Source of the DNA: an uncultured Thiotrichaceae bacterium | GTDB taxonomy: Bacteria > Pseudomonadota > Gammaproteobacteria > SZUA-229 | Assembly: GCA_964485705.1 (NCBI GenBank) | Contig: CAZALW010000001.1 | Coordinates: 1-55,063, forward strand | Direction: 5' to 3' | DNA: 55,063 nt | In this document: positions 1 through 55,063 of the stretch, piece by piece | Position numbering within the stretch: the stretch's first letter is position 1 | How the letters are laid out: the number at the start of each line of letters is the position of its first letter | The notes under the pieces: generated by a model | Database searches by the model: none | The model's input: only the letters and a program-made list of their open reading frames with translations | Told to the model about the DNA's origin: nothing | Position numbers and translations under genes: made by a program

Positions 1-84
1 GCTTTTTTCGCGTCTTTTGCGTTCTTCGCGGACTAATGTTTTTAAGTTTTTCCAACGTCTGCTATGTGTTGAAAGCAGTCATTC
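1..84. repeat. right half of a composite family H + family F element (cut by the window start)
   Basis: Positions 1-38 are the reverse complement of 54920-54957 (37/38). Positions 69-84 match the H-type right terminus (GTTGAAAGCAGTCATTC). Confidence 0.7.
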
Positions 85-109
85 CATGTCTAACTGATGA
101 AATGTAGAC

Positions 110-1231
110 TTATGTAGATTGTGCCACCTTTTCATCTTCATCCACAGCAACAACTCTATTTCGCCCTAAACGTTTTGCCTGATACATTCGATTATCAGCC
201 GTCATCAGAGTCTCCTGGATAGTATTAAACTGCTTAAAGTTTGCTATGCCTATCGACACAGTTGCATGTAATGCAGGAGCAATATCACTGAAATTATAAT
301 CTGCTAAACTTTTTCGAATACGTTCGGTCACTTTTTTTGCATCTTTTATCTCGGTATCAACCAACAGACAAACAAATTCTTCACCACCAAAACGCGCAGC
401 ATAGTCAACTTCACGAATGGTGTTTTTAAGAATTTCTGAAAACTTCTGTAATACAATATCACCAGTGTGATGACCAAAGGTATCATTGATGCGTTTAAAA
501 CGGTCAAGATCAAAAAAACAGAGTGCAAAGTCAGTGTTATTTCTTTCCGATAACGCTTTTTGTTGCTCTAAAATATCCATGAAATGTCGACGATTATATA
601 AACTGGTCAGTTCATCGCTTATTGCCAGTTCTTGATTAATTATTAGTGCTTCCTGCAATTCAATATATTGATTTTTAGTTCGGTCTCTCAGTCGATGAAT
701 AGAATAACCGGTATATAACATCACCATGACTGTGCCGCTAAAAGCCAGTAACTGTAGCAGTTCAAATTTTATGTCTATACGCTGTGGCTGATAAATAAAA
801 AGATATAAAATAATCAGGGTATAACCAAGTACGGCAAACAGAGCAACGGATAAAAGTTCACGAAAGCGTAATATAAAATAACCAAAACTTAACATGCCAA
901 AATACGTTATAAGCATTAATCCACGCCATTCATTTAACAAGTAAACAATGGTTAATAAAAACCATGTCGCCCATAGTAATTGCGGCACAGTGAGACTGGG
1001 TTCATGATACTTTTTATTTAAACCGCTACGAATAATAACTGTAAAACAAAACTCACCTACCCAGAAAAATATAATAATGGATACAAAGTTTGTCTTATCA
1101 ATTGAATATAAGTTGTGCTGATAGAAAAAGACGGAAATGATAGTAAGCCCAAGCAAGGCTAATATGGCCGCCAGATGCCTGAGCATTCGTAATGCCTGTT
1201 TAGGATCTCTACTAAAAAAAAATTGATACAT
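110..1231 (-). CDS. membrane-anchored diguanylate cyclase (GGDEF domain)
   Basis: 373-aa ORF. The N-terminal half is hydrophobic (multiple predicted TM helices). The C-terminal GGDEF domain has a GGEEF active site and an RxxD I-site (REVD) five residues upstream. Confidence 0.85.
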   Translation of the reverse strand: MYQFFFSRDPKQALRMLRHLAAILALLGLTIISVFFYQHNLYSIDKTNFVSIIIFFWVGEFCFTVIIRSGLNKKYHEPSLTVPQLLWATWFLLTIVYLLNEWRGLMLITYFGMLSFGYFILRFRELLSVALFAVLGYTLIILYLFIYQPQRIDIKFELLQLLAFSGTVMVMLYTGYSIHRLRDRTKNQYIELQEALIINQELAISDELTSLYNRRHFMDILEQQKALSERNNTDFALCFFDLDRFKRINDTFGHHTGDIVLQKFSEILKNTIREVDYAARFGGEEFVCLLVDTEIKDAKKVTERIRKSLADYNFSDIAPALHATVSIGIANFKQFNTIQETLMTADNRMYQAKRLGRNRVVAVDEDEKVAQST

Positions 1232-1260
1232 TCCCTATTATTTCCAATTAATTTGGCAGA

Positions 1261-2046
1261 TTAAGATGGTAAATTAAATAAGCGGTAAAAGTTATTTCTT
1301 GATATTTCTGCAATGTGCTCAACACTGGTATTTCTGATTTTCGCCAGTGTTTCTGCAACATATTGCACATAAGCTGGCTGATTTTGTTTACCACGATGGG
1401 GCATTGGTGCTAGATAGGGAGAATCCGTCTCAATTAACAAATGATCATCTGGTATGGTTTTTGCGATACTTCGCAGAACGTCTGCATTTTTAAAAGTGAT
1501 AATACCAGAAAATGAAATCATCAAATCCATTTCCAATACCTGGTTTGCAAACGCCTGTGTTTCCGTAAAGCAATGGATGACTCCTCCGCATAAATCAGCT
1601 TTTTCTTCACTTAAAATAGTCAGAGTATCATCGCCTGCATCGCGAGTATGAACAATAATCGGTTTATTTAGCTTATTGGCCACCTGAATATGAGCACGAA
1701 ATCGCTGCTGCTGTTCTCGCTGCTGATTTAGATCACCTTCATTATAGTAATAATCCAGCCCTGTCTCACCAATTGCAACAACTTTGTCATCGGTTGCCAG
1801 CTCAGTTAAATAATCAACAGAAAATGTTTCACCTTGATCTGCCATGGGATGCATACCAGCAGAAACAGAAATATTCGGATAACCACGAACCTTTTCCAAC
1901 ATTTTCGGGTATTGACCCAGGTTGATGGAGACGCACAACATGTGTTCCACACCAGCATTATGTGCCTGCTGGATCAGTGCATCAAGATTGTTATCAAATT
2001 TGGACAGGTCAATACAGTCGAGGTGACAGTGAGAATCAACTAACAT
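1261..2046 (-). CDS. TatD/YcfH-family metal-dependent hydrolase
   Basis: 261 aa. N-terminal MLVDSHCHLD motif typical of TatD-family DNases. Conserved position downstream of tmk-holB-pilZ. Confidence 0.85.
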   Translation of the reverse strand: MLVDSHCHLDCIDLSKFDNNLDALIQQAHNAGVEHMLCVSINLGQYPKMLEKVRGYPNISVSAGMHPMADQGETFSVDYLTELATDDKVVAIGETGLDYYYNEGDLNQQREQQQRFRAHIQVANKLNKPIIVHTRDAGDDTLTILSEEKADLCGGVIHCFTETQAFANQVLEMDLMISFSGIITFKNADVLRSIAKTIPDDHLLIETDSPYLAPMPHRGKQNQPAYVQYVAETLAKIRNTSVEHIAEISRNNFYRLFNLPS

Positions 2047-2050
2047 CTTT

Positions 2051-2072
2051 AATTAATTACTAATTACTAATT
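2051..2072. repeat. 7-nt periodic array (AATTACT type)
   Basis: AATTAATTACTAATTACTAATT, starting 5 nt upstream of the tatD start codon. The inverted partner is at 2264-2283. Confidence 0.75.
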
Positions 2073-2111
2073 GTTCTTTGGTGTTGTGTGTATATTTATA
2101 CTTTTTGTTTT

Positions 2112-2155
2112 TCCATCCTTTGGTTCGTTAACAGCACTTCCATGTGCTACTGCTC
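2112..2155 (+). repeat. REP-like unit, family A
   Basis: TCCATCCTTTGGTTCGTTAACAGCACTTCCATGTGCTACTGCTC. Confidence 0.75.
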
Positions 2156-2220
2156 ATGTTTTTTGTATAGCTGTTGCAGGTCAGTATGTTGGCAATAAAC
2201 ATGCAGCATCAATGAATAAT

Positions 2221-2264
2221 TCCATCCTTTGGTTCGTGAACGGTGCATCCATGCACCACTACTC
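2221..2264 (+). repeat. REP-like unit, family A
   Basis: TCCATCCTTTGGTTCGTGAACGGTGCATCCATGCACCACTACTC. A direct copy lies 65 bp downstream of the first unit. Confidence 0.75.
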
Positions 2265-2283
2265 GTAATTCGTAATTAAATTA
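2264..2283. repeat. 7-nt periodic array, inverted partner
   Basis: CGTAATTCGTAATTAAATTA. Overlaps the pilZ stop codon. Confidence 0.7.
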
Positions 2284-2631
2284 CATAGTGTGAGTTATAC
2301 GATCTGACTTAAGTGCACCTGCCAGGTGGGTCTCTATTTTACCGCGCGTTGCGCCTTTGTCTTGCCGTGAAAACTGTACACCGATACCTTGTGCACGGTT
2401 CCCCTGCGCGCCTTTTGGTGTCATCCAGATTATTTTACCGGCAACAGGCAAACGTTCAGTATCATCCATTAAGGATAACAGCATAAATACTTCATCACCC
2501 AGACTATAGGTTCTATTGGTGGGAATAAATAAACCACCATTTTGAACAAAGGGCATATATGCAGCGTAAAGTGACGATTTGTCTTTAATGCTGAGTGACA
2601 GCATTCCTGGTCGTGTAGCTGTAGCAGCCAT
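2281..2631 (-). CDS. pilZ: PilZ-domain protein (type IV pilus assembly PilZ-like)
   Basis: 116 aa. Close resemblance to the Pseudomonas PilZ pattern (LSLSIKDK..LYAAYMPF..NGGLFIPT...VAGK..W.TPKGAQGNR..GIGVQF). Sits next to holB as in Pseudomonas. Confidence 0.8.
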   Translation of the reverse strand: MAATATRPGMLSLSIKDKSSLYAAYMPFVQNGGLFIPTNRTYSLGDEVFMLLSLMDDTERLPVAGKIIWMTPKGAQGNRAQGIGVQFSRQDKGATRGKIETHLAGALKSDRITHTM

Positions 2632-2750
2632 ACACTATCACCTCTGTAGTATTATAAGTTATTCTGTAACTACGCCATCCTTTGATTCATAAGCACCATA
2701 TCCACGTGGCACTGCTCAATAAGTCAGGCAAAATCAATATTATCCTCAAC

Positions 2751-3752
2751 TTATTGAGATGTTACTTCATCCCACGATAATAGCAGATTTTCCCATAATA
2801 ACTGTTCGTTTACTGCAATTGCGCTGTGTAATAAATTGAAGTTTAGCTGATCAACAAAACGATATAAGCGTTGTTGATTTACCTTTTTTGCCAATGTCTG
2901 TAATTTAAGACGGTATTGGTCATTTGTGATCTGGGCTTCTGAGCCACATGATTGCAATTTCGCCAGGTCTGCGGCCCAACTCATCATGCCTTCCAGAGTA
3001 CGAGTTTTTGAAAATTTCGCCAGTTTTGTTGCATAATCCAGAGAATTTTTACCTGAATCTAACGCTGTCATTGCCTCAGAAAGAATCTCCTGAAACTCAG
3101 CCTGCTGCAAGTACTCTAAAGCAGCAAGGGGCGAGCCAAAGGCATATTTTAGTGATTGCTGTAACTGGCTATCAGTAAACCCCAATTGTTGATTGCGCTT
3201 TAACCATTGCAGTGACTGACTTTCATCCGGCACATTAAAACGTAGCTGTTGACAACGACTTCGTATGGTTACCGGCAAACGGTGTGTTCGAGCAGTAACC
3301 AGTAGAATAAGTACATTTTCACCTGGTTCTTCCAGTGTCTTTAACAAACTATTTGCCCCTTGCAGAGTTAATTGCTCTGCCTGGTTAAGAATGGCAACAC
3401 GAAAGCCACCGTATTGACTGGTCTGGTTTAATTTTTCACACAAAACGCGAATATCATCAATTCGAATGCTTAGTACAGGATTTTTACTTCTTGATGTCGC
3501 TGGCGCTGTTGGTTTTAAATAATACAGATCAGGATGGGTATTTGCTGCCAACAGCTGGCAGGCCTTGCATAAACCACAGGCCTGATGATCGGATATTGGC
3601 TGCTGACACAAAACTGCATTTGCCATTGCCGTAGCAAAATCAGCCTTACCCAAACCCTGATTACCATACAATAGCATCGCGTGCGGCAGCCGTTCAGTTT
3701 TTAATAACTGTGCTATTTTTTGCCATTGATTTTGTTGCCAGGGATAAATCAT
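2751..3752 (-). CDS. holB: DNA polymerase III subunit delta prime
   Basis: 333 aa. Degenerate P-loop region (GNQGLGK), Cys-rich zinc module (C..C..CxxC), SRC motif (IRSRCQ). tmk-holB synteny. Confidence 0.85.
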   Translation of the reverse strand: MIYPWQQNQWQKIAQLLKTERLPHAMLLYGNQGLGKADFATAMANAVLCQQPISDHQACGLCKACQLLAANTHPDLYYLKPTAPATSRSKNPVLSIRIDDIRVLCEKLNQTSQYGGFRVAILNQAEQLTLQGANSLLKTLEEPGENVLILLVTARTHRLPVTIRSRCQQLRFNVPDESQSLQWLKRNQQLGFTDSQLQQSLKYAFGSPLAALEYLQQAEFQEILSEAMTALDSGKNSLDYATKLAKFSKTRTLEGMMSWAADLAKLQSCGSEAQITNDQYRLKLQTLAKKVNQQRLYRFVDQLNFNLLHSAIAVNEQLLWENLLLSWDEVTSQ

Positions 3753-3763
3753 AAAACAATGAA

Positions 3764-3790
3764 TAATGGTTAATGGTTAATGGTTAATTA
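3764..3790. repeat. 7-nt periodic array (TAATGGT x ~4)
   Basis: TAATGGTTAATGGTTAATGGTTAATTA. Spans the tmk stop and the tmk-holB spacer. Confidence 0.85.
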
Positions 3791-4403
3791 TTTCATATTC
3801 AATCAGCTTTTCACGGATTTGTTTTTGTACTTTTTTTAATTCAAGCGATGCATCAATCAGGCAAATTCGCTGAGGATGAAGATTAGCTAATTCAATATAG
3901 GCTTCACGTACACGCTGAAAAAAATCATCTTTTTCTGTTTCGATGCGATCAGGTTCACTTCGATGTCCGGCACGCGCACGACCTATTTCAACCGGTGCAT
4001 CGAGAATAATGGTTAAATCAGGGCGTAAATCACCCTGCACCCATTGCTCAAGATTACTGATTTTATCCACATCCAGCAACCGGCCACCGCCCTGATAGGC
4101 GTAGCTTGCTTCGGTAAAACGGTCACACATTACTGTTTTATTGTTTTCCAGTGCAGGCAGAATAACTTTTGATAAATGCTCAGCCCGCGCCGCAAACATC
4201 ATCAGCAATTCAGCGTCACTACTCATATTCTCGTCAGAATGGTTCAGTAACAAACCGCGCAACGCCTCACCAAGATTCGTCCCACCTGGCTCCCTGGTCA
4301 GCACACAGTCGTGCCCTGACGATTCAAGCAGTTCTTTTATGAATAGAAGGTTGCTGGTTTTCCCAACCCCTTCAATCCCCTCTAAAGTAATAAATTTACC
4401 CAT
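3777..4403 (-). CDS. tmk: thymidylate kinase
   Basis: P-loop GIEGVGKT directly after the Met at 4403. The 22 extra N-terminal codons in the ORF track (to 4469) only translate the GTGAATA heptamer array, so I trimmed the start. Confidence 0.85.
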   Translation of the reverse strand: MGKFITLEGIEGVGKTSNLLFIKELLESSGHDCVLTREPGGTNLGEALRGLLLNHSDENMSSDAELLMMFAARAEHLSKVILPALENNKTVMCDRFTEASYAYQGGGRLLDVDKISNLEQWVQGDLRPDLTIILDAPVEIGRARAGHRSEPDRIETEKDDFFQRVREAYIELANLHPQRICLIDASLELKKVQKQIREKLIEYEIINH

Positions 4404-4410
4404 AAAAGCA

Positions 4411-4452
4411 GTGAATAGTGAATAGTGAATAGTGAATAGTGAATAGTGAATT
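4411..4452. repeat. 7-nt periodic array (GTGAATA x 6)
   Basis: Six consecutive GTGAATA/GTGAATT units immediately upstream of the tmk start. Confidence 0.9.
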
Positions 4453-4494
4453 ATAAAACATACATTCATCCATGCAATGTATTTTTTATGTTTT

Positions 4495-4517
4495 GGTTTT
4501 TGATTTTTGATTTTTAA
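4495..4517. repeat. 7-nt periodic array (GATTTTT type)
   Basis: GGTTTTTGATTTTTGATTTTTAA, next to the mltG stop. Confidence 0.75.
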
Positions 4518-4521
4518 CTAT

Positions 4522-5571
4522 TCACTGCTTTTTCCGCTGATATTTATCAACCGCTTTATTATGGTCTTTTAAATTAGTAGAAAACACATGCCGTCCACTG
4601 CCGTCGCTGTAAGAAACAAAATACAGGTACTTTGTTTTTTCCGGATTTAAGGTTGCATGTATGGCCTCTCTACCGGGTAATGCTATAGGCGTTGGTGGTA
4701 AGCCATGGCGTGTGTAAGTATTATACGGGGTATCTTTTCGTAAATCCCTGAAACGAATATTGCCATCATAGTTTTCAATGCCATAAATGACTGTCGGATC
4801 GGTTTGCAGGCGCATCTTTTTTCGTAAGCGGTTGACAAACACACCCGCAATGATAGTTCGTTCCTCTGCAACGGCACTTTCTTTTTCTACAATAGATGCC
4901 ATTGTTAATGCTTCATAAGGTGATTTATAGGGCAGACCTTTCTCTCTGCGTGCCCATTCCTGTCCAAGAATTTTTTCCATTACATTGTAAGCACGTTTAA
5001 GCAGCTCAATATCACTGGTGCCACGAGAAATATGATAAGTATCAGGGTAAAAGCGGCCTTCAGGGTGTTTGCCTTTATGTCCCAGTCTTTCCATAATCTC
5101 TTCATCAGAAAGATTTTTTAATTCTATTGTAAGTGCTGGATGTTGCTGAATTGTTTCCAGTATCTGTCTAAAGGTGAAGCCTTCTATGAAGGTAATGCTA
5201 TGTTGTATCACATTACCATCGACCATATTATCGAGTAGTCCGGCAAGCGTTAGTCCGGGTGTTAGCAGGTACTCGCCTGCCTGCAGTTTGGTCGCTTGAC
5301 TGTTCAATTTACCCCAAATAAGAAAATGATTTTTATGTTCAAGTAAATTTTTTTCAACAAGCTGATTTGCCAGAGTACGGATACTTGAACCACGGGGAAA
5401 AACTATTGTTTCTGGCTCGGCTAAAGACATTTCTGCGTGCATTTCTGCCTGGATTTTTAGCGAATAATAAAAAACAATGACTAATACAATACTGGAAATT
5501 GTAAATAGTGTGGCCAGCCCCTTGCCCAGGTTTTTACTCATGTTTTTACTAAAGGGCTTGAGCATAGGCAT
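4522..5571 (-). CDS. mltG: endolytic murein transglycosylase MltG (YceG-like)
   Basis: 349 aa with a single N-terminal TM helix and the YceG-like domain pattern. Conserved tmk-mltG-pabC synteny. The start may be the internal Met at 5541, which would remove the overlap with pabC. Confidence 0.75.
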   Translation of the reverse strand: MPMLKPFSKNMSKNLGKGLATLFTISSIVLVIVFYYSLKIQAEMHAEMSLAEPETIVFPRGSSIRTLANQLVEKNLLEHKNHFLIWGKLNSQATKLQAGEYLLTPGLTLAGLLDNMVDGNVIQHSITFIEGFTFRQILETIQQHPALTIELKNLSDEEIMERLGHKGKHPEGRFYPDTYHISRGTSDIELLKRAYNVMEKILGQEWARREKGLPYKSPYEALTMASIVEKESAVAEERTIIAGVFVNRLRKKMRLQTDPTVIYGIENYDGNIRFRDLRKDTPYNTYTRHGLPPTPIALPGREAIHATLNPEKTKYLYFVSYSDGSGRHVFSTNLKDHNKAVDKYQRKKQ

Positions 5572-6520
5572 CTCTGGTATTTAATAGCAGTTTAAAAATT
5601 CGGTTTAAAAGTGAATTATCATGATATTGTATCATTGCAATTTTGTTTATAGATTTCATACCAATCAGACTGTTAGAAATAAAGATTGCGTCCATAGCCA
5701 GTAATTCATCCATATTTATGTTGACTATAGATAGTTGAATTTTATTTTTTTCTAGTAGATTAATAATGACATCTCGCATAACTCCGTTTACGCCTGACTG
5801 ACTAAGCTCAGGTGTAAATAACTGATTGTCTTTAATAGCAAATAAATTACTCATGCTGCCTTCAATAACATGTTGATTGGCATTTAGCATCAAACCATCA
5901 GCAATCTTATTGTTTTTATCACTACCAGCAGCACTCCATTCATTTCTTGCCATTACATTTTCTAGCCGGTTCAAATGTTTTAACCCTGCCAGACTTTCAT
6001 TGATGGAGACCTGTTGTTTACAAACAAACAACTCTCCTGTTGATAACTTCCCGGTTAACAACGACGAATAATTGAAGTCTAGCGTTGATAATATAACAAG
6101 ACGATTACTCGTTATGTTTTTTGTAAATATCCCTGGTTTACTTGATATGTTTTTTGCAAAAACCCGTGTAGTATTCGTTATGTTTTTTTCAAAAACATAA
6201 CCCCGTTCACTGCTACCGCGTGTAAGAATAATTTTTAATACAAATGTTTCATTATTGTTCTGTTTATTTTTGCTTAATAAACAACGGATATCATCCAGAA
6301 AAGTTTGTTCGTCTGCACAGGCTATTTGCAGTTTTTTTGCTGATGTTAAAAGACGCTGGTAGTGCTGATGCCAGTAAAATAATATATTATTATGACATAA
6401 TATAGTTTCAAAAATCCCATCACCATAGTGAATAGCGCGATCACTTATCGTTAAATAATCAGTAGCCACACCATTAATAAGACAGTTCACCTGTACCTTG
6501 TTCGTTTGTGAGCCGTTCAT
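5549..6520 (-). CDS. pabC: aminodeoxychorismate lyase (class IV aminotransferase fold), with a 3 x 11-aa tandem insertion
   Basis: 323 aa. N-terminal YGDGIFET motif. Overlaps pabB by 4 nt and follows the pabC-mltG synteny. Carries an in-frame 3 x 33-bp repeat at 6109-6207. Confidence 0.7.
   Translation of the reverse strand: MNGSQTNKVQVNCLINGVATDYLTISDRAIHYGDGIFETILCHNNILFYWHQHYQRLLTSAKKLQIACADEQTFLDDIRCLLSKNKQNNNETFVLKIILTRGSSERGYVFEKNITNTTRVFAKNISSKPGIFTKNITSNRLVILSTLDFNYSSLLTGKLSTGELFVCKQQVSINESLAGLKHLNRLENVMARNEWSAAGSDKNNKIADGLMLNANQHVIEGSMSNLFAIKDNQLFTPELSQSGVNGVMRDVIINLLEKNKIQLSIVNINMDELLAMDAIFISNSLIGMKSINKIAMIQYHDNSLLNRIFKLLLNTRDAYAQAL
6109..6207 (-). repeat. in-frame 3 x 33-bp tandem repeat inside pabC
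   Basis: Units at 6109-6141, 6142-6174 and 6175-6207. They encode VFEKNITNTTR / VFAKNISSKPG / IFTKNITSNRL. Confidence 0.85.
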
Positions 6521-7962
6521 TGGTCGTGGTTCAGTGTAAATATCTTCAACAAGCCTTTTGCTTTTGCTCTGGTCTCGATCAGTTCTTCTGTGGCGACAGA
6601 ATCATTAACGATGCCACCACCGGCACGGAATGTTATTTTATTTCCTTCGCGTACCATTGTCCTGATAAGAATATTAAAATCCATACTGCCATCATTATTG
6701 ATATAGCCTAAAGAACCGGTATAAGCCCCCCTTGCCTGTTGCTCCAGTTCAGCCAGTATTTCGATGCAACGTACTTTAGGACAACCGGTTATGGTGCCAC
6801 CGGGAAAAACAGCGCGTAAAACATCAATCGGAGACTTATTGCTTGCTAACTCACCACGCACATTGGATACAATATGATGCACATGCTGCCAGCTTTCCAG
6901 CGCCATTAATTCATTGACGACTATCGTGCCTGGTCGGCAAACACGACCAAGGTCATTACGTTCAAGGTCAATCAACATGATATGTTCGGCCTGTTCTTTC
7001 GGATGCGATAACAATTCTTCTGCCAGCGCTTTATCATTTTGTTGATTATTGTCTCGTGGTCGCGTTCCGGCTATGGGCCTGGTTTCAACGATAGCATCCT
7101 TTATTGAGACCAGACGTTCGGGGGATGAGCTGATTATACTCATATTTTGTAAACACGCCAAAGCGGCAAAGGAGGATGGATTTTGTTTTGATAAGGCACG
7201 AAATAAATCCGCATCACTCACGTCCGATTTCAAGTTTGCCTGCCATTTTCTGGACAAATTTGCCTGAAAAACATCCCCTTCAACAATGTATTGTTTTATT
7301 TTTTCTACCTGATTTAAATAATTAGAGGAGTCCTCTTCGATTAAAGATTTGAGTTCTATTTTTTCATGTTTTATTTTTTTATGGGTTTTATCGCTACTGA
7401 TATTTGACGATTTCCCATATAAACGAATGATGTTTTTATAATCCTGCTCTATTTCATCAAGTAAATGGAGATGTTGCGTTTCTGCCATTGCTAAATACTG
7501 ATTATTTTTTTTATCAAAAATAATCGCTGCCGGACAACGAGCGGCAACTGCCAGAGCTTGCGTAGCAGGTAAACATGGCAAAGATAAACAGGGTTCAACC
7601 TCTTCTGCCATTTCATATGATAAATAAACAAACCAGCCACCAGTAAAAGGCAGGCTATCACTCTCATTGAGCTTGGCTGAAATGCCTACTTTGTTTTTTT
7701 GGTAATAATCTTCCAGAGTCTCAAAAAAACCTGTTGCAACCGACAGCTCATCATTTGTGCAGCTAAGTGTTTTATCAGAATGCAGTGTAAGAAAATATTG
7801 AGGACAGGCAATTAAGATGTCGTATTGTGTATTATTTTTCCTGCTGGCACTACTGAGTAATAAATAAGGATAACGCTGGCGATTGTACCGATTAAATAAA
7901 CTTAAATCTAGAGTTGGGGTATTAACATCGCTCGATGATAATAGACGCCTTTGAAATGACAC
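6517..7962 (-). CDS. pabB: aminodeoxychorismate synthase component I
   Basis: 481 aa. C-terminal chorismate-binding domain (FPGGTITGCPK, GAYTGSLGY). Translationally coupled to pabC. Confidence 0.8.
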   Translation of the reverse strand: MSFQRRLLSSSDVNTPTLDLSLFNRYNRQRYPYLLLSSASRKNNTQYDILIACPQYFLTLHSDKTLSCTNDELSVATGFFETLEDYYQKNKVGISAKLNESDSLPFTGGWFVYLSYEMAEEVEPCLSLPCLPATQALAVAARCPAAIIFDKKNNQYLAMAETQHLHLLDEIEQDYKNIIRLYGKSSNISSDKTHKKIKHEKIELKSLIEEDSSNYLNQVEKIKQYIVEGDVFQANLSRKWQANLKSDVSDADLFRALSKQNPSSFAALACLQNMSIISSSPERLVSIKDAIVETRPIAGTRPRDNNQQNDKALAEELLSHPKEQAEHIMLIDLERNDLGRVCRPGTIVVNELMALESWQHVHHIVSNVRGELASNKSPIDVLRAVFPGGTITGCPKVRCIEILAELEQQARGAYTGSLGYINNDGSMDFNILIRTMVREGNKITFRAGGGIVNDSVATEELIETRAKAKGLLKIFTLNHDQ

Positions 7963-7988
7963 GGACGACCCCGGATAAGGTCTTTTTT

Positions 7989-8046
7989 AACCACGAAACA
8001 CACGAAACACACTAAAAGTTTCGTGTATTTCGTGTATTTCGTGGTT
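7989..8046. repeat. hairpin repeat whose arms are short tandem repeats (family F type)
   Basis: AACCACGAAACACACGAAACACAC ... GTTTCGTGTATTTCGTGTATTTCGTGGTT. Lies in the pabB-fabF spacer. Confidence 0.75.
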
Positions 8047-8065
8047 CATGTTGTTGTTCAAATAG

Positions 8066-9319
8066 TTAATCCAGCTTTTTAAAGATCAGCGTGCCGTTAG
8101 TGCCACCAAAACCAAATGAATTAGACAATGCATAATCAATTTTCATTTCGCGTGCGGTATTTGGCACATAATCCAGGTCGCAACCTTCACCTGGATTATC
8201 TAAATTAATAGTCGGTGGGGCAACCTGATCCTTAATCGACATAACTGAAAACACCGCTTCGATACCGCCAGCTGCACCTAATAAATGCCCGGTCATTGAT
8301 TTTGTTGAACTGATAGCCACTTTAGTTGCATGATTACCCAGTGCATATTTAACAGCCGTGGTTTCTGCAACATCACCCGCTGGTGTTGAGGTGCCGTGTG
8401 CATTAACGTAGCTAATATCATCAGCATTTATTGCTGCATCCTTTAATGCCAGCTGCATACACTTACCTGCACCACTACCGTCTTGCAGCGGTAAGGTCAT
8501 ATGATAAGCATCACTGTTATAACCAAAACCTGCTACTTCTGCGTATATTGTAGCTCCTCGTGCTTTGGCGTGTTCGTACTCTTCTAATACCAACACACCG
8601 GCACCGTCACCCAGTACAAAACCATCACGATCTTTATCCCAGGGACGACTTGCCGCTTCAGGGTCATCATTACGAGTTGATAATGCTCTGGCTGCAGCAA
8701 AACCGCCTATGCCTAATGGTGATGAAGACATTTCAGCACCACCGGCAAACATCACATCAGCATCACCGTAGGCGATAATTCTGGCTGATTCACCAATACT
8801 GTGTGTGCCAGTAGAACAGGCTGTGACAATTGAAATGTTGGGGCCTTTTACGCCATAGCGAATGGAGAAGTTACCGGAAATCATGTTAATGATTGAACCA
8901 GGAACAAAAAACGGAGAAATTCTGCGTGGTCCACCATTGATGAGTTTGGCATTATTCACTTCAATCATTGGCAAGCCACCAATGCCTGAGCCTATGGCAA
9001 CACCAATTCTTTCAGCATTTGCTTCCGTAATTTCCAGCCCAGAGTCCTTTAAAGCTTCATCAGCTGCAATAAGCCCATAATGGATAAAGGTATCCATCTT
9101 TTTTAGATCTTTTGCAGGAATAACCGTCGTTGCATCAAAACCTTTTACGGTCGCTGCAATTTTGCATGAAAAGTCAGATGTATCAAAAGTATCAATCGAG
9201 ACAACACCGCTTTTACCCGCTTTGATGTTTGACCATGATTCTTTTAGATTAAGGCCAACCGGTGAGACAATACCTAGACCTGTGACAACAACTCGACGAC
9301 CCGGGGGGCAATTTGACAT
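8066..9319 (-). CDS. fabF: 3-oxoacyl-ACP synthase II
   Basis: KAS II motifs (active-site Cys in [20 protein letters not shown]). ATG at 9319 is preceded by AAGAGG. The ORF-track GTG start at 9349 lies inside a REP element. Confidence 0.9.
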
Positions 9320-9340
9320 AGTAGCCTCTTTAACTATTAG

Positions 9341-9381
9341 CAGTGGCACCTGGATGTGCGGTTTACGAACCTAAGGATGGG
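9341..9381 (-). repeat. REP-like unit, family A (diverged)
   Basis: The reverse complement reads CCCATCCTTAGGTTCGTAAACCGCACATCCAGGTGCCACTG. Confidence 0.6.
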
Positions 9382-9470
9382 CTGGAAGTCCACATCAACC
9401 AAATAACCGGTTGTTTTTAGTATTGAAGCTCAACAAAACAAGACAATATTATATTGATTAGTTAAGGCTT

Positions 9471-9512
9471 AAGGAGTCAATGAATAACATCTCTGTTAAA
9501 CATTGACTCCTT
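9471..9512 (-). terminator. stem-loop downstream of acpP (attenuator/terminator candidate)
   Basis: 12-bp perfect stem (AAGGAGTCAATG / CATTGACTCCTT) with an 18-nt loop, 13 nt after the acpP stop. No clear U-tract. Confidence 0.35.
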
Positions 9513-9524
9513 ATGATGAGCTTT

Positions 9525-9761
9525 TTAGCTTGAATGCGTGTTTACGTAGTCAATTGCCTGCTGAATAGTCGTAATGTTTTCTGCTTCTTCATCAGGAATT
9601 TCACACTCAAATTCTTCTTCTAAAGCCATAACCAGCTCTACTGTATCGAGCGAATCCGCACCTAAATCGTCGACAAATGATGCTTCATTTGTCGCCTGTT
9701 CTTCAGTTGCACCTAATTGCTCTATGACAATTTTACGTACGCGTTCTTCAGCTGTGCTCAT
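9525..9761 (-). CDS. acpP: acyl carrier protein
   Basis: 78 aa with the [12 protein letters not shown] phosphopantetheine-attachment motif. Lies in the fabD-fabG-acpP-fabF cluster. Confidence 0.95.
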
Positions 9762-10054
9762 CTATTTTTCCTCTTGTTTTGACTGCTAAGATTATCAAAC
9801 CTGATGATTATCATCTGCTGTCAATTGTTAAGTGATCCCCAAATATTATAAAGAATATTATTCGGGTTAAGTTTATGTTGAGTTGCGCGGTATTTTAGTG
9901 AATTAGTGCGGCACTTGCCAGTTAAATTCAACATTTAATGCCGATACAGACAAATCAATATATTATCAATTAAATCAATGCGATAAACAATACAATTAAA
10001 ACCATTTATAAATAATATTGCAAGCTATACACAAAAATATTTGATGTATTATAC

Positions 10055-10810
10055 CTATGGCATGTACATTCCACCATTAACATTGATCGTTTCACCAGTA
10101 ATATAAGAAGCCGCAGGACTTGCCAGAAACGCAACCGCTGCAGCAATGTCAGCAGGATCACCCAGACGGCTAAGAGGTATTTGTCCGATTAATGCCTGTC
10201 TTTGCTCTTCTGCTAATTCTCTGGTCATATCGGTATCAATAAAGCCGGGAGCAACACAATTTACGGTAATATTTCTGGAGCCAATCTCACGCGCCAGTGA
10301 TTTGGTAAAACCTAACATACCCGCTTTTGTTGCTGAATAATTGGTTTGACCAGGATTACCGGTTAAACCCACAACGGAAGCAATATTAATAATTCGTCCT
10401 TTTCTGGCTTTCATCATGGGGCGAATAACGGCTTTTGATAGACGATAAATCGAAGTCAGGTTAGTCTCGATAATGTCATTCCATTGATCTTCTTTCATCA
10501 GCATTAACAAATTATCTTTGGTAATACCGGCATTATTAATCAATATAGATATTGCGCCAAACTCATCCTTAATCACTTTCATCACATTGGCAATAGAATC
10601 AGTATCGGTTACGTTTAAACACATCCCTTTACCGCCCGAAGTTAATTTCATGGCCGACAAATAGTTGGATATATTATCTGCACCAGCGTCAGATGTCGCA
10701 GTACCAATAACGGTTGCGCCTTGCGACGCTAACTGTTCTGCAATAGCTTTGCCAATGCCACGACTTGCGCCCGTTACCAGTGCTATTTCGCCTTCTAATT
10801 GTTTACTCAT
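10055..10810 (-). CDS. fabG: 3-oxoacyl-ACP reductase
   Basis: 251-aa SDR with TGASRGIG cofactor motif and catalytic YSATKAG. fab cluster context. Confidence 0.9.
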   Translation of the reverse strand: MSKQLEGEIALVTGASRGIGKAIAEQLASQGATVIGTATSDAGADNISNYLSAMKLTSGGKGMCLNVTDTDSIANVMKVIKDEFGAISILINNAGITKDNLLMLMKEDQWNDIIETNLTSIYRLSKAVIRPMMKARKGRIINIASVVGLTGNPGQTNYSATKAGMLGFTKSLAREIGSRNITVNCVAPGFIDTDMTRELAEEQRQALIGQIPLSRLGDPADIAAAVAFLASPAASYITGETINVNGGMYMP

Positions 10811-10877
10811 AAATATATCAAAACCTTTTTTAAAATTTTTTATTATTCCAGTACGTTATGCACTTTTTATTCAACAG

Positions 10878-11100
10878 CCTGGTAGAGTGGGCACGCTTCC
10901 CCGCTCAAAGCGTGCGAGGACAAGCTTTGTGCCCACGCGGAACAATAAAACAACACCCTCAAACACCACGTATAAATATAATTAAAACCAAAAAGACAAA
11001 CAACCAATGTCACATTACCGACGTACAAATTCAAATAGAATATCCTTTTACTACTGGGCTGTTAACGCGTGGGCACAAAGAACGTGCCCACCCTACCAGG
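10878..11100. repeat. GTAG-headed REP doublet (REPIN-like), family E (E1)
   Basis: CCTGGTAGAGTGGGCACG...TGCCCACGCG ... CGCGTGGGCACAAAGAACGTGCCCACCCTACCAGG. Lies in the fabG-fabD spacer. Confidence 0.75.
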
Positions 11101-11169
11101 ATTCTGGTTTTTGCGTACGCTGAGTAGTGATATTATTATTTCATAAACGAGAAGTGTTCGTCTGCCGGT

Positions 11170-12123
11170 TTATTCTTCCATCGCCATTGAATCCAGAAAT
11201 TTTTGCAACGCTACCATCGAATCCAGTGAATAACTTTTTACTTCTTTATTAATCCGGCGTGTTAGTCCACCTAAAACTTTACCCGGACCACATTCTACAA
11301 CCACATCAGCGCCGTCAGTAATAATCTGAATGGTGTGCGTCCACTGCACTGGATTGTACAACTGTTTCGCCAGCGCTTCACGTATTGCATCCGGTTCATC
11401 ATGTGATCTTGCATCGACATTATGAATAACCTGTATTTTGGGTTTATTAATATTAACCCCTTTAAGATAACGGCTAAGTTTATCCGCTGCCGGTTTCATT
11501 AATGAACTATGTGAAGGCACACTAACTGGCAAAGGCAATGCTCGTTTTGCGCCTTCATCTTTTAACAGTTCCATGGCTTTATTAACTGCATCGGTAGCAC
11601 CGGCAATAACCACCTGCCCCGGCGAATTGAAGTTGACGGCTTCAACTGGCTCAGCAAGATCTTTACTTACCTGTTCACAAACTTGAACAACAGTTTCATC
11701 ATTTAATCCGATAATCGCAGACATCGCGCCTTTGCCTTCTGGCACCGCTGCCTGCATTAGCTGACCACGTTTGCTGACCAGTTTAATAGCATCTTCAAAA
11801 TCCAACGCTTCTGCCGCAACCAGTGCAGCATATTCACCCAGACTATGACCTGCATAAACCATAGGTATTAACATGCACTGCTGCGTCATAACACGCATCA
11901 CAGCGATATCTGCCGCCAGCATTAGCGGTTGGGTTATTTCGGTTTTATTGAGCTTTTCTGCGGGACCATTGCAGACAATGTCCCAGCAGTCATAACCCAA
12001 AACATCGGATGCCTGCTTAAAGGTTTCTTCAATTTGAGGCCATGCCTGTGCATAGTCAGCTAACATACCAATGGACTGTGATCCCTGACCCGGGAAGATG
12101 ACAACAATATTCATACCAATCAT
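11170..12123 (-). CDS. fabD: malonyl-CoA:ACP transacylase
   Basis: FPGQGSQ and GHSLGEY motifs. The start could instead be the ATG at 12114. Confidence 0.9.
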   Translation of the reverse strand: MIGMNIVVIFPGQGSQSIGMLADYAQAWPQIEETFKQASDVLGYDCWDIVCNGPAEKLNKTEITQPLMLAADIAVMRVMTQQCMLIPMVYAGHSLGEYAALVAAEALDFEDAIKLVSKRGQLMQAAVPEGKGAMSAIIGLNDETVVQVCEQVSKDLAEPVEAVNFNSPGQVVIAGATDAVNKAMELLKDEGAKRALPLPVSVPSHSSLMKPAADKLSRYLKGVNINKPKIQVIHNVDARSHDEPDAIREALAKQLYNPVQWTHTIQIITDGADVVVECGPGKVLGGLTRRINKEVKSYSLDSMVALQKFLDSMAMEE

Positions 12124-12142
12124 ATTTAAACCAACTTTAGTT

Positions 12143-12170
12143 AATTACTAATTACGAATTACTAATTACG
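12143..12170. repeat. 7-nt periodic array (AATTACT/AATTACG x 4)
   Basis: AATTACTAATTACGAATTACTAATTACG, upstream of the fabD start. The inverted partner is at 12269-12289. Confidence 0.85.
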
Positions 12171-12268
12171 AGTTGTGGACGATCAATCAGCCATCTTAAC
12201 TGCGCCATGTATTTTGCCATGTCTCGAATAAGAACTAACAAAAACGATGCAAAAATCGCACCAAACGC

Positions 12269-13106
<838 letters not shown>

Positions 13107-13196
13107 TTATTTTTGTAGTTTGCCATTGTTTTGCGCTTAAACAAACATAAAGTTAGCCGCGAAAAAGGAAAAAGACGTAAAGAAAAACTTTATCCG

Positions 13197-13360
13197 TCCA
13201 CAGATGAACGCAAATGAACGCAAATAAAAAACTTAGATTGGTTAGTGAATGTCATCTTGAGTGAAGTGATAGCTCTTGAACTGTCGTTGTATAAGAACTC
13301 TTCTTGTACTCGAGATGGTACACTTTTAACAGATTGTTTTTATTTGCGTTCATCTGTGGA
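13197..13360. repeat. family F-type hairpin repeat
   Basis: TCCACAGATGAACGCAAATGAACGCAAATAAAAAAC ... GTTTTTATTTGCGTTCATCTGTGGA. Ends 3 nt from the dnaJ stop. Confidence 0.75.
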
Positions 13361-13363
13361 TAA

Positions 13364-14503
13364 TCAAGCTTTTAGATCATCAAAAAAAGCCTTCATACGA
13401 TCACCCCAGGAAGCGTTTTTTGGGGTGTGCTTCTGCCCAGCTTGCTGGATTGATTTATCAAATTCTCTGATTAAATCTTTTTGCTTATTGCTTAATTTAA
13501 CCGGCGTCTCGACATGAACACGGCATAACAGGTCACCAGTGATGCCACCTCTTACAGGTTTCACTCCTTTACCACGCATACGGAATAGCTTTCCGGTTTG
13601 GGTTTCAGAAGGAATTTTTAATCGGAGTTTGCCATTAAGTGTTGGCACTTCTATTTCACCACCTAATGCGGCTATGCCAATTGAGATAGGCATTTCACAG
13701 TGCAGATCATTGTCATCGCGGCTAAAGATATCGTGTTCTTTAACATGCATCTGTACATACAAATCGCCACTGGGCGCACCGTGTCCACCAGCCTCACCTT
13801 CACTTGCCAGACGAATTCTGTCGCCGGTGTCAACACCTGCCGGCACTTTAACGGACAGTGTTTTGTGTTCCTGCTTGCGCCCCTGACCATGACAATCCGG
13901 ACAGGGACTGCTAATTATTTTGCCTTTGCCGCGACACTGCGGACAAGTTTGTTGCACTGCAAAAAATCCCTGTTGCATACGCACCTGACCGGCTCCTCCA
14001 CAGGTGGTACAGGTGGTTGCAGAAGTGCCTTTTTTGGCACCACTGCCAGAGCATGTTTTACAGTTTACCTGTGTCGGTATGCGGATTTTTACTTCCGTGC
14101 CAAATACAGCCTGTTCCAGTGTTAATTCAAGGTTATATTGAAGATCGGAGCCTCGCTGCGCTCGCTGACTAGCACCGCCACCACCTCGTCCACCACCAAA
14201 TATATCGCCGAATACATCACCAAATACATCTTCAAAGCCACCTGCGCCTGCTCCAGGTCGTCCACCCATTGACGGATCCACACCAGCATGACCGTATTGG
14301 TCATAAGCTGCCCGTTTTTTTGCGTCAGATAGCACTTCATGCGCTTCTTTGGCTTCTTTGAATTTTTCTTCAGACTCTTCAGAATTACTGGCATTACGAT
14401 CAGGGTGATGTTTCATCGCTAAACGACGATAGGCTTTTTTTAAATCGGCTTCGCTGGCATCGCGTGATACGCCCAGTACTTCGTAATAATCTCGTTTTGA
14501 CAT
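13364..14503 (-). CDS. dnaJ: molecular chaperone DnaJ
   Basis: J domain with HPD, G/F-rich linker, four CxxCxGxG zinc-finger repeats. Confidence 0.95.
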
Positions 14504-14577
14504 ATTCTTATTTCTATTAAACTTTTGTAATAAAGACTAATTTAACCGCTGAGGCAAGACATAAAAAAACACTATTT

Positions 14578-14654
14578 AGCCGCAAAAAACGCAAAGAGCG
14601 CAAAGAAAAACTTGTGTTGTTTTTACATTTGCGCCTTTTGCGTCCTTTGCGGCT
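14578..14654. repeat. family F-type hairpin repeat
   Basis: AGCCGCAAAAAACGCAAAGAGCGCAAAGAAAAAC ... TTTGCGCCTTTTGCGTCCTTTGCGGCT, with 9-nt periodic arms. Confidence 0.8.
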
Positions 14655-14674
14655 AAAAGTTTTTCTTTCAGCCC

Positions 14675-14840
14675 CTAGGAGCTTGTCCGAGAATGGAAAA
14701 CCTACTGCAAAACCGACATTTTTGCCCATTTTTCCGAACATTTTCGTTAAATAGCGGTGCTATTCGCCTCAAATGTTCGAAAAACTGGACTAAAAATCTC
14801 GATTTTTCGCTACGGTTTCCATTCTCGGACAAGCTCCTAG
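14675..14840. mobile_element. MITE-like element, family B (B1)
   Basis: Inverted termini CTAGGAGCTTGTCCGAGAATGGAAA ... TTTCCATTCTCGGACAAGCTCCTAG. Lies in the dnaJ-dnaK spacer. Confidence 0.8.
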
Positions 14841-14853
14841 TTAGCTTATAACA

Positions 14854-16785
14854 TTATTTATCGTCTTTGCTTTCTTTCACTTCTTCAAATTCGGCATCAA
14901 CCACATCGTCATCAGCTGCTTTGCCTGCTGATTGCTCATCGCCTGGTTGCGCTGCACCTTCCTGTTCTGCTTTGGCAGCATAGGCTTTTTCGGCAATCTT
15001 GCCAGCAACTTCAGTTAACGTTTGTGTTTTCGCTTCAATATCGTCTTTATCATTGCCTTCCAGTACAGTTTTTAACTCGGCAATGGCAGATTCTGCTGCT
15101 GTTTTTTCACCTGATTCTACTTTATCGCCCAGATCCTTAAGCGACTTTTCAGTACCATGAATCATGTTTTCAGCGGCATTTTTTGCATTAACTAATTCAT
15201 GTGCCTTTTTATCTTCATCAGCATGAGCTTCAGCATCTTTAATCATTTGATCAACTTCGGTATCTGATAGACCACTTGAGGCTTTTATCACAATGGACTG
15301 TTCCTTACCGGTGGCTTTGTCTTTTGCAGACACATTCAATATACCGTTGGCATCAATATCAAATGACACTTCAATTTGTGGCACACCACGTGGTGCAGGT
15401 GGAATGTCCTGTAAATCGAAACGACCTAATGACTTATTACCGGTTGCCATTTCGCGTTCACCCTGTAATACATGAACAGTTACGGCTGACTGGTTATCAT
15501 CTGCAGTGGAGAAGGTCTGTGACGCTTTTGTTGGAATTGTGGTGTTTTTTTCTACCAGATTGGTCATGACACCACCCATGGTCTCAATACCCAGTGATAG
15601 TGGTGTGACATCAAGTAACAGAATATCGTTAACTTCACCACCTAATACACCGCCCTGTAATGCAGCACCCATAGCAACGGCTTCGTCAGGGTTAACATCT
15701 CTGCGTGGCTCTTTGCCAAAGAAATTTTGAACTTCTTGCTGTACCTTGGGCATACGAGTTTGACCACCCACCAGAATAACCTCGTCAAGCTCACTGGCAG
15801 ACAAACCTGAATCTTCAAGTGCCTGCTTGCAGGGACCGATGGTGCGCGCTATTAGTTCATCAACCAGACTCTCCAGTTTGGCACGGCTTAATTTAACATT
15901 GAGATGTTTTGGACCATTGGCATCAGCAGTGATATAGGGCAAATTGACATCGGTAGACTGGGTTGATGACAACTCGATTTTTGCTTTTTCAGCGGCTTCT
16001 TTCAGACGTTGTAGTGCCAATGGATCATTATGTAAATTGATGCCAGTATCTTTCTCAAATTCATCAGAAAGGTAATCAATTAAGCGCGTATCGAAATCTT
16101 CACCGCCAAGGAAGGTATCACCGTTGGTTGCCAGTACTTCAAACTGATGTTCACCATCAATTTCTGCAATTTCGATAATAGAGACATCAAAAGTACCACC
16201 ACCCAGGTCGTAAACCACAATTTTTGAGTCACCACGGCTTTTATCCATGCCATAAGCAAGGGCTGCCGCTGTAGGTTCATTGATAATACGTTTTACTTCA
16301 AGACCAGCAATCTTACCGGCATCTTTTGTTGCCTGACGTTGCGAGTCATTAAAATAAGCAGGAACGGTAATAACCGCCTCGGTCACTTCATGGCCTAAAT
16401 ATTCTTCAGCCGTTTTCTTCATTTTTTGAAGAATACGTGCGGACACTTCCGGTGCTGCCATTTTATTGCCTTTGGCTTCAACCCAGGCATCACCGTTGTC
16501 GGCCTTTACAATTTTGTAGGGCACCAGTTTAATATCACGCTGCACCACTTCTTCGTCGAAACGGCGACCGATTAAACGTTTAACTGCAAAAATAGTGTCA
16601 CTCGGGTTGGTGACTGCCTGACGTTTTGCTGGTGAGCCAACAATCACTTCGTCGTCGGTAAAAGCAACAACGGAAGGTGTGGTACGTTCACCCTCTGCAT
16701 TTTCAATAACTTTTACTGAATCACCGTCCATCACAGCAACACAAGAGTTTGTTGTACCTAAGTCTATACCTATAATTTTAGCCAT
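14854..16785 (-). CDS. dnaK: molecular chaperone DnaK (Hsp70)
   Basis: 643 aa with canonical Hsp70 motifs ([29 protein letters not shown]). Confidence 0.97.
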
Positions 16786-16869
16786 TGCTGGTCTCCAATA
16801 TTTTTAATATTCTTTAATATTTGTTGCTGTTAATGAGTAAATAACAGCTTAAGTTTGTTGTTAGCTCTA

Positions 16870-16897
16870 CTATGGGGTTGTTTTTGGTAAATCCAAG
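16870..16897 (-). promoter_or_regulatory. sigma32-type heat-shock promoter of dnaK
   Basis: On the minus strand: CTTGGAT-N13-CCCCATAG against the consensus CTTGAAA-N13/14-CCCCATNT. About 85 nt upstream of the dnaK ATG. Confidence 0.7.
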
Positions 16898-16928
16898 CTT
16901 TTTGAAGTTAAAAGAGATTCAATTATGT

Positions 16929-17049
16929 TAGGAGCTTGTCCAAGAATAGAAATCGTAGCGAGGGGAGAAGCTGATTTGAGTCAGATTTTTTCATTATTTG
17001 AGGCGAGTAGTGGTGCATGGATGCACCACTGCTCTCGGACAAGCTCCTG
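16929..17049. mobile_element. MITE-like element, family B (B2)
   Basis: TAGGAGCTTGTCCAAGAATAGAAATCGTAGCG ... CTCTCGGACAAGCTCCTGA. Lies in the dnaK-grpE spacer. The internal part carries a family-A-like palindrome. Confidence 0.75.
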
Positions 17050-17082
17050 AACCAGAAAAACACACATCCGCAAATAAAATGC

Positions 17083-17676
17083 TTAACCTTCGTCTGCTGT
17101 TTTCGACACCATCACCATTGCCGGACGTATCAAACGATCATTTAGCGAATAACCCTTTTGCATCACCGCAATAACCGTATTAGGTTCTATATCTGCACTT
17201 GGCTGCATGCCCATAGCCTGATGCTTTTCTGCATCAAATTTTTCATTTAATGGATCAATTTCCTCAATACCGAGTTTTTCCATCATTTTTTCCAGCATGC
17301 TTAATGTTAGTTCCATGCCTTCACGTAAACTCATCGCACTGGCCTCTTTAGTGGCGAGACCCAGACCCATACTATCTAACACAGGTAACAGCTCAGTCAC
17401 GAACTTCTCAATACCATATTTATGTGCATTTTCTACATCTTTGGTATTACGGCGACGTAAGTTATCCATTTCTGCTTTGGCACGCAGATACTGGTTCCAG
17501 TTTTCAGTGGCTTTTGCCTGCGCATCCTCTAATTGTGCCTCAAGACTATCAGCATTTTTCTCTGGTGATGCCAGAGTTGCTTCATCTTCCTGCGCGTCTA
17601 CAACTTCTTCAACGAGCTCTTCTGTTGCTTGTTCTACGGCTTCATCGTTATCTTGCTTTTGAGCTGACATATTCAC
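17083..17676 (-). CDS. grpE: nucleotide exchange factor GrpE
   Basis: 197 aa. Acidic N-terminus, coiled coil and the GrpE C-terminal pattern. Lies between hrcA and dnaK. Confidence 0.9.
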   Translation of the reverse strand: MNMSAQKQDNDEAVEQATEELVEEVVDAQEDEATLASPEKNADSLEAQLEDAQAKATENWNQYLRAKAEMDNLRRRNTKDVENAHKYGIEKFVTELLPVLDSMGLGLATKEASAMSLREGMELTLSMLEKMMEKLGIEEIDPLNEKFDAEKHQAMGMQPSADIEPNTVIAVMQKGYSLNDRLIRPAMVMVSKTADEG

Positions 17677-17705
17677 TCTCTTTAAATTTATTATAATGTG
17701 GCTGT

Positions 17706-17733
17706 CTATGGTGACAATTTGATGTAATTCAAG
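17706..17733 (-). promoter_or_regulatory. sigma32-type heat-shock promoter of grpE
   Basis: On the minus strand: CTTGAAT-N13-CACCATAG. About 30 nt upstream of the grpE ATG. Confidence 0.55.
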
Positions 17734-17909
17734 TGTAATTATTCAGTTCACTCCTGAAATTCGCCATCTCCACGTTAAAAAATGTTCATTTACATGTAAA
17801 TTCACACAATCGCCTTGTTCTGACGAATCTCAGAAGCAATCTGAGTCGCTACAGTCTTGTACTGAATAGTTGCATTCAAGAATTCAGCTATAAATTTTAG
17901 CTTTTAAAA

Positions 17910-18965
17910 TCATTCATTAACAGGCGCGCCATTAAGGGCATCACCCAGAATTTTAGCAGTGACATCAACCACCGGGATAATATGGTCATAATTCATCCGC
18001 GCCGGCCCAATAACGCCTAATACGCCAATAGCTTTGCCTTTGACCGAATAGGGAGCAGTAATAACACTGCAATCACCAAAACCCTCAAACCCGGCTTCAT
18101 GCCCGATAAAAATCTTTACGCCGTCACTGTGCACACAACGATCAAATAAATCCAGCATTTCACGCTTTCGATCAAAAATTTCAAATAAATGCTGCAACTG
18201 TTGACGATCAGTATTTTTGTTATAACGCACCAGATTAGTTTCGCCCTGAACAATAAACTCAGGTTTGCTTACTTCATCATCTGATAGTGCTTTACCGGCA
18301 ACTTCAACCGCCGTTCGCATTACCTGGTCAACTTGTTGACGACTACGATCCAGATCCTGTAACAGACTTTTTCGTATTTCACCTACATCCTGACCGGTAA
18401 AGTGTTGATTCAAAAAGTTAGCTGCATGTTGTAATTCACTTGCACTATACTCTCGACCAAGATGTAACACTTTATTCTGTACATCTTTTTCATTGGTTAC
18501 CATGATTGCCAGCACACGTTTATCAGGTAGTGGTAAAAACTCAATATGGCGTAATTTTGCACTGGTCTGTTTTGGCACACTGACGATACCAGCCATTTGT
18601 GTCATTTGTGAAACCAGTTGCGAAGCCTGATTCACCAGTTCATTGATTTCCATATCAGGATCCAGCTGCTGCTGCATCTGGCTAACCAGGTTTTCTTCTA
18701 TTGGTTGAACTTCAAGTAAAGTATCAATAAACAGTCGCAAACCCTGTTCAGTCGGGATTCTGCCGGCTGAAGTATGCGGTGCAACCACCAGACCTTTTTT
18801 CTCAAGGCCAGACATCACATTACGGATGGTCGCTGAACTGATATCCAGACCAGCATCCTGCGCCAACTGCCTGGAACCGACAGGCTGCCCATGATGAATG
18901 TAACTGGCGACTAATTGCTTGAGCAAAATAGCAGCGCGATCATTGAGTACGAGTGATTTATTCAA
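17910..18965 (-). CDS. hrcA: heat-inducible transcription repressor HrcA
   Basis: 351 aa with the HrcA family pattern (N-terminal winged helix, ...GPARMNY...). A CIRCE operator lies directly upstream. Confidence 0.9.
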   Translation of the reverse strand: MNKSLVLNDRAAILLKQLVASYIHHGQPVGSRQLAQDAGLDISSATIRNVMSGLEKKGLVVAPHTSAGRIPTEQGLRLFIDTLLEVQPIEENLVSQMQQQLDPDMEINELVNQASQLVSQMTQMAGIVSVPKQTSAKLRHIEFLPLPDKRVLAIMVTNEKDVQNKVLHLGREYSASELQHAANFLNQHFTGQDVGEIRKSLLQDLDRSRQQVDQVMRTAVEVAGKALSDDEVSKPEFIVQGETNLVRYNKNTDRQQLQHLFEIFDRKREMLDLFDRCVHSDGVKIFIGHEAGFEGFGDCSVITAPYSVKGKAIGVLGVIGPARMNYDHIIPVVDVTAKILGDALNGAPVNE

Positions 18966-19005
18966 AACTTATATATCTGATTAGTAACGATCTTATTAGT
19001 CACAG

Positions 19006-19032
19006 CTGGCACTCTATCGGATTGAGTGCCAA
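19006..19032. promoter_or_regulatory. CIRCE operator (HrcA binding site)
   Basis: CTGGCACTC-N9-GAGTGCCAA against the consensus TTAGCACTC-N9-GAGTGCTAA. Lies 41-67 nt upstream of the hrcA ATG. Confidence 0.8.
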
Positions 19033-19038
19033 TGTGGA

Positions 19039-19067
19039 ATTATGGTAGCAAAATGCTAGATGGTCAA
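19039..19067 (-). promoter_or_regulatory. sigma70-type promoter of hrcA
   Basis: On the minus strand: TTGACC-N17-CATAAT, immediately upstream of CIRCE. Confidence 0.6.
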
Positions 19068-19106
19068 GGAAACCCATGCCTTGCCATTAAACATACAAAG
19101 GGGTGG

Positions 19107-19264
19107 CTTCTCAATAACCCATGGCAATCAGTTGTAGGGTGGGTATGTTTTTTTGCCCACGCTTTAGCCAGGTAGGTCACATTTGGCTTCAACGCGTGGG
19201 CAAAAAAGCATGCCCACCCTACAATTACTATCAGAATACGATACTGCCACGGGTTATTGAGAAG
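19107..19264. mobile_element. MITE-like element (family G) with E2 nested inside
   Basis: Outer inverted repeat CTTCTCAATAACCCATGGCA ... TGCCACGGGTTATTGAGAAG encloses E2. Confidence 0.65.
19132..19224. repeat. GTAG-headed REP doublet (REPIN-like), family E (E2)
   Basis: TTGTAGGGTGGGTATGTTTTTTTGCCCACGC ... GCGTGGGCAAAAAAGCATGCCCACCCTACAA. Confidence 0.8.
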
Positions 19265-19312
19265 TTACACAAAGGGCTCTGAATGTGATGACTTTTACAA
19301 TAATTTTACGCA

Positions 19313-20032
19313 TTACAAAACAACAGGTTTCGGCTTTTTCGCCACATCGTTACGTAGATAAACGGGTATTGCCTGCGCCGCGATGATGGTATTGCCTGCG
19401 TTATATTCATTTACTGCCAGTGTGGCTATGGCTTCTGCACTGGGAAGACAGTCAGGCAGCATTTCCTGCAAGGTCAAAACATTGTCAGCAAGTAGTCTGT
19501 CGGCATAATTCGCCCAGCCTGTGCCAGCGCCGATCCAGGTTTTGCCCGGCTGTGTTAGCTCCTCAGGCAGTTGAATTTTATCCGGCGAAACCACCTGTTC
19601 CTCACCTGTTAACTGCCATTGTTGTTCGTTGCCGCTTTTCAAGTCCTTAGAATATACTGCCCAGTAAACTTCATCCATGCGGGCATCAATGGCGACCAAT
19701 ATGTGGTTATGTTTTGTTTGTTCAAACGCACGTTGCGCGATGGTTTTTAAGGTTGAAATAGCTATCACCGGAATATCATGCGCAAAAGCGATGCCCTGCA
19801 CCACACCGGCGGCAATTCTCAGCCCCATAAATGAACCCGGCCCGCGACCGAAGGCAATGGCATCTAACTGACTGACGGTTAATTCTGCCTCAGCCAGCAA
19901 ACCGTCAATCATTTTTAAGATTAATCGGCTGTGTTCTCTGGGTGCGAGTTGATAAACAGATTTTAATTCACCATTAATGTATAACGCGGCTGAACAGGCT
20001 TCTGTTGCGGTATCGATTGCCAGAATTTTCAT
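19313..20032 (-). CDS. tsaB: tRNA t6A biosynthesis protein TsaB (YeaZ)
   Basis: 239 aa with the YeaZ-type N-terminus (ILAIDTATEACSAAL). Overlaps the upstream helicase gene by 4 nt. Confidence 0.8.
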   Translation of the reverse strand: MKILAIDTATEACSAALYINGELKSVYQLAPREHSRLILKMIDGLLAEAELTVSQLDAIAFGRGPGSFMGLRIAAGVVQGIAFAHDIPVIAISTLKTIAQRAFEQTKHNHILVAIDARMDEVYWAVYSKDLKSGNEQQWQLTGEEQVVSPDKIQLPEELTQPGKTWIGAGTGWANYADRLLADNVLTLQEMLPDCLPSAEAIATLAVNEYNAGNTIIAAQAIPVYLRNDVAKKPKPVVL

Positions 20033-22017
20033 TTTAATACCTCGTCAGAGTGACTGTTTGTTGTTTCTATGGCAGACACACTGGCAAAAAAGTGCTCGAC
20101 ATCGTTAACATCGGAGGTGACTGGCATGGATGGCAAACTGTTCAAAAATATTCTGCCATAGGATTTTTGTTTTAAGCGTGGGTCGCCTATCATTAATACC
20201 CCGGTATCGTTAACATCACGTATCAAGCGACCCACGCCCTGTTTTAACGTTAGCACTGCCTGTGGCACCTGAAATTCCATAAAGGGCTGACCACCATTTT
20301 GTTTTATGGCTTCTATGCGCGCCTGCATAACGGGATCACCTGGTGAAGCAAAAGGCAGTTTATCGATAATTACGCAGGATAAACTTTCCCCTCGCACATC
20401 AACCCCTTCCCAGAAACTTGAGGTACCTAAAAGAATGGCGTTATCGGTTTGGCGAAATTTTTCCAGCAATTGATGTTTCGGAAAATCACCTTGCATCAGC
20501 AATTCATAAGGCAGCATCTGTTGTTTTAGATAATCATACGCTTTATGCATGGCGTAATAACTGGTAAACAATATAAACGCCCTGCCCTGACTGGCATGCA
20601 ACACCGGAATAGCGGCTTGCATTAGCAATTTTGTGTAGGAAGGATCAGCAGGCTGCGGCAGCTTATCGGGCAAATACAGCAGGCTTTGTTTTTCATAATT
20701 AAAAGGACTATCCCAGACACCGCTTTGGTAATCTTCCAGACCAATATTATTGGCAAAATGACTAAATTGTTTATTTACCTGCAAAGTCGCTGAGGTGAAA
20801 ATCCAGCTACTGGAAAAATTGTCGGTATGTTGCTGAAAAATACTGGCTATATCAATCGGGGTGGCATGTAACATAAAACTTTTCGGGTAGGTTTCATACC
20901 ATAAAATACTTGAATTTAACTTAGATTGCTCTGAATCGGCTTCTGTGGTTTTTTCAAGATTCAGAAAGCTTTTAAGGCGCGGCATTATATTTTGTGCCCG
21001 TTCATAACATTGCTCTAAACCACGCGCTCGCTCTGCCGCTATTTTTAAAACCGCGATTAAATCTTCCAGGCTTGAAGCAAGACTGGCCAGGGATGTTTTT
21101 ACCGCTGGTTTATTCTGCACTTTTGACCAGGTTTCACGCAGTCCGGCTTCACCTAAAACCAGCCTGAAATCACGCGCTGCTTTTTCCAGGGCTTCTGCAT
21201 AATCACGCAACTCAATCATATCCGAAGCATCATTCACCTGTTCGGCAATGGTATCTCGCACCAGTGAAATAAGGTGGCGAGAGCTAATGGTATCGCCAAA
21301 AAACCGTGCAGCAACGTCATACAACTGATGAGCTTCATCAATAACAAAGGCATCAGCATTGGGCAGCAGTTCAGCAAAACCTTCATTTTTCAAGGTCATA
21401 TCAGCCAGTAATAAATGATGATTAATCACCACCACATCGGCTGCCTGCGCCCGTTTACGGGCATTTACCACAAAACATTTGTCCCATGAATCGCATTCGC
21501 TGCCTAAACAGTTGTCTGCGGTTGATGTCACCATCGGCCAGACATAAGAATCTTCTGCCAGACTGGTGAGTTCTGCCACATCACCTGATTGAGTCAGTTT
21601 TGACCATTCATCAATTTCGGTAAGTAAACTGCGTGTTTCACGATTGATAAAGCCCAAATGCGGGCTAAGTTTAAGGCGGTGCAAACACAGGTAATTGCTG
21701 CGACCCTTTAATAGCGCAGAGCTTGATTGCACCGCCAGGGCTTTTTTAACACGCGGTAAATCGGTATGAAACAGCTGGTCCTGTAAATGCCGTGTGCCGG
21801 TGGAGATGATGATTTTTTTACCTGATAATAAAGCAGGCACCAGATAAGCAAAGGTTTTACCAATACCGGTACCGGCTTCTGCGGTCAGTGTTTTTCCGCT
21901 TGCGATGGTTTCATCAATCGCATCACACAAAGCCAGTTGATTATCACGCACCTGATAACCGGGAATTTGTTTGCAGAAAGAGCCGGATGGCCCAAGGTAA
22001 TCGGAGGTACGCTTCAT
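20029..22017 (-). CDS. DinG/YoaA-family (XPD-like) ATP-dependent DNA helicase
   Basis: 662 aa. Walker A GTGIGKT, DEAH box (VIDEAHQL), a Cys cluster consistent with an FeS domain, and the C-terminal helicase motif GRLIR. Confidence 0.8.
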   Translation of the reverse strand: MKRTSDYLGPSGSFCKQIPGYQVRDNQLALCDAIDETIASGKTLTAEAGTGIGKTFAYLVPALLSGKKIIISTGTRHLQDQLFHTDLPRVKKALAVQSSSALLKGRSNYLCLHRLKLSPHLGFINRETRSLLTEIDEWSKLTQSGDVAELTSLAEDSYVWPMVTSTADNCLGSECDSWDKCFVVNARKRAQAADVVVINHHLLLADMTLKNEGFAELLPNADAFVIDEAHQLYDVAARFFGDTISSRHLISLVRDTIAEQVNDASDMIELRDYAEALEKAARDFRLVLGEAGLRETWSKVQNKPAVKTSLASLASSLEDLIAVLKIAAERARGLEQCYERAQNIMPRLKSFLNLEKTTEADSEQSKLNSSILWYETYPKSFMLHATPIDIASIFQQHTDNFSSSWIFTSATLQVNKQFSHFANNIGLEDYQSGVWDSPFNYEKQSLLYLPDKLPQPADPSYTKLLMQAAIPVLHASQGRAFILFTSYYAMHKAYDYLKQQMLPYELLMQGDFPKHQLLEKFRQTDNAILLGTSSFWEGVDVRGESLSCVIIDKLPFASPGDPVMQARIEAIKQNGGQPFMEFQVPQAVLTLKQGVGRLIRDVNDTGVLMIGDPRLKQKSYGRIFLNSLPSMPVTSDVNDVEHFFASVSAIETTNSHSDEVLK

Positions 22018-22024
22018 CGTTAGT

Positions 22025-22492
22025 CTAAAAACGTTTTAAAGATTCAAGTTTCTGGTTGGCATGATTGTAGGCTGTTTCATCATCTAAAACCATGCTTGCA
22101 TCGCGTATAAATGACCAGTTCAGTAATTGTAATTCAGCGTCTGAAAAGGCAAAACTATTGCTGCGTTTAGCCATCTGTACTGCACGCTCGGGTGCGTTCT
22201 CCTGTAACGCCAACCAGGACAAACGACTCCATGCAGGCGCATATTGCGGTTTGATGCGTAGTATGCGTTCAAGTTTGTCTGTCGCGGCATCAAACTCCTG
22301 ATTTATTATTAGTGTATCAACGTCATCCAGCAAACTGTTTATCGCACCATTGCCAATAGAGGGGTTCATTTGCCAGGCATTAAATTGATAATTTCCCGGC
22401 TGTTCAACAGCGGTGTCAATAATAAACTTTTCTGTTGAAGCACACGAAGCCAGTAACAGTAATAAAAACAGGCTGGATAATAGTCGATACAA
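22025..22492 (-). CDS. TPR-repeat lipoprotein
   Basis: TTG start at 22492 preceded by GGAG. Signal peptide with lipobox (LLLLASC). TPR-like C-terminal region. The ORF-track extension to 22714 reads through a repeat element and a duplicated copy of the same start region. Confidence 0.6.
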   Translation of the reverse strand: MYRLLSSLFLLLLLASCASTEKFIIDTAVEQPGNYQFNAWQMNPSIGNGAINSLLDDVDTLIINQEFDAATDKLERILRIKPQYAPAWSRLSWLALQENAPERAVQMAKRSNSFAFSDAELQLLNWSFIRDASMVLDDETAYNHANQKLESLKRF

Positions 22493-22529
22493 AACGTAAA
22501 ACTCCGAGGTTAATTCAAGGGCATCTTTT

Positions 22530-22683
22530 CTCGTTACCACGCACTGCGTGGTAATGCAGCGATTAACGCACCAGCGTTTCTGTAGAGACAGAGACAAGGC
22601 ATGCCTTGTCTCTACGTGCCTTGTTGCATCCCGTAACGCTGGTGCGTTAGCTACTGCGTTACCACGCGGTGCGTGGTAACGAG
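22530..22683. mobile_element. REPIN/MITE-like element, family D (copy D1)
   Basis: Terminal inverted repeats CTCGTTACCACGCACTGCGTGGTAATGCA / ...TTACCACGCGGTGCGTGGTAACGAG. Each end is itself a 9-bp-stem palindrome. Confidence 0.8.
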
Positions 22684-22746
22684 ATAAAAACAAACTGGAT
22701 AATAGTCGATACAAAGTACAAGACTCCGGGGTTCATTTTAAGGGCA
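22684..22746 (-). pseudogene. duplicated copy of the lipoprotein gene 5' UTR, RBS, TTG start and first ~10 codons
   Basis: Roughly 80% identical by eye to 22462-22523. The two copies are separated by repeat element D1. Confidence 0.7.
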
Positions 22747-22770
22747 GTAATTTTGGCTTGTAAAAAAATT

Positions 22771-25176
22771 CTAGTCAAACAAATCAAAAAACCAGTTAGA
22801 CTTTTTACTCTTTACACAGTCACTCTGCTGGCGTGGTTGCGTGCCATCAATAAAAAGCAATTCTACCGCATTTTCACAGCTTTTCTTTGTCAACAGACCA
22901 TCTTTTCCGTCAATCCAGTGTTTTGATAAACCGGGCATTTCAGGCAAGATATACGGTTTGTAAGCGATGTCTTTGACTATGTTTTGCCATATTTTCATTG
23001 CCCCGGTTGAACCGGTCAGTGATGTTGACCGGTTGTCATCATAGCCCGTCCACACGACTGCAACAATATCGCCTGAAAAACCTGCAAACCAGCTATCTCT
23101 AAAATCGTCAGAGGTTCCAGTTTTACCCGCAACCTGAATAGTCAGGTCTTTTGATAACTGTTTTGCCGTACCGTATTGAGTGACATCGATGAGTGCTGAA
23201 TTTATCAGTGCAACCGCTTTGGGTTTAACCGCGTTTTTTACTTCAAGCGAATAGCGTTCTAGCGGCTGTTTATTTTTATCTAACACCGCAAACACACTTC
23301 TTAACGGACTATGAAAACCATTCGCCGACAGGCTTTGGTAAATCCCCGCCACTTCCATTGGCGACATATCGACCGCACCCAGTGCTAGTGAGGGATATGC
23401 AGTGATCTGCTGATCTGCACCTAAATCGGCAAGTGTCTTTATCACTTTATCAAGACCCACATCCAAACCGGTGCGCGCGGCTGGAATATTGTAAGAATTA
23501 AGTAATGACTCATATAAAGTCACTTCACCCCGATATTTTTTATCAAAATTTTTCGGCTGCCAGGCAGGCTGATTTGTCTGTTTAAAAATAAACTCAGTAT
23601 CATCCAGTATAGATGCCAGCGAATAGCCTAAGCCACTCTCTAAAGCACTTAGATAGAGCACCGGTTTGATTAACGATCCGATGGGGCGCTGTGCATTTAT
23701 TGCTCGGTTAAAGCCCTTAAAAGTGGGGTTTCTATCGCCAACTACCGCCAGCACATCACCGTTTAAAGGCGAAACCACCACGGCTGCTGCCTGTAACATT
23801 CTATTTTTAGCCAGCATCGGCAAGGTGGTTTTTATTGCCTGTTCTGTCTCAAACTGAATATACGGATCTAGCGTGGTAAAAACCCGCAATCCCTCAGAAC
23901 TTAAATCTTCGGCCTGGTAATCCTGCTGTAACTGAAGTTTTACTACATCAATAAAAGCGGGATACAAACCTGCTTTTGCATGTTTAACGGTAACAACAGC
24001 TTTATCTGCCAGTTTTTTTGACTGACGTGTCGTGATCAATCCAGATGATTCCATAGTATTGAGCACGAGATTTCGTCGCTGTTTTGCATTTTCCGGATTA
24101 CGTTTAGGGTTGTAATAAGAAGCGCCTTTAACCATGCCGACCAGGGTTGCCATTTCATCAATGGATAATTTTTTTAATGCTTTGCCAAAATAAAATTCAC
24201 TGGCAAGGCCAAAGCCATGAATAGCGCGGCGACCATCCTGCCCCAGATATATTTCATTTAAATAGGTTTCTAAAATGAGTTTTTTATCATAATGAAACTC
24301 CAGTAGCAAAGACATAAAAGCTTCATTAATTTTGCGAATTAACTTTTGCTCCTGACTAAGAAACAAATTTTTCACCAACTGTTGGGTCAGGGTACTACCG
24401 CCCTGCACCGTTTTACCTGCGTAAAAATTGGCCATCACCGCTCTGGCAATTGATTTAGGATCCACCCCCCCATGTGTAAAAAATCGCCTGTCTTCAATTA
24501 ATAAAAGCATTTTTATAAACATATCAGGCACGTCATCCAGTTTGAGTAAAACCCTGTCCTGAGAATGTGCAGGGAAAATACCGGTCAGATAACCGGCATC
24601 AAAACGCACCAGATTTGTATTTTTACCGGTATAAATATCAATCAGATCTGTGACCGTATTATTTTCAATGGTAACGCGAATGGTATGCGCAGGTTCAGTA
24701 CCATCCCAAAAAGTAAAACTTCGCGTTTTTATTTCAAAAGCATTTTTCCAATGCCTATATTGAGCAACTTGTTGCGGTAACTGGTCAATTTTTTGATAAT
24801 TCAAATATTCAAGTTCAAACTTTAACTGCTCAATCGAAATGGATTTACCAACAAACAGCTCCAGTGGTCGCGCATAGACATGTGCGGGCAATTGCCAGAT
24901 ACGACCTTCAAAACGCTGAGTAATGCGTTGGTCGAGAACAAATAAATAAGCGATAAAAACGATCAAGCTCAACGAAAACAGCGAAACAATAACTGAACGT
25001 TTGAAAAAGACTTTTTTTGTAACGGAAGAACGCCTGGAAGTTGATTTTTTACGGGAAACCCGTTTCTTTGGTTGACGTTTTTTTGACGACCCCGCTTTTG
25101 CCCTGCTCGATTTTGTTGCTGTGGTTTTTTTATTGGACGCAGTTGTCGTTGTCGTTTTCTTTTTCTTTGCTGGCAT
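22771..25176 (-). CDS. mrcB: penicillin-binding protein 1B (bifunctional glycosyltransferase/transpeptidase)
   Basis: 801 aa. Lys-rich cytoplasmic tail and a TM helix. GT51 motif EDRRFFTHGGVD. Transpeptidase SxxK (SLIK) and KTGT motifs. Confidence 0.85.
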   Translation of the reverse strand: MPAKKKKTTTTTASNKKTTATKSSRAKAGSSKKRQPKKRVSRKKSTSRRSSVTKKVFFKRSVIVSLFSLSLIVFIAYLFVLDQRITQRFEGRIWQLPAHVYARPLELFVGKSISIEQLKFELEYLNYQKIDQLPQQVAQYRHWKNAFEIKTRSFTFWDGTEPAHTIRVTIENNTVTDLIDIYTGKNTNLVRFDAGYLTGIFPAHSQDRVLLKLDDVPDMFIKMLLLIEDRRFFTHGGVDPKSIARAVMANFYAGKTVQGGSTLTQQLVKNLFLSQEQKLIRKINEAFMSLLLEFHYDKKLILETYLNEIYLGQDGRRAIHGFGLASEFYFGKALKKLSIDEMATLVGMVKGASYYNPKRNPENAKQRRNLVLNTMESSGLITTRQSKKLADKAVVTVKHAKAGLYPAFIDVVKLQLQQDYQAEDLSSEGLRVFTTLDPYIQFETEQAIKTTLPMLAKNRMLQAAAVVVSPLNGDVLAVVGDRNPTFKGFNRAINAQRPIGSLIKPVLYLSALESGLGYSLASILDDTEFIFKQTNQPAWQPKNFDKKYRGEVTLYESLLNSYNIPAARTGLDVGLDKVIKTLADLGADQQITAYPSLALGAVDMSPMEVAGIYQSLSANGFHSPLRSVFAVLDKNKQPLERYSLEVKNAVKPKAVALINSALIDVTQYGTAKQLSKDLTIQVAGKTGTSDDFRDSWFAGFSGDIVAVVWTGYDDNRSTSLTGSTGAMKIWQNIVKDIAYKPYILPEMPGLSKHWIDGKDGLLTKKSCENAVELLFIDGTQPRQQSDCVKSKKSNWFFDLFD

Positions 25177-25393
25177 TGGCTGGTTATGGTTATAGAAAAG
25201 GCAGGGAAGGTTTTTGTAGAAATGGTAATGTTATCACCATAAGATACAGGTGTTCAAAAGAATGGTGACCCGGGTAGTGGTCAGATAGTGGGGTAGATAA
25301 TTCTGCTAGATAATTCTGCTTGCCCCTGTTCGTACTGTTCACCTCCTCTATTAATTCGGTAAAACTGAGCAAACCGTAAGGGTTAAAAAATAC

Positions 25394-25439
25394 CTGTTTA
25401 AAACCCGAAAAAGTGCTACTGTTAAACAATGTTAAACAA
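25394..25439 (+). promoter_or_regulatory. candidate operator of the RHH/ParE module
   Basis: Tandem TGTTAAACAA x2 (25420-25439) directly before the RBS, plus an upstream inverted-like TGTTTAAAAC (25394-25403). Confidence 0.35.
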
Positions 25440-25451
25440 AAGAGGTGCGTC

Positions 25452-25718
25452 ATGCTAGGTGTCCGATTAGAACCAGAACTGGAGCAGCGTCTGACGATAT
25501 TAGCGAAAAAAACAAAACGATCAAAAAGCTATCTTACTAAGGAAGCCCTGCGAGATTATATTGACCGATTAGAAAACCAGGAGAAACGACGACAAGAAAC
25601 ACTGGATCGCTGGGAGGCTTATGAACTAACGGGTAAAACGGTTGATCATAATTTGATGGCTAGTTGGTTAGAGTCCTGGGGCGATGATAAGGAAAAACCA
25701 TGCCCGACTACAAAATAG
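25452..25718 (+). CDS. ribbon-helix-helix (CopG/ParD-like) antitoxin
   Basis: ATG at 25452 preceded by AGAGGTG. N-terminal MLGVRLEPELEQRL..AKKTKRSKSYLTKEAL is a typical RHH motif. Overlaps the downstream toxin gene. Confidence 0.75.
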   Translation: MLGVRLEPELEQRLTILAKKTKRSKSYLTKEALRDYIDRLENQEKRRQETLDRWEAYELTGKTVDHNLMASWLESWGDDKEKPCPTTK

Positions 25719-25999
25719 AATGGTTATCCGAAGCAGCAAATGACGTAATCAGACTGAGAGAGTTCATAAATAAAGAAAATCCTCTAGCTGCAAAAAACGC
25801 TGGTCATCGAATTCTTAGTGCAGTTGATTTACTGACAAAAAATCCAGAGGCAGGAATGCCAAGCCCTGACCAAGACTGTGAATCGTTTAGAGACTTATAT
25901 GCTCCCTTTGGTAAAGGAGGATACACAATTCGTTATCGCATCAAACAACAGATAATTGTTATCGTTCGCGTCTGGCACAGCCGAGAAGATCGCGCTTAA
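25700..25999 (+). CDS. RelE/ParE-family toxin
   Basis: 99 aa with a ParE-like pattern, including the C-terminal VRVWHSREDR. Overlaps the RHH gene by 19 nt. Confidence 0.75.
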   Translation: MPDYKIEWLSEAANDVIRLREFINKENPLAAKNAGHRILSAVDLLTKNPEAGMPSPDQDCESFRDLYAPFGKGGYTIRYRIKQQIIVIVRVWHSREDRA

Positions 26000-26093
26000 T
26001 TAATACCCATATGAAATTTATGACCAGACAGGATTGGTTTGTTAACATAAGGATCCCGTATTCAACCAAAGCTTCTATCGCTAATTAAACCTC

Positions 26094-27572
26094 ATGCCCC
26101 TTGACTACCAGACCCTTGAGGCACTCAGGCAAAACCACCCTGCCTGGCGTTTGCTTACCAGCCCTCATGCACCTTTAATAGCCAGTTTTTTATCGATGGT
26201 TTTTGTCGATAAAAATGTACGGGTGATGCCGCAGGCCGATTTGATAGAAGCACTGGAAGATGAATTATTTCATTTGCGGGAAATACTGGGCGACGATGCG
26301 TTTCCTAAATCTGCGCTAAATTATTTGAATGACTGGGCAGCAGCAGAAAAAGGCTGGCTACGAAAATTCTATCGCCAGGATTCTGATGAGGTACAGTTCG
26401 ACTTAACCCCGGCAACCGAAAAAGCCATCGCCTGGCTGGAGAATCTCAGCCAGCGTAACTTCATCGGCACTGAATCACGATTACTGACATTGTTTGAATT
26501 GCTGCGCCAGCTCAGCGAAGGCAGCGATGACGATCCACAAAGCCGCTTGCAGGAATTGCAAAAACGTCGTGAAACCATTGATGCTGAAATTGCACAGGTG
26601 GCGCTGGGCAATGTCACCCTGCTGGATGACACCGCTTTAAAAGACCGTTTCATGCAATTTAACCAGCAGGCTCGCGAATTGCTTTCTGACTTTCGCGAAG
26701 TTGAACATAATTTCCGCCAGCTTGATCGCCGCGTGCGTGAGCGCATTGCCAGTTGGGATGGTAAAAAAGGTGAATTATTGAGTGAAATCATGGGCGAGCG
26801 CGATGCCATTGCTGATTCCGATCAAGGTGCCAGCTTTCGTGCCTTTTGGGACTTCCTGATGTCACCCCAGCGTCAGCAAGAATTCAGCGAACGGCTGGAT
26901 AAAGTGCTGACATTATCAGCGATAGTGGAATTAAAACCCGACAAACGTACGCGCCGCATACATCACGACTGGCTTGAAGCCGGTGAATTCACACAACGCA
27001 CAGTGGCACAGTTATCCCAGCAATTACGCCGTTTTCTTGACGATCAGGCATGGCTGGAAAATCGCCGTATTATGGATATTCTGCATGGCATTGAAAGCAA
27101 AACCCTGCAAATGCGAGACAATCTATTTGCCTCACCTACTAGCAATGAATTTATCAGCATTGACGCTTTATCCAGCAGTATCGAACTGCCCATGGAACGG
27201 CCACTATACCGCCCGCCAGTCAAACCAAAAATCACCAATATCCTGTTGCAGGACGGTGATGAAAATCTTGATGCCAGCGCTCTATACAGCCAGAGCGTTG
27301 TCGACAAGGCTGCCATTGCCAGTCATATTCGCCAGTCTTTACAGCAACACTCACAGGTATTGCTGTCTGAGTTATGCCAGACACAACCGCTAAAACAGGG
27401 ATTGGCTGAACTTCTTGCCTACCTTGAACTTGGCAATGAAGACGGCTCTGGCGGACGCTTTACACTGCTGATTAACGATGAAATTGAAGATATAATCAGC
27501 TGGACAGGCGAAGATGAAAAACAACGCCGGGTTAGAATGCCACGTATGATTTATTTGCGTCCTGCAGGCTGA
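26094..27572 (+). CDS. jetA: Wadjet JetA (DUF3375-like, kleisin-type subunit; MksB-like)
   Basis: 492 aa. The N-terminal pattern (PAWRLL...PLI.SFL...F....V.....L...L...L..LR.....FP..A..YL.DW......WLRKFY...SDE..FDLTPA.EKAI.WL..L....FIGTESRL) matches my recollection of DUF3375. First gene of a four-gene operon with the typical Wadjet size order. Confidence 0.85.
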   Translation: MPLDYQTLEALRQNHPAWRLLTSPHAPLIASFLSMVFVDKNVRVMPQADLIEALEDELFHLREILGDDAFPKSALNYLNDWAAAEKGWLRKFYRQDSDEVQFDLTPATEKAIAWLENLSQRNFIGTESRLLTLFELLRQLSEGSDDDPQSRLQELQKRRETIDAEIAQVALGNVTLLDDTALKDRFMQFNQQARELLSDFREVEHNFRQLDRRVRERIASWDGKKGELLSEIMGERDAIADSDQGASFRAFWDFLMSPQRQQEFSERLDKVLTLSAIVELKPDKRTRRIHHDWLEAGEFTQRTVAQLSQQLRRFLDDQAWLENRRIMDILHGIESKTLQMRDNLFASPTSNEFISIDALSSSIELPMERPLYRPPVKPKITNILLQDGDENLDASALYSQSVVDKAAIASHIRQSLQQHSQVLLSELCQTQPLKQGLAELLAYLELGNEDGSGGRFTLLINDEIEDIISWTGEDEKQRRVRMPRMIYLRPAG

Positions 27573-27575
27573 TAA

Positions 27576-27640
27576 CTAGGAGCTTGTCCGAGAATAGAAA
27601 TCGTAGCGAAAATCACAAAGAAGCCATAAGGTGAGTTGCC
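27576..27640. mobile_element. family B element, left half only (B3)
   Basis: CTAGGAGCTTGTCCGAGAATAGAAATCGTAGCGAAAA... starts 3 nt after the jetA stop. The right terminus is missing and the element abuts element C. Confidence 0.65.
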
Positions 27641-27752
27641 CTCGTTCACACGCTCCCGCGTGGGAATGCATACTAAACGCTCCACTGACACTGGTAAGTA
27701 TGTGGCTAACAAACAGCAGGTATGCATTCCCACGCAGGAGCGTGGGAACGAG
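27641..27752. mobile_element. REPIN/MITE-like element, family C (related architecture to D)
   Basis: Termini CTCGTTCACACGCTCCCGCGTGGGAATGCATAC ... GTATGCATTCCCACGCAGGAGCGTGGGAACGAG. Confidence 0.75.
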
Positions 27753-27754
27753 AA

Positions 27755-27845
27755 CAAGATATAATCAGCTGGACAGGCGAAGATGAAAAACAATGCCGGG
27801 TTAAAATGCCGCGTATAATTTATTTACCTGCTGCAGGGTTGATGA
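27755..27845 (+). pseudogene. relic duplicate of the jetA 3' end
   Basis: 75/84 nt identical to 27486-27569 by hand alignment. Sits between a repeat insertion and jetB. Confidence 0.8.
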
Positions 27846-27882
27846 ACATTTATCGTAACTTCTCAATACATATAAAACGCAA

Positions 27883-28551
27883 ATGCAAACAAAAAACCAA
27901 AACCCTTCCAGCGAAAACACAGCCACAGCGCAGACCGACCTGAGCCGCCTGCTGGTGGTATTATTAAAAGGCATTCTGTATAAGGAAGACGACAGCAAAC
28001 GCTGGGCTGATTTGCTGGAACTGCAAAACCAGGTGAGAGATTATGTGTCCATTATCGGGCTGGAATTACACCTGGATGAGGCAGAAGCTTATGCCTTTTT
28101 ACGCAGCCATCAGGAAGACGATGAAGACACCGAAACCAGTGACCCTGGTCAGATAAACAACTCAGGCAATGCCATTCCACGCCTGATAAGCCGCAGACAA
28201 CTGTCTTTCCCGGTCAGTTTGCTGCTGGCATTGTTGCGAAAAAAGCTGGCAGAATTTGATGCCACCGGTGGCGATACCCGGCTGATTTTAAGCCGCGACA
28301 ACATGGTTAATCTAATCCGGCTATTCCTGCCCATTAGTAGCAACGAAGCCAAACTGGTGGATCAAATCGAACGCCATATAAACAAAATAGTAGAGCTGGG
28401 TTTTTTGCGGCGCTTAAAATCAGCCACAGCAGGCAGCCAGCCCAGTTACGAAGTACGGCGAATTATCCAGGCCTTTGTCGATGCAGAATGGCTGGCAGAA
28501 TTTGATGCTAAACTTGAAAGCTATCGACAACTGTTAAACAACAATGACTAA
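27883..28551 (+). CDS. jetB: Wadjet JetB (DUF4194-like; MksE-like)
   Basis: 222 aa. LLKGILYKEDD..W..LL.....VRDY....GLEL.LDEAE.YAFLR matches the DUF4194 pattern. Its stop overlaps the jetC start by 8 nt. Confidence 0.85.
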   Translation: MQTKNQNPSSENTATAQTDLSRLLVVLLKGILYKEDDSKRWADLLELQNQVRDYVSIIGLELHLDEAEAYAFLRSHQEDDEDTETSDPGQINNSGNAIPRLISRRQLSFPVSLLLALLRKKLAEFDATGGDTRLILSRDNMVNLIRLFLPISSNEAKLVDQIERHINKIVELGFLRRLKSATAGSQPSYEVRRIIQAFVDAEWLAEFDAKLESYRQLLNNND

Positions 28552-31500
28552 AACAATGCCCACTCAACCTGTTGCATTAGGTCTCGATTTTACTGACGAT
28601 AACGCACTGAGCGGTTACCGGCTAAAAAGACTTGAAGTACTCAACTGGGGTACCTTTAATGACCAGATCTGGACATTAAATCTGGATGGAAAAAACTGCC
28701 TGCTCACCGGTGATATTGGCTCTGGAAAATCCACTCTGGTCGATGCGGTCACCACCCTGCTGGTGCCTGCCAACAAGGTAGATTATAACAAAGCCGCCGG
28801 TGCTGAAAAGAAAGAACGCCATCTACGCTCATACGTACTGGGTTATTATAAATCGGAACGCAATGAAACCACCGGTAAAGCCAGACCCGTTGCCCTGCGT
28901 AATCAGAACAGCTACTCGGTGATACTCGGCGTATTCTACAATCAGGGCTACGATCAGACCGTTACCCTGGCACAGGTATTCTGGATGAAAGAGTTGCAGG
29001 GGCAACCTGAACGCTTTTTTATAGGTGCTGAAAAAGCACTTGGCATTAAACAGGACTTCGCCCAGTTTGGCAGCGAAATTAACGCACTGCGTAAACGCCT
29101 GCGCAAAACCGGCTGCGAGGTGATGGATCGATTCCCTCAGTATGGTGCCTGGTTTCGTCGCCGTTTTGGTATTGATAACGATCAGGCACTGGATTTATTT
29201 CACCAGACGGTGTCGATGAAATCAGTCGGCAACCTAACCCAGTTTGTACGTGGTCACATGCTGGAACCGTTTGATGTCACGCCACGCATCAAAGCCTTGA
29301 TAGAACATTTCGATGACCTGAACCGGGCACACGAAGCGGTTTTAAAAGCCCGCAGTCAAATAGAAAAACTAAACCCGTTAATTAGCGATTGTGACCAGCA
29401 TCAACAGCAAAATCATGAGGTCGAGACTTTACGCCAAAGCCGTGAAGCACTGGCAAGCTATTTTGCCGGGAAAAAACTACAGTTGCTGGAACAACGTCTG
29501 CAGCGCCTGCAACAGGATCTTGACCGACAACATAACAAAGTAGAAAAACTTGGCTCAGAAGAGCAGCAACAACAATATCAGCAACAGGAATTAAAACAAC
29601 AAATTGCCGATAATGGCGGCGATCGTATCGCTCGCCTGCAACAGGAAATTGATCAATTACAACGTGAACGTGAACGTCGCCATGATAAAGCCAGACGCTA
29701 TCGCGACCTGTCAGAGCCTCTGGCTCTGCAAACTGTGGACAATGCTGACGATTTTTTGCAACAACAAAATACCTTGCAGAAAAAACAAACACAATTACAG
29801 CAACAACAGGCGGATAACAACAACCAACTGCGTGAAATCGAGTTTGATTTTTTGCGCAAAAAAGAACAGTACAATACGCTCAAGCAAACCATTAAAGATC
29901 TTAAATTACGACAAAGCAATATCGAACAGAATCAAATAAATATTCGCCAGCTGTTATGCCAGGCACTGTCGCTGGATGAAAATGAATTACCTTTTGCAGG
30001 TGAGTTATTGCAAGTACATGAAGAAGATAAAACATGGCAAGGCGCTATTGAACGTCTGATGCATAATTTTGCTTTATCCATGCTGGTACCGGACGAGCTT
30101 TATAGCCAGGTCGCAGAATGGGTAGACCAAACCCGTCTACGCGGTCGTCTGGTGTATTTTCGAGTGCTAGCAAAAACGCAAGTCACGCAGGCATCCGCAC
30201 AGCCAGACTCGCTAATACGAAAAATTGCCATTAAACCGGATTCGGCATTTTACCCCTGGCTGGAACAGGAATTGTTTCGCCGTTTTGATGTTGCCTGTTG
30301 TGAAACCCAACAACAGTTTCGCCGCGAAAAACGCGCCATTACACGTAACGGACAAATTAAATTCTCCGGCGGTCGTCATGAAAAAGATGACCGCTTTACA
30401 CTCAATGATCAAAGCCGTTTTGTACTGGGCTGGAGCAATAAAGACAAAATCAACGCACTGGAAAACGAGGCAAGGCAACAAGAAAGAAGCATGGCTGACC
30501 TTGGCTTAAACATCAGTAAATTAAAACAACAGGAACAGCAGATTAACGACACCTTAAATACCATCAGCAAACTGGAGGAATACCGTGATTTTCAGGAGTT
30601 AGACTGGCAACCGCTGGCGCGACAAATTGCTGACAAACAAAATGAGCTGAAACAAATAGAATCTGCATCCGACCTGTTACAAACCCTGACTCAAAAATTA
30701 AAAGTACTGGCACAACAATATGTCGAAATTTTACAAAAGCTGGATCAGGTAAAAGCTGAACGGGCAAAAACCGAGCAAAAAATTGACGATGCCAGACAGC
30801 TACAACAGGACACGGCTGCGCTTATTGATGAGAGCCAGGCAAAACAACAGCAGCACTATTATGCAAACCTGGAACAACAGCAACAGGCAATGGATGAACA
30901 TAGATTAACCGTTGAGTCCTGCGATAATCAACAGCAACTTATGCGTAAATGGCTGCAGGAAAAAATTGATGCACAGGACAGAAAAATCAGTCGTTTGCAG
31001 GAAAAAATTGTCAAAGCCATGAGCGAGTACAAAAACAGTTACAAACTGGAAACGCAGGAGGTTGATGCAGCGGTAGAAGCAGCAGCCGACTACCGGCAAA
31101 TGCTGCTAGCACTACAGGCGGACGACCTGCCCCGCTTCGAGGCACGTTTTAAAGATTTGCTCAATGAGAACACTATTCGTGAAGTTGCCAACTTTCAATC
31201 ACAACTGCATCGTGAGCGCGAAACCATTAAAGAGCGCATCGCTCAAATCAACGATTCCCTGACACAAATTGATTACAACCCCGCTCGTTATATCACCCTG
31301 GAAGCGCAGCCCACTCAGGATGCGGATATCCGTGATTTCCAGACCGAATTACGCGCCTGCACCGAAGGCGCACTAACCGGCTCAGAAGACGAACAGTATT
31401 CAGAAACCAAGTTTTTACAGGTTAAACACATTATTGAACGCTTTCGAGGTCGTGAAGGACTCAGTGAACAGGACAAACGCTGGACAAACAAAGTCAGTGA

Positions 31501-31939
31501 TGTGCGTAACTGGTTCAGCTTTGCCGCCTCAGAACGCTGGCGCGAAGATGACAACGAGTTTGAACATTATTCAGATTCAGGCGGCAAATCCGGTGGTCAG
31601 AAAGAAAAACTGGCGTATACCATTCTGGCTGCCAGCCTGGCGTATCAATTTGGCCTGGAATGGGGCGCCATTCGCTCCCGTTCCTTCCGCTTTGTGGTGA
31701 TTGACGAAGCCTTTGGTCGTGGCTCGGATGAATCGGCTGACTATGGACTCAGACTGTTTGAACAATTAAACCTGCAACTGCTGATCGTTACTCCATTACA
31801 GAAAATTCATATCATCGAGCCCTATGTTGCCAGTGTCGGTTTTGTCCACAACGAAGGTGGTCGCACATCGAAACTTCGCAACCTGACTATCGAAGCCTAC
31901 CATCAGGAAAAAGCACAACTGCTGAATGCCAAAAAATAG
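28544..31939 (+). CDS. jetC: Wadjet JetC (SMC-like ABC ATPase; MksF-like)
   Basis: 1131 aa. Walker A GDIGSGKST (28709-28735). Central coiled-coil-type region rich in Q/E/K/L/R (my estimate >600 aa). Signature-like SGGQKEK (31589-31609). Walker B FVVIDEAF (31691-31714). Confidence 0.9.
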   Translation: MTKTMPTQPVALGLDFTDDNALSGYRLKRLEVLNWGTFNDQIWTLNLDGKNCLLTGDIGSGKSTLVDAVTTLLVPANKVDYNKAAGAEKKERHLRSYVLGYYKSERNETTGKARPVALRNQNSYSVILGVFYNQGYDQTVTLAQVFWMKELQGQPERFFIGAEKALGIKQDFAQFGSEINALRKRLRKTGCEVMDRFPQYGAWFRRRFGIDNDQALDLFHQTVSMKSVGNLTQFVRGHMLEPFDVTPRIKALIEHFDDLNRAHEAVLKARSQIEKLNPLISDCDQHQQQNHEVETLRQSREALASYFAGKKLQLLEQRLQRLQQDLDRQHNKVEKLGSEEQQQQYQQQELKQQIADNGGDRIARLQQEIDQLQRERERRHDKARRYRDLSEPLALQTVDNADDFLQQQNTLQKKQTQLQQQQADNNNQLREIEFDFLRKKEQYNTLKQTIKDLKLRQSNIEQNQINIRQLLCQALSLDENELPFAGELLQVHEEDKTWQGAIERLMHNFALSMLVPDELYSQVAEWVDQTRLRGRLVYFRVLAKTQVTQASAQPDSLIRKIAIKPDSAFYPWLEQELFRRFDVACCETQQQFRREKRAITRNGQIKFSGGRHEKDDRFTLNDQSRFVLGWSNKDKINALENEARQQERSMADLGLNISKLKQQEQQINDTLNTISKLEEYRDFQELDWQPLARQIADKQNELKQIESASDLLQTLTQKLKVLAQQYVEILQKLDQVKAERAKTEQKIDDARQLQQDTAALIDESQAKQQQHYYANLEQQQQAMDEHRLTVESCDNQQQLMRKWLQEKIDAQDRKISRLQEKIVKAMSEYKNSYKLETQEVDAAVEAAADYRQMLLALQADDLPRFEARFKDLLNENTIREVANFQSQLHRERETIKERIAQINDSLTQIDYNPARYITLEAQPTQDADIRDFQTELRACTEGALTGSEDEQYSETKFLQVKHIIERFRGREGLSEQDKRWTNKVSDVRNWFSFAASERWREDDNEFEHYSDSGGKSGGQKEKLAYTILAASLAYQFGLEWGAIRSRSFRFVVIDEAFGRGSDESADYGLRLFEQLNLQLLIVTPLQKIHIIEPYVASVGFVHNEGGRTSKLRNLTIEAYHQEKAQLLNAKK

Positions 31940-31978
31940 AATGATTGCAACTACTCCGCAGCAGCAAAAAATAAACAG

Positions 31979-32112
31979 ATTCACCACTAAGTTCACCAAG
32001 TTCACGAAGAAAAATGATTGTAAATGTTCAACACAATTTAATGTGGCATATATTATGTACCATGACCAATATACTTTAAAACTTCGTGGTCTTCGTGTAC
32101 TTCGTGGTAAAT
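31979..32112. repeat. family F-type hairpin repeat (CACGAAG subtype)
   Basis: ATTCACCACTAAGTTCACCAAGTTCACGAAG ... CTTCGTGGTCTTCGTGTACTTCGTGGTAAAT. Same subtype as 47739-47859. Confidence 0.75.
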
Positions 32113-32121
32113 CATTTTAAT

Positions 32122-32343
32122 CTCGTTACCACGCACTGCGTGGTAATGCAGGAGCTAACGCACCAGCGTTACATCAGAAAGACAAGAACCCCAATATCAA
32201 TACCAGCACAATAGTCTGCCACAACAATAACACTGAGAATAAGCATGGGACGCAGCCACTCAATATGGCATAGACCCGATATTCGAGACATTTTAACGCT
32301 GGTGCGTTAATCACTGCATTACCACGCAGTGCGTGGTAACGAG
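32122..32343. mobile_element. REPIN/MITE-like element, family D (copy D2)
   Basis: Same termini as D1 (CTCGTTACCACGCACTGCGTGGTAATGCA ... TGCATTACCACGCAGTGCGTGGTAACGAG), with a different internal sequence. Confidence 0.8.
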
Positions 32344-32346
32344 CCA

Positions 32347-32442
32347 AACGAAGATGGTCGCAGCTCCAAACTTCGCAACCTTACAATTGAAGCCTATCAC
32401 CATGAAAAAGCACAACTGCATGAACGCCAGACAAAAGGATGA
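32347..32442 (+). pseudogene. relic duplicate of the jetC 3' end with fossil stop/start overlap onto jetD
   Basis: 63/73 nt identical to 31850-31922. Its reading frame ends in a TGA (32440-32442) that overlaps the jetD ATG (32439-32441). Confidence 0.8.
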
Positions 32443-33653
32443 ATAACACAACATGCTCCTGGGGTAATAAAAAATCACTGTTAAAGCAGTTGCAAAAATT
32501 ATGGGATAACGGTGCGCTACTAAAAGAAATCGAGTGGCAAAGTGATTTTTTTCCAAAACGATTGCGTTTTAACACGCCAAACAGCAAAGCACTGAGTAAT
32601 GATTTTGAGGCTGTACGTAATTGGGTGAACGACATACAAAAACTACACGGTTTCCGCATTGTTTATAAAACAGTGCGCCACCCGGTCATCGGTAAAAATC
32701 GCGTACCTGATCAAGTCTGGATTGACAGCATAGACATCGCCATTACCCTGCTCAATAAACAGAAACAGGTAAATATATTTTTAAGCCTGCTTGAACAGAC
32801 AAAAACACACACACCTGAAGTTATCGAATGGCTAAAAAAGCACCCGTTAAAAGCACTGTCACTGGCTGACTCCTGGGCAAAACTACTGGATTTTATACGC
32901 TGGCGACAACAGCACCCCTCACCCGATATATACCTGCGTCAGGTCAGTCTGGCCAATATCGACAGTAAATTTATCGAACAACACCGCGCCGTGCTGGCAC
33001 AATTATTAGACCTGGTTCTAACCGATGAACAGATAAATAATAAAAAAACCGGCATTAAACAGTTCGAAGTACGTTATGGTTTTCGCAGCAAGCCAGAAAA
33101 AATTCGCTTTCGCCTGTTAGACAACAAACTGGCTCAGTCACCGGCTCTATTGCCTGGAACTGATTGTGATTACAGCATCACTGCAGATGATTTTCAGCAG
33201 CTTGCCAAAAATTCTGACTTTGTCTCACACATCAAACGCGTTTTTATTACTGAAAACGAAATCAATTTTCTCAGTTTTCCAGCACAAAAAAACAGCCTGG
33301 TTATTTTTGGTTCGGGTTATGGTTTCGAGGCACTGGCAAAAGCACAATGGCTATCACAGTTAACTGTTTTTTACTGGGGCGATATCGATAGCCACGGCTT
33401 TGCCATACTTGACCAGCTACGTAACAAATTTCCTCATGTACAAAATCTGTTGATGGATGAAACAACATTACTGAAACACCGTGAATTCTGGGTGTACGAA
33501 CCAAAACCGGAAAATAGAGTACTACAGCGGCTTACTGCCAGCGAGCAAAAACTTTATCAGGCGCTTGTGGACAATCAATATGCCCAACATTTACGACTGG
33601 AACAGGAAAGAGTTGAATATAAATACCTGTTAAAGGTGTTAGCCAACACGTAG
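32439..33653 (+). CDS. jetD: Wadjet JetD (DUF3322 + DUF2220/Toprim nuclease; MksG-like)
   Basis: 404 aa. The C-terminal region carries a Toprim-like acidic motif ITENEINF (33252-33260) and WGDIDSHGF (DxD, 33378-33398). Last gene of the operon. Confidence 0.85.
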   Translation: MNNTTCSWGNKKSLLKQLQKLWDNGALLKEIEWQSDFFPKRLRFNTPNSKALSNDFEAVRNWVNDIQKLHGFRIVYKTVRHPVIGKNRVPDQVWIDSIDIAITLLNKQKQVNIFLSLLEQTKTHTPEVIEWLKKHPLKALSLADSWAKLLDFIRWRQQHPSPDIYLRQVSLANIDSKFIEQHRAVLAQLLDLVLTDEQINNKKTGIKQFEVRYGFRSKPEKIRFRLLDNKLAQSPALLPGTDCDYSITADDFQQLAKNSDFVSHIKRVFITENEINFLSFPAQKNSLVIFGSGYGFEALAKAQWLSQLTVFYWGDIDSHGFAILDQLRNKFPHVQNLLMDETTLLKHREFWVYEPKPENRVLQRLTASEQKLYQALVDNQYAQHLRLEQERVEYKYLLKVLANT

Positions 33654-33673
33654 ATAACTTTTCAATAAACGTT

Positions 33674-36517
33674 CTACGACATCCCCAACCCATCCAGAAT
33701 TGCTCGCACTCGTATGGCCAGTTCAGATTGATTATAAGGCTTACCAAGAAGACTGGCCTGAAATAGTTTTTGTTCATCGTGAAACACCGCTTTTCCAGTA
33801 TAACCCGATGTAAGCAACACTTTAAGCCCTGGATGACCGGCCTTTTTCGAAATAGTGGTTGCCTGCTGCGCCAATTGATAACCGTTTAACCCACCAGGCA
33901 TGACGACATCACTAAACAGCAAATCAATTGTCGGTTCTTTAGCCAGTATTTCAAGTGCCTGTTTGCCATCATTGGCGGTATAAACGTTGTAACCCAGGGC
34001 TTCCAGGAATTCCCGCGCCAGTTCAACCAGGTTAATCTCGTCATCAACCACAAGTATGCTCTCCGTACCATGAGGAAGCATCTCTACTTGTTCACCACTT
34101 TGCTCACTCTGTTTAACCTCGCCATTGGCTGTTGACAGATTGGCCCTCGGCAGATAGAGATGGAAAGTGGTGCCTACGCCCACTTCAGAGTAGCACTTTA
34201 TATGTCCTCTGGAGCGCCTTACAAAACCAAATACCATGGCCAGACCCAGGCCGGTACCCTTGCCCTGCTCTTTGGTGGTGTAAAATGGTTCGAATATTCG
34301 TTCCTGAAGTTCCTGTGGAATCCCCTCGCCGTTATCACTCACCGTTAACTCAACATAATCTCCGGGGGTAATATCAGGATTCTGCCTGCAATAGTTAGCA
34401 TCAAGGGTGATGTTGCGGGTTTCGATGACCAGATGACCATGGCCAGTCATGGCATCACGGGCGTTGATGCAAAGATTAAGCAGACTGTCTTCAAAGTTTC
34501 CTGGATCAATCTCTGTCAGCCACAGATCATCTGCATACTGCACTACTACCTCGACCTCCGGGGTGACAGCACGAATAATCAGACTCTTCATCTCATCGAT
34601 CAGATGATTAATATCAGTCACGGTTTTCACGGAGGGTTCATTTCGCGAAAAGCTTAGTAACTGTTTTGTTAAATCAACTGCACGCTGACCAGCCTTACCG
34701 ATACTTTCCACCCGTTTGAGTGCTTTGGCATCATCTGCTAACTGACGTTTGAGCAGTTCCAGATTACCCATAATGATGGTAAGCACGTTGTTAAAATCAT
34801 GGGCAATGCCGCCGGTGAATTGGCCAATAACATCCATTTTCTGGCTGCGACGGACTTGTTCTTCCTGTTTTTTAAGCTCAGTAATGTCAGTGGAGATGCT
34901 GCAAACCGCATAGACATTATCGTCACTGTCTAATAGAGGAAATTTAATGGAGACATAGTGATGAGGTTCGTCCCCATGAGGTATAATATCCTCTGATCTC
35001 AGCGCCTGCCTCATGGTCAGCACAGTCTTATGGTTACACTGCATCTCATCAGCCATCTCTTTAGGGAAAACATCAAACGGACTTTTACCAATAATATCTT
35101 TCTGCTGTACGTGAAATAGCTGCTCAAATTGTTTATTAATAAATGTATATCGGCCATCAATATCCCTGACGCAGATAACCGCCGGTGAGTAATTCATGAT
35201 GGCCTGCAAATTACGCAGATTTTTTGCTGCCTCACGCCGCAAGCGATATTGTTCGGTGACATCATTAAACACCAGAACCATGCCTTGAATACCCTCGTCT
35301 CCATTGCGAATCGGCGCGGCAGAATCGGCAATCAGATATTCTTTACCATTTTTTGAAATGAGTGTGGTGTGATTGGCGAGAGAGACGGTTTCACCACTGG
35401 AGATAACTTTTCCTACTGGGTTTTCAACAGGTTTACGCGTGCTGCTGTTTATAATCGAAAAAATGGTTTTTACCGGCAGCCCCTGTGCCTGCTGCAAAGA
35501 CCAACCGGTAAGCTGCTGCGCTACGGGATTTAAACGCGTCACATTACCTTCGGCATCGGTAACAATAACAGCATCACCAATACTGTTAAGCGTGATAGCA
35601 AGATCCTGTTCACGTTGTTGGATTCGGTTAACCATGTCATTGATGGCCTTTTCAAGCTGACCTATTTCATCCATCGAACCATCGCCATACAGCACCGCAT
35701 CCTTGCCCACAGCAATCTGCTGAGCAGCATGGTTTAAGCGTGACAGTCTTTTCGTGATTAATTGCTGCAACAGGTATTGAATAAGAAAATAAAGGACAAT
35801 AAAAAAGACAACAAAGAAGGCAAACTCTTTAAGGTATCGCTGTATAGCTGCCCTGTTTACCATTTCAAAGGGGAGCTTGATGCTTATAATACCCCGCAAA
35901 TCGCCTAGTTTATAACCATAAGAATCGGGATCTGGATAAAGCTTTTGTATGGTCGACGGTGCATGTTCACGTTTACCATGGCATTGCATACAGTATGGTT
36001 CAATAAAGATTGGCTGTGAATAATGGTAGTAAGCCTCGCCCTGTGCATTGTTGAAAGCAACCCAACGCTCTTTCTCTTCCCGGTGCTTGCGAAAGAACTG
36101 TATCGCCTCCATTTCAATGACATCCGCACGATTATCCGGATTGCGGGGTCGATCGCTGACATTGTTAAAACTAAGACCTGAATCAATCCAGCTCTTAAAA
36201 TTATCCGAGATTCTATTGAGTGAGTGAGCAGGAAGAAAACCCAGGGTTTTTTCATTTAGCTCAATGCCACTATCCACAAACTGATGCTGGTAAACACGAC
36301 GAGTGGCCATCAAAATAGCATTCACCGTCCTGGCTTCACTAAGCACCCGATCAAGCGTTTCTTGTTTACTCGCTTGATAGTGCCATAAAGCACCGAGGAT
36401 TAAAACCACTAAGAAAACCCCGGCCAGCACTGTAAACAGTTTGTTTTGAATACCCCAGTCTTTAAATTTTTTCACCACTAGATTACCTTTTTTTTCTTTT
36501 GCCAATTCAAGTATCAT
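33674..36517 (-). CDS. hybrid sensor histidine kinase with a heme-c (CxxCH) periplasmic sensor domain, PAS domains and a C-terminal receiver
   Basis: 947 aa. TM helix, then a periplasmic domain with CMQCH (35978-35992), a second TM plus a HAMP-like segment and PAS regions. H-box GGIAHDFNN, HATPase G-boxes (DNGEGI, GTGLGL). Receiver domain (VVDDE ... FSDVVMPG). Confidence 0.8.
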   Translation of the reverse strand: MILELAKEKKGNLVVKKFKDWGIQNKLFTVLAGVFLVVLILGALWHYQASKQETLDRVLSEARTVNAILMATRRVYQHQFVDSGIELNEKTLGFLPAHSLNRISDNFKSWIDSGLSFNNVSDRPRNPDNRADVIEMEAIQFFRKHREEKERWVAFNNAQGEAYYHYSQPIFIEPYCMQCHGKREHAPSTIQKLYPDPDSYGYKLGDLRGIISIKLPFEMVNRAAIQRYLKEFAFFVVFFIVLYFLIQYLLQQLITKRLSRLNHAAQQIAVGKDAVLYGDGSMDEIGQLEKAINDMVNRIQQREQDLAITLNSIGDAVIVTDAEGNVTRLNPVAQQLTGWSLQQAQGLPVKTIFSIINSSTRKPVENPVGKVISSGETVSLANHTTLISKNGKEYLIADSAAPIRNGDEGIQGMVLVFNDVTEQYRLRREAAKNLRNLQAIMNYSPAVICVRDIDGRYTFINKQFEQLFHVQQKDIIGKSPFDVFPKEMADEMQCNHKTVLTMRQALRSEDIIPHGDEPHHYVSIKFPLLDSDDNVYAVCSISTDITELKKQEEQVRRSQKMDVIGQFTGGIAHDFNNVLTIIMGNLELLKRQLADDAKALKRVESIGKAGQRAVDLTKQLLSFSRNEPSVKTVTDINHLIDEMKSLIIRAVTPEVEVVVQYADDLWLTEIDPGNFEDSLLNLCINARDAMTGHGHLVIETRNITLDANYCRQNPDITPGDYVELTVSDNGEGIPQELQERIFEPFYTTKEQGKGTGLGLAMVFGFVRRSRGHIKCYSEVGVGTTFHLYLPRANLSTANGEVKQSEQSGEQVEMLPHGTESILVVDDEINLVELAREFLEALGYNVYTANDGKQALEILAKEPTIDLLFSDVVMPGGLNGYQLAQQATTISKKAGHPGLKVLLTSGYTGKAVFHDEQKLFQASLLGKPYNQSELAIRVRAILDGLGMS

Positions 36518-36642
36518 TATTTTAATTTTAGTAAAAAGTCATCCGCAAAGAACACTAGTGCGTTAACTATAGTGCAATTTTATTGTCATAACGTCTGAAT
36601 ATTGAAAATATAGTACAGTCTGCAATAATATGAATGGTATCT

Positions 36643-37983
36643 CTAAAAATTCGTAAAATGTCGATGCAACAGCGCATCATAACTCCGGATGCGTGTAACA
36701 TACCGCACCGGTTCATTGCCACGCGCATAACCATAGCGTAAATCTTTGTGGTACTTTTTCTGGCTTAACAAAGGTAAAACTTCTTTCATGTCATACCAGC
36801 GGTCTGGGTTTTTATTTAATTTCCTGGCTAGGGCTTGCGCATCTCGAAAGTGACCGCGTCCCACATTATAAGCGGCTAATGCCAGCCAGCTTCGATCCGG
36901 TTCATCTACATGTTCAACCATTTTTTTCATCTTTGCCTGAAACTTTGCACCTGCATATATATTTTGTTTAGCATCTAAACGACTGGTCACACCTAATGAT
37001 TTAGCTACCGGTTGCGTTAACATCATTATGCCGCGTACACCCGTCGGACTTTTTGCTTTTGGATTCCAGTGTGATTCCTGATAACTTTGCGCGGCAAGTA
37101 ACGAGGGTTCCAGATCATTTTTTGTTGCAGCATCGATGAAGTATTCCTTGTATTTCGGCAGACGTGTTTCGATTCGTTTTAAAAATTTATGGATATCAAC
37201 ATAATCAAATATTTCAACATAACCATAATATTTTTCCAGCATATAAGCCAGTTCATTATTATTTTTATATTGATCAAACCAGTCATTGACAGCCTGTTTT
37301 AAATCATCATTATTTTTATTTAACATCCAGGCGAGTTGTGACTCTTTTGCCAGTGTGTATTTGTTTTGTATCTCTGTGTGATAGCGGCGTTCTATGTTGT
37401 ATAAAATGGAATCAGTTATCGTACACTCTATGTTATTCTGCGCGACCTGTTCAATTAAATCCGTTGTATTCAAGTCATGATTTACTGTCCATGACATTTC
37501 TGGATATGCTTTTAATGATTCGATAAAAGTAGTATCTGCCGCTATTACAACGTCAAGATTGTTTAATTCTTTTTTATTTTTAATCTTTTTCTTACTGCGA
37601 TGACAGACTAATAATTCATTTGTCGTTAAATAAACAGGCCCATAATCAAATTCTTTTGTCCGGTGTTCATTAATGGTTAAAACAGAAGCGGCTATATCAC
37701 CTTCATTATTACGCAAAGCATTTAACAAATCTTTTGTTGAATCATAGACCTTATACTCCACATCCAGCCGCAGGCTTTTTGCAAAAGATTGCGTCATATC
37801 ATATTCAGGACCGGTCAGCTGGTTATCACGATCATAATAATATGTGGTAGGTGTATTGGTCGTTAAAACAATCAGTTTTCCACGCTGTTTGATCTCTTTT
37901 AGTGACAAAACCAGATCAATTTCTTCTGCCTGATTACAGGCCAGCAATAATACTGACATGACAAGAATTATTATTGACTTCAT
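36643..37983 (-). CDS. mltF: membrane-bound lytic murein transglycosylase F
   Basis: 446 aa. Lipoprotein-like signal (LLLAC), N-terminal solute-binding-like domain, C-terminal SLT domain with QESHWNP. Confidence 0.8.
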   Translation of the reverse strand: MKSIIILVMSVLLLACNQAEEIDLVLSLKEIKQRGKLIVLTTNTPTTYYYDRDNQLTGPEYDMTQSFAKSLRLDVEYKVYDSTKDLLNALRNNEGDIAASVLTINEHRTKEFDYGPVYLTTNELLVCHRSKKKIKNKKELNNLDVVIAADTTFIESLKAYPEMSWTVNHDLNTTDLIEQVAQNNIECTITDSILYNIERRYHTEIQNKYTLAKESQLAWMLNKNNDDLKQAVNDWFDQYKNNNELAYMLEKYYGYVEIFDYVDIHKFLKRIETRLPKYKEYFIDAATKNDLEPSLLAAQSYQESHWNPKAKSPTGVRGIMMLTQPVAKSLGVTSRLDAKQNIYAGAKFQAKMKKMVEHVDEPDRSWLALAAYNVGRGHFRDAQALARKLNKNPDRWYDMKEVLPLLSQKKYHKDLRYGYARGNEPVRYVTRIRSYDALLHRHFTNF

Positions 37984-37985
37984 AA

Positions 37986-38579
37986 TTATTTTTTTACAAA
38001 ATGCAAAAGACGATTGTTTGCAGGCATTTCATAATCAGTGACTAGACGCATTCCATTATTGTTTGCTAGTAAATCTATTTCTTCAAAATGTTTGATACAA
38101 CTTTGTGGATCCTGCTGTTTTAGCCATTGGTCAAAATGCTCATTACTCTCGCTAGTATACGAACCGTTATAGTTAAAAGGACCATAAATAACTAAACGGC
38201 CATGCTGTTTTAATAAGCTGCCCGCCCCTCGGATAAAATTTACAACATCCTGCTGATGCATGATGTGAATTGAGTTCGCAGTAAAAATAGCATCCACATT
38301 CAGCTCAGGCCACTGTGACTTTGACACATCCAGTTCAAACGGTGGCTTAACATTATGGAGACCGGACTCGCCTACCCATGTATTAATACCATCAAGGTGT
38401 GACCGACAATCACTGGTATGCCATGTCAGGTGCGGCATTTTTTCTGCAAAATAAACAGCATGTTGCCCAGTACCACCACCTATTTCAAGCACACTTGAAA
38501 GCGATGAAAATAAAGGGGATATGATGGATAGAATGACCTGTTTATTTTGCTCACAAGATTCTGAATACGGTTTGTTCAT
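37986..38579 (-). CDS. class I SAM-dependent methyltransferase (DUF938-like)
   Basis: 197 aa with the SAM-binding motif VLEIGGGTGQH. Overall DUF938-like pattern, recognised from memory only. Confidence 0.6.
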   Translation of the reverse strand: MNKPYSESCEQNKQVILSIISPLFSSLSSVLEIGGGTGQHAVYFAEKMPHLTWHTSDCRSHLDGINTWVGESGLHNVKPPFELDVSKSQWPELNVDAIFTANSIHIMHQQDVVNFIRGAGSLLKQHGRLVIYGPFNYNGSYTSESNEHFDQWLKQQDPQSCIKHFEEIDLLANNNGMRLVTDYEMPANNRLLHFVKK

Positions 38580-38627
38580 ACTGTTCTGTTATAATCTATC
38601 AAAATTCATCATATTAAGACAACACTG

Positions 38628-39506
38628 ATGTGTAACCACTATACACCTCCAATTAATGTGTTTCTAAAGAAATTACAGGTAGTCCCATTCATTCTGCCCC
38701 TGCTTAGTGTCCTTTGGTGCTTATCTCCTGGCGTTATTTTTGCGGCAGAAAAACAAAGTACGTTTGGCATCACTAATTTTGCATTTTCCAGCTACCTGGG
38801 TACCGGGTTTTATGCCACCTCGGGACAGGAAGTTTTTGTTATTCAAATTCCTTTTCAATACATAATCAAAGAAAAAACAAATACTGAAGCCGGTTGGCTG
38901 ATTAATCTTCCACTTACCTTCGGCATAATCAACGTAGATAATATTGATGGTGGAAACTTACCTGATCTAAATGACGTAACAACGCTTACTTTTTTGCCCG
39001 GCATTGAATACCAGTACCCGGTCACCTCAAACTGGACAATCTCACCATTTGCAGATATTGGACTTGCTCGTGATTTTAACAATACAACAGATGTGTTAAT
39101 TACCGCTTTTGGTATTAAAAGTTATTACAATATACCCGTGTATGATTCTTTATTATCAATTGGCAACCGTTTTTTGTATGCACGAGAACGCAGTGATATC
39201 AGCAGCAATGATTCAGACTATTCACTCATTGAGACCGGATTCAATTATCGTGTAGCCAGTGATTACTCTCATGATAATGGAATTCTTTTTAGCAATTTGT
39301 ATTACATCAATTTTTATTACCCAAATAATCTTGTATTTTTCGACCAAACGCCCAATCCAATACGGGTGGGTGTCGAACATGAAGTTGGCATTACTTTTAG
39401 CAATATCCCTGATTTTTTATTCTTTGAAAAACCGGAAATTGGTGTTGGCATACGCTTTGGCAATGATCTAAATGTATTCCGTATTGTATTTGGCGCACCA
39501 TTTTAA
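38628..39506 (+). CDS. predicted outer-membrane beta-barrel protein of unknown function
   Basis: Signal peptide (cleavage near IFA-AE), alternating hydrophobic beta-strand pattern rich in Y/F/G/N, and a C-terminal FGAPF ending in Phe. I recognise no family. Confidence 0.5.
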   Translation: MCNHYTPPINVFLKKLQVVPFILPLLSVLWCLSPGVIFAAEKQSTFGITNFAFSSYLGTGFYATSGQEVFVIQIPFQYIIKEKTNTEAGWLINLPLTFGIINVDNIDGGNLPDLNDVTTLTFLPGIEYQYPVTSNWTISPFADIGLARDFNNTTDVLITAFGIKSYYNIPVYDSLLSIGNRFLYARERSDISSNDSDYSLIETGFNYRVASDYSHDNGILFSNLYYINFYYPNNLVFFDQTPNPIRVGVEHEVGITFSNIPDFLFFEKPEIGVGIRFGNDLNVFRIVFGAPF

Positions 39507-39662
39507 CATTTGATATAATATTAAACATAGCAAAATCATTTGCTTATATAACAACATGGTAGCCAGTAATAATATTTGCGACACGTTTTTTGTTTTAGTA
39601 CAATGGCATAAAACAATAACAATAAAAACAAGTTGTCACTCATCAGCTTAAAGGGGTATCAA

Positions 39663-40178
39663 ATGTCTTCAAATACAATATCAGAAGCATCAGGTGAACG
39701 TCGTGCACGCACACGAAACGAGATTAAACGTCTCATCGAAGAACGTAATACGGTACTTTCACAATATTATAATCTCGCCAAACATGCCGACGACTCGGTC
39801 AGTGATATGAGCAATACTATCGATTTACTTGAGGAATTTTGCCAGGAACTGGTTGATTACATGGCAACAGGGCATTTTGAGATTTATCGTCGTATCGAAG
39901 AAGGTAATGAACGCAGGGATGAAATAATTAAACTTGCTGAAAAAATCATGCCGCGAATTAATGACACGACTCAAATAGCGGTGGCATTTAATGACTTATA
40001 TGAAACAACAGAAAATATCAATGAGGCAGCCGTTGAACAACTGCCAAACTACCTGAGCAAACTGGGTAAAGAGCTGGCAACGCGTATTGAACTGGAGGAT
40101 CAGCTGATTAATACCCTGCTCGCCAGTACTGAAAAACCTGCCTTAGCAACGGTAAATACTGCAGAAGCAGTGGTTTAG
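39663..40178 (+). CDS. rsd: Rsd/AlgQ-family regulator of sigma D
   Basis: ATG at 39663 preceded by AAAGGGG. FCQELVDYMATGHFEIYRRI matches the Rsd core FCQSLVDYLSAGHFSIYERI. Confidence 0.75.
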   Translation: MSSNTISEASGERRARTRNEIKRLIEERNTVLSQYYNLAKHADDSVSDMSNTIDLLEEFCQELVDYMATGHFEIYRRIEEGNERRDEIIKLAEKIMPRINDTTQIAVAFNDLYETTENINEAAVEQLPNYLSKLGKELATRIELEDQLINTLLASTEKPALATVNTAEAVV

Positions 40179-40230
40179 TTGCAGAGTTCAGACTTATCTA
40201 ACAAATAAGTGTCAGGTTCGCTGATCTAGC

Positions 40231-40394
40231 GAATGACTGAGTTCGGTCATAAGCGGACACACAGAAAAAACAAACCCTCCTAACCTCCCTTTCAAAAAGG
40301 GAGGGACTAAAGCCTTTTTACCTCCCCCTTTTTTCAAAGGGGGATTGAGGGGGTTTAGTTTTTAACGTCCGTTATGTGTCGAAACCAGTCATTC
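40231..40394. mobile_element. MITE-like element, family H
   Basis: Termini GAATGACTGAGTTCGGTCATAAGCGGAC ... GTCCGTTATGTGTCGAAACCAGTCATTC. The interior has two G/C-rich hairpins (CCTCCCTTTCAAAAAGGGAGG; CCTCCCCCTTTTTTCAAAGGGGGATTGAGGGGG). Confidence 0.7.
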
Positions 40395-40418
40395 CATGTT
40401 TAATACTGCCTGCCTGAC

Positions 40419-42725
40419 TTATACATCCAGCAACGCTTCCTGTTTAGCCAAACACCAGCAGCGGTGTAAGGGTTTTCTTCTGAAATCTTCAGTTGTCGTT
40501 TTCGCTGTTATTTCTTTGATAAAACATTCCTCTTTTAAGCTGCTATCCAGTTTAAAACCTCTGGCATTGGTAGAGAAAATGATTTGCCCATCATCTGCTA
40601 GTAGTGCAAGACAGCCACTCAAAAGTGCGGCATGATCACGGTTTATATCCAGCGAGGTATCCATCTTTTTTGAGTTTGAAAAGGTTGGTGGATCAATAAA
40701 AATTAACTGATATTTCCTGTTTTCACTTTGAGCAGCATGTATCGCCTGCTGCATCCATTTTAGGCAGTCCTCACGAATATACTCATGCTCGTTTTTTGCG
40801 TAAACATTGCCTGAATACCCATTTATCGACATGTTTTCTCTTGCCCAATTTAAATATGTATTCGACATATCCACTGTTGTGGTTGACTTTGCACCACCTG
40901 ATGCAGCATAAACCGTAGCACTGCCAGTGTAGGCAAACAGATTTAAAAAACTACGTTTGTTCGCCAATGATTTAATTAGCTGACGTGTGTTTCGATGATC
41001 GAGGAATAAGCCAGTATCAATATAGTCATACATATTAATATTGAATTTTAATCCATTTTCCTGAACCATGAGCATATGGTCTTTTTTATCCTGTTTATGA
41101 TATTGTGCAGAACCTTGTTGCTTTTTGCGTACTTTTAAAACAACTTTTTCCTGTGTTGTTTCAAGAATATCAGCAACCACATCAATGACATCATTGATGC
41201 GCTGAAATGCCCGGTTTTGATCGACTGTTTTCGGTGCCTGGTATTCCTGTACATGAATCCAGTTTTCATATTTATCAATAGCAACGGCATACTGTGGTAT
41301 ATCCGCATCGTAGACCCGGTAACAACTAACCTGGTTTTTTCTTGCCCACTTTTTTAAATGTTTAACATTTTTCTTCAGGCGGTTACTAAACATCAGCGCA
41401 TGTTCTGAGGCGGTTTTATGAATACCTGCTTTATTGTCAGCAGCATCTGCATTGTTATTGTCAGTAACAACGGTATCGATACGCGCCTGTTCTTCTGACT
41501 CTGTTTCTTTTGTTGGTTTTAATTGTGCATAATTTATTAGTGAACGTATTTTGTATTGATAAAGTACAGACTTTAACGCACCATTAAATAGTGTGTTTTT
41601 ACGAAAGGCACGTAACCCCAGACTTTTTGCCAGCTCCTGTTCTGTGGTGATAATAGCCACCGTCCAGCCATCAAAATTTGCTTTTAACTGTTGTCCAAAA
41701 CGATGATACAGAGTGCGTAACATCTGAACCTGACCAATGCGTTTACCATAAGGAGGATTAGTAACCACTAAACCTACAGCCTCGGTACTCGGTGTCAGAT
41801 TTTTAGTCGCATCCTGCAAGGATATTTTTATAAAGGATGGCAACTCGGCATTTTTGATGTTGTTGCGGGCAATTCCAACAAGTTCTTCACTGTTATCACA
41901 GCCACATATAATGGGCAGCGAGCGCAAACCTTTTTGTTTTTTTTGTCGTGCATCAAGGATAATCTCATCCCATTGCTCTGAATCCTGCTGTTGCAACACA
42001 AATGGTTTCCAGTGGCTGAAACCAAATTTACGCCCTGTATTATGGCGCAATAAGCCAGGTGCTATATTGGCTGCCATCATAGCCGCTTCAATAATTAAGG
42101 TGCCACTGCCGCACATCGGGTCATAAAAAGGCAGGCCTTGCTCATAATAGTCAGACCATTTTGCACGATATAACATTGATGCTGCCAGCGTTTCACGTAA
42201 TGGCGCACTGCCTGCTGTCTGTCGATAACCACGTTTGTGTAAGGCATCACCCGATAAATCAAGATAAAGTAAACATTCCTTATCACTAAGATAAACATTA
42301 ATTCTTATATCAGGGTTTTCTCTATCAATAGTAGGCCGTTGCCCGGTATTTTGTTTAAACTGATCAACAATCGCATCTTTAACACGCAGTGTTGCATAAT
42401 GACTATTTGAAACGATTGAGTGTGAACTAAAACAATCTATTGCCAGTGTATTGTCTTCTGAAAAGTGATCTGACCAGTTAATACTGATTATTTCACTGTA
42501 CAAATCTTCATCACAAGATATTTCAAATGTTTTTAATTGCAACAGGATGCGACTGGCCACACGCGACCAGAGACAGGCTTTTAAGCCAGATATAATATCG
42601 CCAGTAAAGGCAACACCACCGGTGTGTAGTTTTGTCTCGGTGATATTGAGTTGTTCCAGTTCTTTTTGAACTAGATCTTCAACACCTTTTGAGCAGGTGG
42701 CAAAAAAATTATGTGGTGAATTCAA
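40419..42725 (-). CDS. rlmL: bifunctional 23S rRNA methyltransferase RlmKL (m2G2445/m7G2069)
   Basis: 768 aa. N-terminal THUMP-type region, NPPYG motif (VVTNPPYGKRIG) and a second C-terminal SAM-MTase domain. Confidence 0.85.
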   Translation of the reverse strand: MNSPHNFFATCSKGVEDLVQKELEQLNITETKLHTGGVAFTGDIISGLKACLWSRVASRILLQLKTFEISCDEDLYSEIISINWSDHFSEDNTLAIDCFSSHSIVSNSHYATLRVKDAIVDQFKQNTGQRPTIDRENPDIRINVYLSDKECLLYLDLSGDALHKRGYRQTAGSAPLRETLAASMLYRAKWSDYYEQGLPFYDPMCGSGTLIIEAAMMAANIAPGLLRHNTGRKFGFSHWKPFVLQQQDSEQWDEIILDARQKKQKGLRSLPIICGCDNSEELVGIARNNIKNAELPSFIKISLQDATKNLTPSTEAVGLVVTNPPYGKRIGQVQMLRTLYHRFGQQLKANFDGWTVAIITTEQELAKSLGLRAFRKNTLFNGALKSVLYQYKIRSLINYAQLKPTKETESEEQARIDTVVTDNNNADAADNKAGIHKTASEHALMFSNRLKKNVKHLKKWARKNQVSCYRVYDADIPQYAVAIDKYENWIHVQEYQAPKTVDQNRAFQRINDVIDVVADILETTQEKVVLKVRKKQQGSAQYHKQDKKDHMLMVQENGLKFNINMYDYIDTGLFLDHRNTRQLIKSLANKRSFLNLFAYTGSATVYAASGGAKSTTTVDMSNTYLNWARENMSINGYSGNVYAKNEHEYIREDCLKWMQQAIHAAQSENRKYQLIFIDPPTFSNSKKMDTSLDINRDHAALLSGCLALLADDGQIIFSTNARGFKLDSSLKEECFIKEITAKTTTEDFRRKPLHRCWCLAKQEALLDV

Positions 42726-42741
42726 GGTATTTATTTATGGA

Positions 42742-43056
42742 TTATGGTTTAATTTTTTTACTAAGTTTACTACGAAGCCAGTTAGGGTTACTTCGCTCTG
42801 GCAATACAGCAATAACATATGATGTATTGCCATTTAAATCGTAATAAATTGAATACGGAAACCTCTTTGAAGACATTCGGTAGTAACCATATTCTCTGGC
42901 ATGAACGCCAGCATAAATGATTAAAGACTCTATATCTGATAAAAGCGAATCCCAAAAATATTCACCAACCCCCTGTTCCTGTGTTTCATAGAAAAATCTC
43001 CCTTCTTCAAGGTCAGCCTCTGCTTCTGATAATATCTGAATATGCTTGATATTCAT
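42742..43056 (-). CDS. RelE/ParE-family toxin
   Basis: 104 aa with a ParE-like pattern. Overlaps the upstream 68-aa antitoxin-like gene by 4 nt. Confidence 0.65.
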   Translation of the reverse strand: MNIKHIQILSEAEADLEEGRFFYETQEQGVGEYFWDSLLSDIESLIIYAGVHAREYGYYRMSSKRFPYSIYYDLNGNTSYVIAVLPERSNPNWLRSKLSKKIKP

Positions 43057-43259
43057 TCCTCATGTTTTGATTTTAATTCTTCTAATGATATAAAATCAGC
43101 TTTACCGCTTTTAATTTTTTCTTTTCTTTGAGAGAGTATATCTTCATGCCATTTGGGTGATTTTATTCCAGTAGGTTCGCGAGTGAGAGAATCCCACAAT
43201 GCTTCCATTGTTTGAAGTCGCTCGATCACACTCATTTTTGAAATTTCGGCAATAGTCAT
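43053..43259 (-). CDS. putative addiction-module antitoxin component
   Basis: 68 aa. The pattern MSV.ERLQ.ME.LWDSL......SP.WH.D.L..R resembles the 'putative addiction module component' family. Coupled to the toxin gene. Confidence 0.65.
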   Translation of the reverse strand: MTIAEISKMSVIERLQTMEALWDSLTREPTGIKSPKWHEDILSQRKEKIKSGKADFISLEELKSKHEE

Positions 43260-43327
43260 TTAATTTTCCTCTTTAGGACACCTCTAAAAACCAAGATTTT
43301 TGTTCACGTTCAAGACGGATGGATTTC

Positions 43328-43373
43328 GAGCGTAGTGGCACATGGAAGTGCCGTTTACGAACCAAAGGATGGA
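43328..43373 (-). repeat. REP-like unit, family A
   Basis: The reverse complement reads TCCATCCTTTGGTTCGTAAACGGCACTTCCATGTGCCACTACGCTC. Confidence 0.75.
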
Positions 43374-43484
43374 GCCACTGGTGCCATAAATGCAAACATG
43401 GGCAATTTACGGCTATATCGCCTCGGATCGCAGAAATCCATTCAACGTCGAAATCGGACAAAAGATGTTTTTTAGAGATACCCT

Positions 43485-43646
43485 TTAAACTTTCTTTGCA
43501 TCCGCAGCCAGTAACACCGGAACCCCGTTTCTAACCGGATAAGCTAATTTATCTTTTTCACAAATAAATTCTTTATTTCGAGATTTATACAACAACGACC
43601 CCTTACACAATGGGCATACTAGTATTTTAAGCAGTGTTTTTTTCAT
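43485..43646 (-). CDS. ycaR: Trm112/YcaR-family small zinc-ribbon protein (UPF0434)
   Basis: 53-aa ORF that I translated by hand; it is below the 60-aa cutoff of the ORF track. Sequence: MKKTLLKILVCPLCKGSLLYKSRNKEFICEKDKLAYPVRNGVPVLLAADAKKV. It has the CPxC motif and the YP...GIPVLL-type C-terminus. The start is 14 nt downstream of the lpxK stop, as in the msbA-lpxK-ycaR synteny. Confidence 0.8.
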   Translation of the reverse strand: MKKTLLKILVCPLCKGSLLYKSRNKEFICEKDKLAYPVRNGVPVLLAADAKKV

Positions 43647-43659
43647 TATTAGCACTTAA

Positions 43660-44658
43660 CTATTGATGTAACAACGGTAACAATGTTGTATTAAGTTGCG
43701 CTTCAAGTTTACCAGAAAACTCAGCATTAACGATGACAACCCATGCATCAGGCAACGTTAAATGGCGACATTTAACGGCATCTTTTTCTGTCATTATAAT
43801 ACAATCCGACTGCCAACCTGAAAAATCATGCTGTTGATATTGATGATGATCAGCAAACGCATGTTCTATTATATTCAAACCATTTTCAGACAGTTGCTTA
43901 AAAAAACGTGCCGGATACCCTATTCCTGCTACAGCATGTATACTCGTTTTTTTTGCAAAAGAGGATAAATCCCGACTATTTTTGCCGTCTAGCTGCTTTA
44001 GATCAGTGATCTGTAATGTATATGAACAGTCATCCGGATCACTTATATCACTGCCATTATAAACAACCAAATCAACCTCTTTTAAACGGGAAACTCGCTC
44101 ACGTAGTGGTCCGGCAGGCAAACAAAAACCATTGCCAAACTTTCTTGTTGCATCGACCACCGCTATTTCAACATCTCTTTTCATGCGGTAATGCTGTAAA
44201 CCATCATCTGAAAACACAATGTCACATTGATTGTTTGCCAGCAAATATTTTATTGCAGAAACTCTATCAGCACCAACAACAACAGGAACATTGGTTCGCT
44301 GAAAAATCATCAATGGTTCATCACCAACCTGCTGCGCTCTGTCGCTGCTGACCACCTGTTTAATACCAGTAATATTGCCACCATATCCCCGGCTCACCAC
44401 ACCCGGCTTGAAGTCTTTTTCAGACACATACTCACAAAGTGAAATTAGTAATGGTGTTTTACCACTGCCGCCAGCAACGATATTACCAACCACAACAACC
44501 GGCACCTTCGTGGCAAAGCTTTTTTTTATATTTAGCTGATAAAGTTTTCGCCGGACGCTAGTGACAAGGCAATACAAACCTGACAGGGGCAATAATAATC
44601 CGACAAGCAGAATGGCTGAAACATTTGATTGGTACCAGTAATATTCTAATGATCTCAT
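43660..44658 (-). CDS. lpxK: tetraacyldisaccharide 4'-kinase
   Basis: 332 aa with P-loop GNIVAGGSGKTP. 4-nt overlap with msbA. Confidence 0.9.
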   Translation of the reverse strand: MRSLEYYWYQSNVSAILLVGLLLPLSGLYCLVTSVRRKLYQLNIKKSFATKVPVVVVGNIVAGGSGKTPLLISLCEYVSEKDFKPGVVSRGYGGNITGIKQVVSSDRAQQVGDEPLMIFQRTNVPVVVGADRVSAIKYLLANNQCDIVFSDDGLQHYRMKRDVEIAVVDATRKFGNGFCLPAGPLRERVSRLKEVDLVVYNGSDISDPDDCSYTLQITDLKQLDGKNSRDLSSFAKKTSIHAVAGIGYPARFFKQLSENGLNIIEHAFADHHQYQQHDFSGWQSDCIIMTEKDAVKCRHLTLPDAWVVIVNAEFSGKLEAQLNTTLLPLLHQ

Positions 44659-46445
44659 TGTTCAGCATTATTCTTAACGGTCATTTGATGCAAAGTGGCA
44701 TAGTGCCCATTCAATGCCAGTAATTGCTGATGTGAGCCCTTTTCTACTATGCGCCCCTTATCCATTACCACAATAACATCGGCATTCTCAATGGTTGAAA
44801 GCCGGTGTGCGATAATCAGCGTGGTACGATTTTGCATTAACTTTTCCAGCGACGATTGTATAAATCGTTCTGATTCTGTATCCAGTGCCGAGGTTGCTTC
44901 ATCAAGAATCAGCACCGGTGCGTTATTTAACAATGCACGCGCAATAGCAATTCTCTGGCGCTGTCCGCCCGACAACATCACACCTCTTTCACCTACCATG
45001 GTCTGAAAACCATCACTGGTTTCATTGATAAAATCATAAGCATAGGCGGCTTTTGTGGCAGCAACAATATCTTTCTGGCTACATGATTTCATACTGCCAT
45101 AAGCAATATTGTGTTCGATGGTGTCATTAAACAACGTTACATCCTGGCCAACATAAGAAATGTGACTACGCAAGTTATCAAGACTGTATTTTTTAATATC
45201 AACGCCATCCAGACAAATTGAGCCTTCCACTGTTTCGTAAAGCCGTGGAATCAAATTTAACAAAGTAGATTTGCCACTGCCTGAGCGTCCGACAAAAGCC
45301 ACGGTTTGCCCGGTAAAAACGGTTAAATCAATGTCCTTCAGTGCCGTATCAACCTCGCCATTATAGGTAAAATTCAGCTGTTTAAATTCAATTAAACCCT
45401 TCACCGTTTCGCAGCGAAAACCCCCTTTATCCGATTCTGCTTGTCTGTCAACAAAATTAAACACGCTTTCGGCAGCTGCTATGCCTCTTTGCAAAACGCT
45501 TACTATGGATGTTAATGATCGCACTGGTGGCAGCATCATGGACATGGCAATAAAAAAGGAAACAAAGACACCAACACTGATCTCTTCAATCATGCTATCC
45601 AGTGTTGCCATATAAACAATAAGCGCTAAAGAACAGGCGACCAGTAGCTGGACTATCGGTGAGCTCAACGCCTGCGTTTTTTGCATTCGTAAATTTTGTC
45701 GGCGATTGGTTTCATTTGCAACAGAAAACTGTTTTTCTTCGTAGACTTGCCCGCCAAATAATTTTACCACTAGCTGCCCTTTCACCGTCTCTTCTATAAT
45801 GCGAGAAACACTGCCCATACTATGTTGAATATTCTTACTGATGCGGCGAAAACGTTTTGAAACAAGAACAACAAGAAAGGCCACAGCGGGTGCGACGGTT
45901 ATAAAAATAAGTGCCAGTTTAACATTCAGGTAGAACATCCAGGCAATAAGACCTATCACAGTTAAGCTGTCCCGAATTAAAACCGTAATCGCTGTTGTTG
46001 TCGCATTTGCCACCTGCTCAACATCAAAAGAAAACTTTGATATTAATTCACCCGTGGTTGCTTTGTCATAAAAGGATTTGGGTAAGGACAACAAACGAAA
46101 AAACATTTCTTTGCGTAATTCACGTATCACATTACGACCAATCACGCTCATGCCATAACTGGCGGCAAAGGCGGCTATCACCCGAATCAGGAAAATACCA
46201 ATAATCAAAAGCGGAATCCATTTAATGGTTTCAGCGTCCCGCTCAACAAAACCACCATCCATTAACGGTTTCATTAAAGCGGCAAAAGCGGTAGAGGCAG
46301 CAGCAACAAACACCATACCAATAATGGCAACTAAAATAATGCTTTTGTAAACCAGCGCATAAGACAATAAACGGCGATAAAGGTCATAGCCGCTTACATG
46401 CTCGCTGGCAGCATCACTATTTTTAGTGTTATGTTTTTGTGACAT
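44655..46445 (-). CDS. msbA: lipid A export ABC transporter MsbA
   Basis: 596 aa. Six-TM exporter domain plus an NBD (GRSGSGKST, LSGGQRQR, ILDEATSALD). Lies upstream of lpxK. Confidence 0.9.
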   Translation of the reverse strand: MSQKHNTKNSDAASEHVSGYDLYRRLLSYALVYKSIILVAIIGMVFVAAASTAFAALMKPLMDGGFVERDAETIKWIPLLIIGIFLIRVIAAFAASYGMSVIGRNVIRELRKEMFFRLLSLPKSFYDKATTGELISKFSFDVEQVANATTTAITVLIRDSLTVIGLIAWMFYLNVKLALIFITVAPAVAFLVVLVSKRFRRISKNIQHSMGSVSRIIEETVKGQLVVKLFGGQVYEEKQFSVANETNRRQNLRMQKTQALSSPIVQLLVACSLALIVYMATLDSMIEEISVGVFVSFFIAMSMMLPPVRSLTSIVSVLQRGIAAAESVFNFVDRQAESDKGGFRCETVKGLIEFKQLNFTYNGEVDTALKDIDLTVFTGQTVAFVGRSGSGKSTLLNLIPRLYETVEGSICLDGVDIKKYSLDNLRSHISYVGQDVTLFNDTIEHNIAYGSMKSCSQKDIVAATKAAYAYDFINETSDGFQTMVGERGVMLSGGQRQRIAIARALLNNAPVLILDEATSALDTESERFIQSSLEKLMQNRTTLIIAHRLSTIENADVIVVMDKGRIVEKGSHQQLLALNGHYATLHQMTVKNNAEQ

Positions 46446-46473
46446 TTTGTGTGTGATCTACAAGAGGGTTCGT

Positions 46474-46555
46474 CTGTCATCTCGACCTAAGTGAGAGATA
46501 TTGTACAGCGGTAGTACAAGATCTCTCCTTTCGGTCGAGATGACAGTAATATTGA
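46474..46555. repeat. nested palindromic repeat in the msbA-exbD spacer
   Basis: Outer 14-bp stem CTGTCATCTCGACC / GGTCGAGATGACAG enclosing an inner GAGAGAT / ATCTCTC stem. Confidence 0.7.
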
Positions 46556-46581
46556 ACGGTAACTCTACCATTAGAAGCCAT

Positions 46582-47010
46582 CTATTTACTTTCAACAGTT
46601 GCAATGGATAATTTAGTTAAACCAATTTGTGAAGCAGCATCCATTGCTCTAACCACAGACTGATGCGGGGTATTGGCATCGGCTCTTAATACCAGAGAAA
46701 CATCCTTGATATTAAGATTTTTCTCGCTCAGTGTTTTCAGTATCGCCCGTTTTAACGTCCCCAGTTGTTGATTAACAATTTGGCGTTCATTTAAAAAATA
46801 GTTGCCTTTTGCATCAATGGATAAAACCAGCGGGTCACTTTGCTGCTGCGTAGCTTTGGTTGATGCTTCTGGTAATGACACTTTCAACTTTGTATGACGA
46901 TCAAAGGTTGTTGATACCATAAAAAAAATAAGCAGCAAAAACACCACGTCAATTAATGGCGTTAAATTGACCTCGACACTGTCTTCTTTATGGTCTGGGC
47001 GTAAGTTCAT
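46582..47010 (-). CDS. exbD: biopolymer transport protein ExbD/TolR family
   Basis: 142 aa with the N-terminal pattern VNLTPLIDVVFLLLIFFM. Confidence 0.85.
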   Translation of the reverse strand: MNLRPDHKEDSVEVNLTPLIDVVFLLLIFFMVSTTFDRHTKLKVSLPEASTKATQQQSDPLVLSIDAKGNYFLNERQIVNQQLGTLKRAILKTLSEKNLNIKDVSLVLRADANTPHQSVVRAMDAASQIGLTKLSIATVESK

Positions 47011-47050
47011 GGATGTAAGTTAATAGGCGTAAGTTAATGGGTATGACAAC

Positions 47051-47656
47051 TCAGCGATTATTATGCAACACATCAACCATTTTAATGGCTTCACGTTCCA
47101 TTATCACCACGATGCCATCAACCTTACGACGAAAGTAGCGGTAAAAAACCAGACTGATAATGGCAACCGTTAAACCCGCAGCAGTGGTAATCATCGCCTC
47201 AGAAATACCTCCGGCTAATACTGTTGGGTCACCAACACCGTATGTAGTGATGGCGGCAAATACACTTATCATGCCGACAACCGTGCCTAACAAACCGAGT
47301 AATGGAGAAATAGATGCAATAGTGCCTAATGTATTTAAGAACCGTTCCAGGTCATGAACCACTTCACGTCCGCGCTCTTCAATACATTCCTTAATACGCT
47401 CACGGCTTTCATTGCGATTAAGCAGTCCCGCACTTAATATCTGACCCAAAGCTGATTCTTTACTTAATGCTTCAATATCGCTGCGCGCCAGCTTGCCCTT
47501 CTTGACGGCACTCCATACATTTGCAACCAGATGCTCAGGTAATACCTTTTCGCGTCGCAAACTCCAGAAACGTTCTGCAATAATCGAAAAGGAAACAATG
47601 GAACACAATATGATAGGTAGCATTAACCAGCCACCGGATTTTACTAGTTCAAGCAC
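47051..47656 (-). CDS. exbB: MotA/TolQ/ExbB proton-channel family protein
   Basis: 201 aa with three TM helices and a conserved C-terminal region (GLLGTV.GM...F). Paired with exbD. Confidence 0.85.
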   Translation of the reverse strand: MLELVKSGGWLMLPIILCSIVSFSIIAERFWSLRREKVLPEHLVANVWSAVKKGKLARSDIEALSKESALGQILSAGLLNRNESRERIKECIEERGREVVHDLERFLNTLGTIASISPLLGLLGTVVGMISVFAAITTYGVGDPTVLAGGISEAMITTAAGLTVAIISLVFYRYFRRKVDGIVVIMEREAIKMVDVLHNNR

Positions 47657-47738
47657 GAGCCACCTTTGAAAACATCACCTAACTAAAATTAATCGAGAGC
47701 CGTTGATATTGTTTTTTATATCATACATCTTATATAAA

Positions 47739-47859
47739 TATTCACCACGAAGCTCACGAAGGACACGAAGATGGAACTAAATGTATCATCAAAACTGAAC
47801 GAAATGTTTTGCCCATTAATGTTAATTCCTTCGTGTTCTTCGTGAACTTCGAGGTGAAT
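47739..47859. repeat. family F-type hairpin repeat (CACGAAG subtype)
   Basis: ATTCACCACGAAGCTCACGAAGGACACGAAG ... CCTTCGTGTTCTTCGTGAACTTCGAGGTGAAT. Lies in the exbB-comEC spacer. Confidence 0.8.
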
Positions 47860-47935
47860 AAAAAACGAGCCTTACAGTTATACTGAATAGTTACCATCTT
47901 ACTTCATTTATTAACAACTCAATAGACCATTAAGC

Positions 47936-50644
47936 TTAATCAGCACTATGATGCCAGTATCTTCGTGCGGTTTCTCGATACTTTTCAATAGTTTTGCCCG
48001 CTTTTCTGGTTAAGCTGATGGTTATGGCGCCACTTTTGTCTGTTTGTAACAATGTTCCACCCTGCTCTTTATAACGCGCCAATACCTTTTTTTCTGGATG
48101 CTTATGTTTATTTTTATAACCCACTGAAAATATGGAAATTTCAGGGTCAACTGCCTGAATAAATTCAGCAGTTGATGAAGTTTTACTGCCATGATGCGGC
48201 ACAATTAACACATCTGCGCCCAGTTTCTTACCATAACGATTGAGCAGTTGCTGCTCAGTTGCTTTTTCTATGTCACCGCTAAACAACACAGAACCAGCTC
48301 GCCCACTCACCCGCAAAACACAGGATTGATTATTTCGTAACTTTCTTTTTACATTTGCCATGCTGGCGGTAGCGGGTGATAAAAATACAAAATCAACACC
48401 ATCCCATTGCCACTTATTACCTGTTACACAAGGCAATTTTTTATTAGCAACAAGTGCTTCTATATGCTGGCCGATAACAGTGGTTTCAGGCAATGCATCC
48501 AATATCGCCTGAGCCCCACCGATATGGTCACTATCACCATGGCTGATGATTAAATAGTCCAGGGCGGTTAAGCCATGCGAACGCAAATACGGCAAAACCA
48601 CACTACTACCAATATCGAATCGGTCACTGAACCTTGCTCCAGCATCAAACACCATGACATGATTTTGCGTACGGATAACTGCCGCTGACCCATTGCCAAC
48701 GTCAAGAACGGTCAATTGATACTCACCAGTGTTGAATGTTTCTTTTGTTGTAATAAATAGTGCTGAAAACAATAAACATGCTATACCACGAAGTAACCAT
48801 ATGGTTGGCTGCCGGGCTGGTCGTCTATTACTCATCTGCGTATTGCTCTGTCGCCAATACGAGGTAATAAAATTTGACAACTCTCTGGAAAAATAAAACA
48901 TCAGCATTGCCGTCGTTACCAGCAACAATTTTATAATATCAACATCACCTCTCACCCATATGGCGTAGGGCTGGTTTGCAAACCAGCTCAGCAATGGCCA
49001 GATAAAGTCCAGTAAACTTACCGCCAGGTTGAACAAAAAATCAGCCATATCAGGCGCAAAAAATGAAAACACAATGGCAAGCAATACCAATGGCACAACC
49101 AGAAAGCTAACGTAAGGAATCAATAATAAATTAGCAATGGGAGAAACCAGTGAAGTTTGCTGAAACATAAATAAAGACAATGGCAATAAAAACAGGGTGA
49201 TATAAAATTGCAAACGTACCCATTGTTGCAACACTGAGCTGACTTTACGCCAAACCGAATAAAATACGGTCTTTTTGTTCTGCCCAGCTATTATCTTATT
49301 ATCTATCGCCTTATTATCTATTACCTTATTATCGCCTGCATGGTTTGCAGTCAGCGTGATAAAAATAACTGCCACCGCTGAGAAAGAAAACCAGAAACCA
49401 ACAGATAAAACGGCTAAAGGATCGAACAGCAAAACCAGCAATAAAGCAAAACCCAACGCATCAAACGGGCGATGGTTATGTCTGAGCAACATCATCACTG
49501 ATAAAACACTCAACATTATAATGGCGCGTTGTGTTGGGATGGATAAACCAGCGACCATGGCATATGACATTGCCACCATGAGTCCAGCACTCAGCGCTAC
49601 ATGCTGTGCTGGCACACGTTTCATCACAAAAACGGGAACCAGCCAACGAATCAACACATAACCAAAAAATGCTGCCAGACCAATATGCAAGCCAGAAATC
49701 GCCATTAAATGACTAGTTCCGGTGTTTATTAACACCTGCCATTGCTGCTTTGAAATGGATGATTTATCACCAATAGCAAGGGCTTTTATTAATGAAAAAG
49801 AACTTGTTTGAGCGCCATCACCCTGCTCTTTCGCCAGCTTTTCAGCTTCAGATTTTTTAGCTTCAAGTTTTCTAACTTCAAGCTTTCTAACTTCAATGGC
49901 ATCAATTTTCTGGCTCAGAAAGTGCCGTATTTTATTAACTGACAGTATCAATGCTGACCATGACAGAGCTTGTGGGACATCATACTGAACCTTATTTAAT
50001 ACTGATTTACGCACATAACCTGTGGCATCAATACCATGTTGAAACAACCATGCTTCATAATCGAAACTGCCAGGATTCATCAATCCGCGCGGTAGTTTTA
50101 ACCGTACTTTCAACTGCCATTTTTCTCCAGCATGAACGGGTAGACCGTAATACCAGCTTAAACGAATTTTTCTGGGTATTTTTTGAACTGCTAACACCGA
50201 CTCCATTAGCGTACCATCTGTTCTTAGAATACCTAACTCTGTAATGATCAATTCAAAACGTTGTGCCTTTTCATTGCTAACCGGAATACTCGAAACAAAA
50301 CCATTGATGAGGAGGTCTTTGCCAATAAAGTTTTCATCTAAGCGAAAAGAAAGTTGTTGCTTTGCGAAAAACGAAGAATACAATATACCAAATAAAATCA
50401 ATGATATAATTAATAAGATTAAAGTAATTTGTGACTTAAATGCAAAACAATATTGACTATTACTAAGCAATGAATACAGAAGAAGCAGAGACAACACCAG
50501 GACAATGACAAAGGAAAGTGCAGGTAAAACGACAAGTTGCTGAACAAAAACAATACCCAGCAAAAAAGCCAGCGCATAAACAAACATCCCTGTTTTGTAG
50601 TACATTATTAAAATCCATTTGTAGACAAAATGATAAGCTGCCAA
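47936..50644 (-). CDS. comEC: DNA internalization-related competence protein ComEC/Rec2
   Basis: 902 aa. Polytopic competence domain plus a C-terminal metallo-beta-lactamase domain (ISHGDSDHIGG). Contains two in-frame 15-bp tandem repeat tracts. The exact start is uncertain. Confidence 0.85.
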   Translation of the reverse strand: MAAYHFVYKWILIMYYKTGMFVYALAFLLGIVFVQQLVVLPALSFVIVLVLSLLLLYSLLSNSQYCFAFKSQITLILLIISLILFGILYSSFFAKQQLSFRLDENFIGKDLLINGFVSSIPVSNEKAQRFELIITELGILRTDGTLMESVLAVQKIPRKIRLSWYYGLPVHAGEKWQLKVRLKLPRGLMNPGSFDYEAWLFQHGIDATGYVRKSVLNKVQYDVPQALSWSALILSVNKIRHFLSQKIDAIEVRKLEVRKLEAKKSEAEKLAKEQGDGAQTSSFSLIKALAIGDKSSISKQQWQVLINTGTSHLMAISGLHIGLAAFFGYVLIRWLVPVFVMKRVPAQHVALSAGLMVAMSYAMVAGLSIPTQRAIIMLSVLSVMMLLRHNHRPFDALGFALLLVLLFDPLAVLSVGFWFSFSAVAVIFITLTANHAGDNKVIDNKAIDNKIIAGQNKKTVFYSVWRKVSSVLQQWVRLQFYITLFLLPLSLFMFQQTSLVSPIANLLLIPYVSFLVVPLVLLAIVFSFFAPDMADFLFNLAVSLLDFIWPLLSWFANQPYAIWVRGDVDIIKLLLVTTAMLMFYFSRELSNFITSYWRQSNTQMSNRRPARQPTIWLLRGIACLLFSALFITTKETFNTGEYQLTVLDVGNGSAAVIRTQNHVMVFDAGARFSDRFDIGSSVVLPYLRSHGLTALDYLIISHGDSDHIGGAQAILDALPETTVIGQHIEALVANKKLPCVTGNKWQWDGVDFVFLSPATASMANVKRKLRNNQSCVLRVSGRAGSVLFSGDIEKATEQQLLNRYGKKLGADVLIVPHHGSKTSSTAEFIQAVDPEISIFSVGYKNKHKHPEKKVLARYKEQGGTLLQTDKSGAITISLTRKAGKTIEKYRETARRYWHHSAD
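49296..49340 (-). repeat. in-frame 15-bp tandem repeat inside comEC
   Basis: TTATTATCTATCGCC / TTATTATCTATTACC / TTATTATCGCCTGCA, encoding DNKVIDNKAIDNKII. Confidence 0.8.
49846..49897 (-). repeat. in-frame 15-bp tandem repeat inside comEC
   Basis: CTTCAGATTTTTTAG / CTTCAAGTTTTCTAA / CTTCAAGCTTTCTAA / CTTCAAT.., encoding EVRKLEVRKLEAKKSEAEK. Confidence 0.8.
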
Positions 50645-50772
50645 CTAAAGGGCATCTCTAAAGAGCTTTGCATGCTGTTACAAAACTATAAAGTAAAAAT
50701 GCTATAATACATAATATTTTATTGTACTGTCGACAATAGCTCAGCTGATACTTATACACTTATACGATAACT

Positions 50773-51288
50773 ATGCCACGCAAGTTTTTTCAGCGGTTTC
50801 TACCGCATCATAAAACAATCAAAGAGCACAAAATACTACAAATCTTTGGCGACTGGTTACACAAACCTGATTTATGGCATTTGAATCGACGCTCTGTTGC
50901 TGGTGCTTTTGCTGTAGGATTGTTTTTTGTCTGGATACCAGTGCCCTTTCAGATGGTGTTCGCTGCAGGCGTAGCAATATGGATTGGCACTAATCTGCCA
51001 CTGTCAGTTGTATTAGTCTGGATTAGCAACCCGGTCACCATTACTCCAATGTTTTACTTTGCTTACAAAGTAGGCACCTGGATTATCGGAGAACCAGTAA
51101 TCGATTTCAGTTTTGAACTCAGCTTTGGCTGGTTACAAAATGAGCTATCTGCAATCTGGAAACCTTTTCTGGTTGGCTGTTTTACCATGGCAATCTCAAG
51201 CAGCCTGATCGGTTACTTCACTATAAATGGCATCTGGCGCTACGCGGTGCTACGGCAACGTACTACAAAAAGTCATCTAAAAAAATAA
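50773..51288 (+). CDS. DUF2062-like membrane protein
   Basis: 171 aa. Basic N-terminus followed by 3-4 TM helices; the pattern resembles DUF2062. Divergent from comEC. Confidence 0.55.
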   Translation: MPRKFFQRFLPHHKTIKEHKILQIFGDWLHKPDLWHLNRRSVAGAFAVGLFFVWIPVPFQMVFAAGVAIWIGTNLPLSVVLVWISNPVTITPMFYFAYKVGTWIIGEPVIDFSFELSFGWLQNELSAIWKPFLVGCFTMAISSSLIGYFTINGIWRYAVLRQRTTKSHLKK

Positions 51289-51293
51289 CCATC

Positions 51294-51740
51294 ATGATCT
51301 GGAAACCTCACACTACGGTTGCTGCCATCATTGAGCGTAACAATAAATTCTTAATGGTTGAAGAACTTATTCATGGTGAGTTGGTAATAAACCAGCCTGC
51401 CGGGCATCTTGATCCTGATGAAAGTCTTATTACTGCTGTCATTCGTGAAACGCAAGAGGAAACCGCATGGCAGTTTATGCCTGAAGCCATTACCGGGATT
51501 TATTTATGGAAACATCCTGACAATGGTGAAAGCTTTCTACGTATTGCATTTTGTGGTGACTGTAAAAACCACAATGCTTCGCAGGCACTTGATGAAGGCA
51601 TACAGGCGGCAGTATGGAAAACACGCGATGAACTTATACATAATCCACAAAAGCTGCGCAGCCCAATGGTAATAAATTGTATTGACGACTACCTCGCTGG
51701 CAAGCGATCGCCGCTCGATCTACTAACTCACCTTGCCTGA
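51294..51740 (+). CDS. Nudix hydrolase (NudJ-like)
   Basis: 148 aa with a Nudix box ([22 protein letters not shown]). Stop/start overlap with mnmA, as in the enterobacterial nudJ-mnmA neighbourhood. Confidence 0.8.
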
Positions 51741-52846
51741 TGAAAAAACAAAAAATCATTATTGGCATGTCAGGTGGTGTCGATTCATCCGTTGCCGCAT
51801 TATTGCTTATTGAACAGGGTTATGACGTTGAGGGTCTGTTCATGAAAAACTGGGAAGAGGATGATGACGAACAGTATTGTGCCGCCGCTGTTGATCTAAA
51901 AGATGCCAGCGCTATTTGCCAGACACTCAACATAAAATTACACACCATTAATTTTTCCAGCGAATACTGGGACCGGGTTTTTCAACATTTTCTTGATGAG
52001 TACAGCGCGGGGCGTACACCTAACCCGGACATTTTGTGCAATAAAGAGATTAAATTTCGCGCCTTTCTGGAGCATGCTCAAACGCTAGGAGCAAAAAAAA
52101 TTGCCACCGGGCATTATGCTCGCACCCGTTTAAGCAACAACAAAATAAAATTACCCAAGATACAATTACTGCGGGGCCTCGACAATAACAAAGATCAAAG
52201 TTACTTCTTGCATGCTTTAAACCAATACCAGTTATCACACGCCATTTTTCCTATCGGTGAACTTAATAAACCTTTAATACGAGAACTGGCGAAAAAGAAT
52301 AATTTAATCACCCATGATAAAAAAGACAGTACCGGCATCTGCTTTATCGGCGAACGACGTTTTACTACTTTTCTGGAAAAATTTCTGCCCGCCAAACCAG
52401 GTGAAATACACACGATTGGTGGTGAATACATTGGCACACATAATGGTTTAATGTATTACACGCTGGGGCAACGAAAAGGCCTGGGTATTGGGGGTTTGAA
52501 AAAAAGTGGTGAAGAGCCATGGTATGTTGTAAAAAAAGACATGTCTAATAATATTCTATTTGTGGCACAGGGACACAACCACCCTGCTATGTTCCACAAT
52601 ACGCTGATAGCCAGCCAGATTAACTGGATCGAAGGAAATGAACCCAATGATAATAATGAACTGACTGCAAAAATTCGCTATCGCCAGAGCGATCAAGATT
52701 GCACATTAACTAAAACAGGTAACCAAAGGTACCATGTCAGGTTTGATGAAGCGCAACGTGCTATCACACCGGGGCAATCTATTGTGTTTTATCAAAATGA
52801 GGCCTGCCTTGGCGGTGGCATCATTGAAGCAATGAATAATGAATAG
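51740..52846 (+). CDS. mnmA: tRNA 2-thiouridine(34) synthase MnmA
   Basis: 368 aa with the PP-loop GMSGGVDSS and the conserved pattern around the catalytic Cys residues. Confidence 0.92.
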
Positions 52847-52898
52847 AGGCTTTTGCACAATAAATTTAGTGTGCAAAAAACTTCAAATAAAAACTTTT

Positions 52899-52975
52899 CC
52901 CGAAAATACACGCTAATAAACGCAATAAAAAATTAAAAAAAGTTTATATTTGCGTTTATTAGCGTGCATTTGCGG
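52899..52975. repeat. family F-type hairpin repeat
   Basis: CCCGAAAATACACGCTAATAAACGCAATAAAA ... TATATTTGCGTTTATTAGCGTGCATTTGCGG. Confidence 0.75.
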
Positions 52976-53066
52976 AAAATAATACTTTTAAGATTTACGG
53001 TAGTTTTCAAAATCTTTTTTTTACTCTATCGTGCAAAGCTCTCTAATAATTTTAAAACATCAACTT

Positions 53067-53687
53067 ATGACTCATAGTAAATTCGACCAAACATTAGCGC
53101 TGGCAGGCATTTTTCAGGCTGCGTCACTGGTCAAACAAATTGCCAATACCGGCAGTGCTAATAGCGCACAAATTGAGGCCAGTATTGAAACCCTGTTTCG
53201 TTTTGATGCTGATAATGTTGAGCAGGTATATGGCAGTGTCGCCAGCATTAACCATGGCGTTAAAGTATTACATCAACATCTCTTTGATAAATCTAATCGG
53301 GATCTTGAGGTAACAAAATATGTCATTTCATTACTCATGCTGGAACGAAAGTTATCCGCTAACACACAAATGCTTGATGAAATTGACGGTCGCTTAAAAA
53401 AAATTGAGGATAAGTTTGATTTCTTCTCGCTTAACCATGAAAACACCTTTGCTAAACTAGGTCTACTATACAAAGACACTATCAGCACATTAGGCCCAAA
53501 AATTATCGTTAGCGGCGAACAGTCCTATTTAAGCAATGAAACAAATGCCAGCAAGGTTCGATCATTATTACTTTCCGGCATTCGCTCTGCTGTATTATGG
53601 CGCCAGTGTGGCGGCTCGCGCTGGCAGTTTTTATTTGGACAAAAAGCCTACATTAAGGAATGTGAAAAAATTCTCAATCAGCTTTGA
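53067..53687 (+). CDS. hflD: high-frequency-of-lysogenization protein HflD
   Basis: ATG at 53067. The N-terminus (FDQTLALAGIFQAASLVKQIA) matches HflD (YDITLALAGICQSARLVQQLA). mnmA-hflD synteny. Confidence 0.8.
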   Translation: MTHSKFDQTLALAGIFQAASLVKQIANTGSANSAQIEASIETLFRFDADNVEQVYGSVASINHGVKVLHQHLFDKSNRDLEVTKYVISLLMLERKLSANTQMLDEIDGRLKKIEDKFDFFSLNHENTFAKLGLLYKDTISTLGPKIIVSGEQSYLSNETNASKVRSLLLSGIRSAVLWRQCGGSRWQFLFGQKAYIKECEKILNQL

Positions 53688-53702
53688 TAATTAAGTAAAA
53701 AC

Positions 53703-53737
53703 AATTGAGAATTATGAATTGAGAATGGAGAGTGAAA
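53703..53737. repeat. 7-nt periodic array (AATTGAG type x 5)
   Basis: AATTGAGAATTATGAATTGAGAATGGAGAGTGAAA, downstream of hflD. Confidence 0.8.
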
Positions 53738-53798
53738 AACCTAAAATATACAACACACGCTAACAATAAACACCAAGTTGAGCAATATAGTGTTTTAA

Positions 53799-53822
53799 TT
53801 TTCAACTCTCAATTCTCAATTA
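53799..53822. repeat. 7-nt periodic array, inverted partner
   Basis: TTTTCAACTCTCAATTCTCAATTA, downstream of the convergent epimerase gene. Confidence 0.75.
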
Positions 53823-53826
53823 TTTA

Positions 53827-54834
53827 TTAAAGCTGGTGATACCCCCTGTACCAATCGACAAATTTCCCAATACCTTCTTTTAATGGCGTAGCTGGTTTAA
53901 AACCAACAGCATCGACTAAAGCATCAATATTTGCATAAGTTGCAACCACATCACCGTCCTGCATTCCCAACATGTTTTTTTCAGCTTTTTTACCAACAGC
54001 ATCTTCTATGGTTTCAATGAAATCCATAAGTTGTACTACGTCGTTATTACCTATGTTATATACCCTGTACGGAGCATAAGATGTTGCCGGGTCGGATGTA
54101 TTGTTATCATAATCAGGGTTTGGCTCTGCTGTTTTATCTATGACACGTACAACACCTTCGACGATATCGTCAATATAGGTAAAATCGCGTTTCATTTTTC
54201 CTTCGTTGAACACATTAATTGGCTCATCACGAAGAATGGCACCGGTAAACAATGAGGGCGACATGTCCGGTCTGCCCCATGGCCCGTAAACAGTAAAAAA
54301 GCGCAATCCGGTGGTGGGTATATTGTATAAATGACTATAGGTATGTGCCATTAATTCATTCGATTTTTTTGTTGCAGCATACAAACTTACCTGGTGGTCA
54401 ACATTGTCATGTACACTAAATGGCATGTTGGTGTTTGCGCCATATACGCTTGAACTGCTGGCATAAACCAGATGTTCGACTTTTGTCTGGCGACAACCTT
54501 CCAGTATATTGACAAAGCCAACCAGATTGCTGTCAACATAAGCATGCGGGTTTTCCAGTGAATAACGTACGCCAGCTTGCGCTGCGGAGTTAAAAACACG
54601 CTGGAACTTTTGCTGCTCAAACAATGTTTTCATGGCATCGCGATCGGCAATATCCATTTTTATAAAGGTGAAACCATCATAACCTTCAATGAGTTTTAAG
54701 CGGTCGTGCTTTAATTTCACTTCATAATAATCATTTAGATTATCAATACCAACGACCTCATCACCTCTTTTAAGCAGCGCTTTGGCTACACTCATGCCGA
54801 TAAAACCGGCCACACCTGTTACTAGTATTTTCAT
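53827..54834 (-). CDS. NAD-dependent nucleotide-sugar epimerase (UDP-glucuronate 4-epimerase-like)
   Basis: 335 aa extended SDR with TGVAGFIG and the catalytic YAATK motif. The substrate assignment is tentative. Confidence 0.75.
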   Translation of the reverse strand: MKILVTGVAGFIGMSVAKALLKRGDEVVGIDNLNDYYEVKLKHDRLKLIEGYDGFTFIKMDIADRDAMKTLFEQQKFQRVFNSAAQAGVRYSLENPHAYVDSNLVGFVNILEGCRQTKVEHLVYASSSSVYGANTNMPFSVHDNVDHQVSLYAATKKSNELMAHTYSHLYNIPTTGLRFFTVYGPWGRPDMSPSLFTGAILRDEPINVFNEGKMKRDFTYIDDIVEGVVRVIDKTAEPNPDYDNNTSDPATSYAPYRVYNIGNNDVVQLMDFIETIEDAVGKKAEKNMLGMQDGDVVATYANIDALVDAVGFKPATPLKEGIGKFVDWYRGYHQL

Positions 54835-54876
54835 GAAATATTTTTCCGATGGTTTGTTGCATAAATTTTGTTACCC

Positions 54877-54957
54877 GAATGACTGAGTTCGGTCATTAGC
54901 AGACGTTAAAAATCAAAAGCATTAGTCCGCGAAGAACGCAAAAGACGCGAAAAAGGC
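54877..54957. repeat. left half of a composite family H + family F element
   Basis: GAATGACTGAGTTCGGTCATTAGCAGACGTT... followed by the F-type arm GTCCGCGAAGAACGCAAAAGACGCGAAAAAGG. Confidence 0.7.
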
Positions 54958-55008
54958 AAAAACAATAATAGGTTAATTGAGTAGAAAAAAGCTATTTTTC
55001 TTTCAGCA

Positions 55009-55063
55009 GTAGGGTGGGCACGTTTTTTTGCCCACGTGGAGATACATACACGATCAACGCGTG
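55009..55063. repeat. family E REP, cut by the window end (E3)
   Basis: GTAGGGTGGGCACGTTTTTTTGCCCACGTGG ... CAACGCGTG. Confidence 0.7.

Follow-up and report, generated by a model that had tools for sequence, protein, structure and literature searches.

Gene content and identity of the locus

The window (the whole 55,063-nt stretch of DNA analysed, from an uncultured Thiotrichaceae bacterium) contains four co-directional genes that, judged by homology and sequence constraint, very probably make up a functional chromosomal type I Wadjet system, jetA-jetB-jetC-jetD (mksF-E-B-G in the equivalent nomenclature). The genes, with a toxin-antitoxin pair directly upstream, are as follows.

25452-25718, + strand: RHH antitoxin (ParD/RelB-like), first gene of the toxin-antitoxin pair directly upstream of jetA
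25700-25999, + strand: ParE-family toxin (Pfam ParE_toxin, E 2.2e-15), overlapping the antitoxin gene
26094-27572, + strand: jetA, 492 aa, intact, MksF-like kleisin subunit
27883-28551, + strand: jetB, 222 aa, intact, MksE-like KITE subunit
28544-31939, + strand: jetC, 1131 aa, intact, MksB-like SMC ATPase
32439-33653, + strand: jetD, 404 aa, intact, MksG-like nuclease with a DUF3322 arm and a Toprim domain

The first-pass annotation had placed the four ORFs at exactly these coordinates and, from their order and sizes, read them as type I Wadjet; Pfam, PADLOC and solved-structure matches now support that reading. In the HMM searches it had proposed, JetA-JetD all match the expected type I families over their full length, and each of the six Pfam accessions it had named (PF11855, PF13835, PF13555, PF13558, PF11795 and PF09983) is an actual match. 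The best PADLOC matches are JetA1, JetB1, JetC1 and JetD1 (E 1e-86 to 0), while the type II and III models are marginal (E 1e-4 to 1e-8, fragments only), as is the score of the Lamassu LmuB model.

The 492-aa and 222-aa proteins had been assigned to DUF3375 (kleisin-like JetA) and DUF4194 (JetB), and both assignments are confirmed. JetA matches DUF3375 with E 5.6e-154 (covering 2-473 of the 474 profile positions), PADLOC JetA1 with E 1e-213 and, by direct sequence comparison, the solved JetA of PDB 8dk1 with E 8e-24. JetB matches DUF4194 (E 2e-42), Pfam MksE (PF21980, E 1e-14) and PADLOC JetB1 (E 4e-86). A single-sequence phmmer search of JetB against the PDB gave nothing significant, and JetB of 8dk1 (chain 8dk1_E) was matched at E 4e-6 only via a profile of 20 homologues; the AlphaFold (AF2) model of JetB, with a pLDDT of 51, is too poor for structural support. 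The overlap of jetB and jetC is 8 nt, as annotated.

JetC has Pfam matches to AAA_29 and SbcC_Walker_B, matches PADLOC JetC1 over residues 13-1125 (E 0, 1612 bits) and aligns with the solved JetC of PDB 8as8 over residues 24-1118 (E 3e-62). Its architecture is SMC-like: an N-terminal Walker A motif (GDIGSGKST, 28709-28735, residues 56-64, with K62), a long coiled coil, a C-terminal signature (SGGQKEK, 31589-31609, from residue 1016, SGGQ being residues 1016-1019) and a Walker B motif (FVVIDEAF, 31691-31714, from residue 1050, with D1054 and E1055). All three motifs translate as they had been quoted, at the quoted positions.

JetD matches DUF3322 (E 2e-47), JetD_C (PF09983, E 3e-49) and PADLOC JetD1 (E 2e-131). 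Among solved structures it matches MksG (8b7f, E 6e-18), and JetD of 8q72 and 7til as well. The Toprim-like module noted earlier is in place, with ENE at 33252-33260 (E272) and GDID at 33378-33389 (D315 and D317). In the alignment, E272 corresponds to E248 of E. coli JetD, the catalytic residue mutated (E248A) in 8q72, and the DxD is conserved too.

The flanking genes encode a DinG-like helicase, a TPR lipoprotein, PBP1B, a hybrid PAS/HisKA kinase and an MltF-like transglycosylase. The description of the flanks as ordinary chromosomal genes holds, and the 10 kb to each side of the operon contain no called integrase. The claim that the operon is the only accessory block in the window does not, since the RHH/ParE pair adjoins jetA. 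The antitoxin matches Pfam RHH_1 (E 1e-4), and its 88-aa call matches RelB3_C; its maximal ORF starts from GTG 25413, while the better ribosome-binding site precedes ATG 25452. The toxin gene ends 94 nt upstream of jetA.

Repeat insertions at two operon junctions

The genes are arranged A-B-C-D, all on the + strand, as one operon despite insertions of 310 nt and 499 nt at its junctions, and no intrinsic-terminator-like site was found on the + strand within the operon, gaps included. With insertions at two of its three junctions, the operon is not compact. The first-pass annotation had overlooked that the jetA-jetB and jetC-jetD gaps are abnormally long, at 310 nt and 499 nt, and that each holds repeat elements bracketed by copies of the adjoining gene ends. 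The features in these gaps are listed below (strand is given where it applies).

27485-27575, + strand: left copy of the duplicated jetA 3' end, the functional one, with the stop codon included
27576-27640: 'MITE-B' arm of ~42 nt, then ~26 nt of other sequence; a second small inverted-repeat family
27641-27752: E1, a REPIN-like element of two inverted hairpin units, in the jetA-jetB gap
27753-27850, + strand: right copy of the jetA 3' end, decayed; it abuts E1, has indels and is no longer in frame to a proper stop
31846-31971, + strand: left copy of the jetC/jetD junction, comprising the functional jetC 3' end and a 32-nt decayed jetD 5' end (31940-31971)
31972-32119: 'MITE-C', a member of a third family of small inverted repeats; its arms are rich in CTTCGTG, and it is nested between the left junction copy and E2
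32122-32343: E2, REPIN-like, in the jetC-jetD gap; its two inverted 50-nt arms are separated by a spacer of 122 nt
32344-32438, + strand: right copy of the jetC 3' end, decayed; it abuts E2 and finishes with the ancestral ATGA, in which the stop overlaps the jetD start

In relatives, jetA and jetB nearly abut and the jetA 3' end is single-copy. Here the duplication flanking E1 is ~92 nt long; its core is an 82-nt direct repeat (D1, 27487-27568 against 27756-27837, 91% identical), and the flank alignment has a z of 38. The right copy retains ancestral bases, also present in the related loci L247 and L003, at sites altered in the functional copy. E1 is absent from L003, L247, L249, L006 and L252. 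Its units read CTCGTTCACACGC-TCCC-GCGTGGGAATGCATAC ... GTATGCATTCCCACGC-AGGA-GCGTGGGAACGAG and form a 38-nt inverted repeat with 89% complementarity; as RNA, E1 folds at -67.7 kcal/mol (z = -10). The neighbouring MITE-B arm has the terminus CTAGGAGCTTGTCCGAGAAT, with an exact 17-mer match at 27579-27595; full copies of MITE-B lie at 14675-14840 and ~16928-17050.

At the jetC/jetD junction the duplication is ~126 nt long and includes a 73-nt direct repeat (31850-31922 against 32347-32419, 86%). The 32-nt jetD remnant in the left copy resembles the jetD starts of L247 and L252 (none of 2000 shuffles did as well), and the tail of the right jetC-end copy, GAACGCCAGACAAA, is like the L252 allele and unlike that of L247. 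E2, which is absent from relatives, has the arm sequence CTCGTTACCACGC-ACT-GCGTGGTAATGCAG...; its arms form a 50-nt inverted repeat with 92% complementarity, and their hairpins fold at -19.5 to -22.9 kcal/mol. MITE-C has inverted arms at 31972-32009 and 32082-32119, and related copies at ~7989-8046 and 47746-47853.

A third element of the same kind, E3, lies near mrcB, flanked by a duplication of 68-70 nt that is flush at both ends. Duplications flank all three elements (68-126 nt, diverged at E1 and E2, where they span ~90-126 nt), while the target junctions are single-copy in relatives. The window holds six hairpin units, arranged as three inverted pairs, against 0.23 expected by chance, and the stem shows a compensatory change from C:G to A:T between E1 and E2/E3. 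The hairpin motif recurs widely: the fetched loci that carry it number more than 280, come from many phyla and include viral contigs. Such duplications are missing from about 46 other elements that share the hairpin, one partial exception aside. The duplications may have arisen either as very long target-site duplications or by allelic recombination.

Because the junction is duplicated around each insertion, neither neighbouring gene is truncated: the 3' end of the upstream one and the start of the downstream one are both kept. Translational coupling has presumably been lost at the jetA/jetB and jetC/jetD junctions. Very stable hairpins should form in the operon mRNA, and the relative expression of the subunits may have shifted. 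Expression or subunit stoichiometry could thus be impaired by the loss of coupling together with hairpins of up to -67.7 kcal/mol.

Constraint, locus history and alternative readings

All four jet genes are under purifying selection, with dN/dS values, against L247 and L003, of 0.07-0.09 (jetA), 0.21-0.23 (jetB), 0.08 (jetC) and 0.15-0.22 (jetD); these values average over the whole divergence and not solely over the period after the insertions. The reading frames give a second line of evidence. The 6.7 kb of jet coding sequence contains no stop and no frameshift, whereas the redundant junction copies are 9-14% diverged, with indels. When random substitution was simulated at 2% of sites, ~6 new stops appeared and none of 500 simulations stayed open.

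The operon had been described as a block inside core synteny. It is no fresh insertion there, as the operon itself is syntenic in a related species. L003, from that species, carries the same operon in the same mrcB/sensor-kinase locus, which marks it as a long-term resident and not a recent arrival; the operon has been there since before the two species split. L006 shares the right flank. The operons of the fetched relatives are largely compact.

The main alternative is a Wadjet relic, decaying or silenced, whose genes were uncoupled by the insertions and whose capacity for plasmid restriction is lost. Repeat DNA with strong hairpins does occupy 310 and 499 nt at two of the three junctions, and the ancestral ATGA coupling of jetC and jetD is gone. 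In L006 jetC is called as two ORFs, so decay of the operon does occur in the clade. In L247 and L252 toxin-antitoxin cassettes are inserted at the jetB/jetC junction, which suggests that the operons of this clade are being eroded by insertions. This reading is nevertheless unlikely. All four ORFs are full-length against their profiles and every catalytic motif is intact; they have remained open while the redundant copies next to them diverged, and even 2% of neutral drift would have brought several stops. The gaps lack a + strand terminator-like site, and the duplications are exactly what preserves both neighbouring genes whole.

It is far less probable that the operon encodes a chromosome-organising condensin of the MukBEF/MksBEF type in place of an immune system. 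JetABC is a structural relative of MukBEF, JetB also matches Pfam MksE, and the operon is stably inherited at a chromosomal locus. The fourth gene, JetD/MksG, is what separates Wadjet from the housekeeping MksBEF condensins. Here that gene is full-length, its Toprim glutamate and DxD are intact, and the best PADLOC models of all four proteins are those of JetA1-D1. In MksBEFG, MksG is the nuclease that executes plasmid defence (PMC10123090).

None of the outcomes named in advance as overturning the Wadjet reading was observed. One of them, that the large protein is instead a repair ATPase of the RecN/SbcC/Rad50 type, to which a Lamassu LmuB may be added, and its neighbours unrelated, is hardly conceivable: a weak, sub-threshold SMC_N match (E 8e-4) and an LmuB match (E 1e-8) are set against a JetC1 profile and a PDB JetC match over its whole length and against three adjoining genes that are JetA, JetB and JetD, and this identity is refuted.

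Putative mechanism and comparison with known systems

The locus is thus apparently a complete and working copy of type I Wadjet (JetABCD) in an uncultured gammaproteobacterium, and its function can be outlined by analogy with the characterised systems of E. coli, Pseudomonas and Corynebacterium. JetC dimers would form the SMC ATPase motor, bridged by the JetA kleisin, to which JetB dimers would bind. JetABC would load onto DNA and extrude loops; on a small closed circle it would meet itself and stall, and the stalled complex would license cleavage by the Toprim nuclease of JetD. Since cutting would depend on stalling on small circles, incoming plasmids would be destroyed and the large chromosome spared. 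JetABCD restricts circular DNA of up to ~100 kb by cleavage (10.1101/2022.10.04.510915), in an extrusion-cleavage reaction (PMC10889018; 10.1101/2023.11.03.565488).

The inserted elements can be compared with two groups of bacterial elements. Like REP head-to-head dimers and REPINs, E1-E3 are inverted pairs of short hairpins with a spacer, and they are palindromic hairpins repeated in the genome. REP elements, which are associated with RAYTs, carry GTAG or CGTC tags (PMC3733652, PMC3116915), whereas the elements here have a conserved unpaired CTCGTT/AACGAG. No target duplications are reported for REPs, in contrast to the 68-126 nt around all three elements here. No RAYT (Y1 transposase) was found in the window or in 20 kb of extra flank, and no ORF-containing unit bounded by hairpin repeats was found in the fetched loci. 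The second group, IS1549/IS1634, generates long, variable direct repeats of 8-514 bp upon insertion (PMC2266710) and comprises the only bacterial elements found for which this is reported; the repeats of E1-E3 (68, ~92 and ~126 nt) are likewise long and variable in length. However, the elements here are hairpin dimers of 112-222 nt and not insertion sequences of 1.5-2 kb, and their termini, CTCGTT(A/C)C, do not fit the IS1634-family consensus C-----YT (PMC2266710). The window and flanks contain no IS1634-family transposase, nor any transposase at all.

The Corynebacterium glutamicum MksBEFG system belongs to another phylum and another nomenclature, and its likeness to the operon here is one of sequence: MksG (8b7f) is the best solved match of the JetD Toprim domain, and the alignment covers the E-x-E and the conserved GDxD. 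The type I Wadjet systems of E. coli GF4-3 and Pseudomonas aeruginosa PA14 (8as8, 8bfn, 8q72, 8dk1-3 and 7til) share the four families and their order with this operon; sizes are similar (JetC 1131 aa here against 1096-1119 aa, JetD 404 against 390-399 aa), and the ATPase and Toprim motifs are identical in kind. Direct matches to these systems (JetC E 3e-62, JetA E 8e-24, JetD E 1e-7) are those of distant homologues, with phmmer scores of 214 bits for JetC and 30-35 bits for JetD, and JetB reached by profile only. The two repeat-interrupted junctions set the operon apart, compactness being gauged from the fetched relatives. The Wadjet system here is otherwise ordinary and of a well-known kind, its sole oddity being the hairpin repeats between the genes, with their duplicated gene ends.

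Identity and state of the operon

Four co-directional genes make up the operon, at exactly the positions assigned to them in the first-pass annotation, and a toxin-antitoxin pair adjoins them upstream.

Genes of the operon and the adjoining pair
25413-25999, co-directional with jetA and immediately upstream of it: RHH antitoxin and ParE toxin pair
26094-27572, + strand: jetA, 492 aa, DUF3375, PADLOC JetA1
27883-28551, + strand: jetB, 222 aa, DUF4194 plus MksE, PADLOC JetB1
28544-31939, + strand: jetC, 1131 aa, AAA_29 plus SbcC_Walker_B, PADLOC JetC1
32439-33653, + strand: jetD, 404 aa, DUF3322 plus JetD_C, PADLOC JetD1

All of the Pfam families predicted for the four proteins (DUF3375; DUF4194; AAA_29 with SbcC_Walker_B; DUF3322) were recovered, and JetA matches DUF3375 at E 5.6e-154 over nearly the entire profile. 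The PADLOC type I models are matched at full length (JetA1 E 1e-213, JetB1 E 4e-86, JetC1 E 0 with 1612 bits, JetD1 E 2e-131); the Wadjet type II/III and Lamassu LmuB models gave marginal matches on fragments only. In sequence searches of the PDB, JetC matched 8as8 (E 3e-62, residues 24-1118), JetA matched 8dk1 (E 8e-24), and JetD matched the MksG structure 8b7f (E 6e-18) as well as JetD entries 8q72 and 7til. JetB had no significant PDB match by single-sequence phmmer and reached the PDB JetB chains (E 4e-6) solely via a 20-sequence profile; its AlphaFold2 model from a 20-sequence alignment (pLDDT 51, pTM 0.34) was too poor for a fold search. The Pfam, PADLOC and PDB matches agree with the type I Wadjet identity first proposed, the grounds named there for rejecting it do not apply, and the operon is a type I Wadjet system, JetABCD, equivalent to MksFEBG.

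The motifs quoted in the first-pass annotation each translate as claimed at their coordinates, and the 8-nt overlap of jetB and jetC is present. In JetC these are the Walker A motif GDIGSGKST with K62, the signature SGGQKEK from residue 1016, and the Walker B motif FVVIDEAF from residue 1050; in JetD they are ENE, beginning at E272, and GDID with D315 and D317. E272 aligns with the position mutated as E248A in the E. coli JetD structure 8q72, the GDxD motif is kept, and the catalytic residues are intact.

By homology, JetC together with JetA and JetB would assemble into a DNA-extruding SMC motor, and extrusion on small closed circles would license cutting by the JetD Toprim nuclease. JetABCD restricts circular DNA of up to about 100 kb (10.1101/2022.10.04.510915), restriction proceeds through extrusion-coupled cleavage (PMC10889018; 10.1101/2023.11.03.565488), and the executing nuclease is MksG (PMC10123090). 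We infer by analogy that the same extrusion and cleavage steps would take place at the window locus. As a Wadjet system the operon brings nothing conceptually new, since it has thousands of close homologues (7,994 JetA relatives at E <= 1e-50 among 8,000 candidates examined) and its mechanism is structurally solved.

The main rival to a working system is a silenced Wadjet relic, which we consider highly improbable. Against two relatives, dN/dS is 0.07-0.09 for jetA and jetC, 0.21-0.23 for jetB and 0.15-0.22 for jetD, and the 6.7 kb of jet coding sequence, which is under constraint, is free of stops and frameshifts. Over the same period, redundant duplicated gene ends within the operon have diverged by 9-14%, with indels. 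When random substitution was simulated at 2% of sites, about 6 stops were expected and none of the 500 runs remained open. No terminator-like site was found on the + strand within the operon. Because dN/dS is low, the reading frames have stayed open despite the decay of the duplicates, and an internal terminator-like site is lacking, the system is likely to be functional.

Wadjet-type defence operons are usually regarded as mobile. Here the flanking genes encode a DinG-like helicase, a TPR lipoprotein, PBP1B, a hybrid PAS/HisKA sensor kinase and an MltF-like transglycosylase; these families bear out the earlier view of the flanks as ordinary chromosomal genes, and no integrase was called beside the operon, as had also been noted. 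PBP1B shares its 90% cluster with a partner labelled "Cardiobacterium sp. AH-315-I02", and the host is an uncultured gammaproteobacterium. In a related species (L003; JetA 88% at the amino acid level), jetABCD lies in the same mrcB/kinase locus, and therefore the operon is long established there and was not recently inserted into core synteny. Over a divergence at the species level (dS about 0.7), the window operon has thus stayed at one chromosomal locus by vertical inheritance. A more distant relative, L006, has the right flank alone in common with the window. The earlier description of the operon as the only clearly accessory block is corrected by the RHH/ParE pair beside jetA, which is accessory material as well. 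L003 is without this pair and has an unrelated 90-aa ORF in its place, plus a HicAB pair beside mrcB.

Repeat elements and duplications at the operon junctions

Two intergenic gaps were overlooked in the first-pass annotation: 310 nt between jetA and jetB, and 499 nt between jetC and jetD. In most relatives the junctions are compact. The jetA-jetB junction is a 1-nt overlap in L251 and L252 and a gap of 34-69 nt in L003, L006, L249 and L250, while jetC and jetD overlap by 4 nt in L249, L006 and L252. The exception is L247, with a jetA-jetB gap of about 200 nt that holds an unrelated repeat element. In the window, each gap holds a REPIN-like element, and a third copy lies near mrcB.

REPIN-like elements and the duplications around them
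27641-27752: E1, two inverted hairpin units in the jetA-jetB gap
27487-27568 and 27756-27837: E1 duplication of the jetA 3' end, 82 nt aligned, about 92 nt in whole, 91%
32122-32343: E2, two inverted hairpin units in the jetC-jetD gap
31850-31922 and 32347-32419: E2 duplication of the jetC 3' end, 73 nt aligned, about 126 nt in whole, 86%
22530-22683: E3, third REPIN-like copy, between the TPR lipoprotein gene and mrcB
22462-22529 and 22684-22753: E3 duplication of the lipoprotein gene start, 68-70 nt, flush at both ends

The elements share the termini CTCGTT(A/C)CCACGC-loop-GCGTGG(T/G)AA. The RNA fold of E1 has an energy of -67.7 kcal/mol (z = -10), and its stem differs from those of E2 and E3 by a compensatory C:G to A:T change. 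No further E elements were found in the 10 kb beyond each window end.

The flank alignments of the three duplications have z-scores of 13-38, and the right copy directly adjoins the element in every case. The segment duplicated around E3 contains the ribosome-binding site and first ~11 codons of the lipoprotein gene, and is single-copy in L003. At the jetC-jetD junction, the right copy ends with the ancestral ATGA stop/start overlap into jetD. Immediately past the functional jetC stop, 32 nt represent a decayed start of jetD (none of 2000 shuffles was as good against the jetD starts of L247 and L252), and therefore the duplicated unit covers the entire junction, about 126 nt. In the orthologous junctions of L003, L247, L249, L006 and L252, each duplicated segment is single-copy and there is no E element. 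A second sample, assembled independently (L002), contains E1, E3 and their duplications without a single base difference, which rules out an assembly artefact. The insertions at the junctions and their long duplications are real and reproducible, and the net effect of each was to keep both the end of the upstream gene and the start of the downstream gene.

Two further families of small inverted repeats account for the DNA that separates E1 and E2 from the left copies.

Other inverted-repeat families in the window
14675-14840 and ~16928-17050: MITE-B, full copies, termini CTAGGAGCTTGTCCGAGAAT
27576-27617: MITE-B, solitary arm directly behind the jetA stop codon
31972-32119, ~7989-8046 and ~47746-47853: MITE-C, CTTCGTG-rich arms, the first copy nested in the jetC-jetD gap

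The 58-65 nt separating jetA from E1 were dropped as a part of the duplication, as they are an arm of the MITE-B family. Intergenic GCAAA/TTTGC-rich inverted repeats also occur at 13153-13360 and 14564-14668 (arms, for example, at 14564-14604 and 14628-14668), and the window genome holds several distinct small repeat families.

Relatives carry different insertions at these junctions. An intact YefM-YoeB pair lies between jetB and jetC in L247 (2667-3175), at a junction that in the window is an 8-nt gene overlap. L252 (2431-2590) and L251 have lost the inner part of the pair, which joins the yefM 5' end to the yoeB 3' end. The flanks of the L247 cassette show loose similarity over about 20 nt, without significance as a duplication. 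The element in the L247 jetA-jetB gap (1749-1890) is an inverted repeat with arms CTGATTAGCCACGAAAGTCAGC..., unrelated to E1; it appears loosely like MITE-C. The jetC of L006 (12184-15583) is annotated as two separate ORFs of 616 and 482 aa, which suggests that JetC is disrupted in that lineage. From the YefM-YoeB pairs, the inverted-repeat element and the split jetC, it follows that junctions in this Wadjet lineage are recurrent landing sites, or insertion hot spots, in the clade; they host REPIN-like elements, the two other inverted-repeat families (in the window) and different insertions in relatives.

Origin of the duplications

The first hypothesis is a very long target-site duplication made upon insertion. 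E3 is the textbook case, with both boundaries flush, and the right boundary is flush in all three elements. The two jetA copies also have derived bases in common that are missing from L003; on the same grounds, import of the extra jetA end from a foreign allele was rejected. There is a precedent in IS1549/IS1634, which generate repeats of 8-514 bp (PMC2266710). However, no matching transposase is known, and about 46 further pairs of this hairpin, from genome, metagenome and viral loci, lack a long duplication; therefore, a long duplication inherent to transposition of the whole family is not supported. The sole other flanking duplication among these pairs is in L072, an unrelated metagenome-assembled genome (7160-7398): its 83-nt E1-like hairpin pair, located between convergent genes and downstream of a fumarase-like gene, has the two copies of a 39-nt direct duplication at distances of 24 nt (left) and 53 nt (right), hence non-flush.

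The second hypothesis is recombination between alleles, for which the evidence comes from the jetC-jetD junction. Compared with L247, the window has a dS of 0.21-0.39 in jetA-C and of 0.75 in jetD, a distance as large as that to L003; jetD and the adjoining jetC remnant differ in ancestry from jetA-C. The tail of this remnant is similar to the L252 allele, and a recombination break at the junction (window 32344-33653 against L247 6668-7727) coincides with the E2 insertion. The picture is mixed, as the two copies there have one derived base in common, yet the right copy and jetD are of other ancestry than jetA-C. Recombination leaves unexplained why three independent junctions have the same type of element flush to the right copy. 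The two processes may have been combined, with an old insertion that made a duplication and a later exchange of alleles that reached as far as the insertion boundary.

An undescribed insertion mode, by which a REP/REPIN-like element generates target-site duplications of 68 to about 126 nt in this lineage, is a tentative proposal that we regard as rather doubtful. If it is correct, a boundary-spanning duplication would let an element enter packed or overlapping operon junctions while killing neither gene. This would give repeat DNA a route to colonise compact operons, possibly retuning the subunit ratios of a defence complex.

The hairpin motif and REP-like families

The hairpin motif of E1-E3, CTCGTTNCCACGC-N3-4-GCGTGGNAA, is not lineage-specific. 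The same pattern occurs at at least 120 genome-collection loci in many phyla (Proteobacteria, Planctomycetes, Chloroflexi, Cyanobacteria, Acidobacteria and others), its A-variant at at least 120 metagenome loci, and the general pattern in 43 viral contigs (survey loci L007-L246 and L260-L302). It is often a singleton or an inverted pair, often accompanied by a second GACGC-loop-GCGTC hairpin. Among 240 loci there was no autonomous element, that is, inverted hairpins 0.7-4 kb apart around a transposase-sized ORF, and no RAYT gene was found in the window plus 10 kb on either side. Rfam at the gathering threshold gave no family in the window, with chance-level matches to eukaryotic miRNAs and snoRNAs in the gaps. 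A distant blastn search of E2 against plasmids gave no match, and no paper matched the hairpin sequence in a full-text literature search.

To our knowledge, long target-site duplication has not been described for REP-like elements. If the duplications around E1-E3 are true target-site duplications, this would be a new behaviour for such elements, and would explain their undamaged entry into overlapping genes. The E elements otherwise behave like REP and REPIN sequences (PMC3733652, PMC3116915), but those sequences have the tags GTAG or CGTC, whereas the unpaired tag of the E elements is CTCGTT. The hairpin motif looks like a widespread REP-like family with a tag that is neither GTAG nor CGTC.

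Follow-up and report, generated by a model that had tools for sequence, protein, structure and literature searches.

The type I Wadjet operon of an uncultured Thiotrichaceae bacterium raises the question of how two overlapping genes can be separated by an insertion and both survive. The window (the whole 55,063-nucleotide stretch of DNA that was analysed) carries a complete JetABCD system of four co-oriented genes, all of full length according to Pfam and to near-complete coverage of the PADLOC profiles JetA1, JetB1, JetC1 and JetD1. JetA contains DUF3375, JetB is a DUF4194/MksE protein, JetC is an SMC-like ATPase and JetD consists of DUF3322 and JetD_C. The jetC gene (28544-31939, forward strand) encodes a complete protein of 1131 residues with the Pfam domains AAA_29 and SbcC_Walker_B, and JetC1 covers residues 13-1125 of the 1131. 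The jetD gene (32439-33653, forward strand) is likewise complete, its 404-residue product being covered by JetD1 over residues 7-403. Both genes thus stay whole despite about 400 bp of hairpin repeats in their overlapping junction.

The final ~90 nt of jetC are the upstream copy of a duplicated junction. The two copies align by blastn over 96 columns (31850-31944 and 32347-32442) with 83.3% identity and E=6e-21. Local alignment adds 'CCA' at the left, which defines copy X (31847-31944, forward strand) and copy X' (32345-32442, forward strand), aligned with a single 1-nt gap. The core of this repeat had been reported in the first-pass annotation as a recurrence of 31850-31922 at 32347-32419, 497 nt further downstream, and 63 of the 73 nucleotides are indeed identical. 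Copy X provides the functional jetC 3' end. Copy X' is a relic that terminates in an ATGA overlap with jetD, the TGA at 32440-32442 overlapping the ATG at 32439-32441, as had been noticed. The annotation recognized this fossil overlap in the downstream copy and overlooked a second relic ATGA (31941-31944, within the GAATGA of 31939-31944) in the upstream copy, together with the loss of one nucleotide after CTGC (31922/31923). Copy X reads CTGC-TGAA where the relic and the related operons read CTGC[A/T]TGAA. Owing to the resulting frameshift, JetC acquires a different tail, LLNAKK*, that ends at a TAG codon (31937-31939). The relic has an open frame running from a GTG at 32329, inside the adjoining repeat arm, to the TGA ending at 32442, which JGI annotates as a 37-residue gene. 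As a result of the insertion, jetD has probably lost direct translational coupling to jetC.

The duplication does not extend into the coding start of jetD. An extension pairing 31945-31978 with 32443-32482 seemed plausible by eye and with MAFFT, but 450 of 2000 shuffles scored equally well and it was therefore dropped. The unassigned 33-nt spacer at 31945-31977, situated between copy X and the F-type element, accordingly has no significant similarity to the start of jetD.

The insert is composed of two inverted-repeat elements, both of which had been described before and are real. The F-type element (31978-32115) is built of 9-nt units (CTTCGTGnn); further copies at 7992-8043 and 47746-47853 have no flanking duplication. 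The D element (32122-32343) has two inverted arms of 50 nt (32122-32171 and 32294-32343) that are 92% complementary, and its right end adjoins relic X'. Each arm contains a REP hairpin, ACCACGC-nnn-GCGTGGT, and the element has the ends CTCGTT...AACGAG. The insert folds with -81.7 kcal/mol (z=-10.8). Between 31940 and 32346 there is no open reading frame of at least 60 residues with a family match and no integrase or transposase; no Rfam family scored above threshold in the insert, and a scan of it for promoters and terminators gave nothing over background.

REPINs are non-autonomous hairpin elements mobilized by a REP-associated tyrosine transposase (RAYT). The D element is a true REPIN, having paired inverted REP hairpins, multiple copies, and the same arms around a RAYT gene in a related metagenome-assembled genome, MC-11. 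This gene (open reading frame 4401-4940 of contig L006) sits between D arms and matches NF047646 with 99.9 bits (cut-off 80), with a weak PDB match to TnpArep (4er8); the evidence for a cognate RAYT thus comes from MC-11 and not from the source genome itself. Outside the window, arms of the D subfamily occur in MC-11 only, with copies on contigs L005 and L006. An identification of the element as an IS1634-like MITE was rejected, since no full-length IS was found to have these ends and the arms surround a RAYT instead. A further 20 kb of the source genome (L131 and L133) contain no additional REPIN. The pair of repeats around the RAYT in L006 may represent flagellin paralogs.

The junction is uninterrupted in six related operons (L002, L003, L004, L128, L129 and L130), four of which have the 4-nt ATGA overlap. 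The downstream copy therefore has the ancestral type of junction, as the annotation had supposed. A corresponding empty site between jetA and jetB, with a TGATG overlap, is found in L002. The relatives are 9-25% diverged, so that none of them offers an empty site from the same species.

The same arrangement is found at every REPIN of this type in the window. There are exactly three elements with CTCGTT...AACGAG ends and exactly three short-range direct repeats, each of which brackets one element. The repeats are 96-98 nt (jetC/jetD), 82-90 nt (jetA/jetB) and 63 nt (start of a lipoprotein gene) long, with E values from 1.5e-9 to 2e-26 and identities of 83%, 91% and 82.5%, respectively. The three REPINs interrupt former coding overlaps or gene ends. 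MITEs and F elements elsewhere in the window lack such flanking repeats.

At the second site, the functional 3' end of jetA (copy X, 27487-27575, forward strand; jetA, 26094-27572) is followed by the left terminal repeat only of a MITE (27574-27612, CTAGGAGCTTGTCCGAGAAT...), full copies of which lie at 14677-14843 and 16929-17049. The E REPIN next to it (27641-27752) is of a sister type, CTCGTT-CCCACGC-nnnn-GCGTGGG...AACGAG. The relic of the jetA 3' end (copy X', 27756-27846, forward strand) is 91% identical to the functional copy and has a 1-nt insertion and R>C and R>P changes; the native spacer and jetB (27883-28551) come next. At the third site, the functional copy (22462-22528, reverse strand) comprises the 5' UTR of a TPR lipoprotein gene (22025-22492, TTG start) together with its first 11 codons, and departs from L004 at a single position among 46 aligned. 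A second copy of the D REPIN (22530-22683) separates it from the relic of the gene start (22684-22746, reverse strand), which is 82.5% identical and has ~9 lineage-specific changes.

This was further seen in MC-11, where both transposase-free D copies on L005 are bracketed by duplicated gene 3' ends, of 111 nt at 96% and of 162 nt at 84% identity. The latter pair grows to ~230 nt if a shared REP and the end of the neighbouring gene are included. The IDH pair on L005 shows one difference over its first 85 nt. In all cases the copy still joined to its gene resembles the consensus, and most of the lineage-specific changes are in the opposite copy. Since duplications surround each of the three REPINs in the contig and the two transposase-free ones of MC-11, in unrelated genes, the cause lies with the element and not with Wadjet. 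The earlier proposal that recombination between Wadjet alleles or paralogs gave rise to the duplication is thus not sustained.

In the wider REP family, among 25 complete REPINs with adequate flanks, flank-to-flank similarity was found only in the window and in L005, with one further marginal case. About 20 complete REPINs on other metagenome contigs, which share the REP core but differ in their arms, have no flanking repeat. Two apparent further examples were set aside: the L068 repeats represent the regions upstream of Rpn-like paralogs, and those in L071 are a RAYT 3' end plus a REP.

Of the phenomena described so far, insertion with long target duplication (Nobusato et al. 2000, Gene 259:99; Furuta et al. 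2010, PMC2853133; Lim et al. 2012, PMC3457768) comes closest. It is characterized by repeats of more than 30 bp that often span start or stop codons, an insert lacking a mobility gene, and an intact target gene (PMC2853133; PMC3457768). The published inserts are mostly kilobase-size restriction-modification genes with nearly identical repeats, one of them inserted into an operon, and the 2012 paper states that the mechanism was 'not yet' recognized for short DNAs (PMC3457768). The present sites resemble these in having empty sites in relatives, variable-length repeats longer than 30 bp derived from a single-copy target, an insert devoid of mobility genes, and a spanned stop or start. They differ in that the insert consists of a REPIN and small repeats and is tied to one element family, and in that the repeats of jetC, jetA, the lipoprotein gene and L005 (83%, 91%, 82.5%, and 96% and 84%) are not near-identical.

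IS1634 and IS1549 are IS elements whose target duplications are long and vary in length. Such elements are reportedly also treated in a review of the IS4 family. Target repeats of variable length, well above 10 bp, are common to these and to the present sites; however, these ISs have a DDE transposase and ends of their own, and here neither such a transposase nor a matching full-length IS was seen. Duplications of 19-26 bp are attributed to a Mycoplasma transposon in the account given by PMC2853133. The REPIN/RAYT system (Nunvar et al. 2010, PMC2817692; Bertels & Rainey 2011, PMC3116915, PMC3337134) is matched by two inverted REP hairpins, a variable spacer, dispersed copies, and a RAYT that, in a related genome, has these REPs on both sides. 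Its elements are described as extragenic and its IS200-like relatives as transposing without target duplication (PMC2817692), whereas the copies studied here lie within what were once coding overlaps, with 63-230 nt of duplicated target to either side.

The explanation that we favour, and to which we give about an even chance, is a duplicative, gene-preserving insertion of the REPIN and a subsequent exchange of alleles in an operon that recombines. The REPIN would have inserted into the translationally coupled jetC/jetD junction, with the F hairpin element arriving at the same time or later, and the insertion would have copied ~98 bp of the target. The upstream copy would then hold the end and stop codon of jetC, and the downstream copy the ribosome-binding context and start codon of jetD. 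With the end of one gene and the start of the other each on its own copy, an insertion otherwise fatal to one of the overlapping genes leaves both intact. The upstream copy may later have dropped one base by drift, altering only the variable tail of JetC, while the downstream copy would have turned into a relic. Homologous exchange among diverged operon alleles could then have replaced the sequence of the functional upstream copy as far as the insert, where homology ends, leaving relic X' as a fossil of the earlier resident allele. The duplication itself might be made by long staggered breaks, or by re-replication at a stalled fork during single-strand insertion. That this RAYT/REPIN subfamily inserts by a route routinely duplicating 60-230 bp of its target is a more tentative proposition, which we consider less likely than not.

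Some observations run against the favoured explanation. The half MITE between jetA and its REPIN calls for an extra deletion. The repeat pairs are 83-96% identical, and none of the relatives is close enough to show that they started out identical. No allele matching the jetC relic was found among the six relatives, nor any closer JetD lineage in the databases, so that neither donor nor resident allele is at hand. The ~20 REPINs of the same core but different arms, with their unduplicated flanks, and the duplication-free descriptions of Y1/IS200-type transposition (PMC2817692) point the same way.

The invocation of allelic exchange stems from the manner in which the copies of the jetC end diverge. 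The 10 differences within the 73 nt fall on codon positions 1, 2 and 3 in the numbers 0, 2 and 8, with six synonymous codon differences; the third-position and synonymous counts and both translations are as first quoted. The third-position bias is no product of hand alignment. After polarization with six outgroups, nine of the ten fall on the relic branch, seven of these at third positions. The relic has only three amino-acid changes, all of them found in natural JetC alleles, it keeps all conserved JetC residues, and its 96 nt contain no stop or indel. Under neutral decay the relic-branch pattern has a probability of 0.005 for the third positions, 0.01-0.03 for the amino-acid changes and stops, and ~0.002 jointly. 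Such coding-like divergence is best explained by homologous exchange among diverged alleles.

The main alternative, unlikely in our view yet a genuine contender, is the same duplicative insertion with no allelic exchange: the copies would have been identical at birth, the relic would have decayed neutrally, and the third-position excess would be due to chance. Two other relics do look neutrally decayed, as the jetA relic is frameshifted and carries the radical changes R>C and R>P, and the IDH relic of L005 has lost the conserved MRPS..LN residues. The latter had been considered as a natural allele, and was rejected as such because of that loss. The jetC pattern could consequently be the extreme of about five comparisons, and it was, moreover, picked out because of the pattern itself. 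When the functional copy is taken to be constrained and the relic neutral, a null under which ~45% of differences fall on third positions, 8 of 10 has P ~0.03 and the pooled counts 10/9/27 have P ~0.04. The third-position excess in the jetC relic is real, but modest after allowing for ~five comparable relics, and is suggestive rather than conclusive. Against neutral decay stand the relic-branch counts and the probabilities of ~0.002-0.005 given above.

The operon alleles form a patchwork with several switches of nearest relative, one of them near 31600, just upstream of copy X. The annotation had conceived of the locus as a mosaic with its breakpoint at the repeat; the mosaicism is borne out, the breakpoint is not. 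The distance between the window and L002 is unchanged across the jetC/jetD junction. A drop of identity to L003 at jetD (70%, sliding window) was examined as such a breakpoint and discarded, because L003 is divergent from all other alleles there; the loss of affinity to L003 begins near 31600 and mostly reflects L003 as an outlier. The diverged L004 lineage occurs together with this strain in sample 3300033050, and a ComEC homologue is present.

These signs of exchange are also compatible with a one-step recombination, the principal idea of the annotation, in which the two copies were different alleles from the outset; we hold it to be improbable. A diverged allele with repeats downstream of its jetC would have recombined by a homologous crossover in jetC and an illegitimate joint at the REPIN end, either as homology-facilitated illegitimate recombination or as a tandem duplication that afterwards recombined with a diverged locus (PMC3457768). 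It would account directly for the coding-like divergence, for the REPIN end lying against the relic at all sites, and for the truncated MITE at the jetA site, most easily understood as the joint of two different alleles; the flagellin N-terminal pair around the RAYT of L006 is also coding-like (16/11/29, P=0.003). However, one step requires a donor with jetD already disrupted, and five independent events at unrelated genes that each left both genes intact. Both jetC copies share the junction type GAAyGCCArAmAAA..ATGA, unlike L003 and L004. The youngest pair (96%) resembles fresh in situ copies, as does the IDH pair over its first 85 nt. At the five joints, neither microhomology with the REPIN terminus (GGTAACGAG) nor a target motif similar to it was significant (summed-score P=0.29).

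An assembly artifact, in which reads of two co-occurring strains were joined at a multi-copy repeat, was a natural concern for a metagenome, as repeats often break or misjoin assemblies and L004 shares a sample with this strain. It is very improbable. The exact 1131-residue JetC with its new tail and the exact JetD each occur on four contigs, a JGI contig is base-identical across 11 kb, and in a contig assembled from a different sample the genes are spaced alike from end to end (54723 against 54724 nt). Three sites and an independent genome would require identical errors repeated with the reading frames always preserved. Least credible of all is a remnant of a site-specific integrative element with attL/attR and a replacement jetC 3' end, or the template/variable repeat pair of a diversity-generating retroelement: a functional in-frame, element-proximal gene-end copy and a displaced, diverged copy do flank inserted DNA as in integrated islands, and template/variable repeats also lie at gene 3' ends beside hairpins, but the inserted DNA amounts to only 400 bp and is made up of dispersed repeats that also occur at other places in the contig, with no integrase, other recombinase, reverse transcriptase or family-matching frame, the neighbouring open reading frames include no reverse transcriptase, the five insertions have unrelated targets rather than a fixed one and no significant similarity between REPIN end and target, and a single one of the nine relic substitutions (G>A, C>G, A>C, G>T, T>A, C>T, C>T, T>C, G>T) is from A, so that the mutagenesis is not adenine-specific.

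To our knowledge, it is still unknown how REPINs move, and a REPIN family bracketed by a long target duplication at every observed copy would be a concrete clue to the insertion chemistry, be it long staggered breaks or re-replication at a fork. Duplicative insertion of the REPIN would extend insertion with long target duplication, so far mainly a matter of restriction-modification genes, to small non-coding elements. Routine duplication of 60-230 bp, if true, would set this subfamily apart from the single-strand transposition without duplication that is assumed for Y1 transposases. REPINs could then colonize gene ends and overlapping, translationally coupled junctions without killing the genes, leaving dated 'fossil' gene ends that record earlier alleles; with closer genomes, such small fossils could be used to date the insertions and to expose the replacement of alleles within a population that recombines. 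In the Wadjet operon, a defence system of overlapping genes has absorbed insertions at two of its three junctions with all four genes intact.

A complete type I Wadjet operon is encoded in the window: Pfam and PADLOC, the latter with near full-length profile coverage, both recognize jetA (26094-27572), jetB (27883-28551), jetC (28544-31939) and jetD (32439-33653). The 3' end of jetC is present twice. The repeat reported by the first-pass annotation, 31850-31922 against 32347-32419 with 63 of 73 nucleotides identical, was recovered; with one 1-nt gap it reaches 31944 and 32442 (96 columns, 83%, E=6e-21). The copies have no significant similarity past the ATGA, which limits the supported duplication (site C) to 31847-31944 and 32345-32442. 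The downstream copy, a relic abutting jetD, does end in GGATGA, its TGA (32440-32442) overlapping the jetD ATG. The upstream, functional copy also contains a relic of the junction (GAATGA, 31939-31944) and has lost one base after CTGC, both of which had been overlooked. This loss shifts the frame, so that JetC terminates in LLNAKK at a TAG, whereas the relic and the related operon L002 have a terminal ...L(H/L)E(R)Q... type of tail. Because JetC tails past EKAQL vary freely among 60 homologues, the altered tail is probably harmless. The relic is open from a GTG within the REPIN arm to the ATGA (32329-32442), where JGI called a 37-aa gene; if translated, this frame could re-establish translational coupling to jetD.

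Three parts make up the insert between the copies: 33 unassigned nucleotides, an F-type inverted repeat (31978-32115), and a type D element of 222 bp whose inverted arms are 50 nt long (32122-32343). The insert folds much better than shuffled sequences (z=-10.8), and searches for known RNAs and for promoter or terminator signals within it found none. The 222-bp element is a true REPIN: the REP hairpin ACCACGC-nnn-GCGTGGT is present in each arm, and in the related MAG 'Gammaproteobacteria bacterium MC-11' an ORF situated between two such arms matches the NCBIfam model of the REP-associated tyrosine transposase (RAYT) with 99.9 bits (cut-off 80 bits). Of all loci fetched, only the window and MC-11 have the long-arm subfamily (TAACGCACCAGCGTT).

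The duplication is no peculiarity of Wadjet. Self-comparison of the whole window gave only three short-range direct repeats, a pattern search gave only three REPINs with the ends CTCGTT...AACGAG, and the two sets coincide one to one. At site B, the 3' end of jetA (27487-27575) is duplicated at 27756-27846 (91%), the two copies being separated by a MITE left end and a REPIN of the sister type E (27641-27752) immediately 5' of jetB. At site A, 22462-22528 is duplicated at 22684-22746 (82.5%) across the second D REPIN; the repeated stretch covers the 5' UTR of a TPR lipoprotein gene together with its first 11 codons. Both MC-11 D REPINs that lack a transposase are likewise bracketed by direct repeats, one pair (111 nt, 96%) at the 3' end of a minus-strand gene and the other (162 nt, 84%) at the 3' end of monomeric isocitrate dehydrogenase (IDH). 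The IDH duplication reaches about 230 nt, since the "spacer" to the left of the REPIN copies the native downstream REP and the first 20 nt of the convergent gene. In all cases the gene is intact by way of the copy joined to its body, and the REPIN end abuts the other copy. No significant microhomology was found at the REPIN/target joints. About 20 complete REPINs on metagenome contigs, having the same REP core and other arms, showed no flanking repeat; the duplication is thus, so far, restricted to this subfamily or host lineage. Nor were flanking repeats of this kind found at the F elements, the MITE family or another REP family in the window.

The structures in the window and MC-11 resemble the "insertion with long target duplication" described by the Kobayashi laboratory, mainly in naturally competent species, in which an insert without mobility genes, judged against an empty site in a related genome, is bracketed by long, variable direct repeats of the target (PMC2853133). 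They differ in that the repeats here are not near-identical. The IS200/IS605-type elements, which are relatives of RAYTs, are described as generating no target duplications (PMC2817692), unlike the REPINs found here, and no mention of flanking duplications was found in the REPIN literature searched. In six related operons (jetC nucleotide divergence from the window 9-25%, JetC protein identity 80-92%) the insertion is absent and the jetC-jetD junction is uninterrupted, being a 4-nt ATGA overlap in four and arranged otherwise in two.

The structure is best read, with about equal confidence and doubt, as a REPIN insertion that was duplicative and preserved the genes, with subsequent drift and, probably, allelic replacement of the functional copy. 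The REPIN would have inserted duplicatively at a gene junction or gene end, leaving the genes intact, after which the duplicate copies would have drifted apart. The data allow the functional jetC copy to have been overwritten by an imported tract that ended where homology stops, at the insert; the relic would then be a fossil of the earlier resident allele.

The divergence of the copies had been described as coding-like. Of the 10 differences in 73 nt, eight indeed lie at third codon positions, two at second and none at first; six of the differing codons are synonymous, and both peptides read as originally quoted. Polarization with six outgroups assigns nine differences to the relic branch, seven of them at third positions. 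The relic's amino-acid changes (G>D, T>S and Q>H) all occur in natural JetC alleles, and it has no stops or indels in 96 nt. When nine random substitutions were simulated on the inferred ancestor, at least seven third-position changes arose with P=0.005, at most three amino-acid changes without a stop with P=0.01-0.03, and both together with P about 0.002. Under a fairer, unpolarized null that constrains one copy and leaves the other neutral, 8 of 10 has P about 0.03, and the pooled counts of four copy pairs (10/9/27 by codon position) have P about 0.04. The third-position bias is therefore genuine, and simple decay would be unlikely to produce it, but it comes from one comparison in about five and the other relics differ: that of jetA has a frameshift together with R>C and R>P changes, and that of IDH has lost the conserved MRPS..LN residues. 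That the insertion arose in the same way and the bias is due to chance is a serious, if rather unlikely, alternative. In the IDH pair (L005 3208-3706, in MC-11) the differences are strongly clustered: the first 85 nt hold a single one, the last 75 nt about 25. Such a distribution is not that of clock-like decay; the 5' part may have undergone gene conversion, or there may have been a local mutational event.

The suggestion that Wadjet alleles are mosaics is borne out. The operon is clearly a patchwork, the nearest relative of the window shifting along the jetC/jetD alignments with L002, L003, L004 and L128-L130. L003 is nearest over jetC 28544-31600 (6-9% different; L002 11.5-13.5%), L002 and L003 are equidistant over 31601-31922 (10.2%), L002 is nearest in the first 200 nt of jetD (13.9%; others at least 25.7%) and L004 in its last 500 nt (14.4%). 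From these alignments recombination in the operon appears frequent; a diverged lineage, that of L004, shares one sample with the window strain, and there is a ComEC homologue. A single recombination step between diverged alleles, joined illegitimately at the REPIN, is improbable. The breakpoint proposed at the repeat is not demonstrated, because L003, whose jetC tail and jetD start are unlike all other alleles, is the outlier at the start of jetD, the distance between the window and L002 stays level across the junction, both jetC copies have a junction sequence of the L002 type, the relic's states occur in none of the alleles sampled and no JetD lineage closer to the window was found in the databases. 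The change of affinity lies about 250 nt upstream of the jetC copy.

An assembly artefact deserves scarcely any credence. The exact JetC, new tail included, and the exact JetD each recur on four contigs, a JGI contig is base-identical across the region and a contig from a different sample matches the gene spacing over the entire window, making an assembly chimera very unlikely. A remnant of an integrative element, or a diversity-generating retroelement pair, is less credible still.

At site A (22025-22732, minus strand), the frame stays open from a TTG in the distal relic (22714) through the whole D REPIN into the lipoprotein gene, so that a product with a 70-residue N-terminal extension is formally possible. 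In MC-11 locus L006, a RAYT gene with its REPs separates an intact flagellin gene from a 52-codon relic of a flagellin N-terminus. This pair (3856-4011 and 5271-5426; 69% identical, differences 16/11/29 by codon position) may be either an old duplicative insertion or a tandem-paralog remnant.

Toxin-antitoxin cassettes of different families (relB/parE-like, phd/yoeB, hicAB, parD, tacA-GNAT and higB) are situated at or beside junctions of this Wadjet operon in different lineages (window 25413-25999; L003 2667-3175; L004 2817-3223; L129 1-1302; L130 9275-9586). In L003, jetB and jetC are separated by the phd/yoeB cassette, on whose flanks about 24 nt of the jetB-stop/jetC-start overlap are repeated in diverged form; this is a smaller version of the gene-preserving insertion seen at the REPINs. 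In L128 an IS110-family transposase gene (101-1309) lies directly 5' of jetB, at the expected place of jetA.

The F family, with further copies at 7992-8043 and 47746-47853, is built of 9-nt units CTTCGTGnn (11 matches, where chance predicts 0.27) and is a candidate MITE or protein-binding array. A MITE family with terminal repeats CTAGGAGCTTGTCCGAGAAT is found at 14677-14843, 16929-17049 and 27574-27612; the last copy, past the jetA stop, is a left end alone with the E REPIN directly after it. Just past the right end of the window (L131 8159-8262), a 7-nt unit is tandemly repeated about 15 times between two UDP-glucose dehydrogenase-like genes.
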